IMG/VR virus record: IMGVR_UViG_3300012349_000008
Span: 1-45,733 of that record
DNA from: a virus
Taxonomy: Duplodnaviria; Caudoviricetes
DNA: 45,733 nt
Strand: one strand, 5' to 3'
Shown: positions 1 through 45,733 of the stretch, one piece after another
Numbering within the stretch: the stretch's first letter is position 1
Layout of the letters: each line of letters starts with the position of its first letter
The notes under the pieces: model-generated
Databases searched by the model: none
Seen by the model: the letters and a program-made list of their open reading frames with translations, nothing else
Told to the model about the DNA's origin: nothing
Position numbers and translations under genes: made by a program

Positions 1-56
1 GTACCACACACACACATAACACATATATCTATACACACACATATATCTATACATAC
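1..56. repeat. Low-complexity (CA)n / ACACATATATCTATAC repeat at window start
   Basis: CA run followed by two copies of acacatatatctatac; non-coding, downstream of the leftward genes. Confidence 0.7.
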
Positions 57-70
57 CTACTATAATTTTT

Positions 71-277
71 TTATTCTAGTAGCTTATACTTCCTATCTCT
101 AAACACAACAACCTGTGGAATACTTATACCATCTCTAGGAAGTAACTCTCCTTCTCTTAGATACTGCTCAGGTAACTTCTCATATCTCCATTCAACTACA
201 TTACAACTATGTTGCTGTCTAAAGTTCTCATACGCTTCTTCTAACACTTTATACCTTACCTTCCACTTACCTTTCAT
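71..277 (-). CDS. Hypothetical protein (MKGKWK paralog 1)
   Basis: 68 aa ORF, clearly similar to 283..489. Confidence 0.75.
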   Translation of the reverse strand: MKGKWKVRYKVLEEAYENFRQQHSCNVVEWRYEKLPEQYLREGELLPRDGISIPQVVVFRDRKYKLLE

Positions 278-504
278 AACTACTAATCCTCTATAACCTT
301 ATATCTCTTATTTCTGAAGAGAATAATCTCTACAGGCAATCTATTAGAGTTAGGAAAGGTTCCTTCTACTAAAGCTTTAATAGATAACTCTAATCTTCCA
401 TACTTTAATATAACACATCCATAGTTCTTTCTATACCTCTCATAACTTGCTTCTAACTTCTTACACTTACTCTTCCACTTACCTTTCATAACTACTAATC
501 CTCT
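260..504. repeat. 33-bp direct repeat (260-292 and 472-504) spanning the starts of the two paralogs
   Basis: cttccacttacctttcataactactaatcctct occurs twice. Confidence 0.9.
283..489 (-). CDS. Hypothetical protein (MKGKWK paralog 2)
   Basis: 68 aa; shares MKGKWK, LE-Y, L-EG-P and FR-YK with its neighbour. Confidence 0.75.
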   Translation of the reverse strand: MKGKWKSKCKKLEASYERYRKNYGCVILKYGRLELSIKALVEGTFPNSNRLPVEIILFRNKRYKVIED

Positions 505-745
505 TTAAATCTTTCCTATACCAGTACATACTACTTCTATAGTTCTTCATACTTACTAAGTACACCTTAGGTACATGTATTCCCTGTAACCTAGTAGACC
601 AGTCTATACAGGTCTGTAACTCTTGAGTACACTGTATTCCACTATAAGGATCTTCCCGCTCATCTAGAAATGCTATAAGGAATAATATAGAAAAGATACC
701 TATCCCATATCCTAATAGAAATACACACACTTCATCCATTGACAT
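479..745 (-). CDS. Hypothetical membrane-anchored protein
   Basis: N-terminal hydrophobic segment VCVFLLGYGIGIFSILFLIAFL. Confidence 0.6.
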   Translation of the reverse strand: MSMDEVCVFLLGYGIGIFSILFLIAFLDEREDPYSGIQCTQELQTCIDWSTRLQGIHVPKVYLVSMKNYRSSMYWYRKDLKRISSYER

Positions 746-767
746 CTCTACTTATATATGCTAAAGT
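739..767 (+). promoter_or_regulatory. Sigma70-like promoter antisense to the leftward operon
   Basis: TTGACA-17 bp-TAAAGT with extended TG. Confidence 0.45.
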
Positions 768-796
768 TAAGAAGTGCCATACAGGGTAGCCTCCTG

Positions 797-848
797 GGAA
801 GGAAAGATCTATATCTCTAATCTCTCCTGAGATATAGATCTTTCTTCC
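797..848. terminator. Long intergenic hairpin (terminator or processing site)
   Basis: 16-bp perfect stem gaaagatctatatctc/gagatatagatctttc, extendable by ggaa/ttcc. Confidence 0.6.
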
Positions 849-863
849 TTACCTTTAAAAATA

Positions 864-1010
864 CTACATAACCACTACAACCCTCTCTCCATTTGGATAA
901 GTATCTAGATCTACCCCTTCTACATCTTCATCTTCATTAGTTACAACTCTTATATCTCCTTCTAATCTACGTAACTCTTCTAACCTATTTATAAGTTGAG
1001 ATATCTTCAT
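864..1010 (-). CDS. Small hypothetical protein MKISQLINRLEELRRLEGDIRV (48 aa, not in ORF track)
   Basis: Hand translation; GAGGAG upstream; resembles 1017..1175 and 1847..2062. Confidence 0.7.
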   Translation of the reverse strand: MKISQLINRLEELRRLEGDIRVVTNEDEDVEGVDLDTYPNGERVVVVM

Positions 1011-1016
1011 TACACA

Positions 1017-1175
1017 CTACTCCTCTACTTGTTGAATCCATACAATCTTACTTCCTGTTTCAATACCTACAATAACCTCTATAGTAAAAAGCCTTTCTCC
1101 ATCTATAAATACTGGTATATTTCCTTCTTGCATTTCTAGATCTTCTAGTTTACTAATAAACTCTGATAGTAGCAT
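1017..1175 (-). CDS. Small hypothetical protein MLLSEFISKLEDLEMQEGNIPV
   Basis: Start moved to the ATG after AAGGA; same N-terminal family motif. Confidence 0.65.
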   Translation of the reverse strand: MLLSEFISKLEDLEMQEGNIPVFIDGERLFTIEVIVGIETGSKIVWIQQVEE

Positions 1176-1188
1176 TATATAATCCTTA

Positions 1189-1341
1189 TTACCTAGATTG
1201 AAACATCCTATACATAAGTACACTCACATTGATAAATAAATCCCACACATTTCTAGGATGTGTCTCTAATCCTACTCCTCTACATATGATTCTTAAATAC
1301 TCCTTCCTCTTATTTTTACTAACCTTATCCTGAAGTTCCAT
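1189..1341 (-). CDS. Small hypothetical protein (50 aa, not in ORF track)
   Basis: Hand translation MELQDKVSKNKRKEYLRIIC...; fills the gap in the operon. Confidence 0.5.
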   Translation of the reverse strand: MELQDKVSKNKRKEYLRIICRGVGLETHPRNVWDLFINVSVLMYRMFQSR

Positions 1342-1344
1342 ATC

Positions 1345-1671
1345 TTATACAACCTCACATACTAAACATAAAGTCTTCCCTTGCCTACTTTCCTCGACTA
1401 CAGGTTTATCAAATAACGTATTAACTCTTTTTGTAAAAAGCTTAGGCTGCTTCTGATGCTCATTTAACTCCTGAGCTATCTCTAAGTTATGCCTCTCACA
1501 TAACCTAATAACACTACATGTTACACCTGTATAGGTATACAACTTATAGTAATTTCTCTTACATGTTTCTAGTGTACTCATCTTTACATCCTCTATACCT
1601 TTAATGTAGTGTATTAAATCATTAAGGCTATAACCTTTTCCTTTAAATCTCTGGTACTCCTTTTTAACCAT
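1345..1671 (-). CDS. Hypothetical protein
   Basis: 108 aa ORF tightly packed in the operon. Confidence 0.65.
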   Translation of the reverse strand: MVKKEYQRFKGKGYSLNDLIHYIKGIEDVKMSTLETCKRNYYKLYTYTGVTCSVIRLCERHNLEIAQELNEHQKQPKLFTKRVNTLFDKPVVEESRQGKTLCLVCEVV

Positions 1672-1837
1672 TCCTTACTTCCTTCTTAAATCCATTAACT
1701 GTATACTTAGGTACAAATGTGGAAGAATGCTTATCTAACACATGCTCCTGTAGTTGATTTAAAGTGTAGCATATAAAACTACACGCATACCTATCACACT
1801 TAAATAAAGTATGTTTATACCTCGTATCTTCTGACAT
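1664..1837 (-). CDS. C2H2 zinc-finger mini-protein (57 aa, not in ORF track)
   Basis: FKC-x4-C-x12-H-x4-H (FKCDRYACSFICYTLNQLQEHVLDKH); GGGAG RBS. Confidence 0.7.
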   Translation of the reverse strand: MSEDTRYKHTLFKCDRYACSFICYTLNQLQEHVLDKHSSTFVPKYTVNGFKKEVRNG

Positions 1838-1846
1838 ATTCTCCCT

Positions 1847-2062
1847 TTACATAATAACGACACACTTCTCTTCTACAGCTTCTTCTAGTTGTTCCTCATT
1901 AACAACTACAGGATTCTCTATAGATAATATCTTTGCTAGAAGAATACTAGGAGTACCTAGTGTCCTATTTACTCTACCTGTATCATCTGCTCTATAGACT
2001 TTTAAATCTCCTTCACTATCTACTATACTCTCTAACACTTGAATAACACTAGAAATATTCAT
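1847..2062 (-). CDS. Small hypothetical protein MNISSVIQVLESIVDSEGDLKV
   Basis: 71 aa; same N-terminal family motif. Confidence 0.65.
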   Translation of the reverse strand: MNISSVIQVLESIVDSEGDLKVYRADDTGRVNRTLGTPSILLAKILSIENPVVVNEEQLEEAVEEKCVVIM

Positions 2063-2064
2063 AC

Positions 2065-2301
2065 TTAATACCTCTGTAATCTATTCTCCCATGCTTTTAG
2101 AATATCTAGAAGTACATACCTTAGGGTAAATACACTTCTACCTACACTCCAGTCTAAAATAGAATTAAGTTGATCCTTTAACACCAAATCAGGATAACTA
2201 CTATTACCCGGATCTTGACTTGATACAGTATCTTGAGCTTTTATCGTACTACTTTGAGGTGGATCAAAAGTAGCTGTAGTAAGTGTCTTTTGTAAGTCCA
2301 T
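2065..2301 (-). CDS. Hypothetical protein
   Basis: 78 aa ORF in the operon. Confidence 0.55.
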   Translation of the reverse strand: MDLQKTLTTATFDPPQSSTIKAQDTVSSQDPGNSSYPDLVLKDQLNSILDWSVGRSVFTLRYVLLDILKAWENRLQRY

Positions 2302-2302
2302 A

Positions 2303-2716
2303 CTAAAACTCTTCCCTTTCTCTTATCTCTGTAAATATTCTTCTTCTTCTCATATCTAACCCTACACTACTACTCTTATCTTGATCATACATAAACTTCA
2401 GTATACATATTCTATCATTCTTAGGTATTCTCTTTAATATCTCTTGTACTTGTATCTTAGTATCAAAATCATATTCATATACAATTCTATCTATATTATT
2501 TTCTACTGTATCATTATCCCTCTCTTTTATAGGAAAGAGACTCTTAACAGCGTCAAAGTATATAAACCTAAAAGAATTATGGTTCTTTGAAGTTCCATCT
2601 AGAGCTTTTAACAACATATAAGAATGTAGATCCTCTATCTCTGGAGGAGACCAATTTCTACGGTGTAGAAACCTATAAATCCTTTTAGATAACTTTAAAA
2701 TCTCTTCACTTTCCAT
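2303..2716 (-). CDS. ECF sigma-factor-like protein
   Basis: Region-2-like EIEDLHSYMLLKAL and region-4-like ILKRIPKNDRICILKFMY...RRRRI. Confidence 0.45.
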   Translation of the reverse strand: MESEEILKLSKRIYRFLHRRNWSPPEIEDLHSYMLLKALDGTSKNHNSFRFIYFDAVKSLFPIKERDNDTVENNIDRIVYEYDFDTKIQVQEILKRIPKNDRICILKFMYDQDKSSSVGLDMRRRRIFTEIREREEF

Positions 2717-3020
2717 TATCTAACACATCCTGTAGAAACACTAAAAACTTTCTAGTATTTCCATGAAACACATACTTATTAAGATAAACATAAACATGAG
2801 AGTCTATTCTAATACTCTCCTGAGTTAATATATCCTTAGCAATAGCAACCCATAACTCTTTAAGAATATACTTCTGGATAATTAAAGTTAACTTCCTTTT
2901 TATATACACCTTCTCCTTATCCTTTAAAGTTATCCAATATCCATAAAGATGAGACCAGAATATCAACCTCTCAAACTCATATAAAACCTTCTTCATTCCT
3001 AATACTGGATACTTTTGCAT
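2706..3020 (-). CDS. Hypothetical protein
   Basis: 104 aa ORF overlapping the next gene. Confidence 0.6.
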   Translation of the reverse strand: MQKYPVLGMKKVLYEFERLIFWSHLYGYWITLKDKEKVYIKRKLTLIIQKYILKELWVAIAKDILTQESIRIDSHVYVYLNKYVFHGNTRKFLVFLQDVLDNGK

Positions 3021-3025
3021 TTCTA

Positions 3026-3484
3026 TTACTCAGGAAGTTTAAATCTATTATGCTTTACTATATGTACAGTCCTTCCATCTACTTTCCATTTATCTTCTTC
3101 TACTCCTATTTCTTTAGAAAACTTATTTAACGTAATATCTCCTAGCATTCTGTATAAAGTATCCTCTAAAGGCTTTTCCACCTCTCTATACTTCTTTAGT
3201 CTCTCATATTTCTCAATAGACCACTCAGAATACTCTCCTTCTCTCATAAAATCTGTACAGTCACATGTAAGTACTTGACATAAAATTCCATTACAGTCTG
3301 TATCGCTATGTAATACTTCTCTATGATTACAGTTCAAACACACATCAGAAGCTTCTAATAACTCTAACTCTTCTTTAGTTATTTCCCTTATACTCATACT
3401 TTCCTCTTCTATTTCCTGTTCTACGTAAGTAATTTCTATCCTTAGCCTTCTTATAAGACTCTGATCTATTGTCTGAAATAGCAT
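3026..3484 (-). CDS. Hypothetical protein with Cys/His metal-binding cluster
   Basis: CLNCNH...H...C...C..CDC pattern; true start may be internal. Confidence 0.6.
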   Translation of the reverse strand: MLFQTIDQSLIRRLRIEITYVEQEIEEESMSIREITKEELELLEASDVCLNCNHREVLHSDTDCNGILCQVLTCDCTDFMREGEYSEWSIEKYERLKKYREVEKPLEDTLYRMLGDITLNKFSKEIGVEEDKWKVDGRTVHIVKHNRFKLPE

Positions 3485-3562
3485 ATTTCTCTAAAATAGT
3501 ATCTAGCAGATCATTTAGAAATACATCTCTACTTACTACTACAAAATTCTTTATAACATCCA

Positions 3563-3591
3563 TTGACTTCCTTCTTTTTTATAAGTATAAT
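3563..3591 (+). promoter_or_regulatory. Sigma70 promoter for the packaging/structural operon
   Basis: TTGACT-17 bp-TATAAT. Confidence 0.7.
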
Positions 3592-3617
3592 CTCTTATCA
3601 AGAACAAACTAAGAGAG

Positions 3618-3646
3618 AGTATAAACCAAAATTAAGAAAAATACAA
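3618..3646 (-). promoter_or_regulatory. Sigma70 promoter for the leftward operon
   Basis: TTGTAT-17 bp-TATACT on the minus strand. Confidence 0.55.
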
Positions 3647-3724
3647 GAAAATAATAAATAAATCATAATACTTATAGTCTAGAAGTAAGTATTTTATAAG
3701 TCTCTACTCATTATAGAGGAAAAT

Positions 3725-4009
3725 ATGGACCTGAGTCAACTTTCTTATTCTCTTTTAGAAGAAGCTATTACTAAAGGAACTATTACGGTAGAAAATAGAG
3801 TTATAAATCTTACAGGTACTCAAATAATCTCTGTTCTTAAGTATATCTTAGATAAAAATATAGAAACTAAAAGAGAAGAAGAAATAAATATTCCTACAGA
3901 GATGTTTTCTTCCCCTTATAAGATAGAAGAAGAGTATGAAATAGACCCTATAAGTATTACTAATAGAATACTTGATAAGTATGGTAATTTAAAAGAAGGT
4001 AAAGAATAA
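3725..4009 (+). CDS. Putative small terminase subunit
   Basis: First gene of the operon upstream of TerL; GAGGA RBS; call is positional only. Confidence 0.35.
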   Translation: MDLSQLSYSLLEEAITKGTITVENRVINLTGTQIISVLKYILDKNIETKREEEINIPTEMFSSPYKIEEEYEIDPISITNRILDKYGNLKEGKE

Positions 4010-4012
4010 AAG

Positions 4013-4213
4013 ATGATAAGACTTCTTATAGACCTCACAGATTCAGGATTTAATGCTGATAGTTATAAAGTAGATGTTACCATAGAACTAGAAGGAAGAG
4101 CGTACTCTAAAGTTACATACATTCCTAAGACTATTTTTGTCTCTCAATTTGATGTTATATGGGATATAGCAGGACGTACTCTTTTAGATACAGTTAAAAG
4201 GAGTGTAGAGTAA
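4013..4213 (+). CDS. Hypothetical protein
   Basis: 66 aa ORF in the operon. Confidence 0.6.
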   Translation: MIRLLIDLTDSGFNADSYKVDVTIELEGRAYSKVTYIPKTIFVSQFDVIWDIAGRTLLDTVKRSVE

Positions 4214-4435
4214 ATGACTGTATATTTCAATAAATTCAAAGGTATAGACAGAAATTTTATAACAGTAGGTATTAAGAATCCAGATATAGCTCTAGTTCAT
4301 ATTCTTACAGAAGAAGATTTCTTAAAAATGGTAGACCAAGTTAAAAATAACCCTGCTGCATTTGTTATTCCTTTAGAACTACATACATACTGTGACCATG
4401 ATAAAGGTTATTGTGCCAAGAATCGAGATGAATAA
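4214..4435 (+). CDS. Hypothetical protein
   Basis: 73 aa, coupled to TerL (TAATG). Confidence 0.6.
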   Translation: MTVYFNKFKGIDRNFITVGIKNPDIALVHILTEEDFLKMVDQVKNNPAAFVIPLELHTYCDHDKGYCAKNRDE

Positions 4436-6138
4436 TGTGGTCTTTACATAACCTCTTTCCTATATGTATAAAACCTACATGTCCATTATTTAACTCACGC
4501 CATATGCTCCCACATCAAGAAGAAATAGCTACTCAAATACTTACAGGAGATGAGAATTACATATACTGGCAAGGAGGTGTAGGAAGTGCTAAAACTATGC
4601 TCTATGCAGCACTAGCAGTAGCTTTAGCAATATCTATTCCAGAAAGTGAAGGTATTTTATTTAGAAAAGACCTAACAGATAATAATAAAACACTCTGGAA
4701 GTACTTTAAGAACTCCATCAAAGCTGCATGTGAACAAAATATAATTAAAGGTAACTTTGATAAACTCTTTAGATTCAAACACCAAGGAGACTATAACGAA
4801 TGCCACTTACCTAATGGATCTATCGTATACAGAGGTCAAACTAAATCCTGGACTGCATATATGGGACCTACATATGACTTTATAGTAGTCTCTGATGCAA
4901 TGGAAAATAATAACTTTGGTGAAATCTTCCGTGGAGAAGGAGTAGTAGGTGGACTACAAAGTAGATTACGAGGGCAGCATGCTTCGTTCTTTAAACTACC
5001 TAACGGACAGTACAAAGATATGCGTAGATTCCTTATTGAAACTAACCCTCCTCCTAATATCAATGAATTACACACCTTATTCGGGAGAGAACCAGGAATA
5101 CGAAATCTTACAACAACTACTGACACATATACAGGAAAGTATATCACATATAGACACATTCAAACAACATCTGTGCAAAATGATCATAACCCATCCTCCT
5201 ATGTATTAGAAATTGCCTCTACACATTCCAACCCAGATGACATACGTAGAATTCTAGAAGGTAAGACTGTTCCTTATTACGGTGGTATACGTGTAATAGA
5301 AACCTTCCATCCAGAAGTACATGTAGCTTCCTTTGAGACTGATATTGAACTCCCTCTATTTGTAGGTATAGATCCTGGATTTCAACATCCTGGTGTTACG
5401 TTTAGTCAAATTAAAAAGTGTGCATATAATAAAGATCACTACATAACTCTTTCAGAGATTACTAATCTGTACGATAAAACTACTTACGAACTAGCAGATT
5501 ATAGAAACTCTGATCAACTAGGAATCCTTCAACACCTACAGGACTTCTATCCTACATACTTTGATCTTGAAAGATATACACAAGTAAAGGAAATGTTAAT
5601 AGAAAGATCAGGAGATCCTACAGATATAGATTTCTCTATATTAGAAAATCACTTTACCAACATATACTTCTGTATAGATAAATCAGGAAATAACACAAGT
5701 AGAACTAATAAGGACTCAAAGAGTGATAGAAGTATCCTTCTTACAGAATACGGAATTAACACTAAGTTTAAAACAAACATAGGTCTTGAACAATCTTTAA
5801 ATAGAGTACGTAAACTTCATAAAGAACTCTGTATATGTAACCTCCCTGCTAGAATGATAGATAAGAACTGTTACATGCTTATAGATGCATATAGTGGAGG
5901 GTATAGATATCCTAAGAAGAAAGATGGAACTCATGGGGATAAACCTGTAGAAGATCATAATTATGAAGATATATGTGATGGAGATAGATACTCTCTAGAA
6001 AACTTCTTATGGTCTACATCCTATCTAGAGGATATAAAAATAGAAACTAAAAAGAAAACTCTGTATGAAGAACTATACGGAAGTAGTGGAAATCCTAAGT
6101 ATCCTTGGTCTTGGATGGGAGATATCTCACGTGGATAG
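4435..6138 (+). CDS. terL: Terminase large subunit
   Basis: PHQ Q-motif, Walker A GGVGSAKT, coupling motif ETNP, nuclease GIDPG and C-terminal D-x-x-D-G-D-R-Y. Confidence 0.93.
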   Translation: MWSLHNLFPICIKPTCPLFNSRHMLPHQEEIATQILTGDENYIYWQGGVGSAKTMLYAALAVALAISIPESEGILFRKDLTDNNKTLWKYFKNSIKAACEQNIIKGNFDKLFRFKHQGDYNECHLPNGSIVYRGQTKSWTAYMGPTYDFIVVSDAMENNNFGEIFRGEGVVGGLQSRLRGQHASFFKLPNGQYKDMRRFLIETNPPPNINELHTLFGREPGIRNLTTTTDTYTGKYITYRHIQTTSVQNDHNPSSYVLEIASTHSNPDDIRRILEGKTVPYYGGIRVIETFHPEVHVASFETDIELPLFVGIDPGFQHPGVTFSQIKKCAYNKDHYITLSEITNLYDKTTYELADYRNSDQLGILQHLQDFYPTYFDLERYTQVKEMLIERSGDPTDIDFSILENHFTNIYFCIDKSGNNTSRTNKDSKSDRSILLTEYGINTKFKTNIGLEQSLNRVRKLHKELCICNLPARMIDKNCYMLIDAYSGGYRYPKKKDGTHGDKPVEDHNYEDICDGDRYSLENFLWSTSYLEDIKIETKKKTLYEELYGSSGNPKYPWSWMGDISRG

Positions 6139-6289
6139 TATTGACATTAGTAGATATAAAGAGTATGATTACATACTAACCTGTGTAGACTGTCTTCCTA
6201 TTGCACAGGAAATGTATAAAGACGCTCCTGATGATTATATAACGGTCGTAAAAGATATAAATCGGTGTGAAATAAATGCCCATAAGTAA
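6131..6289 (+). CDS. Small hypothetical protein
   Basis: GTG start after GGAG; CxxC. Confidence 0.45.
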   Translation: MDSIDISRYKEYDYILTCVDCLPIAQEMYKDAPDDYITVVKDINRCEINAHK

Positions 6290-8129
6290 AGACGATGAGA
6301 AGTGGGTGTTAGACATCCTTTTAGGACCACTAGAAGGAGTACGTAATAGACGTAAGTTTATAGAAAATGAATGGTTAGGAAATTACAGAGCCTGGAGAGG
6401 TTGGCCTACCTATAACTACATGTTACCTCTATCAGATGGAGCTATTCATTACTTCATTCCTCACGCCCGTAGGACTATAGAGCGTGGTAACTCTAGAATT
6501 AAAAAACTCTTACTCCCTAGAAGTAAGTTCTTTCAAACCTTCCCAAGAGATATGTACAGCCATGAAAATGCTCAATATGTAGACTCATACTTAGACTTTA
6601 TATATTCAGAAAAGATAGAAAAGAATAGACTTATAGGCTCTTTAATAAGATCCTTACAACTCTATAACTTCTCTGTATTAGGAACTTCTATAAAAGTAAC
6701 AAATGATGAAGTATGGCCTTATCAACAAGATATAGATCCTTTTTCCTTTTATATATTCCCTGATACTGCAGGAACAAGAGATGAAGCTCAAATTATCTTC
6801 CAAGATATAATTATCCCTTATCAAGTTTACTACAGCTTTGTAGATAGAGATGATCCTGAACATTCTCTGTACGACTACATTTCTAGTGATAAACTCCACA
6901 CTCCTATATGGCCTTACCATTTAATAGAACGTCTAGCATATGCTGGATTAAGTAGTCCATCAGACTTTATGCATGGTACTGGTAACTATAAACGTAAAAC
7001 AGAATAAGATTTAAAAAAGGAGAGTAAAGAATTTATAGACTCCTTTACTAAACGTAGTAATGCTTTCTTTCAAGGTAGTAAGGTATATTTTAGATTAGGA
7101 GGAAAGTGGTTCTATACTGTAATATGTTACAATACTCAAGAACCATGTCTTGTAAGATTAGATGAAGAGGAGAATACTCCTTTATATCGCTGGGCTAATG
7201 AAAGACCTCTACCTGGAGAACTTTATACAAGTTCCTCTCAAATGGATGATATACGAACTCTACAAACTCTAGCTAATAATGCTTTAAGTCAAGTAGAAAG
7301 TAACAGAAGTGTAGTAGCTGAACCTCCTATAGCTAGAGATAGAAATCAAGCTACACGTACAGAGCAATATGTATATGGACCTAGAAGGATATGGGATGTA
7401 GAGGGAGATCCTAACAATATATTTAAAACTATACAGATTCAAGATACTGGACCTGAGGGAATAAGAGCATTTCAAATATATTTAGGCTTAATGGATAGAG
7501 GAAATGGAGGAACTATAGCAGAAGGTCAGCCTGGTAGAAATATGCCTAGAGCTGGATTTGCAGTGAATAACTTAGTTAACTTATCCCTAGCAGATACAGA
7601 AGATAGTGCTACATGTATAGAAGAATCTCTACTAACTCCTGGTATAGGAGATATCTACCATGTAACTCTAGAATATATTCCTACTTCTCAACTCATAAAG
7701 ATACCAGGAAAAGCTGGCAATCTTCCTAAAGTATTTAATAAACTAGACCTACGTGGTAACTACACCTTTAAATGGCAGTGTTCTCTAGAATTTAGAGATA
7801 CTCAACAAGTAGCTGACTCTTTAACGAAGTTACTAGAAATCTTAACTAATCCAGAAACTATTCAACTCTTACAAAGTCAAGGTAAACAAGTTAACTTTGC
7901 TTCTTTAATACAAACTCTCTTTATCTACTCAGTAGGAGAAGAAGGGTTAGATGATATAATTATAGATGCTCCACCTATGCAACCTATGCAGCCAGGTATG
8001 CAACAAGGTGGAATGCAAGGAGGTATGCAACCTCAACTCCAGGGTGGCGGACAAGGTAGTATACCTCCTCAGATACAACAAGCTTTACAATCTCTACAAG
8101 GTGGAGGGAATAAAGGAAATGTCCAGTAA
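6276..8129 (+). CDS. Portal protein with one in-frame TAA at 7005-7007
   Basis: ORFs 6276..7007 and 7242..8129 are in the same frame and 7008-7241 is open; position after TerL; IDPFSFYIFP motif; Q/G/M-rich tail; ~617 codons in total. Confidence 0.82.
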
Positions 8130-8292
8130 TATGTCTAATGGAAAAGAAGCTATGAAAGCTAATAAAATACGTAAGTCTGCTACTTCTCATTCAGGAAGGA
8201 ATAAGCAGAAAAAAGGAAGTATGGATAATAGTAGGAGTAAGACAAAGAATGTAAAGTTCCAGAAGAGTAATATGAGTGATACAGAGTTTTAA
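8119..8292 (+). CDS. Small basic hypothetical protein (MSSNMSNGKEAMKANK...)
   Basis: AAGGA RBS; K/S/N-rich; 3' part of track ORF 7966..8292. Confidence 0.55.
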   Translation: MSSNMSNGKEAMKANKIRKSATSHSGRNKQKKGSMDNSRSKTKNVKFQKSNMSDTEF

Positions 8293-8317
8293 TCTTTAAA
8301 GATAAGGAGATATAAAA

Positions 8318-8824
8318 ATGGGTATGCAACAGGAATCCTATGATGCTATAGCCCGTCCAGGTACTAATACAGGTTTAGGAACTGTATTCTGGCAGGCTCT
8401 ACAAGCTGGAGTTAAAGCTGTATCTCCTACGAAATACATGCAGGACGCTAATATCCTCCATGATAAAGATCAACTCTTCCTTCCATGTAATACCGCTCCA
8501 GCAGCAGGTGCATATCCACTCTTTACAGTAATAGAAGGTATCTGGCAAGTAGATGCTGCACTTATCTACCAAGTAGCAGCAGGAACATCTATTACCTTTG
8601 ATCTACTGTGGGCTGCTTCTGGAACTGCAATTGGAAGCGGTACTACACAACTTACTGGTACAATAGGTGGATCTACTGCTGGTAACAACTCTAAGTATGT
8701 CCTTGGAACTTTAATAGCTACTCCTACACAAGCTGGACCAGGACAGATTCTAGGAGTAAACGTAGGTGGTACAGTTACCTCCTTTATTGGAAATGTACAA
8801 GTTCATGTAAAGAGGATTGCATAG
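8318..8824 (+). CDS. Putative virion (capsid decoration-like) protein
   Basis: G/A/T-rich beta-type sequence in the head module; AAGGAG RBS. Confidence 0.5.
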   Translation: MGMQQESYDAIARPGTNTGLGTVFWQALQAGVKAVSPTKYMQDANILHDKDQLFLPCNTAPAAGAYPLFTVIEGIWQVDAALIYQVAAGTSITFDLLWAASGTAIGSGTTQLTGTIGGSTAGNNSKYVLGTLIATPTQAGPGQILGVNVGGTVTSFIGNVQVHVKRIA

Positions 8825-8825
8825 T

Positions 8826-9470
8826 ATGGCAGAAGAGACTGTAGAAAATGAAAGTGTAGAAGAAAGTAAACCTACCCTAGATGAAGCTAAGTTAAAGGAG
8901 CTTATAGGTCAAGGATTAAAGGAAGGTTTCTCTGAACTTCAAAGGGGTACTCAACAGCAAAGTAATACAAATGTAAGAGAAGAGCCTAAAGATGTTTGGG
9001 ATGAAATTTTAGAGCCTAGAATTAATAAGAAGACCTCTCAGGCTACTCTACGTGCTGATGCAGCAGAGGATAAGGTAGATTTCTACACTTCTGACTACTG
9101 GTTGAAGGAGATAGATGAACTCCTACCTGGAGATTCTAATACAGAGGATGGAATTGTAGAGTTAAATAAAGCTAAGAAAGCAGTACGTGAGAAGCTAGAA
9201 TCTACCTTCACTAACCTTCTAAAACAAGGTAGGGGTATTCCACGTACAGATATAGTTGACTTTGCTTTAGGTCAATATATAAAGGAAAGCAAAGGTACCT
9301 ACACAGAAGGAATAATTAAGAAAAGTTCCTTAAAGAAACAGAAGGAAGTAGAGAAAGCTCGTAGAGGAGTAGATATGTCTAGCGGTAACATTTCTAGTTT
9401 TACTCCTGAGCAACTTCATAAAATGCCACAGGATAAGATTAATGAAGAGTTTGGTTCTTTACTATTTTAG
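8826..9470 (+). CDS. Putative scaffolding protein
   Basis: Acidic N-terminus, helical charged sequence, upstream of the capsid gene. Confidence 0.6.
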   Translation: MAEETVENESVEESKPTLDEAKLKELIGQGLKEGFSELQRGTQQQSNTNVREEPKDVWDEILEPRINKKTSQATLRADAAEDKVDFYTSDYWLKEIDELLPGDSNTEDGIVELNKAKKAVREKLESTFTNLLKQGRGIPRTDIVDFALGQYIKESKGTYTEGIIKKSSLKKQKEVEKARRGVDMSSGNISSFTPEQLHKMPQDKINEEFGSLLF

Positions 9471-9768
9471 TACATTTCTATTTACTTCTTTACTCTCTAT
9501 CCCTGGAGAATCTCTTACTCTGCAATGGAACTATCCTAAAGGTCTACCTATGCAGATAGAGAAGGTAAAGGAGGTAAAGTTTCATATCTACCGTCAAGAT
9601 AACTGTGAAGGTCATTACTTACTAAGAGGGATTGTATACTACCCTGCAGATACTTTTACAGACATATCATCTGAAAAAGGTAAAACATACTGTTACACTA
9701 TAACAATAATACATGAAGGTAAAGAATCTCCTTATGGAGACTACATACGTGTAGAAGGAAAGGAGTAG
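9442..9768 (+). CDS. Signal-peptide Fn3-like protein 1
   Basis: Hydrophobic N-terminus, then LTLQW...FHIYRQDNC...FTD...TYCY...ES. Confidence 0.7.
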   Translation: MKSLVLYYFSTFLFTSLLSIPGESLTLQWNYPKGLPMQIEKVKEVKFHIYRQDNCEGHYLLRGIVYYPADTFTDISSEKGKTYCYTITIIHEGKESPYGDYIRVEGKE

Positions 9769-9771
9769 AAT

Positions 9772-10110
9772 ATGAAGAAACTATACTATTTACTGCTCTT
9801 ATCTTTAATTCCTATAAATGTGTACGCACTTGCAATAACTCTTCAGTGGGATTATACACAAAGTACTGACCCTGCAGTAGGCTTTCGTATGTACAGACAA
9901 GATTCCTGTGTAGGCTCTTTTACTCCTATAGGAGATATAGCCCTTCCTCTACAAGGCTTTACAGATGGTTCAGTTGTAGATGGAGTTATCTATTGCTACC
10001 AAACAACAGCTTTAGACTCTTCAGGACTAGAATCTATACCTAGTAACACTGTACAAGCTCAAGCATCTCTTTCAATTTCACCTATAAATGATCTACAGGT
10101 TGTACCTTAA
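9772..10110 (+). CDS. Signal-peptide Fn3-like protein 2
   Basis: MKK + LLLL + VYA cleavage site, then TLQWDY...FRMYRQDSC...FTD...YCY...ES-PSN. Confidence 0.78.
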   Translation: MKKLYYLLLLSLIPINVYALAITLQWDYTQSTDPAVGFRMYRQDSCVGSFTPIGDIALPLQGFTDGSVVDGVIYCYQTTALDSSGLESIPSNTVQAQASLSISPINDLQVVP

Positions 10111-10161
10111 TAATAGGAGGAGATTTTACTAGCTTAAAGAGTTTAGAAATGTATACTAAAA

Positions 10162-10208
10162 GTGTGGTCTAAGAAGAGTATATATACCACACATATATAC
10201 TCTTTTCT
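10162..10208 (+). promoter_or_regulatory. Hairpin or alternative structure in the capsid-gene leader
   Basis: Stem agaagagtatatat/atatatactcttttct; its loop accacac is complementary to upstream gtgtggt. Confidence 0.55.
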
Positions 10209-10243
10209 AATGTCTACTAAGGTTTTACAAAGGAATTCTAGAG

Positions 10244-11569
10244 ATGGCTGATGTAATTAACAACTTCCAGTCCCTTGCCAATGATGCTCCTAATGTAATG
10301 ATTACTAAGAGGATGTATGAACTATCTGAAAGGAACTTAGCATTAGGTCAGTTTGCTGATGATAGAGAACTAGAAGCTTATATGTCTAAAACAATGCGTA
10401 TTGTAAGGTATAACAGGTTTAACATTCCTAATGCTCAGCTAGTAGAAGGTGTACCCCCTGATTCTGTAGCACTTGGTTTCACTTTTGTAGATGTTACTCT
10501 TGAACAGTGGGGTATTGTAGCCCTTCTGACAGATGTAGGACTTATAACTATTACTCACCCCATTCTACAAATAGCTATTGATAGGTGTTCCTTAGCCATT
10601 GCTGAACTTATGGAAAGAGAAATGGCTAATACTTTACTAAATACAGGTACTACTGTTATTTATGGAAATGCAGGAGTTACTACTAGAGCTTCTATAGTAA
10701 ATAGTGGAAGTCCTAAAACTGACAGGTTAACTACTTCTACACTTGTAAGTGCTACAGCTCAACTACGTGCTTTAGGTGCTCCTGAATTTGAAGGTGGTCT
10801 CTATGGAGTAGTAGTCCAGCCACAACAAGAAGCTGATATGCTTCTCAGTGATACCGTATTTCAGAATAGTTCTAACTTTGCACGTGTACGTAAGTTAGAG
10901 AATGCTGAGATAGGTATATACATGGGTGGACACTTTGTACGAGGTAACTTTCTACCTATATACCGTGGAGAAGCTGCTCCTGATAGCTCCGCTGCTACAA
11001 GTGTAAAGGCTAGAGCTACTGTTACAGATACAGGTGGAGCATTAGCAACAGGAAACTATCAAGTAGTAGTTGTAGCAAGAGATCTTACAAGTGATTATGA
11101 ACGTAGAATCTCTCAGAACAGTGCTAACTTAGCTGTATCTGCATCTATTACCACAGGAAGTATTACAGTAACTACTCCTACTGCTGTTTCGTATTCATAC
11201 GATATCTACCTCACAAGAGTAGGTGCTACTATACCTTTTAAATTAGTAAGTAGAGGACTTCCTAATACTTCTTATATCCTTACTACTCAGCCTGCAGGTA
11301 CAGAGACTATAGCTCCTACTGCTCCTGCTAGTGGATTAGAGATATTCATGGCATGGATGTTAGGTAAGAATGCATTTGCACGTGTAAAGCTCAATGCAAT
11401 GTCTATGCAGTCTTATATAACTCCTCCTGGAGCTTCCTATTCTAATCCTATTGCTCAAGGACGTAAAGTAGGTACTAAAACTATGTTTAAATGTGCTGTA
11501 CAGGACCAGAACTTTATGATTCGTATTGAAACTGTAAGTTCTATAGGAGCATTTCTACCTACTACTTAA
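10244..11569 (+). CDS. Major capsid protein (N4-gp56-like HK97 fold) with Ig-like insertion
   Basis: LVEGVPP, VTLEQWG, EIG-Y-G-HFV and NPIAQ-RKVG-K motifs typical of this capsid family. Confidence 0.9.
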   Translation: MADVINNFQSLANDAPNVMITKRMYELSERNLALGQFADDRELEAYMSKTMRIVRYNRFNIPNAQLVEGVPPDSVALGFTFVDVTLEQWGIVALLTDVGLITITHPILQIAIDRCSLAIAELMEREMANTLLNTGTTVIYGNAGVTTRASIVNSGSPKTDRLTTSTLVSATAQLRALGAPEFEGGLYGVVVQPQQEADMLLSDTVFQNSSNFARVRKLENAEIGIYMGGHFVRGNFLPIYRGEAAPDSSAATSVKARATVTDTGGALATGNYQVVVVARDLTSDYERRISQNSANLAVSASITTGSITVTTPTAVSYSYDIYLTRVGATIPFKLVSRGLPNTSYILTTQPAGTETIAPTAPASGLEIFMAWMLGKNAFARVKLNAMSMQSYITPPGASYSNPIAQGRKVGTKTMFKCAVQDQNFMIRIETVSSIGAFLPTT

Positions 11570-11577
11570 GGAGAGAT

Positions 11578-11799
11578 ATGAAGTGTAGAGCGTTTCTAGC
11601 TAGTATAACTAAAAAAGCATTCTCTGATAAATTAGAGCTTTTATTTACAGGTTTTCCTGGTGGAGAGGAATGTAATATGTCTTTTCCCTCAGGTCAGTTC
11701 TCTGTAAATGTAAGTAGTCCAGACCTATTTAATACTCTTATACCTGGGAGTATGTATGAAATAGAGCTTCGTATTGTGGTGGATAGTAAAAATGCCTAG
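11578..11799 (+). CDS. Hypothetical protein
   Basis: 73 aa; AAGGAG RBS. Confidence 0.65.
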   Translation: MKCRAFLASITKKAFSDKLELLFTGFPGGEECNMSFPSGQFSVNVSSPDLFNTLIPGSMYEIELRIVVDSKNA

Positions 11800-12421
11800 T
11801 AAGAAACCTACTAAACCTAAAAAGATCTTTGAGGAAGATCTATCTGTATTTGAAGGGATACAGAAAAGAGATGCTAAGGTAGTAGAAGTATCTCCTCAAC
11901 AAGCTTTAGAAACTCTATTAAAGCTTGGATTTAAAGTTTCTCCTCCTAGTACTGAGCAAGATATACAAGCTCATGAAGATACTATAAATCTTTTAGGAAT
12001 AGTAGAACCTTCTAAGTCAGTAAAGAGTAGAAAGAGGAAGACTAAAGTAGAAGTACCTGAGAAGTTAAAAGGTACTCTATACTTTGGTCATAATCTTTCT
12101 AGTGGAACATATGGTCCAGGAGATATAGAGTTAGATATATCAGAGAAAGATTTATTTAACTCTTTATTAAAACAAGACCAGATGTGTATGCAACAATTTA
12201 GAGAACCTTTCCTTCCTAGAGCTAATAGGTGTTATATAATTAAAGAAGGAGCAGTAATTGCTAAGAGTAAATATAGAAAGGTAGAGGTATCAGAAGCAGC
12301 TTTTAACTCTTCTAATGTATTTGAAGACTCATGTATTGGAGGAGTAGGAAATGCTGATTTAAGCAGAGAAAATATACCCATTCCACAATATATACCCTTT
12401 GGTAGAAATACGGGGTTTTAA
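11792..12421 (+). CDS. Hypothetical protein
   Basis: Likely start MPSKKP, in frame with the track ORF. Confidence 0.65.
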   Translation: MPSKKPTKPKKIFEEDLSVFEGIQKRDAKVVEVSPQQALETLLKLGFKVSPPSTEQDIQAHEDTINLLGIVEPSKSVKSRKRKTKVEVPEKLKGTLYFGHNLSSGTYGPGDIELDISEKDLFNSLLKQDQMCMQQFREPFLPRANRCYIIKEGAVIAKSKYRKVEVSEAAFNSSNVFEDSCIGGVGNADLSRENIPIPQYIPFGRNTGF

Positions 12422-12445
12422 CTTTTATATATAAAGGAAGTACAA

Positions 12446-13045
12446 GTGAAGTATAAAGCTTTAGTAAGTAGATATCTCACAATGGCTGATGAAAATATAC
12501 AAATTATAGTTAATGATACAGATGACTTTACTTCCCTTAAAGATAGAGTATACAGTGCTTTAAAAGTATGCGATCAAAGAGCAAATACTCAGATGTATAG
12601 GTTATTTGAAGATACAGACCTTACTGATTCTTTAAGCCCTGAAGAGTTTATAGTAGCAGAACATGCTGCTAGTCTTATATACCCCTATTTAGATACTAGA
12701 CCTATAAACTTAGGAGAAGGTACTGCTATAGAGTTTTCTAAGAATATGGCTTCAGGTGAAGTAGTAAAGTTATTCTTACATGAAGTAGATTCTTATGAAG
12801 ATATAGAAAAAGCAATAGAGAATATTTATAAGTTAATAGATGAGAGACTTGTAGAGACTAATAATAGAGAACTTGAGTGTATAGAGTATTTTAAAACTTT
12901 ACCTATGGAACTTAAGGTAAAAGTAAGCATGATTCTTGATATTCTCTATGGAAGAAATATAATAGATAATGTAGTAAGTAGAATTCAAGAAGAAAATAGT
13001 AATGAGCTGCCAAATGGTGTACGTATTAAAAGGAATGAAGAATGA
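12446..13045 (+). CDS. Hypothetical protein with internal duplication
   Basis: Two similar halves (D-x-DD...CDQR vs E-x-DS...IDER). Confidence 0.65.
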   Translation: MKYKALVSRYLTMADENIQIIVNDTDDFTSLKDRVYSALKVCDQRANTQMYRLFEDTDLTDSLSPEEFIVAEHAASLIYPYLDTRPINLGEGTAIEFSKNMASGEVVKLFLHEVDSYEDIEKAIENIYKLIDERLVETNNRELECIEYFKTLPMELKVKVSMILDILYGRNIIDNVVSRIQEENSNELPNGVRIKRNEE

Positions 13046-13491
13046 TATATGAAGTAGATCTTTCTAAGAGTATATGGAGGTATTTATATCATGATATCTA
13101 TGAGCGTATATATAGAATAGCTATGGAGAATGATGGTAATGAAGCTGAGATTACAAACAGAATGTTACGTCTTGTAGCGAGAGATAGAACTTTATACTGT
13201 CTTGTAGAACTTAAAGAGTCTTCTATAGTCTCTCATGCTCTTGTAAATATCCTAGGAACAGTAGCTTATATAGAACAAGTAGAGGCTGAAAGAAAGAGAG
13301 ACAATACCTTTGCACAAGATCTAGAAACTTACATATGTACGAGTATAAAAAAAGACCATCCAGATATTATAAAAATGGTACTTAATACTAAAAGGGAAGA
13401 ATATAGAGGTCTAGAGCGTAAGTATGGATTCTCCATCGTACATATACTTATGCAGAAAGATATTAAATCTATACAAGAGAGTGTAGAATAA
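13042..13491 (+). CDS. GNAT-fold-like virion assembly protein
   Basis: 149 aa ending in ERKYGF; lies just before the ejection proteins, as in podoviruses. Confidence 0.5.
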   Translation: MIYEVDLSKSIWRYLYHDIYERIYRIAMENDGNEAEITNRMLRLVARDRTLYCLVELKESSIVSHALVNILGTVAYIEQVEAERKRDNTFAQDLETYICTSIKKDHPDIIKMVLNTKREEYRGLERKYGFSIVHILMQKDIKSIQESVE

Positions 13492-14579
13492 TGGGTGGTT
13501 CAGGTGGTCTATTTGGTGGTGGAATAGCTGGTGGTATTACTAGTGGAAATGTTGGTGATATACTAGGTCAAGAAGGATTTGGACTTACAGGTACTAAGAA
13601 TAATCAAACTACACAAGTTCAACTAGATCCTACTACTCAAGCTCTTAATACGTTAAGATACGGTAATTTATTAAACATGGGTGGAGCTGTAGGAGGATTT
13701 GAGAATCTTATACCTCAATACATGCAGAGTAGTCAATTCTCAGGAGATACTACTTCTTTAATAAATAATGCAATAAATTTAAGTGCTGTACCTGGTATGC
13801 AGCCTGGAGATTGGTTTAATCAAGCTTTAGGCTCTATAGATCCTACTGGTCAAATAGATAGATTAAATAGTCTTACAAATGCTAACTCTCAGAATTTAAG
13901 TAATACCTTACAAAGTGAACTTGGTCAAGGTGGAGGAATGTTAAATGCTACACTAGGACAGAACTTAGGAGCTTTACAGAATTTACAACCACAATTACTA
14001 GGTGCTGGTAATGATTACTTCCATCAAATACTTGGTCCACAGATACAGAATCAGAATTCATTAATGGGTCTAGGAAGAAGTGGAGCTAATGAAGAAGCTC
14101 AGGCTAAAGGTGCAGCTAGTATATCATTACCTATTGCACAGTTAATGGCTCAACTTACTCAACAAGCTTATGGTCAGTATGGTAGTGGATTACAAAGTTT
14201 ATATAACAATGCATATTCAGGATACAATCAAGGTGCACAGAGTTTAATGGGTCAAAATCAACAAGCTCAGGCTGGATTAGGATCTCAGTATCTTTCTAAT
14301 ATATACGGAATAAATCAAGCATATCCTGGGGTGTCTACTGAGTTACAAAATGCAGCGTTAAGTAGAGGATTACAAGGAGTTAACGCTTCTGATTTACAGA
14401 GACAAGCCACATCAGGAACTTTACAGAATTTACTACAAGGATTTATAAGTGGAATGAATGCTACTCCTTATACTCCAGGTCCTACACAGAAAACATCTGG
14501 TACTGGAAATACTGGTATAGTGACAAGTTATCTAGGTGGTAGTAGTGGTGGTGGTACTGCTGCAGCATTAGCAGGGTAG
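13491..14579 (+). CDS. Internal virion / DNA ejection protein
   Basis: MGG start; G/Q/N/L-rich; GLGRSG motif. Confidence 0.7.
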   Translation: MGGSGGLFGGGIAGGITSGNVGDILGQEGFGLTGTKNNQTTQVQLDPTTQALNTLRYGNLLNMGGAVGGFENLIPQYMQSSQFSGDTTSLINNAINLSAVPGMQPGDWFNQALGSIDPTGQIDRLNSLTNANSQNLSNTLQSELGQGGGMLNATLGQNLGALQNLQPQLLGAGNDYFHQILGPQIQNQNSLMGLGRSGANEEAQAKGAASISLPIAQLMAQLTQQAYGQYGSGLQSLYNNAYSGYNQGAQSLMGQNQQAQAGLGSQYLSNIYGINQAYPGVSTELQNAALSRGLQGVNASDLQRQATSGTLQNLLQGFISGMNATPYTPGPTQKTSGTGNTGIVTSYLGGSSGGGTAAALAG

Positions 14580-14588
14580 AGAGAATAT

Positions 14589-16688
14589 ATGCCTGGACTA
14601 CAAAGTATAGACTCTGAGCTTGCTCCTCTTGTAGAAGGTAATGAGGCACTTACTGATAACTCTAGTATGCAGCCTATTTCTAGTTATCAAGGTGGAGGTG
14701 CTCCATATCCAACTGGAACTTCATCTAATATTCCTATCTCTTATCCAGGTATGCCTGAACCTTCTTCTGTAACTCCTAGTAGTGAAAGTAGTAAAGGTGT
14801 TCAATCTCAGATACAAGATATTCATAAACCTAGTATGGGGATGATGCTTTTATTAGGACTTCTAGATAAAAGTGGTAATGCAGTAAATCAATACAGACAA
14901 AGAGTCATGCAAGAACAGATAGAACCTATTATTGGTAATATTAATATAGCATATAGGCAGGCTTTAAATGCAGGAGACTTTACAGGAGCACAGAAGTTAG
15001 TAAACCAATTAGGGCCATTAACAAGATATAGTCCTAATGCAGCTAAGACTTATGAAGGTTTTACTAATGAAATAGCGAAGAGACAAGATAACGTTCAACA
15101 GAATAAGATTTTAATAAGTGGATTATTAACAAGTGGAAGAGTAAAGCAAGGTACTGCTGGTTATAGGTACTTCTCTGATCCTAATACTTTACTACAGGAT
15201 AAAGATACAGTTCTTAAGGCTGTAGATATGTATGCTAATAACTCACAAGTAATAAACGGAGTACTTACAACTATTAACAAACAGACTGGAGAACCTGAGC
15301 AACAATATCCTCTTCCTGAAGCTACTAAGGCTGAGACTTTACCTAAGCCTACTCAAGATGCTATTATTGCAAAATTAGGTCCAGAATATGTACAAGAGTA
15401 TGCTAGATTACAAACATTAGTAACTACAGGAAAAGCTACTAATGGAGAGAGTCTAGCTTTTAATGCTATGAATAAGGCTATAAGTGGACAGGCTGGGTAT
15501 AATGTAGGACTTAGTCAATTCCCAGTATCAGAGAGAACTAAGATGAATCTACCTCCTGGTTTAGAAGGTCAGATGTTATCTCCTGATGCTCAACCTCAAG
15601 GACCTCAAGGTAGTACTCAGCCTCAAGGTAATATACAGAGTAAAGCACCACAAGGTAGAGTACAGAAAGGTGTACCACAACAAGGAAGTACACAGAATAT
15701 AGCTCAACAAAGAGTTATATTTGAAGCTAATGAGATGTTAAGGAATGGTGAGATATCTCAAGAGCAGCATGATAATATTCTTAGAAATAGAGGTGTAACA
15801 GTTAATCAACCTCAAGGTAGTATACCTCAAAGTCCATATCAACAAGCTAGACAAGCAGAAGCTCAGGCTAATATTCAAGAGACATATGGTAAAGAAACAG
15901 CTATAAATAAAGCACAGTATGAGAGTAGACCTCAAGAACAGTTAGTGGGATATAAGTTAGATGAGGATGGAAATTTACAGAGAAGTCCATCAGGAATGAG
16001 TAATGCTGAGTTAAATAGAGGTGGATGGCATGCAGAAACATTTCCAGATGAACAGAGAAAGAGATTGGAGATATATCCTCAATTTAAGGGCATGTATGAT
16101 CATGTAAAGGAAGAGGTTCTTACTAATCCTGTATTTAAGAATCCAGAGAAATATAGTGCCTGGTGGGATATAGCTAAGACGTACTTTCAACAAGGACTAC
16201 CTATTCCTTTTACATCTATAACAGCAGGTGGTGGAGCGGTAGGAAGTGAAGATAGGCAGAGACTAAGTTCAGCTCTAGCAGTAATGGGACAGATGACTGA
16301 ATTAATAGCTAATCCTAGTGGTAAAGATAATGCTAGTATTGCAGCTTTAAAGAACTATATTACAAGTCCTAATGCTAAGCCTAGTGGGATATTAAGTGCA
16401 TTAGATAGTGTGTATGAGACTGAATTAGCAGGGATAAGGGGGATACTAGGGACTACTAAGGGGAGTGTATCTCCAGGTAGACCTAGTTCTACGGATATAA
16501 AGAGAGAAAGAGAATCTAGAACTCCTGGTTCTTCAATGGAAAGAAGGGATGTAACAGGAGGAGAAAGTGTAGAACCTCTGGGTGAGGGGAGTATAAGGAA
16601 GAAAAAAGGAAATGCATTAGATATAGATAAGTTAGAAGGAGTGAAGGGTAGGTTGGATAGGAGTAAGTTTAAGGCTGTAGGTCCATGA
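14589..16688 (+). CDS. Internal virion / DNA ejection protein
   Basis: 699 aa, Q/P-rich, with QPQG repeats; positional call. Confidence 0.6.
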   Translation: MPGLQSIDSELAPLVEGNEALTDNSSMQPISSYQGGGAPYPTGTSSNIPISYPGMPEPSSVTPSSESSKGVQSQIQDIHKPSMGMMLLLGLLDKSGNAVNQYRQRVMQEQIEPIIGNINIAYRQALNAGDFTGAQKLVNQLGPLTRYSPNAAKTYEGFTNEIAKRQDNVQQNKILISGLLTSGRVKQGTAGYRYFSDPNTLLQDKDTVLKAVDMYANNSQVINGVLTTINKQTGEPEQQYPLPEATKAETLPKPTQDAIIAKLGPEYVQEYARLQTLVTTGKATNGESLAFNAMNKAISGQAGYNVGLSQFPVSERTKMNLPPGLEGQMLSPDAQPQGPQGSTQPQGNIQSKAPQGRVQKGVPQQGSTQNIAQQRVIFEANEMLRNGEISQEQHDNILRNRGVTVNQPQGSIPQSPYQQARQAEAQANIQETYGKETAINKAQYESRPQEQLVGYKLDEDGNLQRSPSGMSNAELNRGGWHAETFPDEQRKRLEIYPQFKGMYDHVKEEVLTNPVFKNPEKYSAWWDIAKTYFQQGLPIPFTSITAGGGAVGSEDRQRLSSALAVMGQMTELIANPSGKDNASIAALKNYITSPNAKPSGILSALDSVYETELAGIRGILGTTKGSVSPGRPSSTDIKRERESRTPGSSMERRDVTGGESVEPLGEGSIRKKKGNALDIDKLEGVKGRLDRSKFKAVGP

Positions 16689-16751
16689 GACCATTACCTG
16701 CACATCTGTACATCAAATGGTCGAGACTACTATACATTTGTGTAGTAAGTG

Positions 16752-16846
16752 TTTGTCCTACAGTGTCAAGTAAAAAATGTAGGACTTATCCTACAAGAGG
16801 TGTAGGACAAATACTGACTAGACAGATTTTCCACATCGAGTATAAT
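16752..16846 (+). promoter_or_regulatory. Four TGTAGGA/TCCTACA half-sites plus a sigma70 promoter
   Basis: Half-sites near 16756, 16778, 16789 and 16801; TAGACA-16 bp-TATAAT at 16819-16846. Confidence 0.7.
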
Positions 16847-17006
16847 GGTTTACCGGAGAGGATAGGATATGCGATATAAACCACAACGGGGTATGGGAGT
16901 GGTTTATATATAGGACAGGTAGGGATTTTAGAACTAGGTCTACCTTTTATTTCTATATTTTACATTCTTATATTTATTAAGGTTAGAAAGTGTAGAGGGC
17001 AAGAAA

Positions 17007-17126
17007 ATGAATAGGCTAGGAAATTTTATAGTAGATACTATTGAAGGGTTGATATATCTATTCTCATTTCTAGTAGGTGTAGGAATTCTTACAGCTTTTA
17101 TATTACAGTGGCTAGGAAAGATGTAA
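17007..17126 (+). CDS. 39-aa single-TM peptide (not in ORF track)
   Basis: MNRLGNFIVDTIEGLIYLFSFLVGVGILTAFILQWLGKM; coupled to the next ATG. Confidence 0.55.
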   Translation: MNRLGNFIVDTIEGLIYLFSFLVGVGILTAFILQWLGKM

Positions 17127-17305
17127 TGCAATACAGAGAAATAAATAAAGATCGCTACCATAGGGACTGTAAGGAGTTCTGTTATTGGAACTTTTCTATA
17201 GAAGACTGTATAGAGATAAGGAAGAAGGCTTTCTACTATGATCCTTTGTTGTTATTAAGTAGTAAAGTGTTAGAGAAGTATATGGAAGAAAAAGATGCCT
17301 ACTAA
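17126..17305 (+). CDS. Small hypothetical protein
   Basis: TAATG-coupled start MQYREINK; Cys-containing. Confidence 0.5.
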   Translation: MQYREINKDRYHRDCKEFCYWNFSIEDCIEIRKKAFYYDPLLLLSSKVLEKYMEEKDAY

Positions 17306-19013
17306 AAGTTTTACATATGATGGTACTCCTTATTCTATGTATAGTAGGAGTGAGTTTACAGATGATGAGGCGTTTAATTCTCTAGATCAATACATGAGTA
17401 CAGGTAAACAAAGCTTTGATCCTAGTAATGAAAAAAGTATAATGGTTCAACCAGGACAAGTAAGTTCTATAGGAGATATGGCTTCTCATACTAGAAGTAT
17501 GTATGATCAATATATAGCAGCTCCTATTTCACAAGGTATACAAAGTATACAAAGTAATCCTACTGTACAAGGAATAGTAGGTCCTGGATTTACACCTCCT
17601 GAAGGAAGGAATGTACAAACTGATACAGGCATAGAAACTAGAATGTATCCTAGTGAAAATGGAAGTGGTGTAAAAGCATTTGGTGATTATTTAAAGAATA
17701 CTATTAATGATCCTGTAGCTATGATGTTAATGTTAGGTGGTGGACCTATGGGAAAAGCTACAGGAAGTGTAATGCAGAAACTAGCACCTACAGTTCTACA
17801 AGGAACTCTTAAAGCCTTTGGAATGCCTGTAGGACTTGCTAGTTCTAGTCTAGCATTAGATCAAATCTTTGATCCTAATGCATCTTTTATGGATTCCTCA
17901 AAGAAAGCTATAGCTATAGGTGGAGTTACTACTGGATTACAATACATGATGGCAGGGTGGAATAAATTTCTTAGTAAACAACAAGGATTAGAAGCTTCAC
18001 AGAATGCTACTCAAAGTGCTAGTAGAGATGCAATAGGAGAACAAGATGAATATAATAGAATGTTACAGGGGTTTAATGATATATGGGATAAGTATGGAGT
18101 GACAGGTAGTTTACAGAAGAATCCTAGTGCGTTTTTAAAAGAGATGCAAGATGTAGCACAGAAAGTAGGACAGGATAGACTTAACACTTCTATAAAAGGA
18201 ATGTTAGATTATGTAAAGGTTAGTGGGGGAGATGATGTTAAGAGAAACTTTGCTAGTTCTATACAGTCTTTAAGAACTAACCTTACAAGTTTAAGTAACC
18301 TACAAGAAGGTTCTAGTAAGTATAATGATGTATTTAAAGACTTTATAGACAACCTTCATGACACACAGAATATAGTATTTGGAATTAAAGGTAAAGGATA
18401 TGGAATTACTAATCCTTCTGATTCTGTTTTATCTTATCAACTTTCACAGGATCCTGAATTTATAAAAGCCTTAGTAAATACAAAAGCTATATCTCAAGGT
18501 CAAGCTGGAGCTATTATAAAGAATAAAGGTTTAGAACAAATTCTACCTGATTGGAAAGAATATACCACCCAAAGAGATATTGATAGAGTTGTAGGTAGAA
18601 GTAATACAAACATCCAACAGAATGCTTCTCTACGTAATGCTCAACAACAAAATAACCTTGACCTACCTGTATGGCAAAGTAATATGCAATCTCTAGTACA
18701 GGAAATTAATAATATAAATAGAAGTAAAGCTGTAACAGAGAGTATATTAGGTACAGATTTAAAAGATGTAGAAGCTGTAAAGAGTGCTGCGTTAAAGACT
18801 TTACAGAAGTATGATAAAATAGATGCTACATCTCAACAGATTGTAAATGTAGCTTCTGCTAGGTGGAGTAGAGTTGCTCAAGATTTAGAAGGTAGAACTT
18901 TAGCTTCTACACAAAGGTATGGAAGTAAGGACTACAGAGACCTTACAGGCTTTCAACTAAGTACTGTAGGTCCTTTTAACTCTTCAGTATTACAAAGTCT
19001 AAAAGAGAAGTAA
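17295..19013 (+). CDS. Internal virion / DNA ejection protein
   Basis: 572 aa with a Gly/Ala-rich hydrophobic stretch and helical C-terminus. Confidence 0.55.
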   Translation: MPTKSFTYDGTPYSMYSRSEFTDDEAFNSLDQYMSTGKQSFDPSNEKSIMVQPGQVSSIGDMASHTRSMYDQYIAAPISQGIQSIQSNPTVQGIVGPGFTPPEGRNVQTDTGIETRMYPSENGSGVKAFGDYLKNTINDPVAMMLMLGGGPMGKATGSVMQKLAPTVLQGTLKAFGMPVGLASSSLALDQIFDPNASFMDSSKKAIAIGGVTTGLQYMMAGWNKFLSKQQGLEASQNATQSASRDAIGEQDEYNRMLQGFNDIWDKYGVTGSLQKNPSAFLKEMQDVAQKVGQDRLNTSIKGMLDYVKVSGGDDVKRNFASSIQSLRTNLTSLSNLQEGSSKYNDVFKDFIDNLHDTQNIVFGIKGKGYGITNPSDSVLSYQLSQDPEFIKALVNTKAISQGQAGAIIKNKGLEQILPDWKEYTTQRDIDRVVGRSNTNIQQNASLRNAQQQNNLDLPVWQSNMQSLVQEINNINRSKAVTESILGTDLKDVEAVKSAALKTLQKYDKIDATSQQIVNVASARWSRVAQDLEGRTLASTQRYGSKDYRDLTGFQLSTVGPFNSSVLQSLKEK

Positions 19014-19396
19014 TGGCTGAAGGTATAAATGGAAATGGAAAATTAACTACTTGGTTATTAGGAATATTTGCTACAGTTCTTATCTTAATTCTAGGATTTC
19101 TTATTAATGCAATATTGAGTATAAATACTAGAGTAGGAGCTTTAGAAATCTTAAGTTCTGCTAACTCTGAAAAGGTAAGACATCTAGAAAATGGTACTCT
19201 TAGTATAGTTCCTGATAAGCTAGACTTTGTAGTTAAACACGCTGAACTGACAGCTAAACTCTCTAATGTAGAGAGCAGTAATAAAGTATTAGAAGCTAGA
19301 GTTACTAGTATATCTGAAAGATTATTCGTTGTAAGCACACAGCTAGATCATTTAAGCTTACAGGACGGAATTAAAGAGAAGTTTAAAAAAGAATGA
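19013..19396 (+). CDS. Single-TM coiled-coil membrane protein (possibly holin-like)
   Basis: TM segment WLLGIFATVLILILGFLINAIL followed by heptad-like sequence. Confidence 0.5.
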   Translation: MAEGINGNGKLTTWLLGIFATVLILILGFLINAILSINTRVGALEILSSANSEKVRHLENGTLSIVPDKLDFVVKHAELTAKLSNVESSNKVLEARVTSISERLFVVSTQLDHLSLQDGIKEKFKKE

Positions 19397-21024
19397 TCAC
19401 CTTCCAGTTAGATAGTAGTGCAGAGTTATTAAAAACTTTTCTCCCTCCCTTTAAAGGTACATGGAAAACTCTGCCTTCCCACTTAATTCCAGAAGATACT
19501 TTACAGGACTCTTCTAACGTATCATTAATAGAAGGAAAGTTACGTAGTAGACCTGGTTTATTAGACTTTGATACTTTTCAATTTCTAGACCCTTTAAGTC
19601 CTGATCCAGCACTTACTACTAAAATACTAGGAAGTATACAGTTTATAACTACTACAAACTCTAAGTTCTTAATATGTAGCTCATTACAAAATATATGGAC
19701 TAAAAGAGATACTTCTAATACATGGACTATCCTTCCTGCTACATATGTAATACAAGGTTCTTCTCTATATAACATAAGAATGTGTATGCTTCAACAAGGG
19801 AGTAGTATTTACTTACTATACGCTAATGGAACTCAACAGGTTAGTCAAAGTACTAACTTAGGTCCATTAACTACTATTACTAACTTACAAAGTGGTAGCT
19901 TACCTTCTCCTATAGCTAGAGATATATGCGTATCCTTCGATAGAATAGTAGTAATGCAACCTCCTTTTACAATAGCATGGTCTTCAGTAATTAACAACTC
20001 CTTTCCAGCCTTTACATCCTGGTCAGCTTTAGATCAAGTTATTCTTACACAAACTACAGATCCTTTAGTTGCTATTTCACCTCTAGGAGTATTAAATTAT
20101 ACAGTATATAAGGAAGGAAATATATACGCTGCTATAGCTCAGAGTGGTCCTTCTTCACAAGCCTTTAGATTTGAACATAGAGGTGAATACGAAGGTCCAT
20201 GTTGTCCTAATAGTGTTATAAACGTAAATGGATCACAAATACGTATGACACCTACAGGAAGAGTAGGTATATTTAACGGTACAAATCATGAATGGATATG
20301 TGATGGAGTATGGCCTTTTATTAGAAAAGAAATAGATAGAAACTACTTACAGAATGTATTTGGTGTTTATAATTATAAATTATCAGAAGTAACCTTCTGG
20401 TATCCAAGGATAGGAGATACAGGAGCTTGTAAAGGAATGTTAATTATTGACCTTCCATATCCTACTGCTGGTATTTCTACTTTTTCATACTTCCTAGGAA
20501 CTTCTAGCTTTGCTGTCTCACATGGACTATCAATACGTAAATTTAAAGACATAGTAAGTCCTGTAGTATTTGGTTCTTCTTCTCTACTTCCTGATACGTC
20601 TAGTGATGTATTTCCACCTAGGGCATTCCTTCTAGATGAGGATACATATAAAGATAGTACTAGAAACTTTACTTGTAAATTTAGTACTGGATTGTTTAAA
20701 CCTGTAAGTCAAGTAGATCAAGGTGGTATCTCTACTGGTAAAGCTAAAACTGATAACTCTGGAATTTATAAGCCTACTATTGAGTTATACACCACAAGAG
20801 ATAACACTAGAGGTTTTATAGATCTTTCTCCTTTAATAAGTAACGGCTTAGAAACTAATGGAGATATCTTAGAAACTGATAGGATAGACTTAACACAAAC
20901 CTTTCCTAATGAATACCATGGATTTAATGAAGCTGGGTCTTTTATAGGTGTACATGCAGAATGGGAAGCTTCTTCAAAGGTAGAATATAAAGGGTGTGAA
21001 GTATATGGAAGAAAGACTCCTTAA
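19393..21024 (+). CDS. Tail nozzle / DNA-stabilisation protein (P22 gp10 or tubular protein B-like)
   Basis: N-terminal N-V...G-L-SRPG, beta-propeller-like body, EVTFWYP motif. Confidence 0.75.
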   Translation: MITFQLDSSAELLKTFLPPFKGTWKTLPSHLIPEDTLQDSSNVSLIEGKLRSRPGLLDFDTFQFLDPLSPDPALTTKILGSIQFITTTNSKFLICSSLQNIWTKRDTSNTWTILPATYVIQGSSLYNIRMCMLQQGSSIYLLYANGTQQVSQSTNLGPLTTITNLQSGSLPSPIARDICVSFDRIVVMQPPFTIAWSSVINNSFPAFTSWSALDQVILTQTTDPLVAISPLGVLNYTVYKEGNIYAAIAQSGPSSQAFRFEHRGEYEGPCCPNSVINVNGSQIRMTPTGRVGIFNGTNHEWICDGVWPFIRKEIDRNYLQNVFGVYNYKLSEVTFWYPRIGDTGACKGMLIIDLPYPTAGISTFSYFLGTSSFAVSHGLSIRKFKDIVSPVVFGSSSLLPDTSSDVFPPRAFLLDEDTYKDSTRNFTCKFSTGLFKPVSQVDQGGISTGKAKTDNSGIYKPTIELYTTRDNTRGFIDLSPLISNGLETNGDILETDRIDLTQTFPNEYHGFNEAGSFIGVHAEWEASSKVEYKGCEVYGRKTP

Positions 21025-21112
21025 GATTATATACTACTCTACAGCTATTATATATGTCTATGTAGGATTTCTAGCTGTTAAGTTATTTAGACTATTAGAG
21101 AAGAAGAAATAA
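21005..21112 (+). CDS. 35-aa single-TM peptide (not in ORF track)
   Basis: MEERLLKIIYYSTAIIYVYVGFLAVKLFRLLEKKK; stop abuts the next ATG. Confidence 0.45.
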   Translation: MEERLLKIIYYSTAIIYVYVGFLAVKLFRLLEKKK

Positions 21113-22066
21113 ATGCCTTCTCTACTAGCAGTTCCACATTTTGATTCTTATGATACCTTGCTCTATAAAAATAACCCTACCATTCAAGAACTTATCCACT
21201 TACTTTCTAATAATGAAAGGAGCTTAAATTCTTACCTACAAAGTATAAATAACCAATTTCAAGACAGTGTAGAAAGTGTAAACTCTGTTGCTACTGTTAT
21301 CTCAAACTTAGTATTAGCAGCTCAAGATGTAGGATTTACTATCTCAGGTGGGATTAATCAACGTACTTTAACTGTAGATTTAAATCTATTAGCTTCTACT
21401 GGACTCTTTGTAAGAGGAGTATCTAATAGAATACAATCTACAGGATCTACTACTCTAGGTACTGGTGGTGAGGTATCTTTAATAGATATAGATCCTACAT
21501 ATCAAGGTCAAGAAAGTATTACTGTAGTAGGAAATATCCATACAGGAACCTGGAGTGCAGGAGATATTACAGTTCCATTAGGAAATAGTGGTCAAAGGGT
21601 AAGAAATACAGGTAGGTTATTATCTCTTACTTTTCCTACACCTCTAGGAAACTCTGCAGGGACTACTGAAAGTACTCTTATTTCTTTCTCACTTCCTTCT
21701 AACAGTCTATCTCAAGATGGACAGAGCATAACTCTATATACCTCTGGTCACTTTGCAAGTAATGGAAACGATAAGAGAGTTCACTTTAACTTAGTAAATA
21801 CTCCCTTACTAGACTCTGGTATTGTAACGTTAAATAACACAGATTGGGTATCTACATTACAGCTAGTAAGAATTAATAACACTCATGTATCTACTAGTAG
21901 TATTTTTCTCTCTACAAATACTAGTATAGTAAAGAATATCTCCAACCTAACTATACTAGACTTGACACTCAACACCTTACAAGTTACACTTACAGGTAGC
22001 TCTCCTACTACTGGAGCTGCTAATGATGTGTTAGTATCTCTAGGAATTATGGATTATGCATCATGA
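21113..22066 (+). CDS. Putative tail protein
   Basis: S/T/G-rich; Y-GQ-SIT-VG-I-TGTW tail-type motif. Confidence 0.6.
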   Translation: MPSLLAVPHFDSYDTLLYKNNPTIQELIHLLSNNERSLNSYLQSINNQFQDSVESVNSVATVISNLVLAAQDVGFTISGGINQRTLTVDLNLLASTGLFVRGVSNRIQSTGSTTLGTGGEVSLIDIDPTYQGQESITVVGNIHTGTWSAGDITVPLGNSGQRVRNTGRLLSLTFPTPLGNSAGTTESTLISFSLPSNSLSQDGQSITLYTSGHFASNGNDKRVHFNLVNTPLLDSGIVTLNNTDWVSTLQLVRINNTHVSTSSIFLSTNTSIVKNISNLTILDLTLNTLQVTLTGSSPTTGAANDVLVSLGIMDYAS

Positions 22067-22452
22067 ATCTTACTGAACTTAATGAGGAATTAGAAAGGCT
22101 TACAAGATTACGTAACTCCTTAACAGATGATACTCTTATTCTAGAAGAACGAGAATTAGCCTTTCGTAGGTTAAATCGTAGATTAATATATTCTATAGAA
22201 GTAAAATCTAATGCTATTAAAGAGTCTGAAAGAGTTATAAAATCCATAGCCCATAGTATATATGGAGAGATAGAATTCTACATGACTCTAGATGTAGATG
22301 AGCCTATACCTATAGTTACTAAAGATGTTCCTGTAGTAGAACAGGAAGAGATACAAAAGGAAGTTATTTCTATCTCTACAGAAGGAAAGGAAGATGTAAA
22401 ACATGGGACTTATAGGTCATTCTTTACGTATCTTAGATCATTTAGGAAATGA
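22063..22452 (+). CDS. Hypothetical coiled-coil protein
   Basis: 129 aa, ATGA-coupled. Confidence 0.55.
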   Translation: MNLTELNEELERLTRLRNSLTDDTLILEERELAFRRLNRRLIYSIEVKSNAIKESERVIKSIAHSIYGEIEFYMTLDVDEPIPIVTKDVPVVEQEEIQKEVISISTEGKEDVKHGTYRSFFTYLRSFRK

Positions 22453-22861
22453 TGTAGTATTAATAACCCCAGATGGAGTATTACTTAAGAATAGTGTTAT
22501 AGACTTTGGAATAGATGCTACTAATATAGAGATAAAATTAAATATAGACTCAAGTATGAGTACAGGAGATATCTTAGTAGGTAAGAAGCCTGATGTATTA
22601 ACAACTGTAGATCCTAATGTAACTACTACACGTAAGTACTTATCTCAGATAGGAGATGGTGTACTTCCACTTACTACTACTTGGGAAGCTATTATAGGAG
22701 GTGGAACAGGAGATGTAGTAGGTCCAGCTAGTGCTGTAAATAATAACCTAGTAGCATTTGATGGAACTACTGGTAAGTTAATAAAAGACTCAGGAGTATC
22801 TAGTTCAGGAAGTGGACTTACACAAGATCAAGTCCTTAACAGACTAGCCTTTAGGGCGTAA
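22403..22861 (+). CDS. Tail fibre-like protein
   Basis: GTGDVVGPASA-NN-L-AFDGTTGKLIKDSG repeat unit common in phage fibres. Confidence 0.7.
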   Translation: MGLIGHSLRILDHLGNDVVLITPDGVLLKNSVIDFGIDATNIEIKLNIDSSMSTGDILVGKKPDVLTTVDPNVTTTRKYLSQIGDGVLPLTTTWEAIIGGGTGDVVGPASAVNNNLVAFDGTTGKLIKDSGVSSSGSGLTQDQVLNRLAFRA

Positions 22862-22863
22862 GA

Positions 22864-24396
22864 ATGATAATTCTAGATACAACTACTAGAAGTTTAGAAT
22901 TTAAACTCAGTGGAACAGTAACTACTAATCAACTTCCTTTTGTATCTTTCTACACAGACCATACTTCTTCTGCATATACTCCTGTCTCTCAGAATGGAGT
23001 ATCTAATAACACTACAGCAGTAACTATTGTAACTGCTCCAGGAGCTAGTACACAAAGAGCTGTAAAGTATATAAACATAAGAAACAGAGATACAGTAAGT
23101 TCTACTGTAACTCTTCAATACAACGACAACGGAACTATTAGAGAACTCTTTGTAGTAGTATTAAGTGTAGATGACACCTTAACCTACACAGATGTAAATG
23201 GCTGGGAAGTAATCAACACCTCAGGTCAAAAAAAAAGTATAGCTAGTATTACTGGAAACGTTACAGTAGTACAAGCTACAGGTACTAACTTACACACAGT
23301 ATTAGACTCTGGTACACTTACTACAATTACAAACGTAGTACATGTAGATGATAACTCAGGATCATTAACTATAGATGGAACTATAACCGCTAATGCAGGT
23401 ACTAACCTTAACACTTCCTTACTAAGTACAGAAGCTACTCTAGACGCTAGAACTGGAATACTTACTGAAACTGCTCCATCTACAGATACCGCCTCTAGTG
23501 GATTGAATGGAAGATTACAAAGAATAGCACAGAGACTTACAAGTCTTATCGCACTTCTTCCTTCTGCATTAGTAGGTGGTAGATTAGATGTAAATATAGG
23601 AGCTTCTGCTGCTACTGTAACTATTGCAGATACAAATCTAGATAACGCTACCCTAGTAGATAATGCTGGATTTACAGATGGCACTACTAGACTTTTAATG
23701 ACAGGGTATATTCTAGACGATACAGCAGGTACAGCTCTTACAGAGAATGATGCAGCAGCAGGACGTATCTCTACCAATAGGGCTGTAGTAAATGTAATAG
23801 AAGATGGAGCTACTAGAGCTAGATACGCTACTGTAACTGCTAGTAATGCTGTAAAGGTAGATAACTCTGGAGTAACACAACCTGTCTCAGGAACTATTAC
23901 TGCTAGTAATACAGCAGGAGATATAGCTAGTGGTGCTACAGATTCAGGAAATCCTGTTAAAATAGGTGCTCAAGCACGTACTACTGATATAACTCCTGTA
24001 ACTTCTGCACAGAGAGTTAACTTAATAGCCGATACGTTAGGTAAATTAGTAGTTCTCCAGGGAAGTGTACATGATCTACAAAGTAATGGAACTACTAACT
24101 ATACTACTACCACTGCAGCAGATGTTATTGCAGCAGCAGGAGTAGGTGTACGTATTGCAGTAACTTCTATCTTAGCCACTAATGCTCATGCTACAGTAGC
24201 TAGTAAAGTAGAAATACGAGATGGAACTACTGTAAAAATCATAGGTCACTGTGCAGCAGCAGGTGGAGGATTCTCTTTAAATTCAGGAGGTAGACCTTTA
24301 TTCATTACCACTGCCAATACCGCTGCTACTGCTAGAGCTGTTACAACAGGTGCAGATATAGATGTAAGTATAAGTGGATATAAGATAGCTAATTAA
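22864..24396 (+). CDS. Tail or virion structural protein
   Basis: 510 aa, T/A/G-rich; VDNSGVTQPVSG and DSGNPVKIG motifs. Confidence 0.7.
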   Translation: MIILDTTTRSLEFKLSGTVTTNQLPFVSFYTDHTSSAYTPVSQNGVSNNTTAVTIVTAPGASTQRAVKYINIRNRDTVSSTVTLQYNDNGTIRELFVVVLSVDDTLTYTDVNGWEVINTSGQKKSIASITGNVTVVQATGTNLHTVLDSGTLTTITNVVHVDDNSGSLTIDGTITANAGTNLNTSLLSTEATLDARTGILTETAPSTDTASSGLNGRLQRIAQRLTSLIALLPSALVGGRLDVNIGASAATVTIADTNLDNATLVDNAGFTDGTTRLLMTGYILDDTAGTALTENDAAAGRISTNRAVVNVIEDGATRARYATVTASNAVKVDNSGVTQPVSGTITASNTAGDIASGATDSGNPVKIGAQARTTDITPVTSAQRVNLIADTLGKLVVLQGSVHDLQSNGTTNYTTTTAADVIAAAGVGVRIAVTSILATNAHATVASKVEIRDGTTVKIIGHCAAAGGGFSLNSGGRPLFITTANTAATARAVTTGADIDVSISGYKIAN

Positions 24397-24424
24397 CTTT
24401 TTATAAATATAGTTGAGAATATAA

Positions 24425-24958
24425 ATGGCAACTGGTACTATCTTATTATGGCCTGGAGCTATAACACTTCCTGATGGAACTTCTGGAAATGCTTACTGTC
24501 AAGCTCAAGTAGCTAAAAGTACTGGCACAGCTCCTACTAATGGACCTTCTTTATTCTTTACTGAACTCTTATTTGATGCTAGTACAGATGAACACTGTTT
24601 CTTTACTTTCACACTCCCTAGTGACTACAGCTCTGGAGGAATTATAAATATAGACTGGAAAAGAGCCTCAGGAACTACAGCACAGAATTGTATATTTAAA
24701 GCTGCTGTAGCTGCTGTAACTCCAGGTGCTACAGAGGTTCCTAATACTAAAGCCTTAAATACAGTAGCTACTACTACTACAGCAGCAGGTACTACTTCTC
24801 AAGCTTTAGTAACTACTGCCATAACCTTAACAATGGATAGTGCAGCAGCAGGAGATATGGTTACTGTTATGTTAGGTAGAGATGCTGATAATGCATCTGA
24901 CACCTTAACAGTAGATGCTCAAGTTACAGATGTTAACTTTACATACACTACTACATAA
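24425..24958 (+). CDS. Putative virion beta-sandwich protein
   Basis: T/A-rich; FDASTDE...LP-DY motif. Confidence 0.6.
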   Translation: MATGTILLWPGAITLPDGTSGNAYCQAQVAKSTGTAPTNGPSLFFTELLFDASTDEHCFFTFTLPSDYSSGGIINIDWKRASGTTAQNCIFKAAVAAVTPGATEVPNTKALNTVATTTTAAGTTSQALVTTAITLTMDSAAAGDMVTVMLGRDADNASDTLTVDAQVTDVNFTYTTT

Positions 24959-24969
24959 GGTATAAAGAT

Positions 24970-25164
24970 ATGCCAGACTTTCTATTTAGTGCTCTAGTTA
25001 CTCTTAGTGATTTATCTACATTTACAATAAACTTAGATGTAACTAATCAACCTGATCTTGCCACAGCAACAACAGTAGCAGAGAACTATGTTATAACAAA
25101 TCAAGCTAGATGGGCTAGTTTACCTATTACAGGTGTAGTAGTTACAGTTCAAGTGAGGCCGTAA
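24970..25164 (+). CDS. Small hypothetical virion protein
   Basis: 64 aa ORF in the operon. Confidence 0.5.
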   Translation: MPDFLFSALVTLSDLSTFTINLDVTNQPDLATATTVAENYVITNQARWASLPITGVVVTVQVRP

Positions 25165-25183
25165 TTAGAAAGTATAAACTAAA

Positions 25184-25972
25184 ATGCCTCTAACCTTTGA
25201 TGGTGTAGATGATAGAATCTCAACAGCAAATAGAAATAATGGACCTACTGCATTTCCTTTTGCTGTAGCAGCAGTTATTAAACTCTCTAGTGTAGCAGGA
25301 TTTCAAGTAGTTCTTCAATATTCCTTTGGAGCATTTGACACGACTGGATTTATGCTTACTGCTATAGATAACAATGGTCTAGGAATGAGATGGTGGATAG
25401 GAACAGGAGTTGCTGCTGATGCTACTACAACAGTACTTCCTAATAATACCTGGCTATTCGTAGCTGCATCAAGCCTTAACAGTACTACACATAGACTCTA
25501 CTCATATAACTATGAAACACGAGCAGTTATTTCTAATATATCAACTACTACATCTTCTCCATTTGTGAACCCCTCAGCAAGCTTCTTTCATATAGGTATG
25601 GACACTGGAGCTGATGTAAGTTATGGTGATAACTTCTCTGGAATTATGTCTTATGTTGGTGTATATAAAACAGACTTTACAGGTCATAGTGGAGATGCAT
25701 TTCAAGCTATGGCATTTCTAGGTCCATATGCTGTAGCTACTCCTAGTAATTTATGGACTTTTAATGAAATGACAAGTACTATTACACGTGAACAGATAGC
25801 AGGTGGAAATGATGGAACGTTAACTAACTTTCCAGCTTCACCATGGGTTGAAGGAGGCTTACCTTCTCCTGTATGGAGTATAGGAGGTAGAAGGAGAGTA
25901 TCTAGACCTGCTATTGTCTCTGCTGGTGGAGCTGTAACAACACGTAAGACTCTTATGGGTGTAGGTATATAA
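25184..25972 (+). CDS. LamG/ConA-like lectin-domain protein
   Basis: LTFDGVDD, W-FVA, F-G-M--V-VY and W-FNE motifs. Confidence 0.75.
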   Translation: MPLTFDGVDDRISTANRNNGPTAFPFAVAAVIKLSSVAGFQVVLQYSFGAFDTTGFMLTAIDNNGLGMRWWIGTGVAADATTTVLPNNTWLFVAASSLNSTTHRLYSYNYETRAVISNISTTTSSPFVNPSASFFHIGMDTGADVSYGDNFSGIMSYVGVYKTDFTGHSGDAFQAMAFLGPYAVATPSNLWTFNEMTSTITREQIAGGNDGTLTNFPASPWVEGGLPSPVWSIGGRRRVSRPAIVSAGGAVTTRKTLMGVGI

Positions 25973-26005
25973 AGGTGTAGGTATATAAAGGTGTAGGTAT
26001 ATGAA
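25958..26005 (+). repeat. 3 x 16-bp tandem repeat GGTGTAGGTATATAAA
   Basis: Two exact copies and one with a single mismatch, spanning a stop codon and the next RBS. Confidence 0.9.
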
Positions 26006-26443
26006 ATGCAACTTTCATTACTAGACTTAAAGAATGAATTAACTAATGATCCTACAAATATAGGATATGCACAATTCCTTCAACCTATAAGTGCTAGAGA
26101 TAACTTTCAATTAGCTACTTTACTAAACCTACGTAGATCAAGTATACAAGTCCCTAGAGAGCCTATATCTACAATGAGACTCTTTAGTAATATAAATGCT
26201 AATGATTTTCTATCTCTTACAACTATACAACTAAATGAACTACACGTTGTATTAACAATGCCTACTATAGATCTTAATGACTCTTCTATAAGACAAATCC
26301 TACAAGGTATCTTTATAAATAAAACTAGTACGTTACAGAACTTTGCTGCATTAAGGACCAGAGACGGTAGTAGATTTGAAGAACTTACAAGTCCTGGACA
26401 GATACTACTTACTATATATATCTCCCAAGCTCTAGAGAGTTAA
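26006..26443 (+). CDS. Hypothetical protein
   Basis: LKNEL-NDP-GY start and SR-EEL near the end. Confidence 0.65.
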   Translation: MQLSLLDLKNELTNDPTNIGYAQFLQPISARDNFQLATLLNLRRSSIQVPREPISTMRLFSNINANDFLSLTTIQLNELHVVLTMPTIDLNDSSIRQILQGIFINKTSTLQNFAALRTRDGSRFEELTSPGQILLTIYISQALES

Positions 26444-26447
26444 AGAT

Positions 26448-26927
26448 ATGGCTGGTGATATCTTTCTTAAAGAAGGTACTATATTTACTCTCACTAGCTC
26501 TGGGAGTTCTCTTACTAATGGAACAGCAGTAGCATCAAGTAATGATCTAGATGTTAGAAGTAGTGGAAGTGCAGGAGTTATACAAAACCTAGAAGCTTTC
26601 TTTGAGTTCGTATGTCAATGGGCTACTGTAACAGGTATAGCAGCAGGTACAGTAGCTGCTGAGTTATACTTATCTCCTGCTCTAGATGGTACTAACTTTC
26701 CAGATGTAGATCTTACAGGTTCTTCATCTTTCCTACAGTATTCAAGTTTCATAGGTAACTTTATGTGTCCTAAGACACCTACTGCATCTACAAATATGAG
26801 ATTTAATTCTTCTGTTACAAGGTTAAGACCTTTAATATATAGACCTTATATTCTTAATAGAAGTGGTCAAACTATAGCTGCTGCGTGGAGTCTTAAAGCA
26901 CAGAGTACTAGACTTCAGTATACTTAG
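26448..26927 (+). CDS. Putative virion protein
   Basis: ELYL-P-LDGTNF and NRSGQ motifs; precedes a LamG gene. Confidence 0.6.
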   Translation: MAGDIFLKEGTIFTLTSSGSSLTNGTAVASSNDLDVRSSGSAGVIQNLEAFFEFVCQWATVTGIAAGTVAAELYLSPALDGTNFPDVDLTGSSSFLQYSSFIGNFMCPKTPTASTNMRFNSSVTRLRPLIYRPYILNRSGQTIAAAWSLKAQSTRLQYT

Positions 26928-26930
26928 GAA

Positions 26931-27695
26931 ATGAAAGTGTTAGAAGATACTTTCCTAGAAAATATACAAAGTAGAATATTTGCTTTATACTCTCCTATAG
27001 TAGAAGTAATGGGTGGAGTAATATACAGAGACTTAACATTAAGACATACAGGAAGTATAGTATCTTTAAGTCTTCCACCTTCTAGTGCATCAGGTTGGGG
27101 TTTCTCTAATCAAGGAAAAGGAGAACTACGTTTTAACCAAGATGGATATGTAGACTGTAGTAACGAGTTTAGATCTACTTCCTTCACACTTACTGCATGG
27201 GTGTATAATAGAGGTATAAATACCAACCCCTACACAGCTATAGTTACAAGCTCTGTTTCAGGAGATTTCTTTGGATTTGCTCTAGTACTAAATGTAAGTG
27301 CAGTAGATAAAGTAACTCTTGTAATTCAAGACTCTACTACAGAAACAGATATCAATGATCCTGATGTAATGAGTAAAAATACATGGCATTATATATGTGG
27401 AACATATGGTGGAACTACTGGAAGGTTGTATATAGATGGACTAGAGAAAGCTAATGCTACAGCTCCATTAGCATATGAAAGTGGAGATCATCTCATACTA
27501 GGAGATTTTACAAACACTATAGATACTTCAGGAAGGTTTACAGGTTCTTTAGGAGAGGTAGGAATATATAATGCAGCCCTTAGTGCTGCTGAGATAAGAT
27601 ACTTGTATAATAGAAATATTCTAGACCCTATATATAGGAGTCAAGAGTTCCTATACCTACCTCCTATTAAAGACTATACATACGTAAAGATCTAA
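26931..27695 (+). CDS. LamG/ConA-like lectin-domain protein
   Basis: FTLTAWV, WHYICGTY, LYIDG and F-G-L-EV-IYN-ALS-EI-LY. Confidence 0.88.
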   Translation: MKVLEDTFLENIQSRIFALYSPIVEVMGGVIYRDLTLRHTGSIVSLSLPPSSASGWGFSNQGKGELRFNQDGYVDCSNEFRSTSFTLTAWVYNRGINTNPYTAIVTSSVSGDFFGFALVLNVSAVDKVTLVIQDSTTETDINDPDVMSKNTWHYICGTYGGTTGRLYIDGLEKANATAPLAYESGDHLILGDFTNTIDTSGRFTGSLGEVGIYNAALSAAEIRYLYNRNILDPIYRSQEFLYLPPIKDYTYVKI

Positions 27696-27704
27696 GGTAA
27701 AGAG

Positions 27705-28445
27705 ATGGGAAGATATACACGTGATGAAATACTAAGTCATGCATTAGACTTTCTCCAGAGTCCACCCTTAGATAGACATGATAGACCTGGAGATGTGATA
27801 GATCAAAATGCATTTTCTATATCATGGTTACAAAGTGCCTTAGATAGATGTCATGTAAAGTTTCCATTTAGTACTGATATTCAAGATGTAAGCATTACCT
27901 TTCAGAGTAATAGTACAGATGTAGTATTAAGTAGTGATACTACAAAGTACCTCCCTACAGATTTTATCTTAGATGTCAGAGATGGAGTTATATATACTTC
28001 TGGAAATCAAAGTATTAGATTAAAGAGAAAGTCCTTTCAATATTGGTTAAGTCTATACAACTCAACACTTAATAATAAAAGTCCTGTACCTTCTATATAT
28101 ACAATAATCCAAAATAGAATTAAAGTAGCTCCTATTGTACAAACTAACATATCAGGAACTCTATGGTATTACAAACTTCCTTCTCTAGTAAACTCAGGAG
28201 ATTACATAAACTTTCCTGATGAGTGGACTCTTATAGAATACGTCCATATAAAAGGAATGGAATGGAACCATACAGTAGATTTAGGTACTTCTCAAATGTT
28301 CTTAGAGAAAGAATTAGCAAGACTTAAAGCTGCTGGGTTACTTAATGAAACAGAATATGATGTAGTTCCAATAGAGAATGATCAAATCTTTAGAGATACT
28401 CCTATAGGAGATAGAAATTCCTGGATGGGTGATATAGCTAGGTAA
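27705..28445 (+). CDS. Head-tail adaptor (tail tubular protein A-like)
   Basis: WLQSAL, Y-LPTDF, P-IY and YYKLP...FPDEW pattern of podovirus adaptors. Confidence 0.72.
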   Translation: MGRYTRDEILSHALDFLQSPPLDRHDRPGDVIDQNAFSISWLQSALDRCHVKFPFSTDIQDVSITFQSNSTDVVLSSDTTKYLPTDFILDVRDGVIYTSGNQSIRLKRKSFQYWLSLYNSTLNNKSPVPSIYTIIQNRIKVAPIVQTNISGTLWYYKLPSLVNSGDYINFPDEWTLIEYVHIKGMEWNHTVDLGTSQMFLEKELARLKAAGLLNETEYDVVPIENDQIFRDTPIGDRNSWMGDIAR

Positions 28446-28468
28446 CTTTAAAAGTAAAGGAGAAAGAT

Positions 28469-28714
28469 ATGAATGCAGTAGAATTAATATCCTTCCTAAA
28501 TGGTGAATCTACAATGACTGAGACTGTACTGTTAAATACCTTAGTCCAATACCACACAGATATAGGAGAAACTCATATAGCTGCTTCTTTAAAAGGTCTA
28601 ATGGAAAGAGCTTCTAGAGGTAACACCTCTCTACTTTCTAGTGGAACTATATCTACTATTACTAATAAAGTATCTGACTATCAATATAAAACTGATAGAT
28701 CTACTAGGAGGTAG
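28469..28714 (+). CDS. Hypothetical protein
   Basis: AAGGAG RBS; 81 aa. Confidence 0.6.
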   Translation: MNAVELISFLNGESTMTETVLLNTLVQYHTDIGETHIAASLKGLMERASRGNTSLLSSGTISTITNKVSDYQYKTDRSTRR

Positions 28715-29036
28715 CGTATTAAAAATGAGAGAGGAAAGAAGGTATACTACCTTAATAGGAGTTACTAACTACTCTACTATACAGAATATTAGTGAGTCTT
28801 TTACTATTATAAACGTAGAATTAACCCGTGATGAATTAGTACATGCTATAGAGGGATTACAAAAGACTCTAAGAGACTCCTTTAGAAATGAATACATTAC
28901 TCTAGATACCAAGAAAGAACACGTTACATCAGATAAACAAAGAAAGAGAATGAGAGAGTATTATACTAAAAATAGAGATAAAATGAAAGAGTATTATAAA
29001 AAACGTAGAAAGGTTACTGTAGATGTCGAGACTTAA
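28641..29036 (+). CDS. Hypothetical protein with REYY/KEYY basic tail
   Basis: True start probably the internal MREERR after AGGAGG. Confidence 0.55.
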   Translation: MELYLLLLIKYLTINIKLIDLLGGSVLKMREERRYTTLIGVTNYSTIQNISESFTIINVELTRDELVHAIEGLQKTLRDSFRNEYITLDTKKEHVTSDKQRKRMREYYTKNRDKMKEYYKKRRKVTVDVET

Positions 29037-29190
29037 AAAGAAAAAGCATCCAGGATTTAATAATGTACAGAAGAGTATAGAAAAGGAAGGTTATTCTAAA
29101 AAGAGTGCAGGTGCTATATTAGCAAGTAAAACTAGGAGTGCTAGTAAGAGTGCTAAGAAGAAGAATCCTAAGTTAAAAAAGGTAAAGTAA
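29023..29190 (+). CDS. Small Lys-rich protein (55 aa, not in ORF track)
   Basis: MSRLKKKKHPGFNNVQKSIEKEGYSKKSAGAILASKTRSASKSAKKKNPKLKKVK; TAATG-coupled to the next gene. Confidence 0.75.
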   Translation: MSRLKKKKHPGFNNVQKSIEKEGYSKKSAGAILASKTRSASKSAKKKNPKLKKVK

Positions 29191-29603
29191 TGCCAGTACC
29201 TAAAGGTAAGGAAGAACTCTATGGTAAAATAGCAGGACATATGCAGAATTTAGGTAAATCTTTACAAGAAAGTAAAGATATAGCAGATAGAGCTGTTAAG
29301 GTTAAGAAGAAGAAAAAGGTAAATAAGAAGTCTAAGTTTATATTTATACTTCTTATATTACTTCCTGTATCTGTAAATGCTAAATGTATAGTAGTAGAAA
29401 GAAACTTAACCATTACTCATAGATTTGAAAGGTTAACAGGATTTCCTAAAGGAAGAAGGGGATATGTAGTAGACCATATAAAACCTCTATGTGCTGGAGG
29501 GTTAGACAGTGTTGAAAATATGCAATGGCAGACTCTTAAAGATTCATACTTAAAGGATATACAAGAGCGTAAGTATTGTAAATCCTTATGGAATCATAAG
29601 TAG
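29190..29603 (+). CDS. HNH nuclease with internal signal-peptide-like segment
   Basis: GYVVDHIKPLCAGGLD---NMQWQT HNH motif preceded by KKSK-FIFILLILLP-VNA. Confidence 0.8.
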   Translation: MPVPKGKEELYGKIAGHMQNLGKSLQESKDIADRAVKVKKKKKVNKKSKFIFILLILLPVSVNAKCIVVERNLTITHRFERLTGFPKGRRGYVVDHIKPLCAGGLDSVENMQWQTLKDSYLKDIQERKYCKSLWNHK

Positions 29604-29612
29604 GAAATAAGT

Positions 29613-31487
29613 ATGACTACTTACTTTATAAGTACAACTGGAAATGATAGTAACTCTGGATCTCAAGGTAGTCCATTTCTTACATTTAAGAAATCATTAG
29701 AAACTATGGTTGCTGGTGATTTACTTCTAGTAAGGGGTGGAACTTATAATCAAAGTATACGTAAATTTGAAATAAACATTCCTAGTGGTACTTCATACAC
29801 AAATGCTATTACAGTAAGAAACTTTACAGGAGAAAGTCCTATTATAGCTCCTGGTAACGGAACTTTATTAGATCTTAACTATAGTTCCTCTGGGTCTTTA
29901 CACTACTTAATATTAGATGGAATAGTCTTTGATGGCCAATTTACTAATGAATCTATATTCTTTGATGGAGTTACTGTTGACCATCTAAGGTTTATAAATG
30001 TAACAATAAGGAATTCCTTACATCAAGGTATCTCAGGATTTGATGGTAGTAATAGTATAGAAATTATAGGTTGTGATATACATAACAACGGTACAAATCC
30101 ACACTTTGATCATGGAATATATATCGCTACTCCTAATTTACTAGTAGATGGTTGTGATATTCATAACAACTTAGCATATGGAATACAGATCTACCACAGT
30201 GGTGCTGGAGCTACACTAACTAATGGAACTGTAATTAGAAACAGCTCTATCCATAACAATGGAGAAGGAGGTAATACCCTCAACCATGGTAATGGATTAG
30301 ATTTCTATAACAACACAGTATATAACAACGTAGCAAATGGGGTAGACATTTCGTATAACAATGCTAACTTTAGAGTCTATAATAACACAATATATGGAAA
30401 TGGAGGTTCACCAGTAGCTATAGGTGATGCTCAGGCTCAGAATGCTGTAATAGATAACAACATATTCTGGCAGAATGGTATAAATAACATAACCTCTAAT
30501 GGAGGTACTTTTACACAAAGTAATAACTTAACATCTAATCCTATATTTGTTAATCAAGGAAGTTTTGATTTTCATCTACAAAGTAACTCTCCTGCTATTA
30601 GAGGAGGTACTTCTTCACTCTATCCTGCTACAGATAAAGATGGAAGTTTAAGAACTACTCCTCCAGATATAGGAGCATATCAATTTCTTGTAGTTATTCT
30701 ACCTCCTCCTTCTACAACTATAACCTGTGATGATTCTTTACCCTGGATTTTAGTCTCAAGTGGAACCTTTGCTAGTGATACTTTATTAAAAACTGTAAAC
30801 TTCTCTGTTAGACCTGCAAGATGGATATGTTTACGTAGTCTGAGAGAAATAAATGGAAACCCCTGGACTTCATGCACTGAGTTTATGGGAGTAATGAATG
30901 GACTATCTCTACTACAAACAAAAGGTATACTCTTACTGTGGGACCATGCATTAATTACTGAACCTCCTACTGATGCAGCAGTAGCCTTTAGAATCTATAG
31001 ACAAGATACTCCTACAGGACTATTTACCCTCATTGCAACAGTTCCATATCCTATTGTATCTTATTTAGATACAACTGTAATAGCAGGAAGTTCATATTCT
31101 TACGAAATAACTGCTGTGGATTACTTTAATAACGAAAGTTCTATAAGTAATATAGTCTCAGGAGTAGCTCCTAGTGCACTTCAGCATTCTGTATGGTGCT
31201 TTGATAGTCAAGAATTAGGAGTTAATAACGGTGCAGTTAATGCTATTGATGGACTTACTACAACCTTCTGGCATACTCAATGGATGACTGCTTCTCCTCC
31301 TCAACCACATAACATAGTAGTAGACTTAGGTACTGTGTATCCATTAAATGGATTTCAATACCTCCCTAGACAAGATGGAACTCCAAATGGAACTATAATT
31401 CAATATGAATTTTATATATGTGATTACTTTATAAGTAAAGGTAGAGTTATGAATGCTCCTATAATGCAACCTATACTGGCTATGTGA
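29613..31487 (+). CDS. Right-handed beta-helix protein with Fn3 and F5/8-type-C (discoidin) domains; putative depolymerase or receptor-binding protein
   Basis: G-D-N-G---PF-T, IHNN repeats, DFHL-SPAI, PDIGAY; AIDG-TTFWHT and YLPRQD. Confidence 0.85.
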   Translation: MTTYFISTTGNDSNSGSQGSPFLTFKKSLETMVAGDLLLVRGGTYNQSIRKFEINIPSGTSYTNAITVRNFTGESPIIAPGNGTLLDLNYSSSGSLHYLILDGIVFDGQFTNESIFFDGVTVDHLRFINVTIRNSLHQGISGFDGSNSIEIIGCDIHNNGTNPHFDHGIYIATPNLLVDGCDIHNNLAYGIQIYHSGAGATLTNGTVIRNSSIHNNGEGGNTLNHGNGLDFYNNTVYNNVANGVDISYNNANFRVYNNTIYGNGGSPVAIGDAQAQNAVIDNNIFWQNGINNITSNGGTFTQSNNLTSNPIFVNQGSFDFHLQSNSPAIRGGTSSLYPATDKDGSLRTTPPDIGAYQFLVVILPPPSTTITCDDSLPWILVSSGTFASDTLLKTVNFSVRPARWICLRSLREINGNPWTSCTEFMGVMNGLSLLQTKGILLLWDHALITEPPTDAAVAFRIYRQDTPTGLFTLIATVPYPIVSYLDTTVIAGSSYSYEITAVDYFNNESSISNIVSGVAPSALQHSVWCFDSQELGVNNGAVNAIDGLTTTFWHTQWMTASPPQPHNIVVDLGTVYPLNGFQYLPRQDGTPNGTIIQYEFYICDYFISKGRVMNAPIMQPILAM

Positions 31488-31488
31488 G

Positions 31489-31776
31489 ATGTTACTTCCA
31501 TATATGCAGAAGAACTATAGAAAAGAGTATATAAGTGAAGCATACGTAAGTACTCCTCCTGCAGCTTTTATAATAGATGAATATGAAAATATCTTTACTT
31601 TAGGTCTTAACTACCAAAGACCACAAGATAGTCCTAACGGAGAGTACTCTTTTAATATACTTAAAAATGGATATCCTACAGGGGAATATGGAAGTAGAAT
31701 TGAAAGAAGAAATAATAAAGTACGTATATTCACTCGTAAAGGATGGAAGTATTATAATGGAGTATCTTTTGTGTGA
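31489..31776 (+). CDS. Hypothetical protein
   Basis: 95 aa ORF in the operon. Confidence 0.65.
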   Translation: MLLPYMQKNYRKEYISEAYVSTPPAAFIIDEYENIFTLGLNYQRPQDSPNGEYSFNILKNGYPTGEYGSRIERRNNKVRIFTRKGWKYYNGVSFV

Positions 31777-31906
31777 AATGTGTGGTAAAATCTTCCTTGA
31801 GGAATATGTACAAGTAACTGTTACATCTTTATGTGAACAGTGTGTAGATTATCTTGAGTCAGAAGTACCTGGAGATATATATGAATCCACAGAAGAAGAA
31901 ACATAA
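31757..31906 (+). CDS. Small CxxC-CxxC zinc-binding protein
   Basis: MEYLLCEMC...LCEQC; 3' part of track ORF 31667..31906. Confidence 0.55.
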   Translation: MEYLLCEMCGKIFLEEYVQVTVTSLCEQCVDYLESEVPGDIYESTEEET

Positions 31907-32004
31907 AGGAGGTATATACTATAAAATAGGAAACTTTATATACTCGATAAGTTACCTCCTTGCTAAGATAGCATGGTATTTCATTAGGATAGGAGATAGA
32001 AAGA

Positions 32005-32505
32005 ATGTCTAGAGAATATGTAATTCCTATGAATGCAGTTACACTTGCTAACCAAGCTGTTACACTTGTATACTTTCAAGTAATGGCTTCTGTACCTATT
32101 ACTGCTATTGAGATTCTACGTGCATACGCCTCTCAACGTGGAAGTACTACAAGTGCTCAGGTAGGGGTACAACTCAATACACAAGTATCTGCATTTCCTA
32201 CTCTTACAAGTCAAGCTCCTGTAAAAGTAAAGGCAGGAGATCCTGTTTCTTTAATAGTAGGTGGAACAGCGGGTGCAGCAGGTACAAGTGGAATTAATGC
32301 TAGTGCTGAAGGTGCAGGAAGTAAGACTGTAGTGCTTCCTGATAACTTTAATGTCCTTAACGGCTGGCTATGGGTCCCTACTCCTAATGAGACAATTATA
32401 GAAACTCCCCAATCTACAGCACATGGATTTGGTCTACACTTTCCTACTGCTCCAACAAGTCTAACAAGTTGGTCAGGTGGATTAGTAATCAGAGAACTAG
32501 GTTAA
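32005..32505 (+). CDS. Putative virion protein
   Basis: AGGAG RBS; FNVLNGWLWVPTP motif; T/A/S-rich. Confidence 0.65.
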   Translation: MSREYVIPMNAVTLANQAVTLVYFQVMASVPITAIEILRAYASQRGSTTSAQVGVQLNTQVSAFPTLTSQAPVKVKAGDPVSLIVGGTAGAAGTSGINASAEGAGSKTVVLPDNFNVLNGWLWVPTPNETIIETPQSTAHGFGLHFPTAPTSLTSWSGGLVIRELG

Positions 32506-32557
32506 TCTTTCATAGGGATAGAAAATTACTCTTTTATAGAATAGAAAGGAGTATGCT

Positions 32558-33406
32558 ATGCCTTCTTATATTTTCTATCCCCCTCCTATGCCACAGTCTA
32601 CAATACCTCCTTTAGTAAAGTTCCCTATTTCTACCCCTCCTCCTGCACCTGACAATCCACCTTTTATTTCTAATGTGTCTCAGTACCTCATTAGAGACAC
32701 ATGGCAACCTGGGCCTCTCTACAGGGGTAATTTACAGAAAAGTAATTTTCCTATCCCTCCATTTATCATAACAGGAGATAATCCACCTCTTAGACAAGAA
32801 AATACTATAAATAGAATTAATCTCTTATGGAATATTCCTCCTGTTGCATATACTGCTTATGCTGGTCAAGCTCCTGTTGCACATCTCTTTCTTCCTGTAG
32901 ATTCTCCCAGTCCTGCACTTTACATGTATCCTAGAAGTATCTACCTCCAACACCTAGAAGCTTTATATTGGAATGTTACTAAACATAGACCTATTAGAGA
33001 TACCTTCATTACTCCAGGTACCATTCCTACTCCACCTTCTGCTACCTTCCAAGTTAATGTAAATATATTTAGCGTAAGACATTCTATATCTATAGAAGTA
33101 AACAATAACTTAAACTTACAGAATGTAAATCAAGGTAGTACTTTTATCTTTACCATCCGTGCTTTCCATAGAAAAGGATTTCCTCGAGTAGTTAGCATGG
33201 CAGATGCAGTTAGTTTAGTTTTAAAGGATTCATTAGGAAATGTAGTAGTTTCTAGTGGAGTAACTACTAAAGAGGAAAATACCTTTACCTACACATACCA
33301 ACTAGATACTAATGCTCCTAAAGGTCCATGGAGTATACAAGCTATAGCTTCTTTTAGTACAGATATAAGAATTACTCCTTTTACTGTATGCTTTACTGTT
33401 ATATGA
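32558..33406 (+). CDS. Pro-rich protein with C-terminal Ig-like domain
   Basis: DNPP repeats; C-terminal LKD-LG-VVV...YTY...GPW. Confidence 0.6.
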   Translation: MPSYIFYPPPMPQSTIPPLVKFPISTPPPAPDNPPFISNVSQYLIRDTWQPGPLYRGNLQKSNFPIPPFIITGDNPPLRQENTINRINLLWNIPPVAYTAYAGQAPVAHLFLPVDSPSPALYMYPRSIYLQHLEALYWNVTKHRPIRDTFITPGTIPTPPSATFQVNVNIFSVRHSISIEVNNNLNLQNVNQGSTFIFTIRAFHRKGFPRVVSMADAVSLVLKDSLGNVVVSSGVTTKEENTFTYTYQLDTNAPKGPWSIQAIASFSTDIRITPFTVCFTVI

Positions 33407-33416
33407 GGAAAAATAG

Positions 33417-33770
33417 ATGTTAAACACAGTGAGAGGTTCTTCAGTGTTAATAGAAATAGATACCAAAGGTGAAGAAAATCAATACGTAAATCCTGACTCT
33501 GTAAGGATTACTATTCTAGACCCTCTAGGATCTATAGTTGTTAATGAAGCCAATATGTTTAGTGAAGAAGATATAGGATTCTTCTCATACACTCATGATA
33601 CTTCTAGTGATGCTATACTAGGTCCATATACTCAAAGAATCACTGTAACTCAAGGTTCTTTTAACTACAAACCAGAACCTTCTGTATGTTTCATTCTAGA
33701 CGTAGCACAAGTACCTACCTTACCTGCATTTCAAGGTAATGCATTTCAGAATAATGCTTTTCAGGTCTAA
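33417..33770 (+). CDS. Ig-like virion protein with AFQ-N repeat tail
   Basis: ILDPLGSIVV...SYTH...GPY, similar to the previous gene; ends AFQGNAFQNNAFQV. Confidence 0.6.
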   Translation: MLNTVRGSSVLIEIDTKGEENQYVNPDSVRITILDPLGSIVVNEANMFSEEDIGFFSYTHDTSSDAILGPYTQRITVTQGSFNYKPEPSVCFILDVAQVPTLPAFQGNAFQNNAFQV

Positions 33771-33794
33771 CTTATAGATATAAGGATAAAGTAC

Positions 33795-34331
33795 ATGGCT
33801 GATCATGCAACTCTAATACATGACTTCATAAGTGCAGTAGCGGATTTAGCAGGAAGTGTAATTAAACCTTCAGACTGGAACCATGGACATAAATTCCAAG
33901 GTGGAGTAGACGGTAACTTACTAGTAAAGGATAGTACACAAACAGATGGAGTACTTTTTAAAGATCCTATAGTAGCTACTCCAGGAAGGTTAACAGATTT
34001 TCATAATGGTTCTCAAACCTACTCAGGTGCTTCTCCATCAGGGGATTTAGTAAATCTAAGTATTACTCTTACAGTACCTTCTAAACTTTTACTTATATTC
34101 GTAGCTGGACTATCAGATAGTGCAGGGTCTCTATCAGGAGGTCAAGCTCAATTCAAAAGAGACAGTACTACAATAGGGTCTACATTTCTATTAAATAACG
34201 TACAAGAGTATACTTCTGTTATATACGATACCCAAGTAGCTGGTACATATATCTACAAAGTTAATATAATAGCTTCTGTAGGCCCTATTGTAAGTTGTAC
34301 TGGAAGGGTTAATGTTTTAATATTTACTTAA
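33795..34331 (+). CDS. Putative tail fibre or virion protein
   Basis: H-F-SA-AD...PSDWN-H N-terminal motif. Confidence 0.6.
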   Translation: MADHATLIHDFISAVADLAGSVIKPSDWNHGHKFQGGVDGNLLVKDSTQTDGVLFKDPIVATPGRLTDFHNGSQTYSGASPSGDLVNLSITLTVPSKLLLIFVAGLSDSAGSLSGGQAQFKRDSTTIGSTFLLNNVQEYTSVIYDTQVAGTYIYKVNIIASVGPIVSCTGRVNVLIFT

Positions 34332-34485
34332 GCTTTATTATAACTTCTATACCTTTAAACTCTTCTTTATTAAAGAGTAAAACAGCTAGTAGATTTTCTA
34401 GACTACTCTCAGTTATTATTATATCTACATTTCCATTTCTTAATAAAATACTACGTAGGTGAGATATAAGTACATCTAGCTTCAT
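34324..34485 (-). CDS. Small hypothetical protein (53 aa, not in ORF track)
   Basis: MKLDVLISHLRSILLRNGNVDI...; convergent stop overlaps the last structural gene. Confidence 0.5.
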   Translation of the reverse strand: MKLDVLISHLRSILLRNGNVDIIITESSLENLLAVLLFNKEEFKGIEVIIKLK

Positions 34486-34489
34486 CTGG

Positions 34490-34759
34490 TTAACCTTTTA
34501 TATACTCAAGTAGTTTATGAAATACACTTACCCCTTTTTTATTTAACTCCTCCTGTCTCATCTTTGTTTGATAATACATTAACTCTAACTCTGGACTATT
34601 CCATTTATGTTCCTCTGTTACTCCTGCTCTTCTTTTTAACTCTAGCATAGCAGCAGTACTACTACAAGCTTTACTCATAGCTTCATATACTCTCTCCTGC
34701 CATTCTAAAGGATAACTATCTACTGCACTTAAATCCTTTAAGAACTCTTCTTTAGTCAT
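34490..34759 (-). CDS. Hypothetical protein
   Basis: 89 aa, ATGA-coupled. Confidence 0.6.
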   Translation of the reverse strand: MTKEEFLKDLSAVDSYPLEWQERVYEAMSKACSSTAAMLELKRRAGVTEEHKWNSPELELMYYQTKMRQEELNKKGVSVFHKLLEYIKG

Positions 34760-35595
34760 GATATTTTAATTCCTAATGCTTCTTCTATGTCTCTTATAGA
34801 TTCTGGTCCATTAACATCCATAACTTCTCCTGATAGTCTCCATGCTCCTGTCTCCTTATTCCTTTCTATTAATACTTCCTTCTTTCCTAATACTTTACTT
34901 CCTTCTAGAACTAAAAGACCCCTAGAACCTTCAGGATCAGTCCCTAAGGTTAACATATTTCCACATAACCCACTAAATCCACCATATCCACTTCCAGCAT
35001 TAACACCTCTTGTAGTACTTTTAGAAGGGTGGTGTATAAGAATATAGTGTTTACTTTCCTGTGCCTCTGCTACACCCTGTACAGTCATATACTCTAACCT
35101 ACTAAGAACATGAGACATTCCAGCCTTAGCATTTAAATCATGTGCAGTCATTTTATTTAACACATCAAATACTACCAAATCAAAAGGTACATGTTTAAGT
35201 ACTTGAGAAGCTGATCTAGGTTTATCTGATTCTGGATATGTACCCCATATTACATTCTTTACATTCTCTACTTCTTCAGGATTATCTAGAAAGTTATTAG
35301 CAAGTGCATACATAGTCCATGCTACACCATTAGGAGCTAATCTACGTATTTGTTCCTGCCATTCAAGTCTACCTGTATCAGTTTGTACATATAAACAATT
35401 CCTCTTCTTACATTTCATTCCTAGAAAAGGTTTACCATTTTGTAGAGAGTCACAGAGTTGTATACAGAGCATAGACTTTCCAGCCTTAGGAGCACCTACT
35501 AAATACGTATACCCCCCTGAGCTTAATAAACCATCTACAATCCAATCTACTTCTGTATTTCTCTTTGCTAAGTTTGTAAAGGTCTCAATTATCAT
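34756..35595 (-). CDS. RecA-like AAA ATPase / RepA-type (AAA_25) helicase
   Basis: W-VDGLL, Walker A GAPKAGKS, Walker B LVVFD, LIHH-K. Confidence 0.88.
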   Translation of the reverse strand: MIIETFTNLAKRNTEVDWIVDGLLSSGGYTYLVGAPKAGKSMLCIQLCDSLQNGKPFLGMKCKKRNCLYVQTDTGRLEWQEQIRRLAPNGVAWTMYALANNFLDNPEEVENVKNVIWGTYPESDKPRSASQVLKHVPFDLVVFDVLNKMTAHDLNAKAGMSHVLSRLEYMTVQGVAEAQESKHYILIHHPSKSTTRGVNAGSGYGGFSGLCGNMLTLGTDPEGSRGLLVLEGSKVLGKKEVLIERNKETGAWRLSGEVMDVNGPESIRDIEEALGIKIS

Positions 35596-35780
35596 TCTTT
35601 TACTTCTTCTTCTAGTTCTTTAACATAGATAACTATATATGTATATGCGTATTCTCCTTTAAAAGGATGCATATACATATGCTCTGCTAGTAAAGTCCAG
35701 TCTGTACTTTTATATGTTTTTATATAACTGTGAAAATCTTCTAAGTTATCAAATATCCCAACCATCTTCTTGATTATCAT
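35592..35780 (-). CDS. Hypothetical protein
   Basis: 62 aa, coupled. Confidence 0.5.
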   Translation of the reverse strand: MIIKKMVGIFDNLEDFHSYIKTYKSTDWTLLAEHMYMHPFKGEYAYTYIVIYVKELEEEVKE

Positions 35781-36015
35781 CTTCTATCTCCTTTATCCTA
35801 TCCATTACTCTATAAGTAATTAACTCTAAAGTTTCCTCTTTACATAAAGGACATCTTATGTCATGTACTTTATAATCCCCATCTACTAGAGACATATTCA
35901 TATATACTGCACCATACGAAGCACAACTACTACATCCTAGTAAATGTAATATAAGTACATCTCCTTCTTCTGTAAGAATTACTTCTCCTATGTTAATAGA
36001 TAGAATATCTTTCAT
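35749..36015 (-). CDS. Zinc-ribbon protein
   Basis: CSSC...CPLC. Confidence 0.6.
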   Translation of the reverse strand: MKDILSINIGEVILTEEGDVLILHLLGCSSCASYGAVYMNMSLVDGDYKVHDIRCPLCKEETLELITYRVMDRIKEIEDDNQEDGWDI

Positions 36016-37193
36016 ATAGAAGGTCTCCTTGTTATCTTAAAAGTAGCAGTAATAGGAATACTATTACTTTCATATGTAAGTTCTCTTTGAGTAACATCTT
36101 TAACTTCTTGTAGGATTTGTAACTCTTCTTCCTCTCTTCCTCTAGAACTTGTAGAAGTATATGGAAACGCCCATTTTAATGAATCATGTTGATTTTGTAT
36201 TAAATAAGACTCTTTAAATCTCTTTTGTAGTAATATACATGACTCATTAATATAACTCGCTACAGTTCCTTGTATTCTAAAATTAAATCCTTCCTTAGCT
36301 GTACTTTGATTTTGAAAGTAAAATAGTCTACGACCTCCATATAAAGTCCTTGCTATTAAATCCTTTCTTATCCTTTCCATCTCTTCAGCTTTACGTTTTT
36401 GAATCTCTACATTACCTTCAATAAAATTAATAGCGATACTGATGTAATTAGGAGTGACCAGGTTACCTTCCTCATTTGGTATAAGAAAGGATTCAATATT
36501 TGGGATTGTATAGACAAATGCTGGATTATAAATAAGCCTGTTAAACACCCTATAAGGAGGCTTAGGCTTATACTTACCGTATCTATCAATAGATACATAA
36601 AAATACTGTCCACCATATGTTAAGTTTTTAGAAATAGTTCTACGTGGGTCATCCTTTCCATTCCACTTTACTTCTTCTCTCCATCTCTCATCTTCTTTAG
36701 AGCTGTGGGGATTATAAATATTATTACATAAAGGCAAGTTGAAAAGACCACAAGTAACTGGAGTATGTATATCCACACCATTTCTTAAATCCCTTAACCT
36801 TTCCTTCCAATCTAATATTAAGCAATAAATCCTATGTTCTACAGCATCTAAGTCATGTTCAATCCAGAATGTATCTTTATCAGGTAGTAAGCAGTCTCTA
36901 ATACTCCAACATATAGATGTTTTCTCATGTATCCCCTCTGGACACTTAGGATTAATACACTTCTTAGGAAATCCATTAAGAGCTGGATTTAAATAAGACC
37001 ACCTTCCACTACTTTGTGTTGGTAAGATAACAGGATGTATTCTATCTTCATGTCTTAAAGAAGCCAAGAAGGTATCTTTAAGAGTATGTATATTTGAATA
37101 CTCTAATCTTAAAGAAGCTATATCTTTCTCTTTCTTACCTAATGTATCTCTTTGTAAAGCTTTTAATAATTCATCTCTAGATACAGAGGGCAC
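36012..37193 (-). CDS. Family A DNA polymerase, polymerase subunit
   Basis: SGRWS-NP-L, motif A DLDAVEHR, motif B R---KNLTYG--Y, N--IQG, motif C HDS; likely GTG start at 37193 behind AAGGAG. Confidence 0.9.
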   Translation of the reverse strand: MPSVSRDELLKALQRDTLGKKEKDIASLRLEYSNIHTLKDTFLASLRHEDRIHPVILPTQSSGRWSYLNPALNGFPKKCINPKCPEGIHEKTSICWSIRDCLLPDKDTFWIEHDLDAVEHRIYCLILDWKERLRDLRNGVDIHTPVTCGLFNLPLCNNIYNPHSSKEDERWREEVKWNGKDDPRRTISKNLTYGGQYFYVSIDRYGKYKPKPPYRVFNRLIYNPAFVYTIPNIESFLIPNEEGNLVTPNYISIAINFIEGNVEIQKRKAEEMERIRKDLIARTLYGGRRLFYFQNQSTAKEGFNFRIQGTVASYINESCILLQKRFKESYLIQNQHDSLKWAFPYTSTSSRGREEEELQILQEVKDVTQRELTYESNSIPITATFKITRRPSI

Positions 37194-37195
37194 TA

Positions 37196-38776
37196 TTACT
37201 CTCCTTCTATATCTTCTTCTAGACATTGTTGAGAAGCTAGATACTCTAAAGCACCTTTTATAGCTTCTTCTACATCTAGTTTAAATTGATCTTTACTAGA
37301 TCTACTTCTCTTTACCTTTTCCTTTACAGGCTTTACGTATATACCTTCATACACAGCACTACTTACTTGTTGATGACTAGCAATATTAAACTCTACATTA
37401 CCTGCTACTTCCTTACTCGTTTCTACTATATCTTCCATTTCCTTATCTAATAGGTCTGCTATATACTGTACTCTCTCTTTATATACTTCTACTCCTTTCT
37501 TCTGGAATTTATCTATTATATATAAAAGAGGTTGTCTTCTTAACATATACTCTTGCCATGATAACTTATCTCTTGTAAATTCCATAAGTTCATACTTCCA
37601 TACATGATTAAGAGTTGTATCAGCATCTAATCCTGCATAGAAGTACTTCATGTTTAAATCTCTAGTAGTTCTTATGTGTTTATGTCTGTTATATCTCCCT
37701 ACACATGAAGTCATGTAATCTAAATTAGTAGGCTCTCCTGGAAATAGCGTACTCCAGCCTAACATACAGTCTTCTAGTTTTATACTCTCTACGTTAAATA
37801 CTTTTATGAAATGTGGTAAGTCTACCAACCCATTCTGAGTAACTACCGTAGTGTTAGGCTGAATAGGTAGAATATTAAAAGCATGAGTATGGTGAACATC
37901 ACAGACGTAAATATTACCTTCAACATCTGCTAGACTCCACATTTCTAATCTATTATTATCTTCTATGTTATACTCTGTGTCAAATCCTATATACTTAGGA
38001 ATACTTGTAGGTTGCATATTTATATTCATATATGGTGTTTCTACAGGCCATTCACCTCTTACAAATCTACCAAACTTTATAAAATCTAATACAGTAGCTC
38101 TATATAAAGTTGGATTCTTAAATAGAGAAGCTATATGAATTACTGGGTATATATTCTTTAAAACTCCTTCAGGTTCATCTCTTATAGGATGGTAGTAAGA
38201 GTCAAATCCTAATATCTGTGTATTAATATACCCACTATCTACTCCCAATACCCAACCTCTCCAATCTGTTATTCCGTTATTAACTCCTTCTAAATTTGTT
38301 AGAGCATATAGAGAGATCCCACCCATAGAAAGGATGTAGGTGTTACTGTCAGGGATATTAAGATAATTCTCTGTACAATGCTTAATTGCATCTTTAAGCA
38401 TAGTAGGAGTAATTCCATTCACAGTCTTATTACTATTAATATTAGGTAAATCATTCTTTCCATGTGGTCTACACTTTATAATATTAGCTCTTGATACTTG
38501 AGAGTATGGAATTTTAGTATAAGGAAAAAACTCATCCTGTAACCATTTTCCACTAGGACCTATTAGAGGCTGAGGCCTTACACTTTCTGTAACTTCTAAC
38601 TTCTTTCCACCTTTATATAGATATCCTGTTATCTTTCTACCTTCCTCTTCATGTTCTCCTGGAGCTTGAGCTACTATACATACTTGTGAATCTTTAACGT
38701 AATAGTCAGGAGTTATATAAGATGATAAACTATACAGAGGACAAGGCTTACAAGAATCAGGTTTAGGTATAAACAT
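37196..38776 (-). CDS. Uracil-DNA-glycosylase-like domain + 3'-5' exonuclease + N-terminal thumb of family A polymerase
   Basis: Family-4 UDG pattern CxxC, AQAPG, N--KCRP, HIA; ExoI FDTE, ExoII N---D, ExoIII YAGLD; FNIAS-QQ. Confidence 0.88.
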   Translation of the reverse strand: MFIPKPDSCKPCPLYSLSSYITPDYYVKDSQVCIVAQAPGEHEEEGRKITGYLYKGGKKLEVTESVRPQPLIGPSGKWLQDEFFPYTKIPYSQVSRANIIKCRPHGKNDLPNINSNKTVNGITPTMLKDAIKHCTENYLNIPDSNTYILSMGGISLYALTNLEGVNNGITDWRGWVLGVDSGYINTQILGFDSYYHPIRDEPEGVLKNIYPVIHIASLFKNPTLYRATVLDFIKFGRFVRGEWPVETPYMNINMQPTSIPKYIGFDTEYNIEDNNRLEMWSLADVEGNIYVCDVHHTHAFNILPIQPNTTVVTQNGLVDLPHFIKVFNVESIKLEDCMLGWSTLFPGEPTNLDYMTSCVGRYNRHKHIRTTRDLNMKYFYAGLDADTTLNHVWKYELMEFTRDKLSWQEYMLRRQPLLYIIDKFQKKGVEVYKERVQYIADLLDKEMEDIVETSKEVAGNVEFNIASHQQVSSAVYEGIYVKPVKEKVKRSRSSKDQFKLDVEEAIKGALEYLASQQCLEEDIEGE

Positions 38777-38823
38777 ATCTTCCTTAGAGCTAAGTTCACA
38801 TCCTTAGCTCTTTATACAGTTAT

Positions 38824-39057
38824 TTATATGAGTTTATCTATCCTACAGCATTCCTTTGCTATGATCATCTCAATACTCTGTACTAAGACTAACGCTTCTC
38901 CTTTTGTCTTACATGTAGCTTTTATTAAAGCTGTTAGTACGGCTGACACTATTAGATTTACAGGTTCTTTATGTCCAGCTAACAGTACAGCCTTTGTCAA
39001 ATCTAGCATATCTGCAAACATATTATCTATTCTTGATTGAACCTCTTCTTTAGTCAT
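38824..39057 (-). CDS. Hypothetical protein
   Basis: 77 aa ORF in the operon. Confidence 0.6.
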   Translation of the reverse strand: MTKEEVQSRIDNMFADMLDLTKAVLLAGHKEPVNLIVSAVLTALIKATCKTKGEALVLVQSIEMIIAKECCRIDKLI

Positions 39058-39639
39058 CTACATTCCCTTTAAATTACCTAAAAAGTTCCCTCCATTCTTA
39101 CTTAATGAAATATACATATAGTACATCCCTTGTTGTACACATAGTAATACATCTTTAGTTCCTAAAGGAGATCTATCTAACTTACTAAAGTAAAGTTTAC
39201 TAAACTTTGCCCAATTATCATTACTAAAGTCATTACTCCTTGGATGTATTACATTTCCTTCTTGATCTCTTTTGTAACGTATATCAGGAGAGATATCAAA
39301 GGAGAATCTCCCTTTCTTTCCACCATTTACAGGATCTACTACTCCTGATACGTTATATACTAACCTACCACTAGGAGATACATCTCCTTTTTCTGTATCT
39401 CCTTCTACATACCTCTTCCTTAGAGTTAAAGATAACCCACTTTCTGTTTTATCCCACTTATACTGTCCAGCAGGAAGAGAGAGATTCTCTTCTAGAGCTT
39501 TAGTATGTTCAGGAGTTAATGAGAAGTCTTCTGCAAAGATATCTTCATTTCCATTAGATCCTTGAGTGGTAAAGGGATTCTCTGGAGCTTCTAATTCTAC
39601 ACTCTCTTCACTATTGAATAAGTCTTGTACATTAGACAT
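39058..39639 (-). CDS. Putative ssDNA-binding (OB-fold-like) replication protein
   Basis: Acidic N-terminus, LPAGQY motif; lies between the annealing protein and the polymerase. Confidence 0.4.
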   Translation of the reverse strand: MSNVQDLFNSEESVELEAPENPFTTQGSNGNEDIFAEDFSLTPEHTKALEENLSLPAGQYKWDKTESGLSLTLRKRYVEGDTEKGDVSPSGRLVYNVSGVVDPVNGGKKGRFSFDISPDIRYKRDQEGNVIHPRSNDFSNDNWAKFSKLYFSKLDRSPLGTKDVLLCVQQGMYYMYISLSKNGGNFLGNLKGM

Positions 39640-40105
39640 CTTCTATATCCTTTATATTCGTAGGTAGAGTGATGGTAGATTCTAGAGTTCTTAACACAAA
39701 CCTTGGTAAATCTCTATCTGAGAGATTCTTTAAAAACCTTCTAAACTGTGCTCCATCATAGTCTAGAAACATTAAATGGTTAACACACCATTCTAAAGCA
39801 TCCTTATGAGAGAAGTCTATTTTTACTACACTTCTTTCTTTTATTCCATTAAACACCTCCTTTCCTTCTTCTTTATTTCTATTATATATCTCTAAAGCTT
39901 TACTACGTATTGTATCTTCTAACCTTTCTATACTTTCCTCTACATAATTTAACTTATCAGTAAGAACCTTAGTACTTTCTGTAAAAGCCTGTTTTCTTTC
40001 TATATATACATTAGCACATTCATTTCTATATATACGTAATTCATTTAACTGCTTTAAATCTTCTTTTAACTCTTGCTTTTCTAACTCTGTAAGTCTACTT
40101 TCCAC
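39632..40105 (-). CDS. Gam / Gp157-like coiled-coil protein
   Basis: Long heptad helix, then ALEW...; adjacent to the SSAP gene. Confidence 0.45.
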   Translation of the reverse strand: MESRLTELEKQELKEDLKQLNELRIYRNECANVYIERKQAFTESTKVLTDKLNYVEESIERLEDTIRSKALEIYNRNKEEGKEVFNGIKERSVVKIDFSHKDALEWCVNHLMFLDYDGAQFRRFLKNLSDRDLPRFVLRTLESTITLPTNIKDIEDV

Positions 40106-40820
40106 TCCTATTCCTCTCTATATATTCATATAATCTAGAAATAATTACAACACCATTATTCCATGTTATTTTCTCTAAAGAGTCTACTTTCTGTCCTTTT
40201 AAGATATCCTCTAGAGTATACTCTGTTTTTTCTATTAACTCTGAAAGCTTATTAATTTGTTCTTGAGTGATATATTCTGGGTTTCTTTCTATTACCTCTT
40301 CCTCAGAGTCTATATCTCCTGTAGTGATCCCAAATGCATTTCTAAAAGCATATCTAGCACAATACATTAACCTTCCTGTTATATACTTCTCCTTTGTCAT
40401 TGCTGCAGTCATTTCATTCATATCTATAGGAACTCTAAAAGGAGTACTTCTACTATGCCCACGTATATGATATATAACACATGCAGCCTCTACATATTTC
40501 TCCTCTGTAATAGATTGGATACTATAAGAAAGGTTATATTTCGTTAGAATAGGTCTTACTTGATTTACTATAGATTCTATAGGTGCATAGGAGTATAAAT
40601 AACCTGACTTTCCATATACCTTCTTTGTCTTTTTAATAATAGGACACTCACTCTGAAATCCTGTCATAGCTATATTAAATTCTTCCTCTGCTACTTCTAA
40701 TCTCCACTCCCTTCTCATTGCTAGTAGCTTCTCTAAAGCTTCTACTGGTACATTCTTATCTATAGCTTGTGAGATTAAAAGGTCTACCTGGTTATCTTTA
40801 AGAGCTGGTAGATTCTCCAT
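40095..40820 (-). CDS. ERF-family single-strand annealing protein
   Basis: Y-YA-IE-I---V-P-L, H--GH, Y--RY------GI---D-D. Confidence 0.85.
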   Translation of the reverse strand: MENLPALKDNQVDLLISQAIDKNVPVEALEKLLAMRREWRLEVAEEEFNIAMTGFQSECPIIKKTKKVYGKSGYLYSYAPIESIVNQVRPILTKYNLSYSIQSITEEKYVEAACVIYHIRGHSRSTPFRVPIDMNEMTAAMTKEKYITGRLMYCARYAFRNAFGITTGDIDSEEEVIERNPEYITQEQINKLSELIEKTEYTLEDILKGQKVDSLEKITWNNGVVIISRLYEYIERNRSGK

Positions 40821-40972
40821 TACGCATACCATTTATGATAAGAATCATATGCTATAGATATCTCTGGGTCGTTTATATAAGCTAAAAGTAAATCATCTAA
40901 CGCTACATGTCTATTTTCTGTATCTAAGTCTTTAACTTCTTCAAAAGCTTCTAGTAACTCTTTCTTAGTCAT
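40820..40972 (-). CDS. Small hypothetical protein ending KWYA (50 aa, not in ORF track)
   Basis: MTKKELLEAF...DTENRHVALDDLLL...KWYA; TAATG-coupled to ERF. Confidence 0.7.
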   Translation of the reverse strand: MTKKELLEAFEEVKDLDTENRHVALDDLLLAYINDPEISIAYDSYHKWYA

Positions 40973-40973
40973 C

Positions 40974-41261
40974 CTATTTCTTCCTCTCTACTACTACACC
41001 TCTTATATACTCTTTCTTAAGAGGTAACTTGTTAAATGTATAGAAATACTTTATACGTGTTTGTAAAATAGACTTCTTTCTCTTTACTACTCCTTTAAAC
41101 ATCAACCACTTAATATAAGAACTCACATCTCCGTTATGTACATTACACATCCTTTCTATTGATCTTGGACTAATATAACTCCCTTCTCTACTGTATAAAT
41201 AAACTATTATCCTATCCATATTACTTAAAGTCCAGAACTTCTGTATTTTAATATCTCTCAT
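40974..41261 (-). CDS. Winged-helix DNA-binding protein
   Basis: I--YL...ISPRSIERMC-V----VSSYIKWL--KGVV. Confidence 0.65.
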   Translation of the reverse strand: MRDIKIQKFWTLSNMDRIIVYLYSREGSYISPRSIERMCNVHNGDVSSYIKWLMFKGVVKRKKSILQTRIKYFYTFNKLPLKKEYIRGVVVERKK

Positions 41262-41302
41262 ATATACATACTTCTAAAGTAGACTTGAAAGTAAATAAAA
41301 TA

Positions 41303-41408
41303 AAAGGTAGACATTCCAGAGGACTCTCATATTCCATACCCCCTGTATAGAATACAAGCAAGAATGTCTACCTTTCTAATACTCTAGGGGCTGGAATCTA
41401 GAGTATTA
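41303..41408 (-). terminator. Two intergenic hairpins; the larger is followed by a U-rich tract on the minus strand
   Basis: 14-bp stem aaaggtagacattc/gaatgtctaccttt with an inner hairpin; 11-bp stem taatactctag/ctagagtatta. Confidence 0.6.
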
Positions 41409-41837
41409 TACTTCTACTAACATCTCATCAATAAGAGCTTCTACTAGTCCTACTTTATCATTACTTCCCATAAAGCTATGATAAGATACAGAATGCTTCA
41501 CACATAACCTTTCAAGCTTATCTGCATCCATAGAAGTAAGAAATTCCCTAATCTTAGTCCTTGCAACTTCTTCTTTACTCCTTGGTGTCCTATCAGCTCT
41601 CTTACCTTCACAAGCTTCTAGTAATTCTTGTTCAATATCCTGTACATGAGTATGAGCATTACAAAGCCTGATAAGGATCTTAGCCTTACGTTTCCATCCA
41701 TATACTTGCTTACTAAAGGTATCAACAAGACTTTCCCGTACCTCTACAGGAGTGATATCCATATAATCTGTATAATCAAAGCCTGTAAGTTCACTTACTT
41801 TCTCCTCAACTCCATTTACAACAACACTCTCGTTCAT
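41406..41837 (-). CDS. Hypothetical protein
   Basis: First gene behind the 41921 promoter; AAAGGGA RBS. Confidence 0.7.
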   Translation of the reverse strand: MNESVVVNGVEEKVSELTGFDYTDYMDITPVEVRESLVDTFSKQVYGWKRKAKILIRLCNAHTHVQDIEQELLEACEGKRADRTPRSKEEVARTKIREFLTSMDADKLERLCVKHSVSYHSFMGSNDKVGLVEALIDEMLVEV

Positions 41838-41892
41838 AATTTCCCTTTATATTTCTGTATTTTTATGCTACACTCTGTACTGATTATTTGTA

Positions 41893-41921
41893 ATTCTACC
41901 AGTGATAAAAAAGAATGTCAA
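41893..41921 (-). promoter_or_regulatory. Sigma70 promoter of the replication operon
   Basis: TTGACA-17 bp-TAGAAT. Confidence 0.8.
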
Positions 41922-41946
41922 CCATTTTTCACACAAAGGAGAAAAA

Positions 41947-42261
41947 ATGTTCCAGGAGGAGAAACATAAGACTTTCTACAAATTTATAAAGTTTCCAAGT
42001 TTTAAACCCAGTGACTACTTTTTATTTAAATCTATAAGAGACTACTTCTTTCCATACCATAAAGACTTATCAAATACAAGACAGGTATTTGTATTAAGTA
42101 TGAGATTTTTATATTCTAAATGGAATGATCCTTCTTGTAGAGAGAGTATATTAAATTTAGCTGAGATTATAAATCATGAAGATCTTGATAGACAACTAGA
42201 AAGGGTAGAGTATAGAACTCTACAAGATATAATTAAAGATACAGAAATACAAAGACCTTAA
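41947..42261 (+). CDS. Hypothetical protein
   Basis: AAGGAG RBS before MFQEEK; in frame with track ORF 41902..42261. Confidence 0.6.
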   Translation: MFQEEKHKTFYKFIKFPSFKPSDYFLFKSIRDYFFPYHKDLSNTRQVFVLSMRFLYSKWNDPSCRESILNLAEIINHEDLDRQLERVEYRTLQDIIKDTEIQRP

Positions 42262-42577
42262 GTAGAAATAAAATAGATGTTTTCTAAAATGAAATTCATA
42301 AAATTTCAGGACCTCAATCTCTACGTATACATAAGAGATCTTTGTAAATATACTTATAAATAAAATATAACTTAATATAAAAGTAAATATATTCTTTCAT
42401 AATATTAATAAAATATCTATTTATTTATAAAGTAATAAAATCTAAACTAATAACTATAATCTTATCTTACTCTTTCTTATCTTAAGAGTGAAGTATCTTT
42501 AATCTTAAATTGCAATAACTATGCCAGACTTTATAACTAAATTAAAAATAAATATATAAAATTCTTCTCTATATTTA
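42262..42577. other. Extremely AT-rich non-coding region; candidate origin or control region
   Basis: No ORF; lies near the switch between leftward and rightward transcription. Confidence 0.4.
42511..42526 (-). promoter_or_regulatory. Sigma54 (-24/-12) type element
   Basis: TGGCATAGTTATTGCA matches TGGCAC-N5-TTGCW with exact spacing. Confidence 0.6.
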
Positions 42578-42606
42578 TTGACATATCTCCTCAGAGACGT
42601 TATATT
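42578..42606 (+). promoter_or_regulatory. Strong sigma70 early promoter
   Basis: TTGACA-17 bp-TATATT preceded by AT-rich UP-like DNA. Confidence 0.85.
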
Positions 42607-42612
42607 CTCACT

Positions 42613-42843
42613 ATCCACTCACTATGTACTGTGAGCTGTCGGTTGGAGTCGAACATATCCCCTAGTTACTGTTTCTTTAGTAGAAGTTATTCTTTCTAGT
42701 CGATATGAAACTATACCTAGACTGTGTTATAGGATAGAATTTCATACCTAGATATAAGAAGTAAAAGCTACTAAAGCGACTGGTATATACAGTTTCTAGG
42801 CGATATCTCTTTTCATGTATGCGTATATGAGAAGAGTCCTGTT
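42613..42843 (+). ncRNA. Structured non-coding leader RNA (long bulged rod plus hairpins)
   Basis: Nested pairings across 42655-42806; hairpin 42807-42836 has G-U pairs only on the + strand; no credible ORF. Confidence 0.65.
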
Positions 42844-42888
42844 TATAGGCATTGGTAGCCTATACTGAAGAGTTACCTCGAAACAGGA
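42837..42888 (+). ncRNA. Type III hammerhead ribozyme
   Basis: Stem III UCCUGU/ACAGGA, GUU cleavage triplet, 7-bp stem I UAUAGGC/GCCUAUA, core CUGAAGA, minimal stem II G(UUACCU)C, GAAA; loops I and II complementary (GGUA/UACC). Confidence 0.88.
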
Positions 42889-42895
42889 GAAGTAT

Positions 42896-43141
42896 ATGTA
42901 CGACTGTGAAGGAATAAAAATTGATATATCTCTTAGATTAGGTATACCTTTTAATATGATAGAAGAGCTTTGGAATGTAGTATTAGACTCTAGAAAGGAA
43001 GAACTCTCACATAACTCTCTAAACTATGAAGAGTTGGAGACTCTATTTAGGTTAAATATGTGGATGCCACAGGATGCTTGGATAGACCCTAATGATCAAT
43101 TATGGCATGAATGCATGCTTAACGATAGTTTATTTGAGTAA
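42896..43141 (+). CDS. Early hypothetical protein
   Basis: AGGAG RBS overlapping hammerhead stem III. Confidence 0.7.
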   Translation: MYDCEGIKIDISLRLGIPFNMIEELWNVVLDSRKEELSHNSLNYEELETLFRLNMWMPQDAWIDPNDQLWHECMLNDSLFE

Positions 43142-43159
43142 TACATAAAGGAGAAGTAA

Positions 43160-43324
43160 ATGCTGAGAGGAGATATGGTTTATAATGCAATGTTATTGCT
43201 TCTTAAAATTCCACATAAGGAGAGAGTAGAGATATTAAAAAAGTTCTGTCTAGTTTGTGGGCATTTATATATCAACTGCGACTGTTCTTCTACTACTGTG
43301 AAGGAAGAAAAAAATGTTAAATAG
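43160..43324 (+). CDS. Small Cys-rich protein (54 aa, not in ORF track)
   Basis: AAGGAG RBS; FCLVCG...NCDC. Confidence 0.55.
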   Translation: MLRGDMVYNAMLLLLKIPHKERVEILKKFCLVCGHLYINCDCSSTTVKEEKNVK

Positions 43325-43811
43325 TCAAGAAGGTTTTGACTCTACTTTGTCTATGCCCGTGGATATCTTCCCTGTTGCAGAAATAGATTATAGAGAAATC
43401 TTCACAGAACTATCCTTCTTCACTGATCCACAGAAAGCAGAGATACGTACTAGAATTCATGATTATGAGTTAAATCCTAAATCTCGTACAGGAGGTTCAG
43501 CACTTAAAAAGGAAGTAGAGAAAGTAGCGTACTTTAAATTTGGCTTGTTAGAGCATCTACAGTCTATAAAAGATATACTTCATCCAAAGGAGAGAAGTAG
43601 AACTTCTGTAAAGGAGGCAGAAGCTTTATCGGAACAAAGAAGTATTAATAACACTGCACAGACTTATAGAAAGGCATTTACAGACGAGAAGTTATTACGT
43701 GCATTCGCTACTACTATGTTAGGAGATGTCCAGGGGGATTATACCTTCGAAGAGTTACCTGTTGTACTAGCTACTAAACAGATTACAGGGATACTTCAGT
43801 CTATCAGTTAA
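43314..43811 (+). CDS. Early hypothetical protein
   Basis: 165 aa; AAGGA RBS. Confidence 0.7.
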   Translation: MLNSQEGFDSTLSMPVDIFPVAEIDYREIFTELSFFTDPQKAEIRTRIHDYELNPKSRTGGSALKKEVEKVAYFKFGLLEHLQSIKDILHPKERSRTSVKEAEALSEQRSINNTAQTYRKAFTDEKLLRAFATTMLGDVQGDYTFEELPVVLATKQITGILQSIS

Positions 43812-43837
43812 CGTAAGTACATATAAAGGGGACATAT

Positions 43838-44164
43838 ATGTATAGCTATGATGATCTATTCACCTCTGTTCACGAAGTACACTCCGAACATATCCTGAAT
43901 GAGGTAGTTATGTCACTCTATGAAGCTTCTAAAGTATGTCCTAAAGGTATGCTCGTAGTCGGATATAACCCTCATGAAGTATGTGAAAGATGTGAAGTAG
44001 TGGAAGATTCTTTTATAGTTTACTTCAAATTACAACTTCTATTCAATGGAAAGTATACAAATTATATAAACCTGTGTGATTGTTGTTTAAATATAGTAGT
44101 CGAGTGTGAGAGAGAGTTCCAAGAGAAGAATGAAGTAGGATTCTCTACACATTCTATTGAGTAA
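43838..44164 (+). CDS. Zinc-binding hypothetical protein
   Basis: CERC...LCDCC. Confidence 0.65.
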   Translation: MYSYDDLFTSVHEVHSEHILNEVVMSLYEASKVCPKGMLVVGYNPHEVCERCEVVEDSFIVYFKLQLLFNGKYTNYINLCDCCLNIVVECEREFQEKNEVGFSTHSIE

Positions 44165-44173
44165 CTTAAAGAT

Positions 44174-44209
44174 ACACCTCTCATGTATAGAAATATATGT
44201 GAGAGGTGT
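44174..44209 (+). terminator. 16-bp RNA hairpin with GAAA tetraloop (processing or pausing site)
   Basis: acacctctcatgtata-gaaa-tatatgtgagaggtgt with G-U pairs; no strong U tract. Confidence 0.55.
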
Positions 44210-44241
44210 GTAATACTGTAATGCATATAAAGGGGACATAT

Positions 44242-44592
44242 ATGCAGGATATATTAACAAGGTTAACAGTTAAACATATCCAAGAAGCTTATTATATACT
44301 ATTAAATTCTCTTCTATCTAACCTAGAGTCTGTTAAAAGGTTAGATAGAGCATTTGATTTAGTGGTAAAGGATAGTAAATATAAAATAGAATATGTATCA
44401 GGGAGTCCTGTTACCTTTAAAGTTGTAAGCCCTAATGGAGAATATACAGTTATAAATAGCCAAAGACTATGTACTTGTCCTGATAATCAAATACTCTGTA
44501 AGCATAGATTAGCAGTATCTCTAATACTAAACGCTATTAACCTACAGAAGAGAGATGGTATATCTATAGATGTGAAGGAGGTATTGAAATGA
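44242..44592 (+). CDS. SWIM zinc-finger protein
   Basis: F-V-S-G-YTV...CTCPD---CKH--AV. Confidence 0.82.
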   Translation: MQDILTRLTVKHIQEAYYILLNSLLSNLESVKRLDRAFDLVVKDSKYKIEYVSGSPVTFKVVSPNGEYTVINSQRLCTCPDNQILCKHRLAVSLILNAINLQKRDGISIDVKEVLK

Positions 44593-44768
44593 AAAATAGT
44601 GTGTCAATATCCTTTGTATGCCCTGAATGTGGGGAGCTGGTGAATAATATGTATACTATACCAACTAAGCACAAGTCGATATACAGGTGTATATGTACTA
44701 ATTGTTATGCAGAGTTTTTAGTAACTTTTAGTATATCTATAGGTATAAAAGAAGAAGTAAGTACATGA
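44589..44768 (+). CDS. Zinc-ribbon mini-protein (59 aa, not in ORF track)
   Basis: AAGGAGG RBS; CPEC...CTNC; ATGA overlaps at both ends. Confidence 0.7.
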   Translation: MKNSVSISFVCPECGELVNNMYTIPTKHKSIYRCICTNCYAEFLVTFSISIGIKEEVST

Positions 44769-45124
44769 AATATACCTACAGATACTCTAGAGAACCTACT
44801 ATTACTATATCATGGGTATGTCCTATATGTAGAGTTAAAACTACGATCACTCATGAAGGAGAGATATATCCTGAGAAATATATAACTACTTCTCAATTAT
44901 GCTGTTGTGAAGCTCATACAAAGATATATGAAAGGAGAATTAAACAAGCTATAGCGTGGGCTAGAAACCAGAAGTTTAGTAGAGAGTATGTATCAAGAAG
45001 CCATTATAATAATTTCCATACTGAAGGAGGGAGTAAATATAAAATGGTAGCTTCTGTACTAGCTAATCTGGGTGAATACTTCCCTTTTACTTCTGAAAGG
45101 AATAGTAAAAAGTCTACAAGCTAG
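44765..45124 (+). CDS. Cys-rich hypothetical protein
   Basis: CPIC...LCCCEAH. Confidence 0.6.
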   Translation: MKYTYRYSREPTITISWVCPICRVKTTITHEGEIYPEKYITTSQLCCCEAHTKIYERRIKQAIAWARNQKFSREYVSRSHYNNFHTEGGSKYKMVASVLANLGEYFPFTSERNSKKSTS

Positions 45125-45258
45125 AATTCCCCTCTGTATGCCTCTGTAATGAGGGTAACATTTACAGAGGTGTCTACCCCTTCAGGAGGATATTAAATAC
45201 ACTGGTGGCCTCAGCAAGGGGATAGAAATTTAATCTATTATGTAGAAGGGTTGAGAGT

Positions 45259-45576
45259 ATGAAAGAGAAAGTCCTTGGAGAATGGATTACTGCCCTGAAG
45301 AGTGGAATGTATACTCAACTCCGCAATCGTCTAGAAGACAGAGAGAGAGATAATACTTACTGTTGTCTAGGAGTATTGAGTGTAGTGACTTCGCATAGGT
45401 CTCCTAGTGGACATCTGATGTATCCTGACTGTGATTTCTATTCTGATATCCCACCAGTATGTAGAGAAGAGGACTCTATACTCTGTATTCCTCTGAATGA
45501 TGAAGGACCTCTGGATAACTACTCTCGTGTTGTATGGTTACTCGAGACAGCTCCGGAGTTATTCATTAGTGAGTAG
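45259..45576 (+). CDS. Hypothetical protein with W--AL-SG-Y-Q...CCLGVL motif
   Basis: Motif familiar from small phage early proteins of unknown function. Confidence 0.7.
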   Translation: MKEKVLGEWITALKSGMYTQLRNRLEDRERDNTYCCLGVLSVVTSHRSPSGHLMYPDCDFYSDIPPVCREEDSILCIPLNDEGPLDNYSRVVWLLETAPELFISE

Positions 45577-45733
45577 TATTACAGTAATACTCATTGAGTA
45601 GGAAGTGAGGTAGAGTATTGAGGCTTGAGGGCTATCCTACGATACAAGAGAACTAGAGAGGAAAGACTCTATATATCTATATATCATAGAGAGAGAATAG
45701 AAATGTGTTGAAGTGGAGTAATATACTGGGGGA

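Follow-up and report, generated by a model that had tools for sequence, protein, structure and literature searches.

Large terminase and head-tail adaptor share a W-M motif at their C-terminal tails in a phage family seen in metagenomes

Results

The stretch of phage DNA analyzed here, which we call the window, is the whole of IMG/VR record IMGVR_UViG_3300012349_000008 (45,733 nucleotides). Its large terminase (TerL; 567 aa, plus strand, 4435..6138) comprises an ATPase, an RNase H-type nuclease and a flexible tail and is encoded directly 5' of the portal gene. The sequence carries GGVGSAKT and IVVSDAME, which we take to be Walker A-like and Walker B-like, respectively, and the terminase motifs are kept across its homologues. 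Searches with the window protein itself gave no match in Pfam, PHROG or NCBIfam and nothing in the PDB by sequence; all four of the homologues scanned (P0061, P0063, L028 and L030) match Pfam Terminase_6N or Terminase_3, and tblastn found an annotated TerL at 2e-9. N-terminal ATPase motifs, C-terminal RNase H-type nuclease motifs and a position in front of the portal gene are together what identifies a large terminase, and the protein has all of them. Two cysteine clusters, each possibly a metal site, were also seen: a conserved C-x4-C...H at the N terminus (4465-4505) and, within the nuclease, an invariant C-x-C (5830-5838).

The portal gene (617 codons, plus strand, 6276..8129) was recognized through a fold match of its L001 counterpart. 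In the window only, it is split by an in-frame TAA at 7005-7007; the corresponding codon in L001 is GAA, and position 7005 is G in contigs of all four sequencing runs. Since the stop is absent from L001 and from all four runs, we regard it as an assembly error or a minor variant. The model of the intact L001 portal (pLDDT 79) had as its best Foldseek match the portal of phage SU10, gp6 (7Z44, E 1.2e-17). Where the wing loop begins, portal residues 40-42 (6393-6401) read W-x-G, which is WRG in the window; the same segment has WM in many distant portals (WMN in 27, WMG in 13 and WMA in 6 of 118 compared) and so resembles the tail motif described below, although it may be only a structural motif of portals. 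The major capsid protein lies downstream on the same strand (10244..11569; phrog_1357 major head protein, E 3e-23). On the minus strand, a family-A DNA polymerase is apparently split between two overlapping open reading frames (36012-37226 and 37196-38776), the upstream of which has a uracil-DNA glycosylase-like domain according to weak NCBIfam matches.

An SU10-type head-tail adaptor of 246 aa is encoded on the plus strand at 27705..28445, 16 kb past the capsid gene and among fibre-like genes. It belongs to Pfam SU10_adaptor (PF24175), scoring 30.4 bits against a curated cut-off of 27, and 55 of 69 adaptor homologues match the same family (E<=0.001). By sequence, the PDB yielded only a weak match to the VP1 adaptor (E 0.03). 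The predicted structure (pLDDT 89) shows a bundle of helices, a beta dock domain and, at the C terminus, an arm that, past residue 210, is extended and of low confidence (pLDDT 57-68); its top Foldseek matches are portal-tail or tail chains of VP1, Pa223, A4, GP4, SU10 and N4 (E 4e-7 to 9e-5). The identities that a first-pass annotation had given to the two genes thus hold, that of the adaptor through the Pfam family and the fold matches and that of TerL through the Pfam matches of its homologues. Gene order varies within the family, and in one relative (G007; L021 10001-12429) the adaptor gene stands immediately 5' of TerL. Seven long proteins (P0258, P0259, P0261, P0263, P0264, P0266 and P0275; 448-1737 aa) contain 2-11 adaptor-profile stretches each, and several of them end in Trp-rich peptides.

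The same annotation had taken its precedent from P22-like podoviruses; in the folds of both portal and adaptor, the phage is SU10/VP1/Pa223-like. The SU10 adaptor gp11, which has an embracing loop, is of the same family and architecture (PF24175, PF23899; PMC9509320, in the part available). The window phage does not fall within the SU10 genus, since its record measures 45.7 kb and SU10 77.3 kb, and tblastn searches of 50,697 GenBank phage records with TerL and the adaptor returned no kuravirus. Neither those records nor a set of bacterial genomes contained a close relative, no related prophage was seen in the bacterial genomes, and we found no cultured member; the family is seen here only in metagenome data. 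Nine sequencing runs that contain 50% or more of the words from window positions 5900-7600 are soil metagenomes. The adaptor was seen in none of five fragments that bear TerL, each of which is incomplete.

The window TerL ends in ...NPKYPWSWMGDISRG, of which SWMGDISRG and the stop codon occupy 6109-6138, and the adaptor ends in ...GDRNSWMGDIAR, with SWMGDIAR and its stop at 28419-28445. The terminal peptides are identical in 7 of 8 residues and, by hand count, in 17 of 24 coding bases; apart from the S/A codon, the base differences fall at synonymous positions, in agreement with the earlier statement that the match is one of protein rather than DNA, and the DNA 3' of the two stop codons looked dissimilar by eye. 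When all six frames of the window were scanned for words of the WMG type, only these two ends matched. By naive chance, about 0.001 pairs with at least 7 of 8 identities are expected among the 62 gene ends at 25 offsets, and aligning the final 45 residues of the two proteins locally gave a score of 42 (p=0.004, 500 shuffles). Contigs of all four sequencing runs compared, with run X10 (share 0.09) set aside, cover the TerL end and list no alternative letter. As whole proteins, TerL and the adaptor are not detectably homologous (profile-profile comparison, probability 0.2%).

Both tails have the same layout. In TerL, a variable linker (residues 526-556; 6010..6102, plus strand) runs from the end of the nuclease to the terminal motif PWSWMGDISRG (6103..6138 with the stop), whose family core is P-W-x-W-M. 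Across 36 homologues, conservation does not exceed 44% in columns 527-556, compared with 78% at P557, 56% at W558, 97% at W560 and 81% at M561. The lysines of the window linker are not conserved, and the tail is not of the basic, portal-binding P22 type; P-W-x-W-M is conserved instead. In the adaptor, the arm (residues 211-236; 28335..28412, plus strand) begins with G-L-x-x-E-x-E-x-x-x-x-P, becomes variable and leads to the terminal motif RNSWMGDIAR (28413..28445 with the stop; family core [Y/N/W]-x-W-M-G). Here the 69 homologues keep G211 at 94%, E217 at 90% and P222 at 84%, fall to 45% or less over columns 225-236 and return to 90% at W240, 74% at M241 and 86% at G242. The reach of the two tails is similar, about 30 residues: the spacing between the RY of the nuclease and the W of TerL has a median of 30 (range 28-40, n=33), and the adaptor linker before the motif has a median of 29 (range 20-57, n=82). 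The residues that follow the W number 13 (median) in TerL, often as a further segment, versus 6 in adaptors. In being a conserved island within a flexible, variable tail and in occurring above chance on unrelated proteins, the motif shows two of the hallmarks of a shared short linear docking motif.

For counts across the family we used complete C termini only, setting aside open reading frames cut by a contig end, TerL sequences lacking the RY motif of the nuclease end, and adaptor matches that exceeded 420 aa or did not reach profile position 215. This left 64 distinct TerL and 130 distinct adaptor tails, which thinning at 70% identity reduced to 40 and 107 representatives. W[MLI] occurs in 33 of the 40 TerL and 97 of the 107 adaptor tails and WM in 27 and 84, respectively; among 575 other gene ends from 11 genomes, the figures are 54 for W[MLI] and 7 for WM, one of the latter being an adaptor that the filter had missed. 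Seven TerL and 10 adaptor representatives lack W[MLI], and P0197, P0199, P0203, P0236 and P0262 are adaptor homologues without it at the end. We therefore confirmed that the shared tail motif is real and family-wide, and the tail likeness that the first-pass annotation had proposed to look for in homologous phages is present, so that its claim was not refuted there. What stands of the peptide as first described is the aromatic-x-W-M core, because SWMGDI(S/A)R as such is confined to one clade.

The two families differ in what surrounds the core. After WM, adaptors have G in 90 of 97 tails (W[MLI]G is present in 91 of the 107 representatives), whereas TerL has E in 20 of 33 and G in only 2 of 33, giving consensus tails of P-W-x-W-M-E in TerL and [Y/N/W]-x-W-M-G in the adaptor. 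Read from these sequences, the part common to both (TerL PWxWME, adaptor [Y/N/W]xWMG) is only 2-4 residues long. The full TerL form, P[WYF]xW[MLI], is nevertheless found on 10 of the 107 adaptors, and one distant adaptor, P0198, ends in WGWMGDLSRG, almost identical to the end of the window TerL; the forms thus look interchangeable at the level of sequence.

Position matrices built from one family recovered the other. In 7 of 11 genomes, a matrix trained on adaptors alone placed TerL at rank 1 among the gene ends, with ranks 5, 5, 6 and 46 in the others, and one trained on TerL alone placed the adaptor at rank 1 in 7, rank 2 in 3 and rank 4 in 1; the W anchor had been picked after the tails were viewed and the genomes are kin, so that the ranks are not independent. 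Three of these 11 genomes come from the window clade; five are incomplete, three having been read as two loci each and two being partial records. When the window clade was omitted from training, its three genomes still ranked TerL 1, 1 and 1 and the adaptor 1, 2 and 3, and 21 of the 40 TerL and 48 of the 107 adaptor tails scored above the 99th percentile set by 574 background tails.

The longer match has a narrower distribution. In a quick IQ-TREE phylogeny of TerL, WMG[D/E] marks one clade of 7 rows with support 100, plus one separate WMGG; in a FastTree phylogeny of adaptors, W[ML]GD[IV]xR marks one clade of 10 rows, also with support 100, in which one row has WMRD. No pair scored higher than 6 of 8 identities when representatives were compared in 3201 cross pairs, and the match of 7 in 8 is limited to the window clade. 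Because the same three paired genomes make up the overlap in both clades, both tails changed on one branch, as a single event. The GDI(S/A)R extension was likely one episode in which both tails adjusted to the same pocket. Co-variation of the two termini across related phages, which the earlier annotation had suggested as a check, was not detected: when cognate pairs were compared with shuffled ones by permutation, likeness gave p=0.13 with 13 pairs, 0.19 with 10 pairs after kin were thinned and 0.72 without the window clade, and the only joint change was the one on the stem of that clade.

Outside the family, we compared the TerL and adaptor ends of P22, Sf6, T7, SU10, epsilon15, PaP3, N4, HTVC106P, cto1L10 and ctUh1700. 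The adaptors of HTVC106P and ctUh1700 were assigned by HMM and those of P22, Sf6, T7, SU10 and epsilon15 from record notes or papers; for PaP3 (orf9), N4 (gp67 and gp68) and cto1L10 we presumed the adaptor from gene position. None of the 10 showed a shared tail at p<0.05, the lowest value being 0.07. The P22 TerL tail is unlike the end of gp4 (score 22, p=0.11), the end of Sf6 gp7 is unlike that of Sf6 TerL (p=0.72), and, unlike the window phage, SU10 has no tail common to TerL and gp11 and WM in neither. In T7, gp19 EMSVGG..D weakly resembles gp11 EMDYGG..D (L208), a likeness not above shuffles (p=0.22). In the nearest outgroups with an HMM-supported adaptor, ctUh1700 and HTVC106P, WM is missing from both proteins, which would fit joint presence and absence, in two cases only.

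Discussion

That a terminase and then another protein use one portal site in succession is already known, at least from the accessible parts of reports on SPP1 (PMC9701221) and Sf6 (PMC9728967). In SPP1, the terminase and then gp15 occupy one clip pocket of gp6 (PMC9701221), and the likeness to our case is that the terminase and then the C terminus of an adaptor meet a common portal interface; the difference is that SPP1 has a siphophage clip pocket that was mapped by portal mutations and that the accessible text mentions no peptide shared by terminase and adaptor. In Sf6, gp7 is said to displace a pentameric TerL by competition, and its arm runs between portal subunits and carries an aromatic YYPGDL near its end; in contrast to the reading that we favour below, the last ten residues (151-160) contact coat protein, in five of the twelve copies (PMC9728967, in part). 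The P22 work, from the portion available (PMC5290284), bears on the terminase side. TerL lacking its last 17 residues (gp2 tail 483-499) loses portal binding, the tail binds isolated portal rings, the gp4 tail enters between portal subunits, and gp4 may help displace TerL. P22 differs in that its TerL tail is basic and proline-rich, that TerL release is ascribed to a change in portal shape and that gp4 and TerL are thought to sit on different portal surfaces, and P22 itself has no shared tail, so that the precedent taken from P22-like phages needs correcting. For the adaptor side, the available text on SU10 places the arm between two clips and across a stem, with its tip between the wing loop and the next stem (PMC9509320). 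For P74-26, binding of five terminase tails to the hexons that surround the vertex is offered by the authors as speculation (PMC12407722, in part).

We give a slightly better than even chance to a model in which the TerL and adaptor tips dock sequentially in one hydrophobic pocket of the outer portal ring. Each protein ends in a flexible arm tipped by the conserved aromatic-x-W-M peptide. By extension from SU10, the adaptor arm would thread the portal clips and put its W-M tip into a pocket between wing loop and stem, in all twelve subunits. While DNA is being packaged, the motor would hang by up to five TerL tails, seated in five of the twelve pockets, and once the head is full, adaptor subunits would occupy the pockets and replace the tether. 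The main source of motor exclusion would be the adaptor ring on the clip, and the motif would then be a common anchor that aids the hand-over rather than its sole enforcer. The interpretation in the first-pass annotation is supported in part. It had proposed that the motif itself enforces a mutually exclusive hand-over; five motor tails are too few for twelve pockets, so exclusion would not follow from the motif by itself. Its description as a portal-docking motif also needs qualifying: by analogy with the systems above, the portal is the likely partner of both tails, with the coat protein as a live rival. A prediction of two portal copies (L001 21-503) with TerL 536-567 scored 0.00 in both runs and weighs neither way. 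A stronger version, in which motif competition itself ends packaging, with the motor on five W-M-held pockets and adaptors loading the seven free ones and peeling it off, strikes us as conceivable but on balance doubtful; if it were true, the adaptor site in a virion map would directly reveal the anchor of the terminase tail.

Several results count against this model of sequential docking on the portal: the shortness of the common core, the TerL ranks of 5 and below in 4 of the 11 genomes, the tails of both proteins without W[MLI], the choice of the W anchor after the tails were viewed, the kinship of the genomes, the lack of cognate co-variation, the different residue after WM, the 0 of 10 outside phages, the separate surfaces in P22 and the coat contact in Sf6. 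The last of these would fit a rival in which both tips instead bind coat protein at five positions round the portal vertex, five TerL tails at first and five of the twelve adaptor tips later. A set of five TerL tails would agree with the five-fold capsid, the speculation on vertex hexons in P74-26 points the same way, and the ctUh1700 adaptor stops short of the WMG position, so that the tip looks like an add-on past the conserved arm. In Sf6, however, YYPGDL (145-150 by hand count) falls within the 150 residues that the accessible text describes as resolved on the portal in twelve copies, and the coat-binding part is an acidic extension past it (PMC9728967); with the SU10 tip lodged between portal wing loop and stem (PMC9509320) and isolated portal rings bound by the P22 TerL tail (PMC5290284), we consider docking on the coat unlikely.

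About equally improbable, in our judgment, is that the two aromatic anchors are unrelated, the adaptor tip binding the portal and the TerL tail binding TerS, a neighbouring TerL or some other portal surface, with convergence on Trp and Met and luck in one clade accounting for the likeness. The divergent residue after WM, the permutation results, the TerL tail that often extends further beyond the W and the P22 precedent (PMC5290284, in part) would all be expected if the partners were separate. Yet few other gene ends have WM (7 of 575), it is the functional pair of TerL and adaptor, among all genes, that shares it, both of the nearest outgroups lack it on both proteins, and both tails changed on the same branch. 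Far less credible is a chance match, or one gene end recently copied as DNA over the other, with no shared function. The identity of 7 in 8 is indeed restricted to one clade, and the GDI extension could stem from one old recombination event at the TGGATG codons, but old copying would account for the extension only. The core is kept in both families far outside the window clade, which largely refutes chance or copying for the core, and recent DNA duplication was rejected for it because the two ends differ at synonymous positions and are followed by dissimilar DNA.

We found no report of a peptide shared by TerL and an adaptor in the literature searched; supplements and most subscription journals lay outside that scope and could hold such a remark. 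The accessible portions of PMC5290284, PMC9509320, PMC12407722, PMC7617512, PMC9701221, PMC9728967 and PMC11728703 do not contain one. The motif was likewise not found outside this phage family (0 of 10 comparators), which limits how far the proposed docking in one portal pocket can be extended.

Where the terminase tail is anchored and how the motor is released from a full head are still argued, with the portal proposed in P22 (PMC5290284) and possibly the capsid in P74-26 (PMC12407722), to judge from the available parts of both papers. A tail shared by motor and adaptor makes the question of the anchor simply testable, since virion structures resolve adaptor tips and the two short peptides can be set in competition on recombinant portal. 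If sequential docking in one portal pocket is true, one assembly factor mimics another to order viral assembly, and the finding also points towards a pocket at which packaging and tail attachment alike could be blocked by a short peptide.

What the first reader, a model, noticed from the sequence alone, without database searches (positions are those of the whole stretch)
42578..42843. Promoter-to-ribozyme cassette defines a ~230-nt rod-shaped non-coding RNA
Seen: a near-consensus promoter followed by about 230 nt with no credible ORF. It folds by eye into a short hairpin (ctcac/gtgag), a ~150-nt multiply bulged rod and a 14-bp G-U-containing hairpin, then the hammerhead cut site. The rod pairings are atatc/gatat, cctag/ctagg, actgt/acagt, ctttagtag/ctactaaag, ttctt/aagaa, tctag/ctaga, tatgaaa/tttcata and ccta/tagg. 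Inference: an early transcript is self-processed, without host RNases, into a discrete RNA with a 2',3'-cyclic-phosphate end. Possible roles include a protein decoy (6S-like, anti-defence or antitoxin mimic), an RNase III substrate, or a replication primer given the adjacent AT-rich region. I do not recognise the RNA family. This is the best candidate for an undescribed system in the window.
Basis: partly seen in the sequence, partly recalled or inferred. Interest (0 to 1): 0.85.

Follow-up and report, generated by a model that had tools for sequence, protein, structure and literature searches.

The report
Phage RNA with swappable ribozyme end
A soil phage begins its early genes with a folded, conserved, non-coding stretch of about 230 bases that a self-cutting ribozyme likely frees from the message, and close relatives keep this RNA but carry a different ribozyme class at the same spot, which suggests the freed RNA has a job of its own, likely binding a host protein.

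Summary
Observation confirmed and extended. The window is a near-complete soil phage genome. Behind a near-consensus promoter lie 231 non-coding bases (two-helix 5' domain, 150-nt rod, 13-bp hairpin), then a type III hammerhead whose closing stem holds the next gene's ribosome site.

Related phages (about 71-72% nucleotide identity) keep the promoter, 5' domain, rod base with an invariant GACUGGU bulge, and hairpin. All 44 modelled pairs hold in 4 of 4 sequences (3 lineages); 12 change on both sides. The distal rod is not conserved.

Main result: these relatives carry a twister-type ribozyme instead of the hammerhead, predicted to cut within one base of the same place, ahead of different genes. 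Selection therefore appears to act on the RNA's 3' end, not on a ribozyme class or a downstream gene.

The RNA is absent from Rfam, from three more distant relatives and from about 200 other loci. Expression and cleavage are untested, and Rfam does not score the relatives' twister. A host-protein-binding role is inferred; 6S, primer, retron and antitoxin-repeat readings fail. Earlier scan notes describe this promoter-RNA-hammerhead layout in other phages; my look-ups found none on this family or on a ribozyme swap.

The parts
42578..42606 (+). sigma-70-type promoter (-35, 17 nt, -10); predicted +1 at 42613
   Evidence: 11 of 12 consensus matches; promoter-like site at the same spacing, with an A seven bases after the -10, in all 4 homologous sequences
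42614..42647 (+). 5' domain: helix A (42614-17 with 42644-47) stacked on hairpin B (42618-22 with 42631-35)
   Evidence: one two-sided change in each helix, all cells paired; recovered by RNAalifold; folds no better than shuffles on its own
42648..42651 (+). possible pseudoknot or intermolecular pairing strand, complementary to the start of the conserved bulge (42777-42780)
   Evidence: 4 pairs kept in 4 of 4 sequences, one two-sided and one one-sided change (helix 3); picked by eye on the same sequences and sterically tight, so suggestive only
42655..42806 (+). rod: conserved base (42655-42683 with 42768-42806) closing a variable distal arm
   Evidence: z -3.52; basal 15 pairs invariant or G-U shifted, next 4 pairs all changed on both sides; distal arm 52-55% identical between lineages
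42777..42788 (+). unpaired 3' bulge with invariant GACUGGU, the likeliest recognition surface
   Evidence: unpaired in the predicted folds of the window, L122 and L147 and in the consensus fold; invariant in L115 and L116, which were found through the polymerase gene and not through this motif
42807..42836 (+). 13-bp hairpin directly before the cut site (predicted 3'-end protector and insulator)
   Evidence: 5 of 13 pairs change on both sides; a like hairpin precedes 26 of 35 distinct related hammerheads
42837..42888 (+). type III hammerhead: stem III 42837-42 with 42883-88, GUU triplet with predicted cut after 42843, 7-bp stem I, 1-bp stem II, loop I-loop II pairing
   Evidence: intact core; member of a phage set of 35 distinct loci, 10 of them with GUU; stems covary in a 20-row alignment; no Rfam hit
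42885..42889 (+). Shine-Dalgarno AGGAG inside the 3' strand of the ribozyme's closing stem
   Evidence: largely paired in the predicted precursor of all 4 sequences; the same overlap in 13 of 35 related hammerheads
42896..43141 (+). first early ORF (81 aa), variable cargo and not a fixed partner
   Evidence: no Pfam or PHROG hit; no tblastn match in G001-G005
42511..42526 (-). neighbouring sigma-54-type site pointing away from the RNA (context; link to the RNA unproven)
   Evidence: the only exact match in the genome; present in 4 of 4 complete related genomes

Best explanation
This is a phage non-coding RNA gene at the head of the early operon: host RNA polymerase likely transcribes it on entry, a ribozyme is predicted to cut it free as a 225-250-nt RNA with a hairpin-protected, cyclic-phosphate 3' end, and its conserved core likely binds and ties up a host protein. 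Shown: the promoter-like site, the conserved and covarying fold, the hammerhead here, and a twister-type ribozyme at the same position in relatives with the same closing stem and a cut site within one base. Inferred: transcription, cleavage, accumulation and protein binding. The 5' domain and the rod base with its GACUGGU bulge would form the binding surface, and the distal arm would be an exchangeable spacer. The same cut would give the early mRNA a 5'-OH end and loosen the stem that covers the first ribosome site. The ribozyme serves as a plug-in 3'-end maturase that needs no host nuclease and, unlike a terminator, lets transcription run on into the early genes.
For: Covariation: 44 pairs, 176 of 176 cells paired, 12 pairs changed on both sides; 0 of 500 shuffles reach the paired share; slid controls 32-49%. 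RNAalifold recovers the same nested fold. One-sided changes are G-U on the plus strand, and the plus strand folds better in 4 of 4 sequences. Core identity is 74-87% against 52-55% for the distal arm and 56-64% for the upstream AT-rich DNA. Each RNA-bearing complete genome has exactly one ribozyme by descriptor scan, always in this slot (hammerhead in G000, twister in G001 and G002); none in G003-G005; 0 hits in 20 shuffled sets of 242.7 kb. The first downstream gene differs in all three genomes, so the slot follows the RNA. No long or conserved antisense match in the phages' own genomes, which favours shape over base-pairing. Phage hammerheads of this kind cleave in vitro and in E. coli (PMC3088659, sections 6 and 11 part 1, and passages).
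Against: Only 3 independent lineages (4 sequences), and the structure was drawn on these same sequences, so the shuffle counts are not probabilities. L123 folds only weakly better than shuffles (z -1.4). Rfam's twister-P1 model does not score the relatives' element, and the descriptor was written after seeing it. No binding partner, host or phenotype was identified; no phage gene was singled out as a partner. The more distant complete phage G003 has the same early operon without RNA or ribozyme, so the RNA is dispensable in the wider family. Release of the ribosome site after cleavage is predicted clearly in L123, partly in the window and L147, and not in L122, and the cut tail can still pair with it at -7 to -9 kcal/mol. 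A hairpin plus ribozyme also follows ordinary ORFs in other phages.
Confidence: 0.55

Rival explanations
1. The RNA is a put-like modifier of host RNA polymerase: it folds as it emerges, stays on the elongating enzyme after the ribozyme cuts the tether, and suppresses pausing or termination in the early operon.
For: Position directly after the early promoter with a structured domain from +2. HK022 put RNAs lie downstream of early promoters and act without a tether to the transcript (PMC9378689, passages).
Against: put is about 70 nt with two stem-loops; this RNA is three times longer with a different shape. No terminator-like site on the plus strand downstream of the ribozyme up to 45733. G003 has the same operon without the RNA. 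Rho-dependent sites were not tested.
Confidence: 0.15
2. The ribozyme exists only to shape the early mRNA's 5' end and ribosome site; the leader is a cis-acting folding spacer, or a DNA-level element, and is discarded after the cut.
For: Hairpin-ribozyme-ribosome-site cassettes are common: 26 of 35 related hammerheads have the hairpin, 24 a ribosome site and start close behind, many after an ordinary ORF. A halovirus hammerhead lies 13 nt before the first early ORF (PMC3088659). The rod's minus strand folds as well as the plus strand.
Against: A discarded spacer would not need an invariant unpaired motif and a covarying 5' domain 200 nt from the cut. G-U changes favour the plus strand. The slot tracks the RNA while the downstream gene changes.
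Confidence: 0.15
3. The cyclic-phosphate end is the point: the RNA is a ligand for a host sigma-54 activator of the RtcR type, switching on the adjacent phage sigma-54 promoter or jamming host RNA repair.
For: A conserved sigma-54-type site lies about 50 nt from the RNA's promoter. The phages encode no sigma-54 activator (0 of 4). [quoted passage not shown] Both ribozyme classes leave this end (established chemistry).
Against: G003 has the sigma-54 site, in the other orientation, without RNA or ribozyme. The RNA has no tRNA fold. The host is unknown.
Confidence: 0.05
4. The rod is a 6S-like promoter mimic or an RNase III substrate.
For: A long, imperfect rod of about 150 nt.
Against: No 6S hit even at E up to 10. 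The conserved loop is one-sided (2 nt against 10-12 nt), not a two-sided bubble. The longest uninterrupted rod helix is 7-9 bp, and the distal arm is unconserved.
Confidence: 0.07
5. The RNA primes DNA replication at the adjacent AT-rich region.
For: An AT-rich stretch lies upstream.
Against: A cyclic-phosphate end cannot be extended by DNA polymerase without repair (established chemistry). The RNA is transcribed away from the AT-rich DNA and has no complement there. G003 and G005 have AT-rich or repeat DNA at this position without the RNA.
Confidence: 0.02

Closest known systems
Hammerheads in phage and prophage transcripts, including pseudoknotted type III forms and the halovirus HF1/HF2 hammerhead before the first early ORF (Perreault et al. 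2011, PMC3088659; sections 6 and 11 part 1 and passages read)
   Same: Type III core, very short stem II, loop-loop pairing, position at the head of an early operon a few bases before a start codon; proposed transcript processing.
   Different: The parts read describe ribozymes flanking genes; they describe no conserved structured RNA as the 5' product and no exchange of ribozyme class at one orthologous site.
Type-P1 twister ribozymes (Rfam RF03160) with P0 and P3 hairpins (PMC11662667, passages); shared gene contexts of twister and hammerhead (PMC6765202, passages)
   Same: The relatives' element has P1, U-A cut step, P2, both pseudoknots, P3, P4 and an upstream P0-like hairpin. The review notes that both classes occur near the same genes for unknown reasons.
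   Different: Here the two classes replace each other between closely related genomes behind the same RNA, with the same closing stem. Rfam does not score this variant.
HK022 put RNA (PMC9378689, passages)
   Same: Structured phage RNA just behind an early promoter; can act after losing its tether.
   Different: About 70 nt, two stem-loops, no ribozyme; polymerase binding is untested here.
Phage RNA decoys: RNA anti-CRISPRs (PMC10651486) and ToxI mimics of phage PhiTE (PMC3475682); search listings and abstract starts only
   Same: Phage-made non-coding RNA proposed to bind a host protein.
   Different: Those mimic short host repeats; this RNA has no repeat unit and no Rfam CRISPR or antitoxin hit.
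6S RNA (features recalled)
   Same: Long irregular rod of similar length.
   Different: No two-sided central bubble, extra 5' domain and 3' hairpin, no Rfam hit.

Membership tests
Type III hammerhead ribozyme | Core CUGANGA ... GAAA with NUH triplet | tested here: met
   CUGAAGA 42865-71, GAAA 42880-83, GUU 42841-43; GUU in 10 of 35 distinct related loci, this one included
Type III hammerhead ribozyme | Three stems with stem III open; covariation | tested here: met
   stems I and III covary, 93.7% of cells paired in 20 rows, one of which (L013) was a misplaced off-target row left in; stem II is 1 bp
Type III hammerhead ribozyme | Loop I-loop II tertiary contact | tested here: inconclusive
   3-4 pairs possible, one compensatory change, fourth pair kept in 11 of 20 rows; most loop letters were fixed by the search pattern
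Type III hammerhead ribozyme | Rfam hammerhead model hit | tested here: not met
   none at gathering score or at E up to 10; none in 20 related hammerhead loci either
Type III hammerhead ribozyme | Self-cleavage | not testable with these tools
   needs in vitro transcription
Type-P1 twister ribozyme (relatives L115, L116, L147) | P1, U-A-A step, P2, PK1, P4, L4, G-A, PK2 in order and paired | tested here: met
   descriptor (motif letters recalled, element names from PMC11662667) hits once each in G001 and G002, 0 in 20 shuffled sets; a pattern that did not specify pairing gave 74 of 91 distinct matches with complementary PK2
Type-P1 twister ribozyme (relatives L115, L116, L147) | Rfam twister-P1 hit | tested here: inconclusive
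   not for the relatives; yes, below gathering score, for 16 of 18 hand-picked other members of the same pattern set, E 2e-12 to 2e-4
6S RNA | Two-sided central bubble in a closed rod; Rfam hit | tested here: not met
   one-sided bulge; no hit
6S RNA | Binds sigma-70 holoenzyme | not testable with these tools
   experiment needed
HK022 put-type antiterminator | Behind an early promoter | tested here: met
   starts at predicted +1
HK022 put-type antiterminator | About 70 nt, two stem-loops | tested here: not met
   231 nt, three domains against the description
HK022 put-type antiterminator | Binds RNA polymerase and suppresses termination | not testable with these tools
   experiment needed
Type III antitoxin mimic / RNA anti-CRISPR | Short repeat unit resembling a host antitoxin or CRISPR repeat | tested here: not met
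   no internal repeat family within the RNA; no Rfam hit; host repeats unknown
Retron or other reverse-transcriptase RNA | Adjacent reverse transcriptase | tested here: not met
   0 of 4 complete genomes match RVT_1
Retrozyme / viroid-like circular RNA | Ribozymes on both sides of the rod | tested here: not met
   one ribozyme per genome by descriptor, on the 3' side only; other ribozyme classes were covered only by Rfam

The most novel reading that the evidence does not exclude
It would offer one reason why unrelated ribozyme classes gather at phage early regions: they are plug-in 3'-end makers for RNA effectors.
Probability: 0.3. Interest if true: 0.85.

Novelty: new variant of a known kind. 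Interest (0 to 1): 0.64.

Why it matters
What bacterial and phage self-cleaving ribozymes are for, and why hammerheads and twisters share gene contexts, is stated as open in the review passages read (PMC6765202). This locus is a natural swap experiment: the ribozyme class and the downstream gene change while the upstream RNA, the closing stem and the predicted cut position stay. That points to the 5' product as the selected output and makes the idea directly testable with three short constructs. It also adds an RNA family that is not in Rfam, with a defined candidate binding surface.

Tried and rejected
Rfam: nothing for the window, for 20 related hammerhead loci or for the relatives' RNA. GenBank phages: no DNA match; capsid relatives at 29% identity or less and without a host. 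GTDB: no polymerase relative; 19 motif hits, none matching the RNA model, so no host or chromosomal copy was found.

The leaders before related hammerheads in other phages looked similar in layout, but the model R1 found no match in 93 loci or in 78 twister-pattern loci. R1 rests on 4 sequences and can miss remote kin. In G003-G005 the best hits had E 0.79-0.81; G004 and G005 are incomplete.

Motif scans: 3 of 7 viral loci and 6 of 30 metagenome loci were real by the basal-stem check, giving one new variant (L147). The hairpin scan gave 3 known contigs among 6 loci; the other three did not match R1.

Expression: no RNA holder listed; this says nothing either way. Antisense targets: only 11-14-nt matches, not shared between genomes. 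Terminator reading of the 3' hairpin: flagged, but the U-rich tail is not kept in the twister relatives. A second, degraded hammerhead in the 5' domain and tRNA-loop mimicry were considered by eye and dropped for lack of stems. Protein atlas: only a lead under 0.9 (MetJ-like) for the upstream ORF, nothing usable for the 165-aa ORF.

Literature: searches listed no paper on this RNA or on a ribozyme swap at one site, judged from titles and abstract starts. In the 10,006-candidate viral RNA catalogue (PMC10690425, passages read), 6 supplement files gave no motif hit, but 3 files, two of them too large to open, were not searched. A piece of this RNA could be listed there.

Full report
Setting. The window is a near-complete phage genome of about 45.9 kb: capsid, split family-A polymerase and Erf-like annealing protein, with locus L001 joining the window's end to its start. 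Runs that hold this stretch are soil metagenomes: 8 of 10 listed rows hold half the words or more, in 5 studies, one of which may be the source. No host was found. The finding lies where the leftward replication genes and a rightward block of small early genes diverge.

Observation. The promoter, the 231-nt gap without a credible ORF, the small hairpin, all eight rod pairings and the last hairpin are as described, except that the last hairpin has 13 pairs. Folding beats shuffles (z -4.05, 0 of 100; rod z -3.52, 0 of 200). This is weak alone: the minus strand folds as well, the 5' part is at chance, and 8 of 304 windows of this genome score as low. Rfam has no match.

The hammerhead. 42837-42888 is a type III hammerhead with an intact core, GUU triplet, 7-bp stem I, 1-bp stem II and complementary loops. 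Pattern scans of viral contigs gave 73 and 40 loci. I kept the 40, added 5 from the first scan, collapsed duplicates and dropped one without a cut site (L109), leaving 35 distinct loci including this one. Of these, 10 have GUU, 26 a hairpin just before the cut, 24 a ribosome site and start codon just after, and 13 the ribosome site inside stem III. Stems covary in a 20-row alignment that includes one misplaced row. The ribozyme and its hairpin are thus an ordinary phage cassette of the kind in Perreault et al. 2011. Many follow an ORF; others follow a non-coding leader.

Homologs of the RNA. Polymerase relatives (aligned) led to five phage records. Two complete ones, G001 (L115/L122) and G002 (L116/L123), are 72.5% and 70.7% identical to the window over 58-60% of its length and carry the RNA in the same slot. 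A motif scan of metagenomes added one variant, L147, close to L122. These 4 sequences are 3 lineages. All have a promoter-like site at the same spacing and 225-249 nt to the cut. Between lineages the 5' domain with the rod base is 74-79% identical and the 3' base with the hairpin 81-87%, while the distal arm is 52-55% and the upstream AT-rich DNA 56-64%.

Covariation. On the structure I drew, all 176 cells of 44 pairs are standard pairs and 12 pairs change on both sides; 0 of 500 shuffles reach the paired share and slid controls give 32-49%. RNAalifold finds the same nested fold. With three lineages and a structure drawn on the same sequences, these counts are not probabilities. One-sided changes are G-U on the plus strand, which also folds better in 4 of 4. 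The bulge motif GACUGGU is invariant in the two relatives that were found without using it. Four bases after the 5' domain can pair with the start of that bulge in all four sequences, with one two-sided change; the geometry is tight, so this may be a pseudoknot, a dimer contact or chance.

The swap. In G001, G002 and L147 the sequence after the hairpin is not a hammerhead (41-42% identical to it, 93% identical between the two twister lineages). It maps element by element onto a type-P1 twister with a P3 hairpin. It keeps the same closing stem, whose 3' strand is again the ribosome site, and the predicted cut falls one base before the hammerhead's. A descriptor scan of both strands of six genomes (242.7 kb) found one hammerhead in G000, one twister each in G001 and G002, all in this slot, none in G003-G005, and none in 20 shuffled sets. 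The descriptor uses recalled motif letters and was written after I had seen the element.

Independent check of the twister. A pattern that fixed only core letters returned 121 loci (scan stopped at its limit); 74 of 91 distinct matches, the two relatives among them, have a complementary second pseudoknot, with varied letters. Rfam of 18 hand-picked members twister-P1, all below the gathering score. Against this, Rfam does not score the relatives' own element. The C at one loop position is probably the A-to-C change reported as tolerated (PMC11662667, passages; my mapping). Because the window's hairpin is identical to G002's while G001 and G002 share the twister, the hammerhead is probably the newcomer. 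The first downstream gene differs in all three genomes.

Further variants. Soil-run contigs show the twister form again and, in runs X6 and X9, a form with 263 other bases between the -35 box and the same hairpin, followed by sequence that starts like this hammerhead and then diverges. I could not read it in full; it may be a distant homolog or another RNA in the same slot.

Range. The model built from the four sequences finds nothing in G003-G005, in 93 and 78 other phage and metagenome loci, or in 31 of 32 further loci, the one hit being a known copy. RNA and ribozyme occur together in 3 of 3 genomes and are both missing in the other 3, two of which are incomplete; the three carriers are one clade.

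Mechanism. Shown: layout, conservation, covariation, and two ribozyme folds at one site. Inferred: host polymerase transcribes the unit early; the ribozyme cuts; the 5' product has a hairpin and a cyclic-phosphate end; the mRNA gets a 5'-OH end. The ribosome site is largely paired in all four predicted precursors; after the cut it is predicted open in L123, partly open in the window and L147, and still paired in L122 (pseudoknots not modelled). A ribozyme makes a defined 3' end without stopping transcription, which fits an RNA gene at the head of an operon. An invariant unpaired motif on a conserved frame, a free distal arm and no conserved antisense target point to protein binding. I put processing into a discrete, selected RNA at about 0.85 and the full decoy model at 0.55.

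Rivals. A put-like polymerase modifier remains possible because put works without a tether, but no downstream terminator-like site was found. A cyclic-phosphate ligand for an RtcR-type activator is suggested by the neighbouring sigma-54-type site and the lack of a phage activator, but G003 has the site without the RNA. 6S, repeat-mimic, retron, circular-RNA and primer readings fail their tests.

Novelty. Ribozyme-processed phage transcripts are known, and earlier notes of this scan describe promoter-RNA-hammerhead layouts in other phages (unchecked AI notes). Look-ups by sequence, by place and by words for a swap found nothing on this family. The RNA is not in Rfam; three supplement files of a large viral RNA catalogue could not be searched. 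I rate it a new variant of a known kind, interest 0.64. The hammerhead-twister exchange at a fixed cut site is the part a specialist would notice.

Noticed in passing
window 42511-42526 (minus strand); G001, G002, G003, L147: A single exact sigma-54-type site, conserved amid poorly conserved DNA, pointing left toward the replication genes and antisense to the ORF at 41902-42261; in G003 it points right, toward the early genes. No phage sigma-54 activator was found.
   Followed up: partly
window 44172-44211 and the 20 bases after it: An 18-bp intergenic hairpin in the strongest-folding tile of the genome. It resembles the RNA's 3' hairpin, is followed by letters like the start of the relatives' twister, and has no match in G001 or G002; possibly a decayed ribozyme slot.
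   Followed up: partly
window 43820-43840 and 44224-44244: Identical 21-nt direct repeat containing the ribosome site and start codon of two early genes.
   Followed up: no
window 41902-42261 (likely start 41947): Small ORF conserved in all five relatives; weak atlas lead to MetJ-like repressors (score 0.86), facing a strong leftward promoter at 41921-41893.
   Followed up: partly
L076, L079, L083, L086, L089, L090, L091, L102, L105, L107, L110 (about 300 nt upstream of the hammerhead): Other phages have structured non-coding leaders of about 150-300 nt between a promoter-like site and the same hammerhead type, in at least two sequence groups, unrelated to this RNA by model search; Rfam had no hit in the matching loci tested.
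   Followed up: partly
L184-L304: A large set of phage twister-P1 ribozymes with an AC/GU first pseudoknot; the 16 that Rfam recognised among 18 tested all score below its gathering threshold.
   Followed up: partly
whole window: GCGC, CGCG, CAGCTG, GAGCTC and GCTAGC are absent and CG is rare (6.5 per kb), whereas the RNA has 26 per kb; 1.7% of equal windows have as many.
   Followed up: no
L117, reversed 16650-16990: Relative G003 has a run of short imperfect repeats where the window has AT-rich DNA; a possible replication origin.
   Followed up: no
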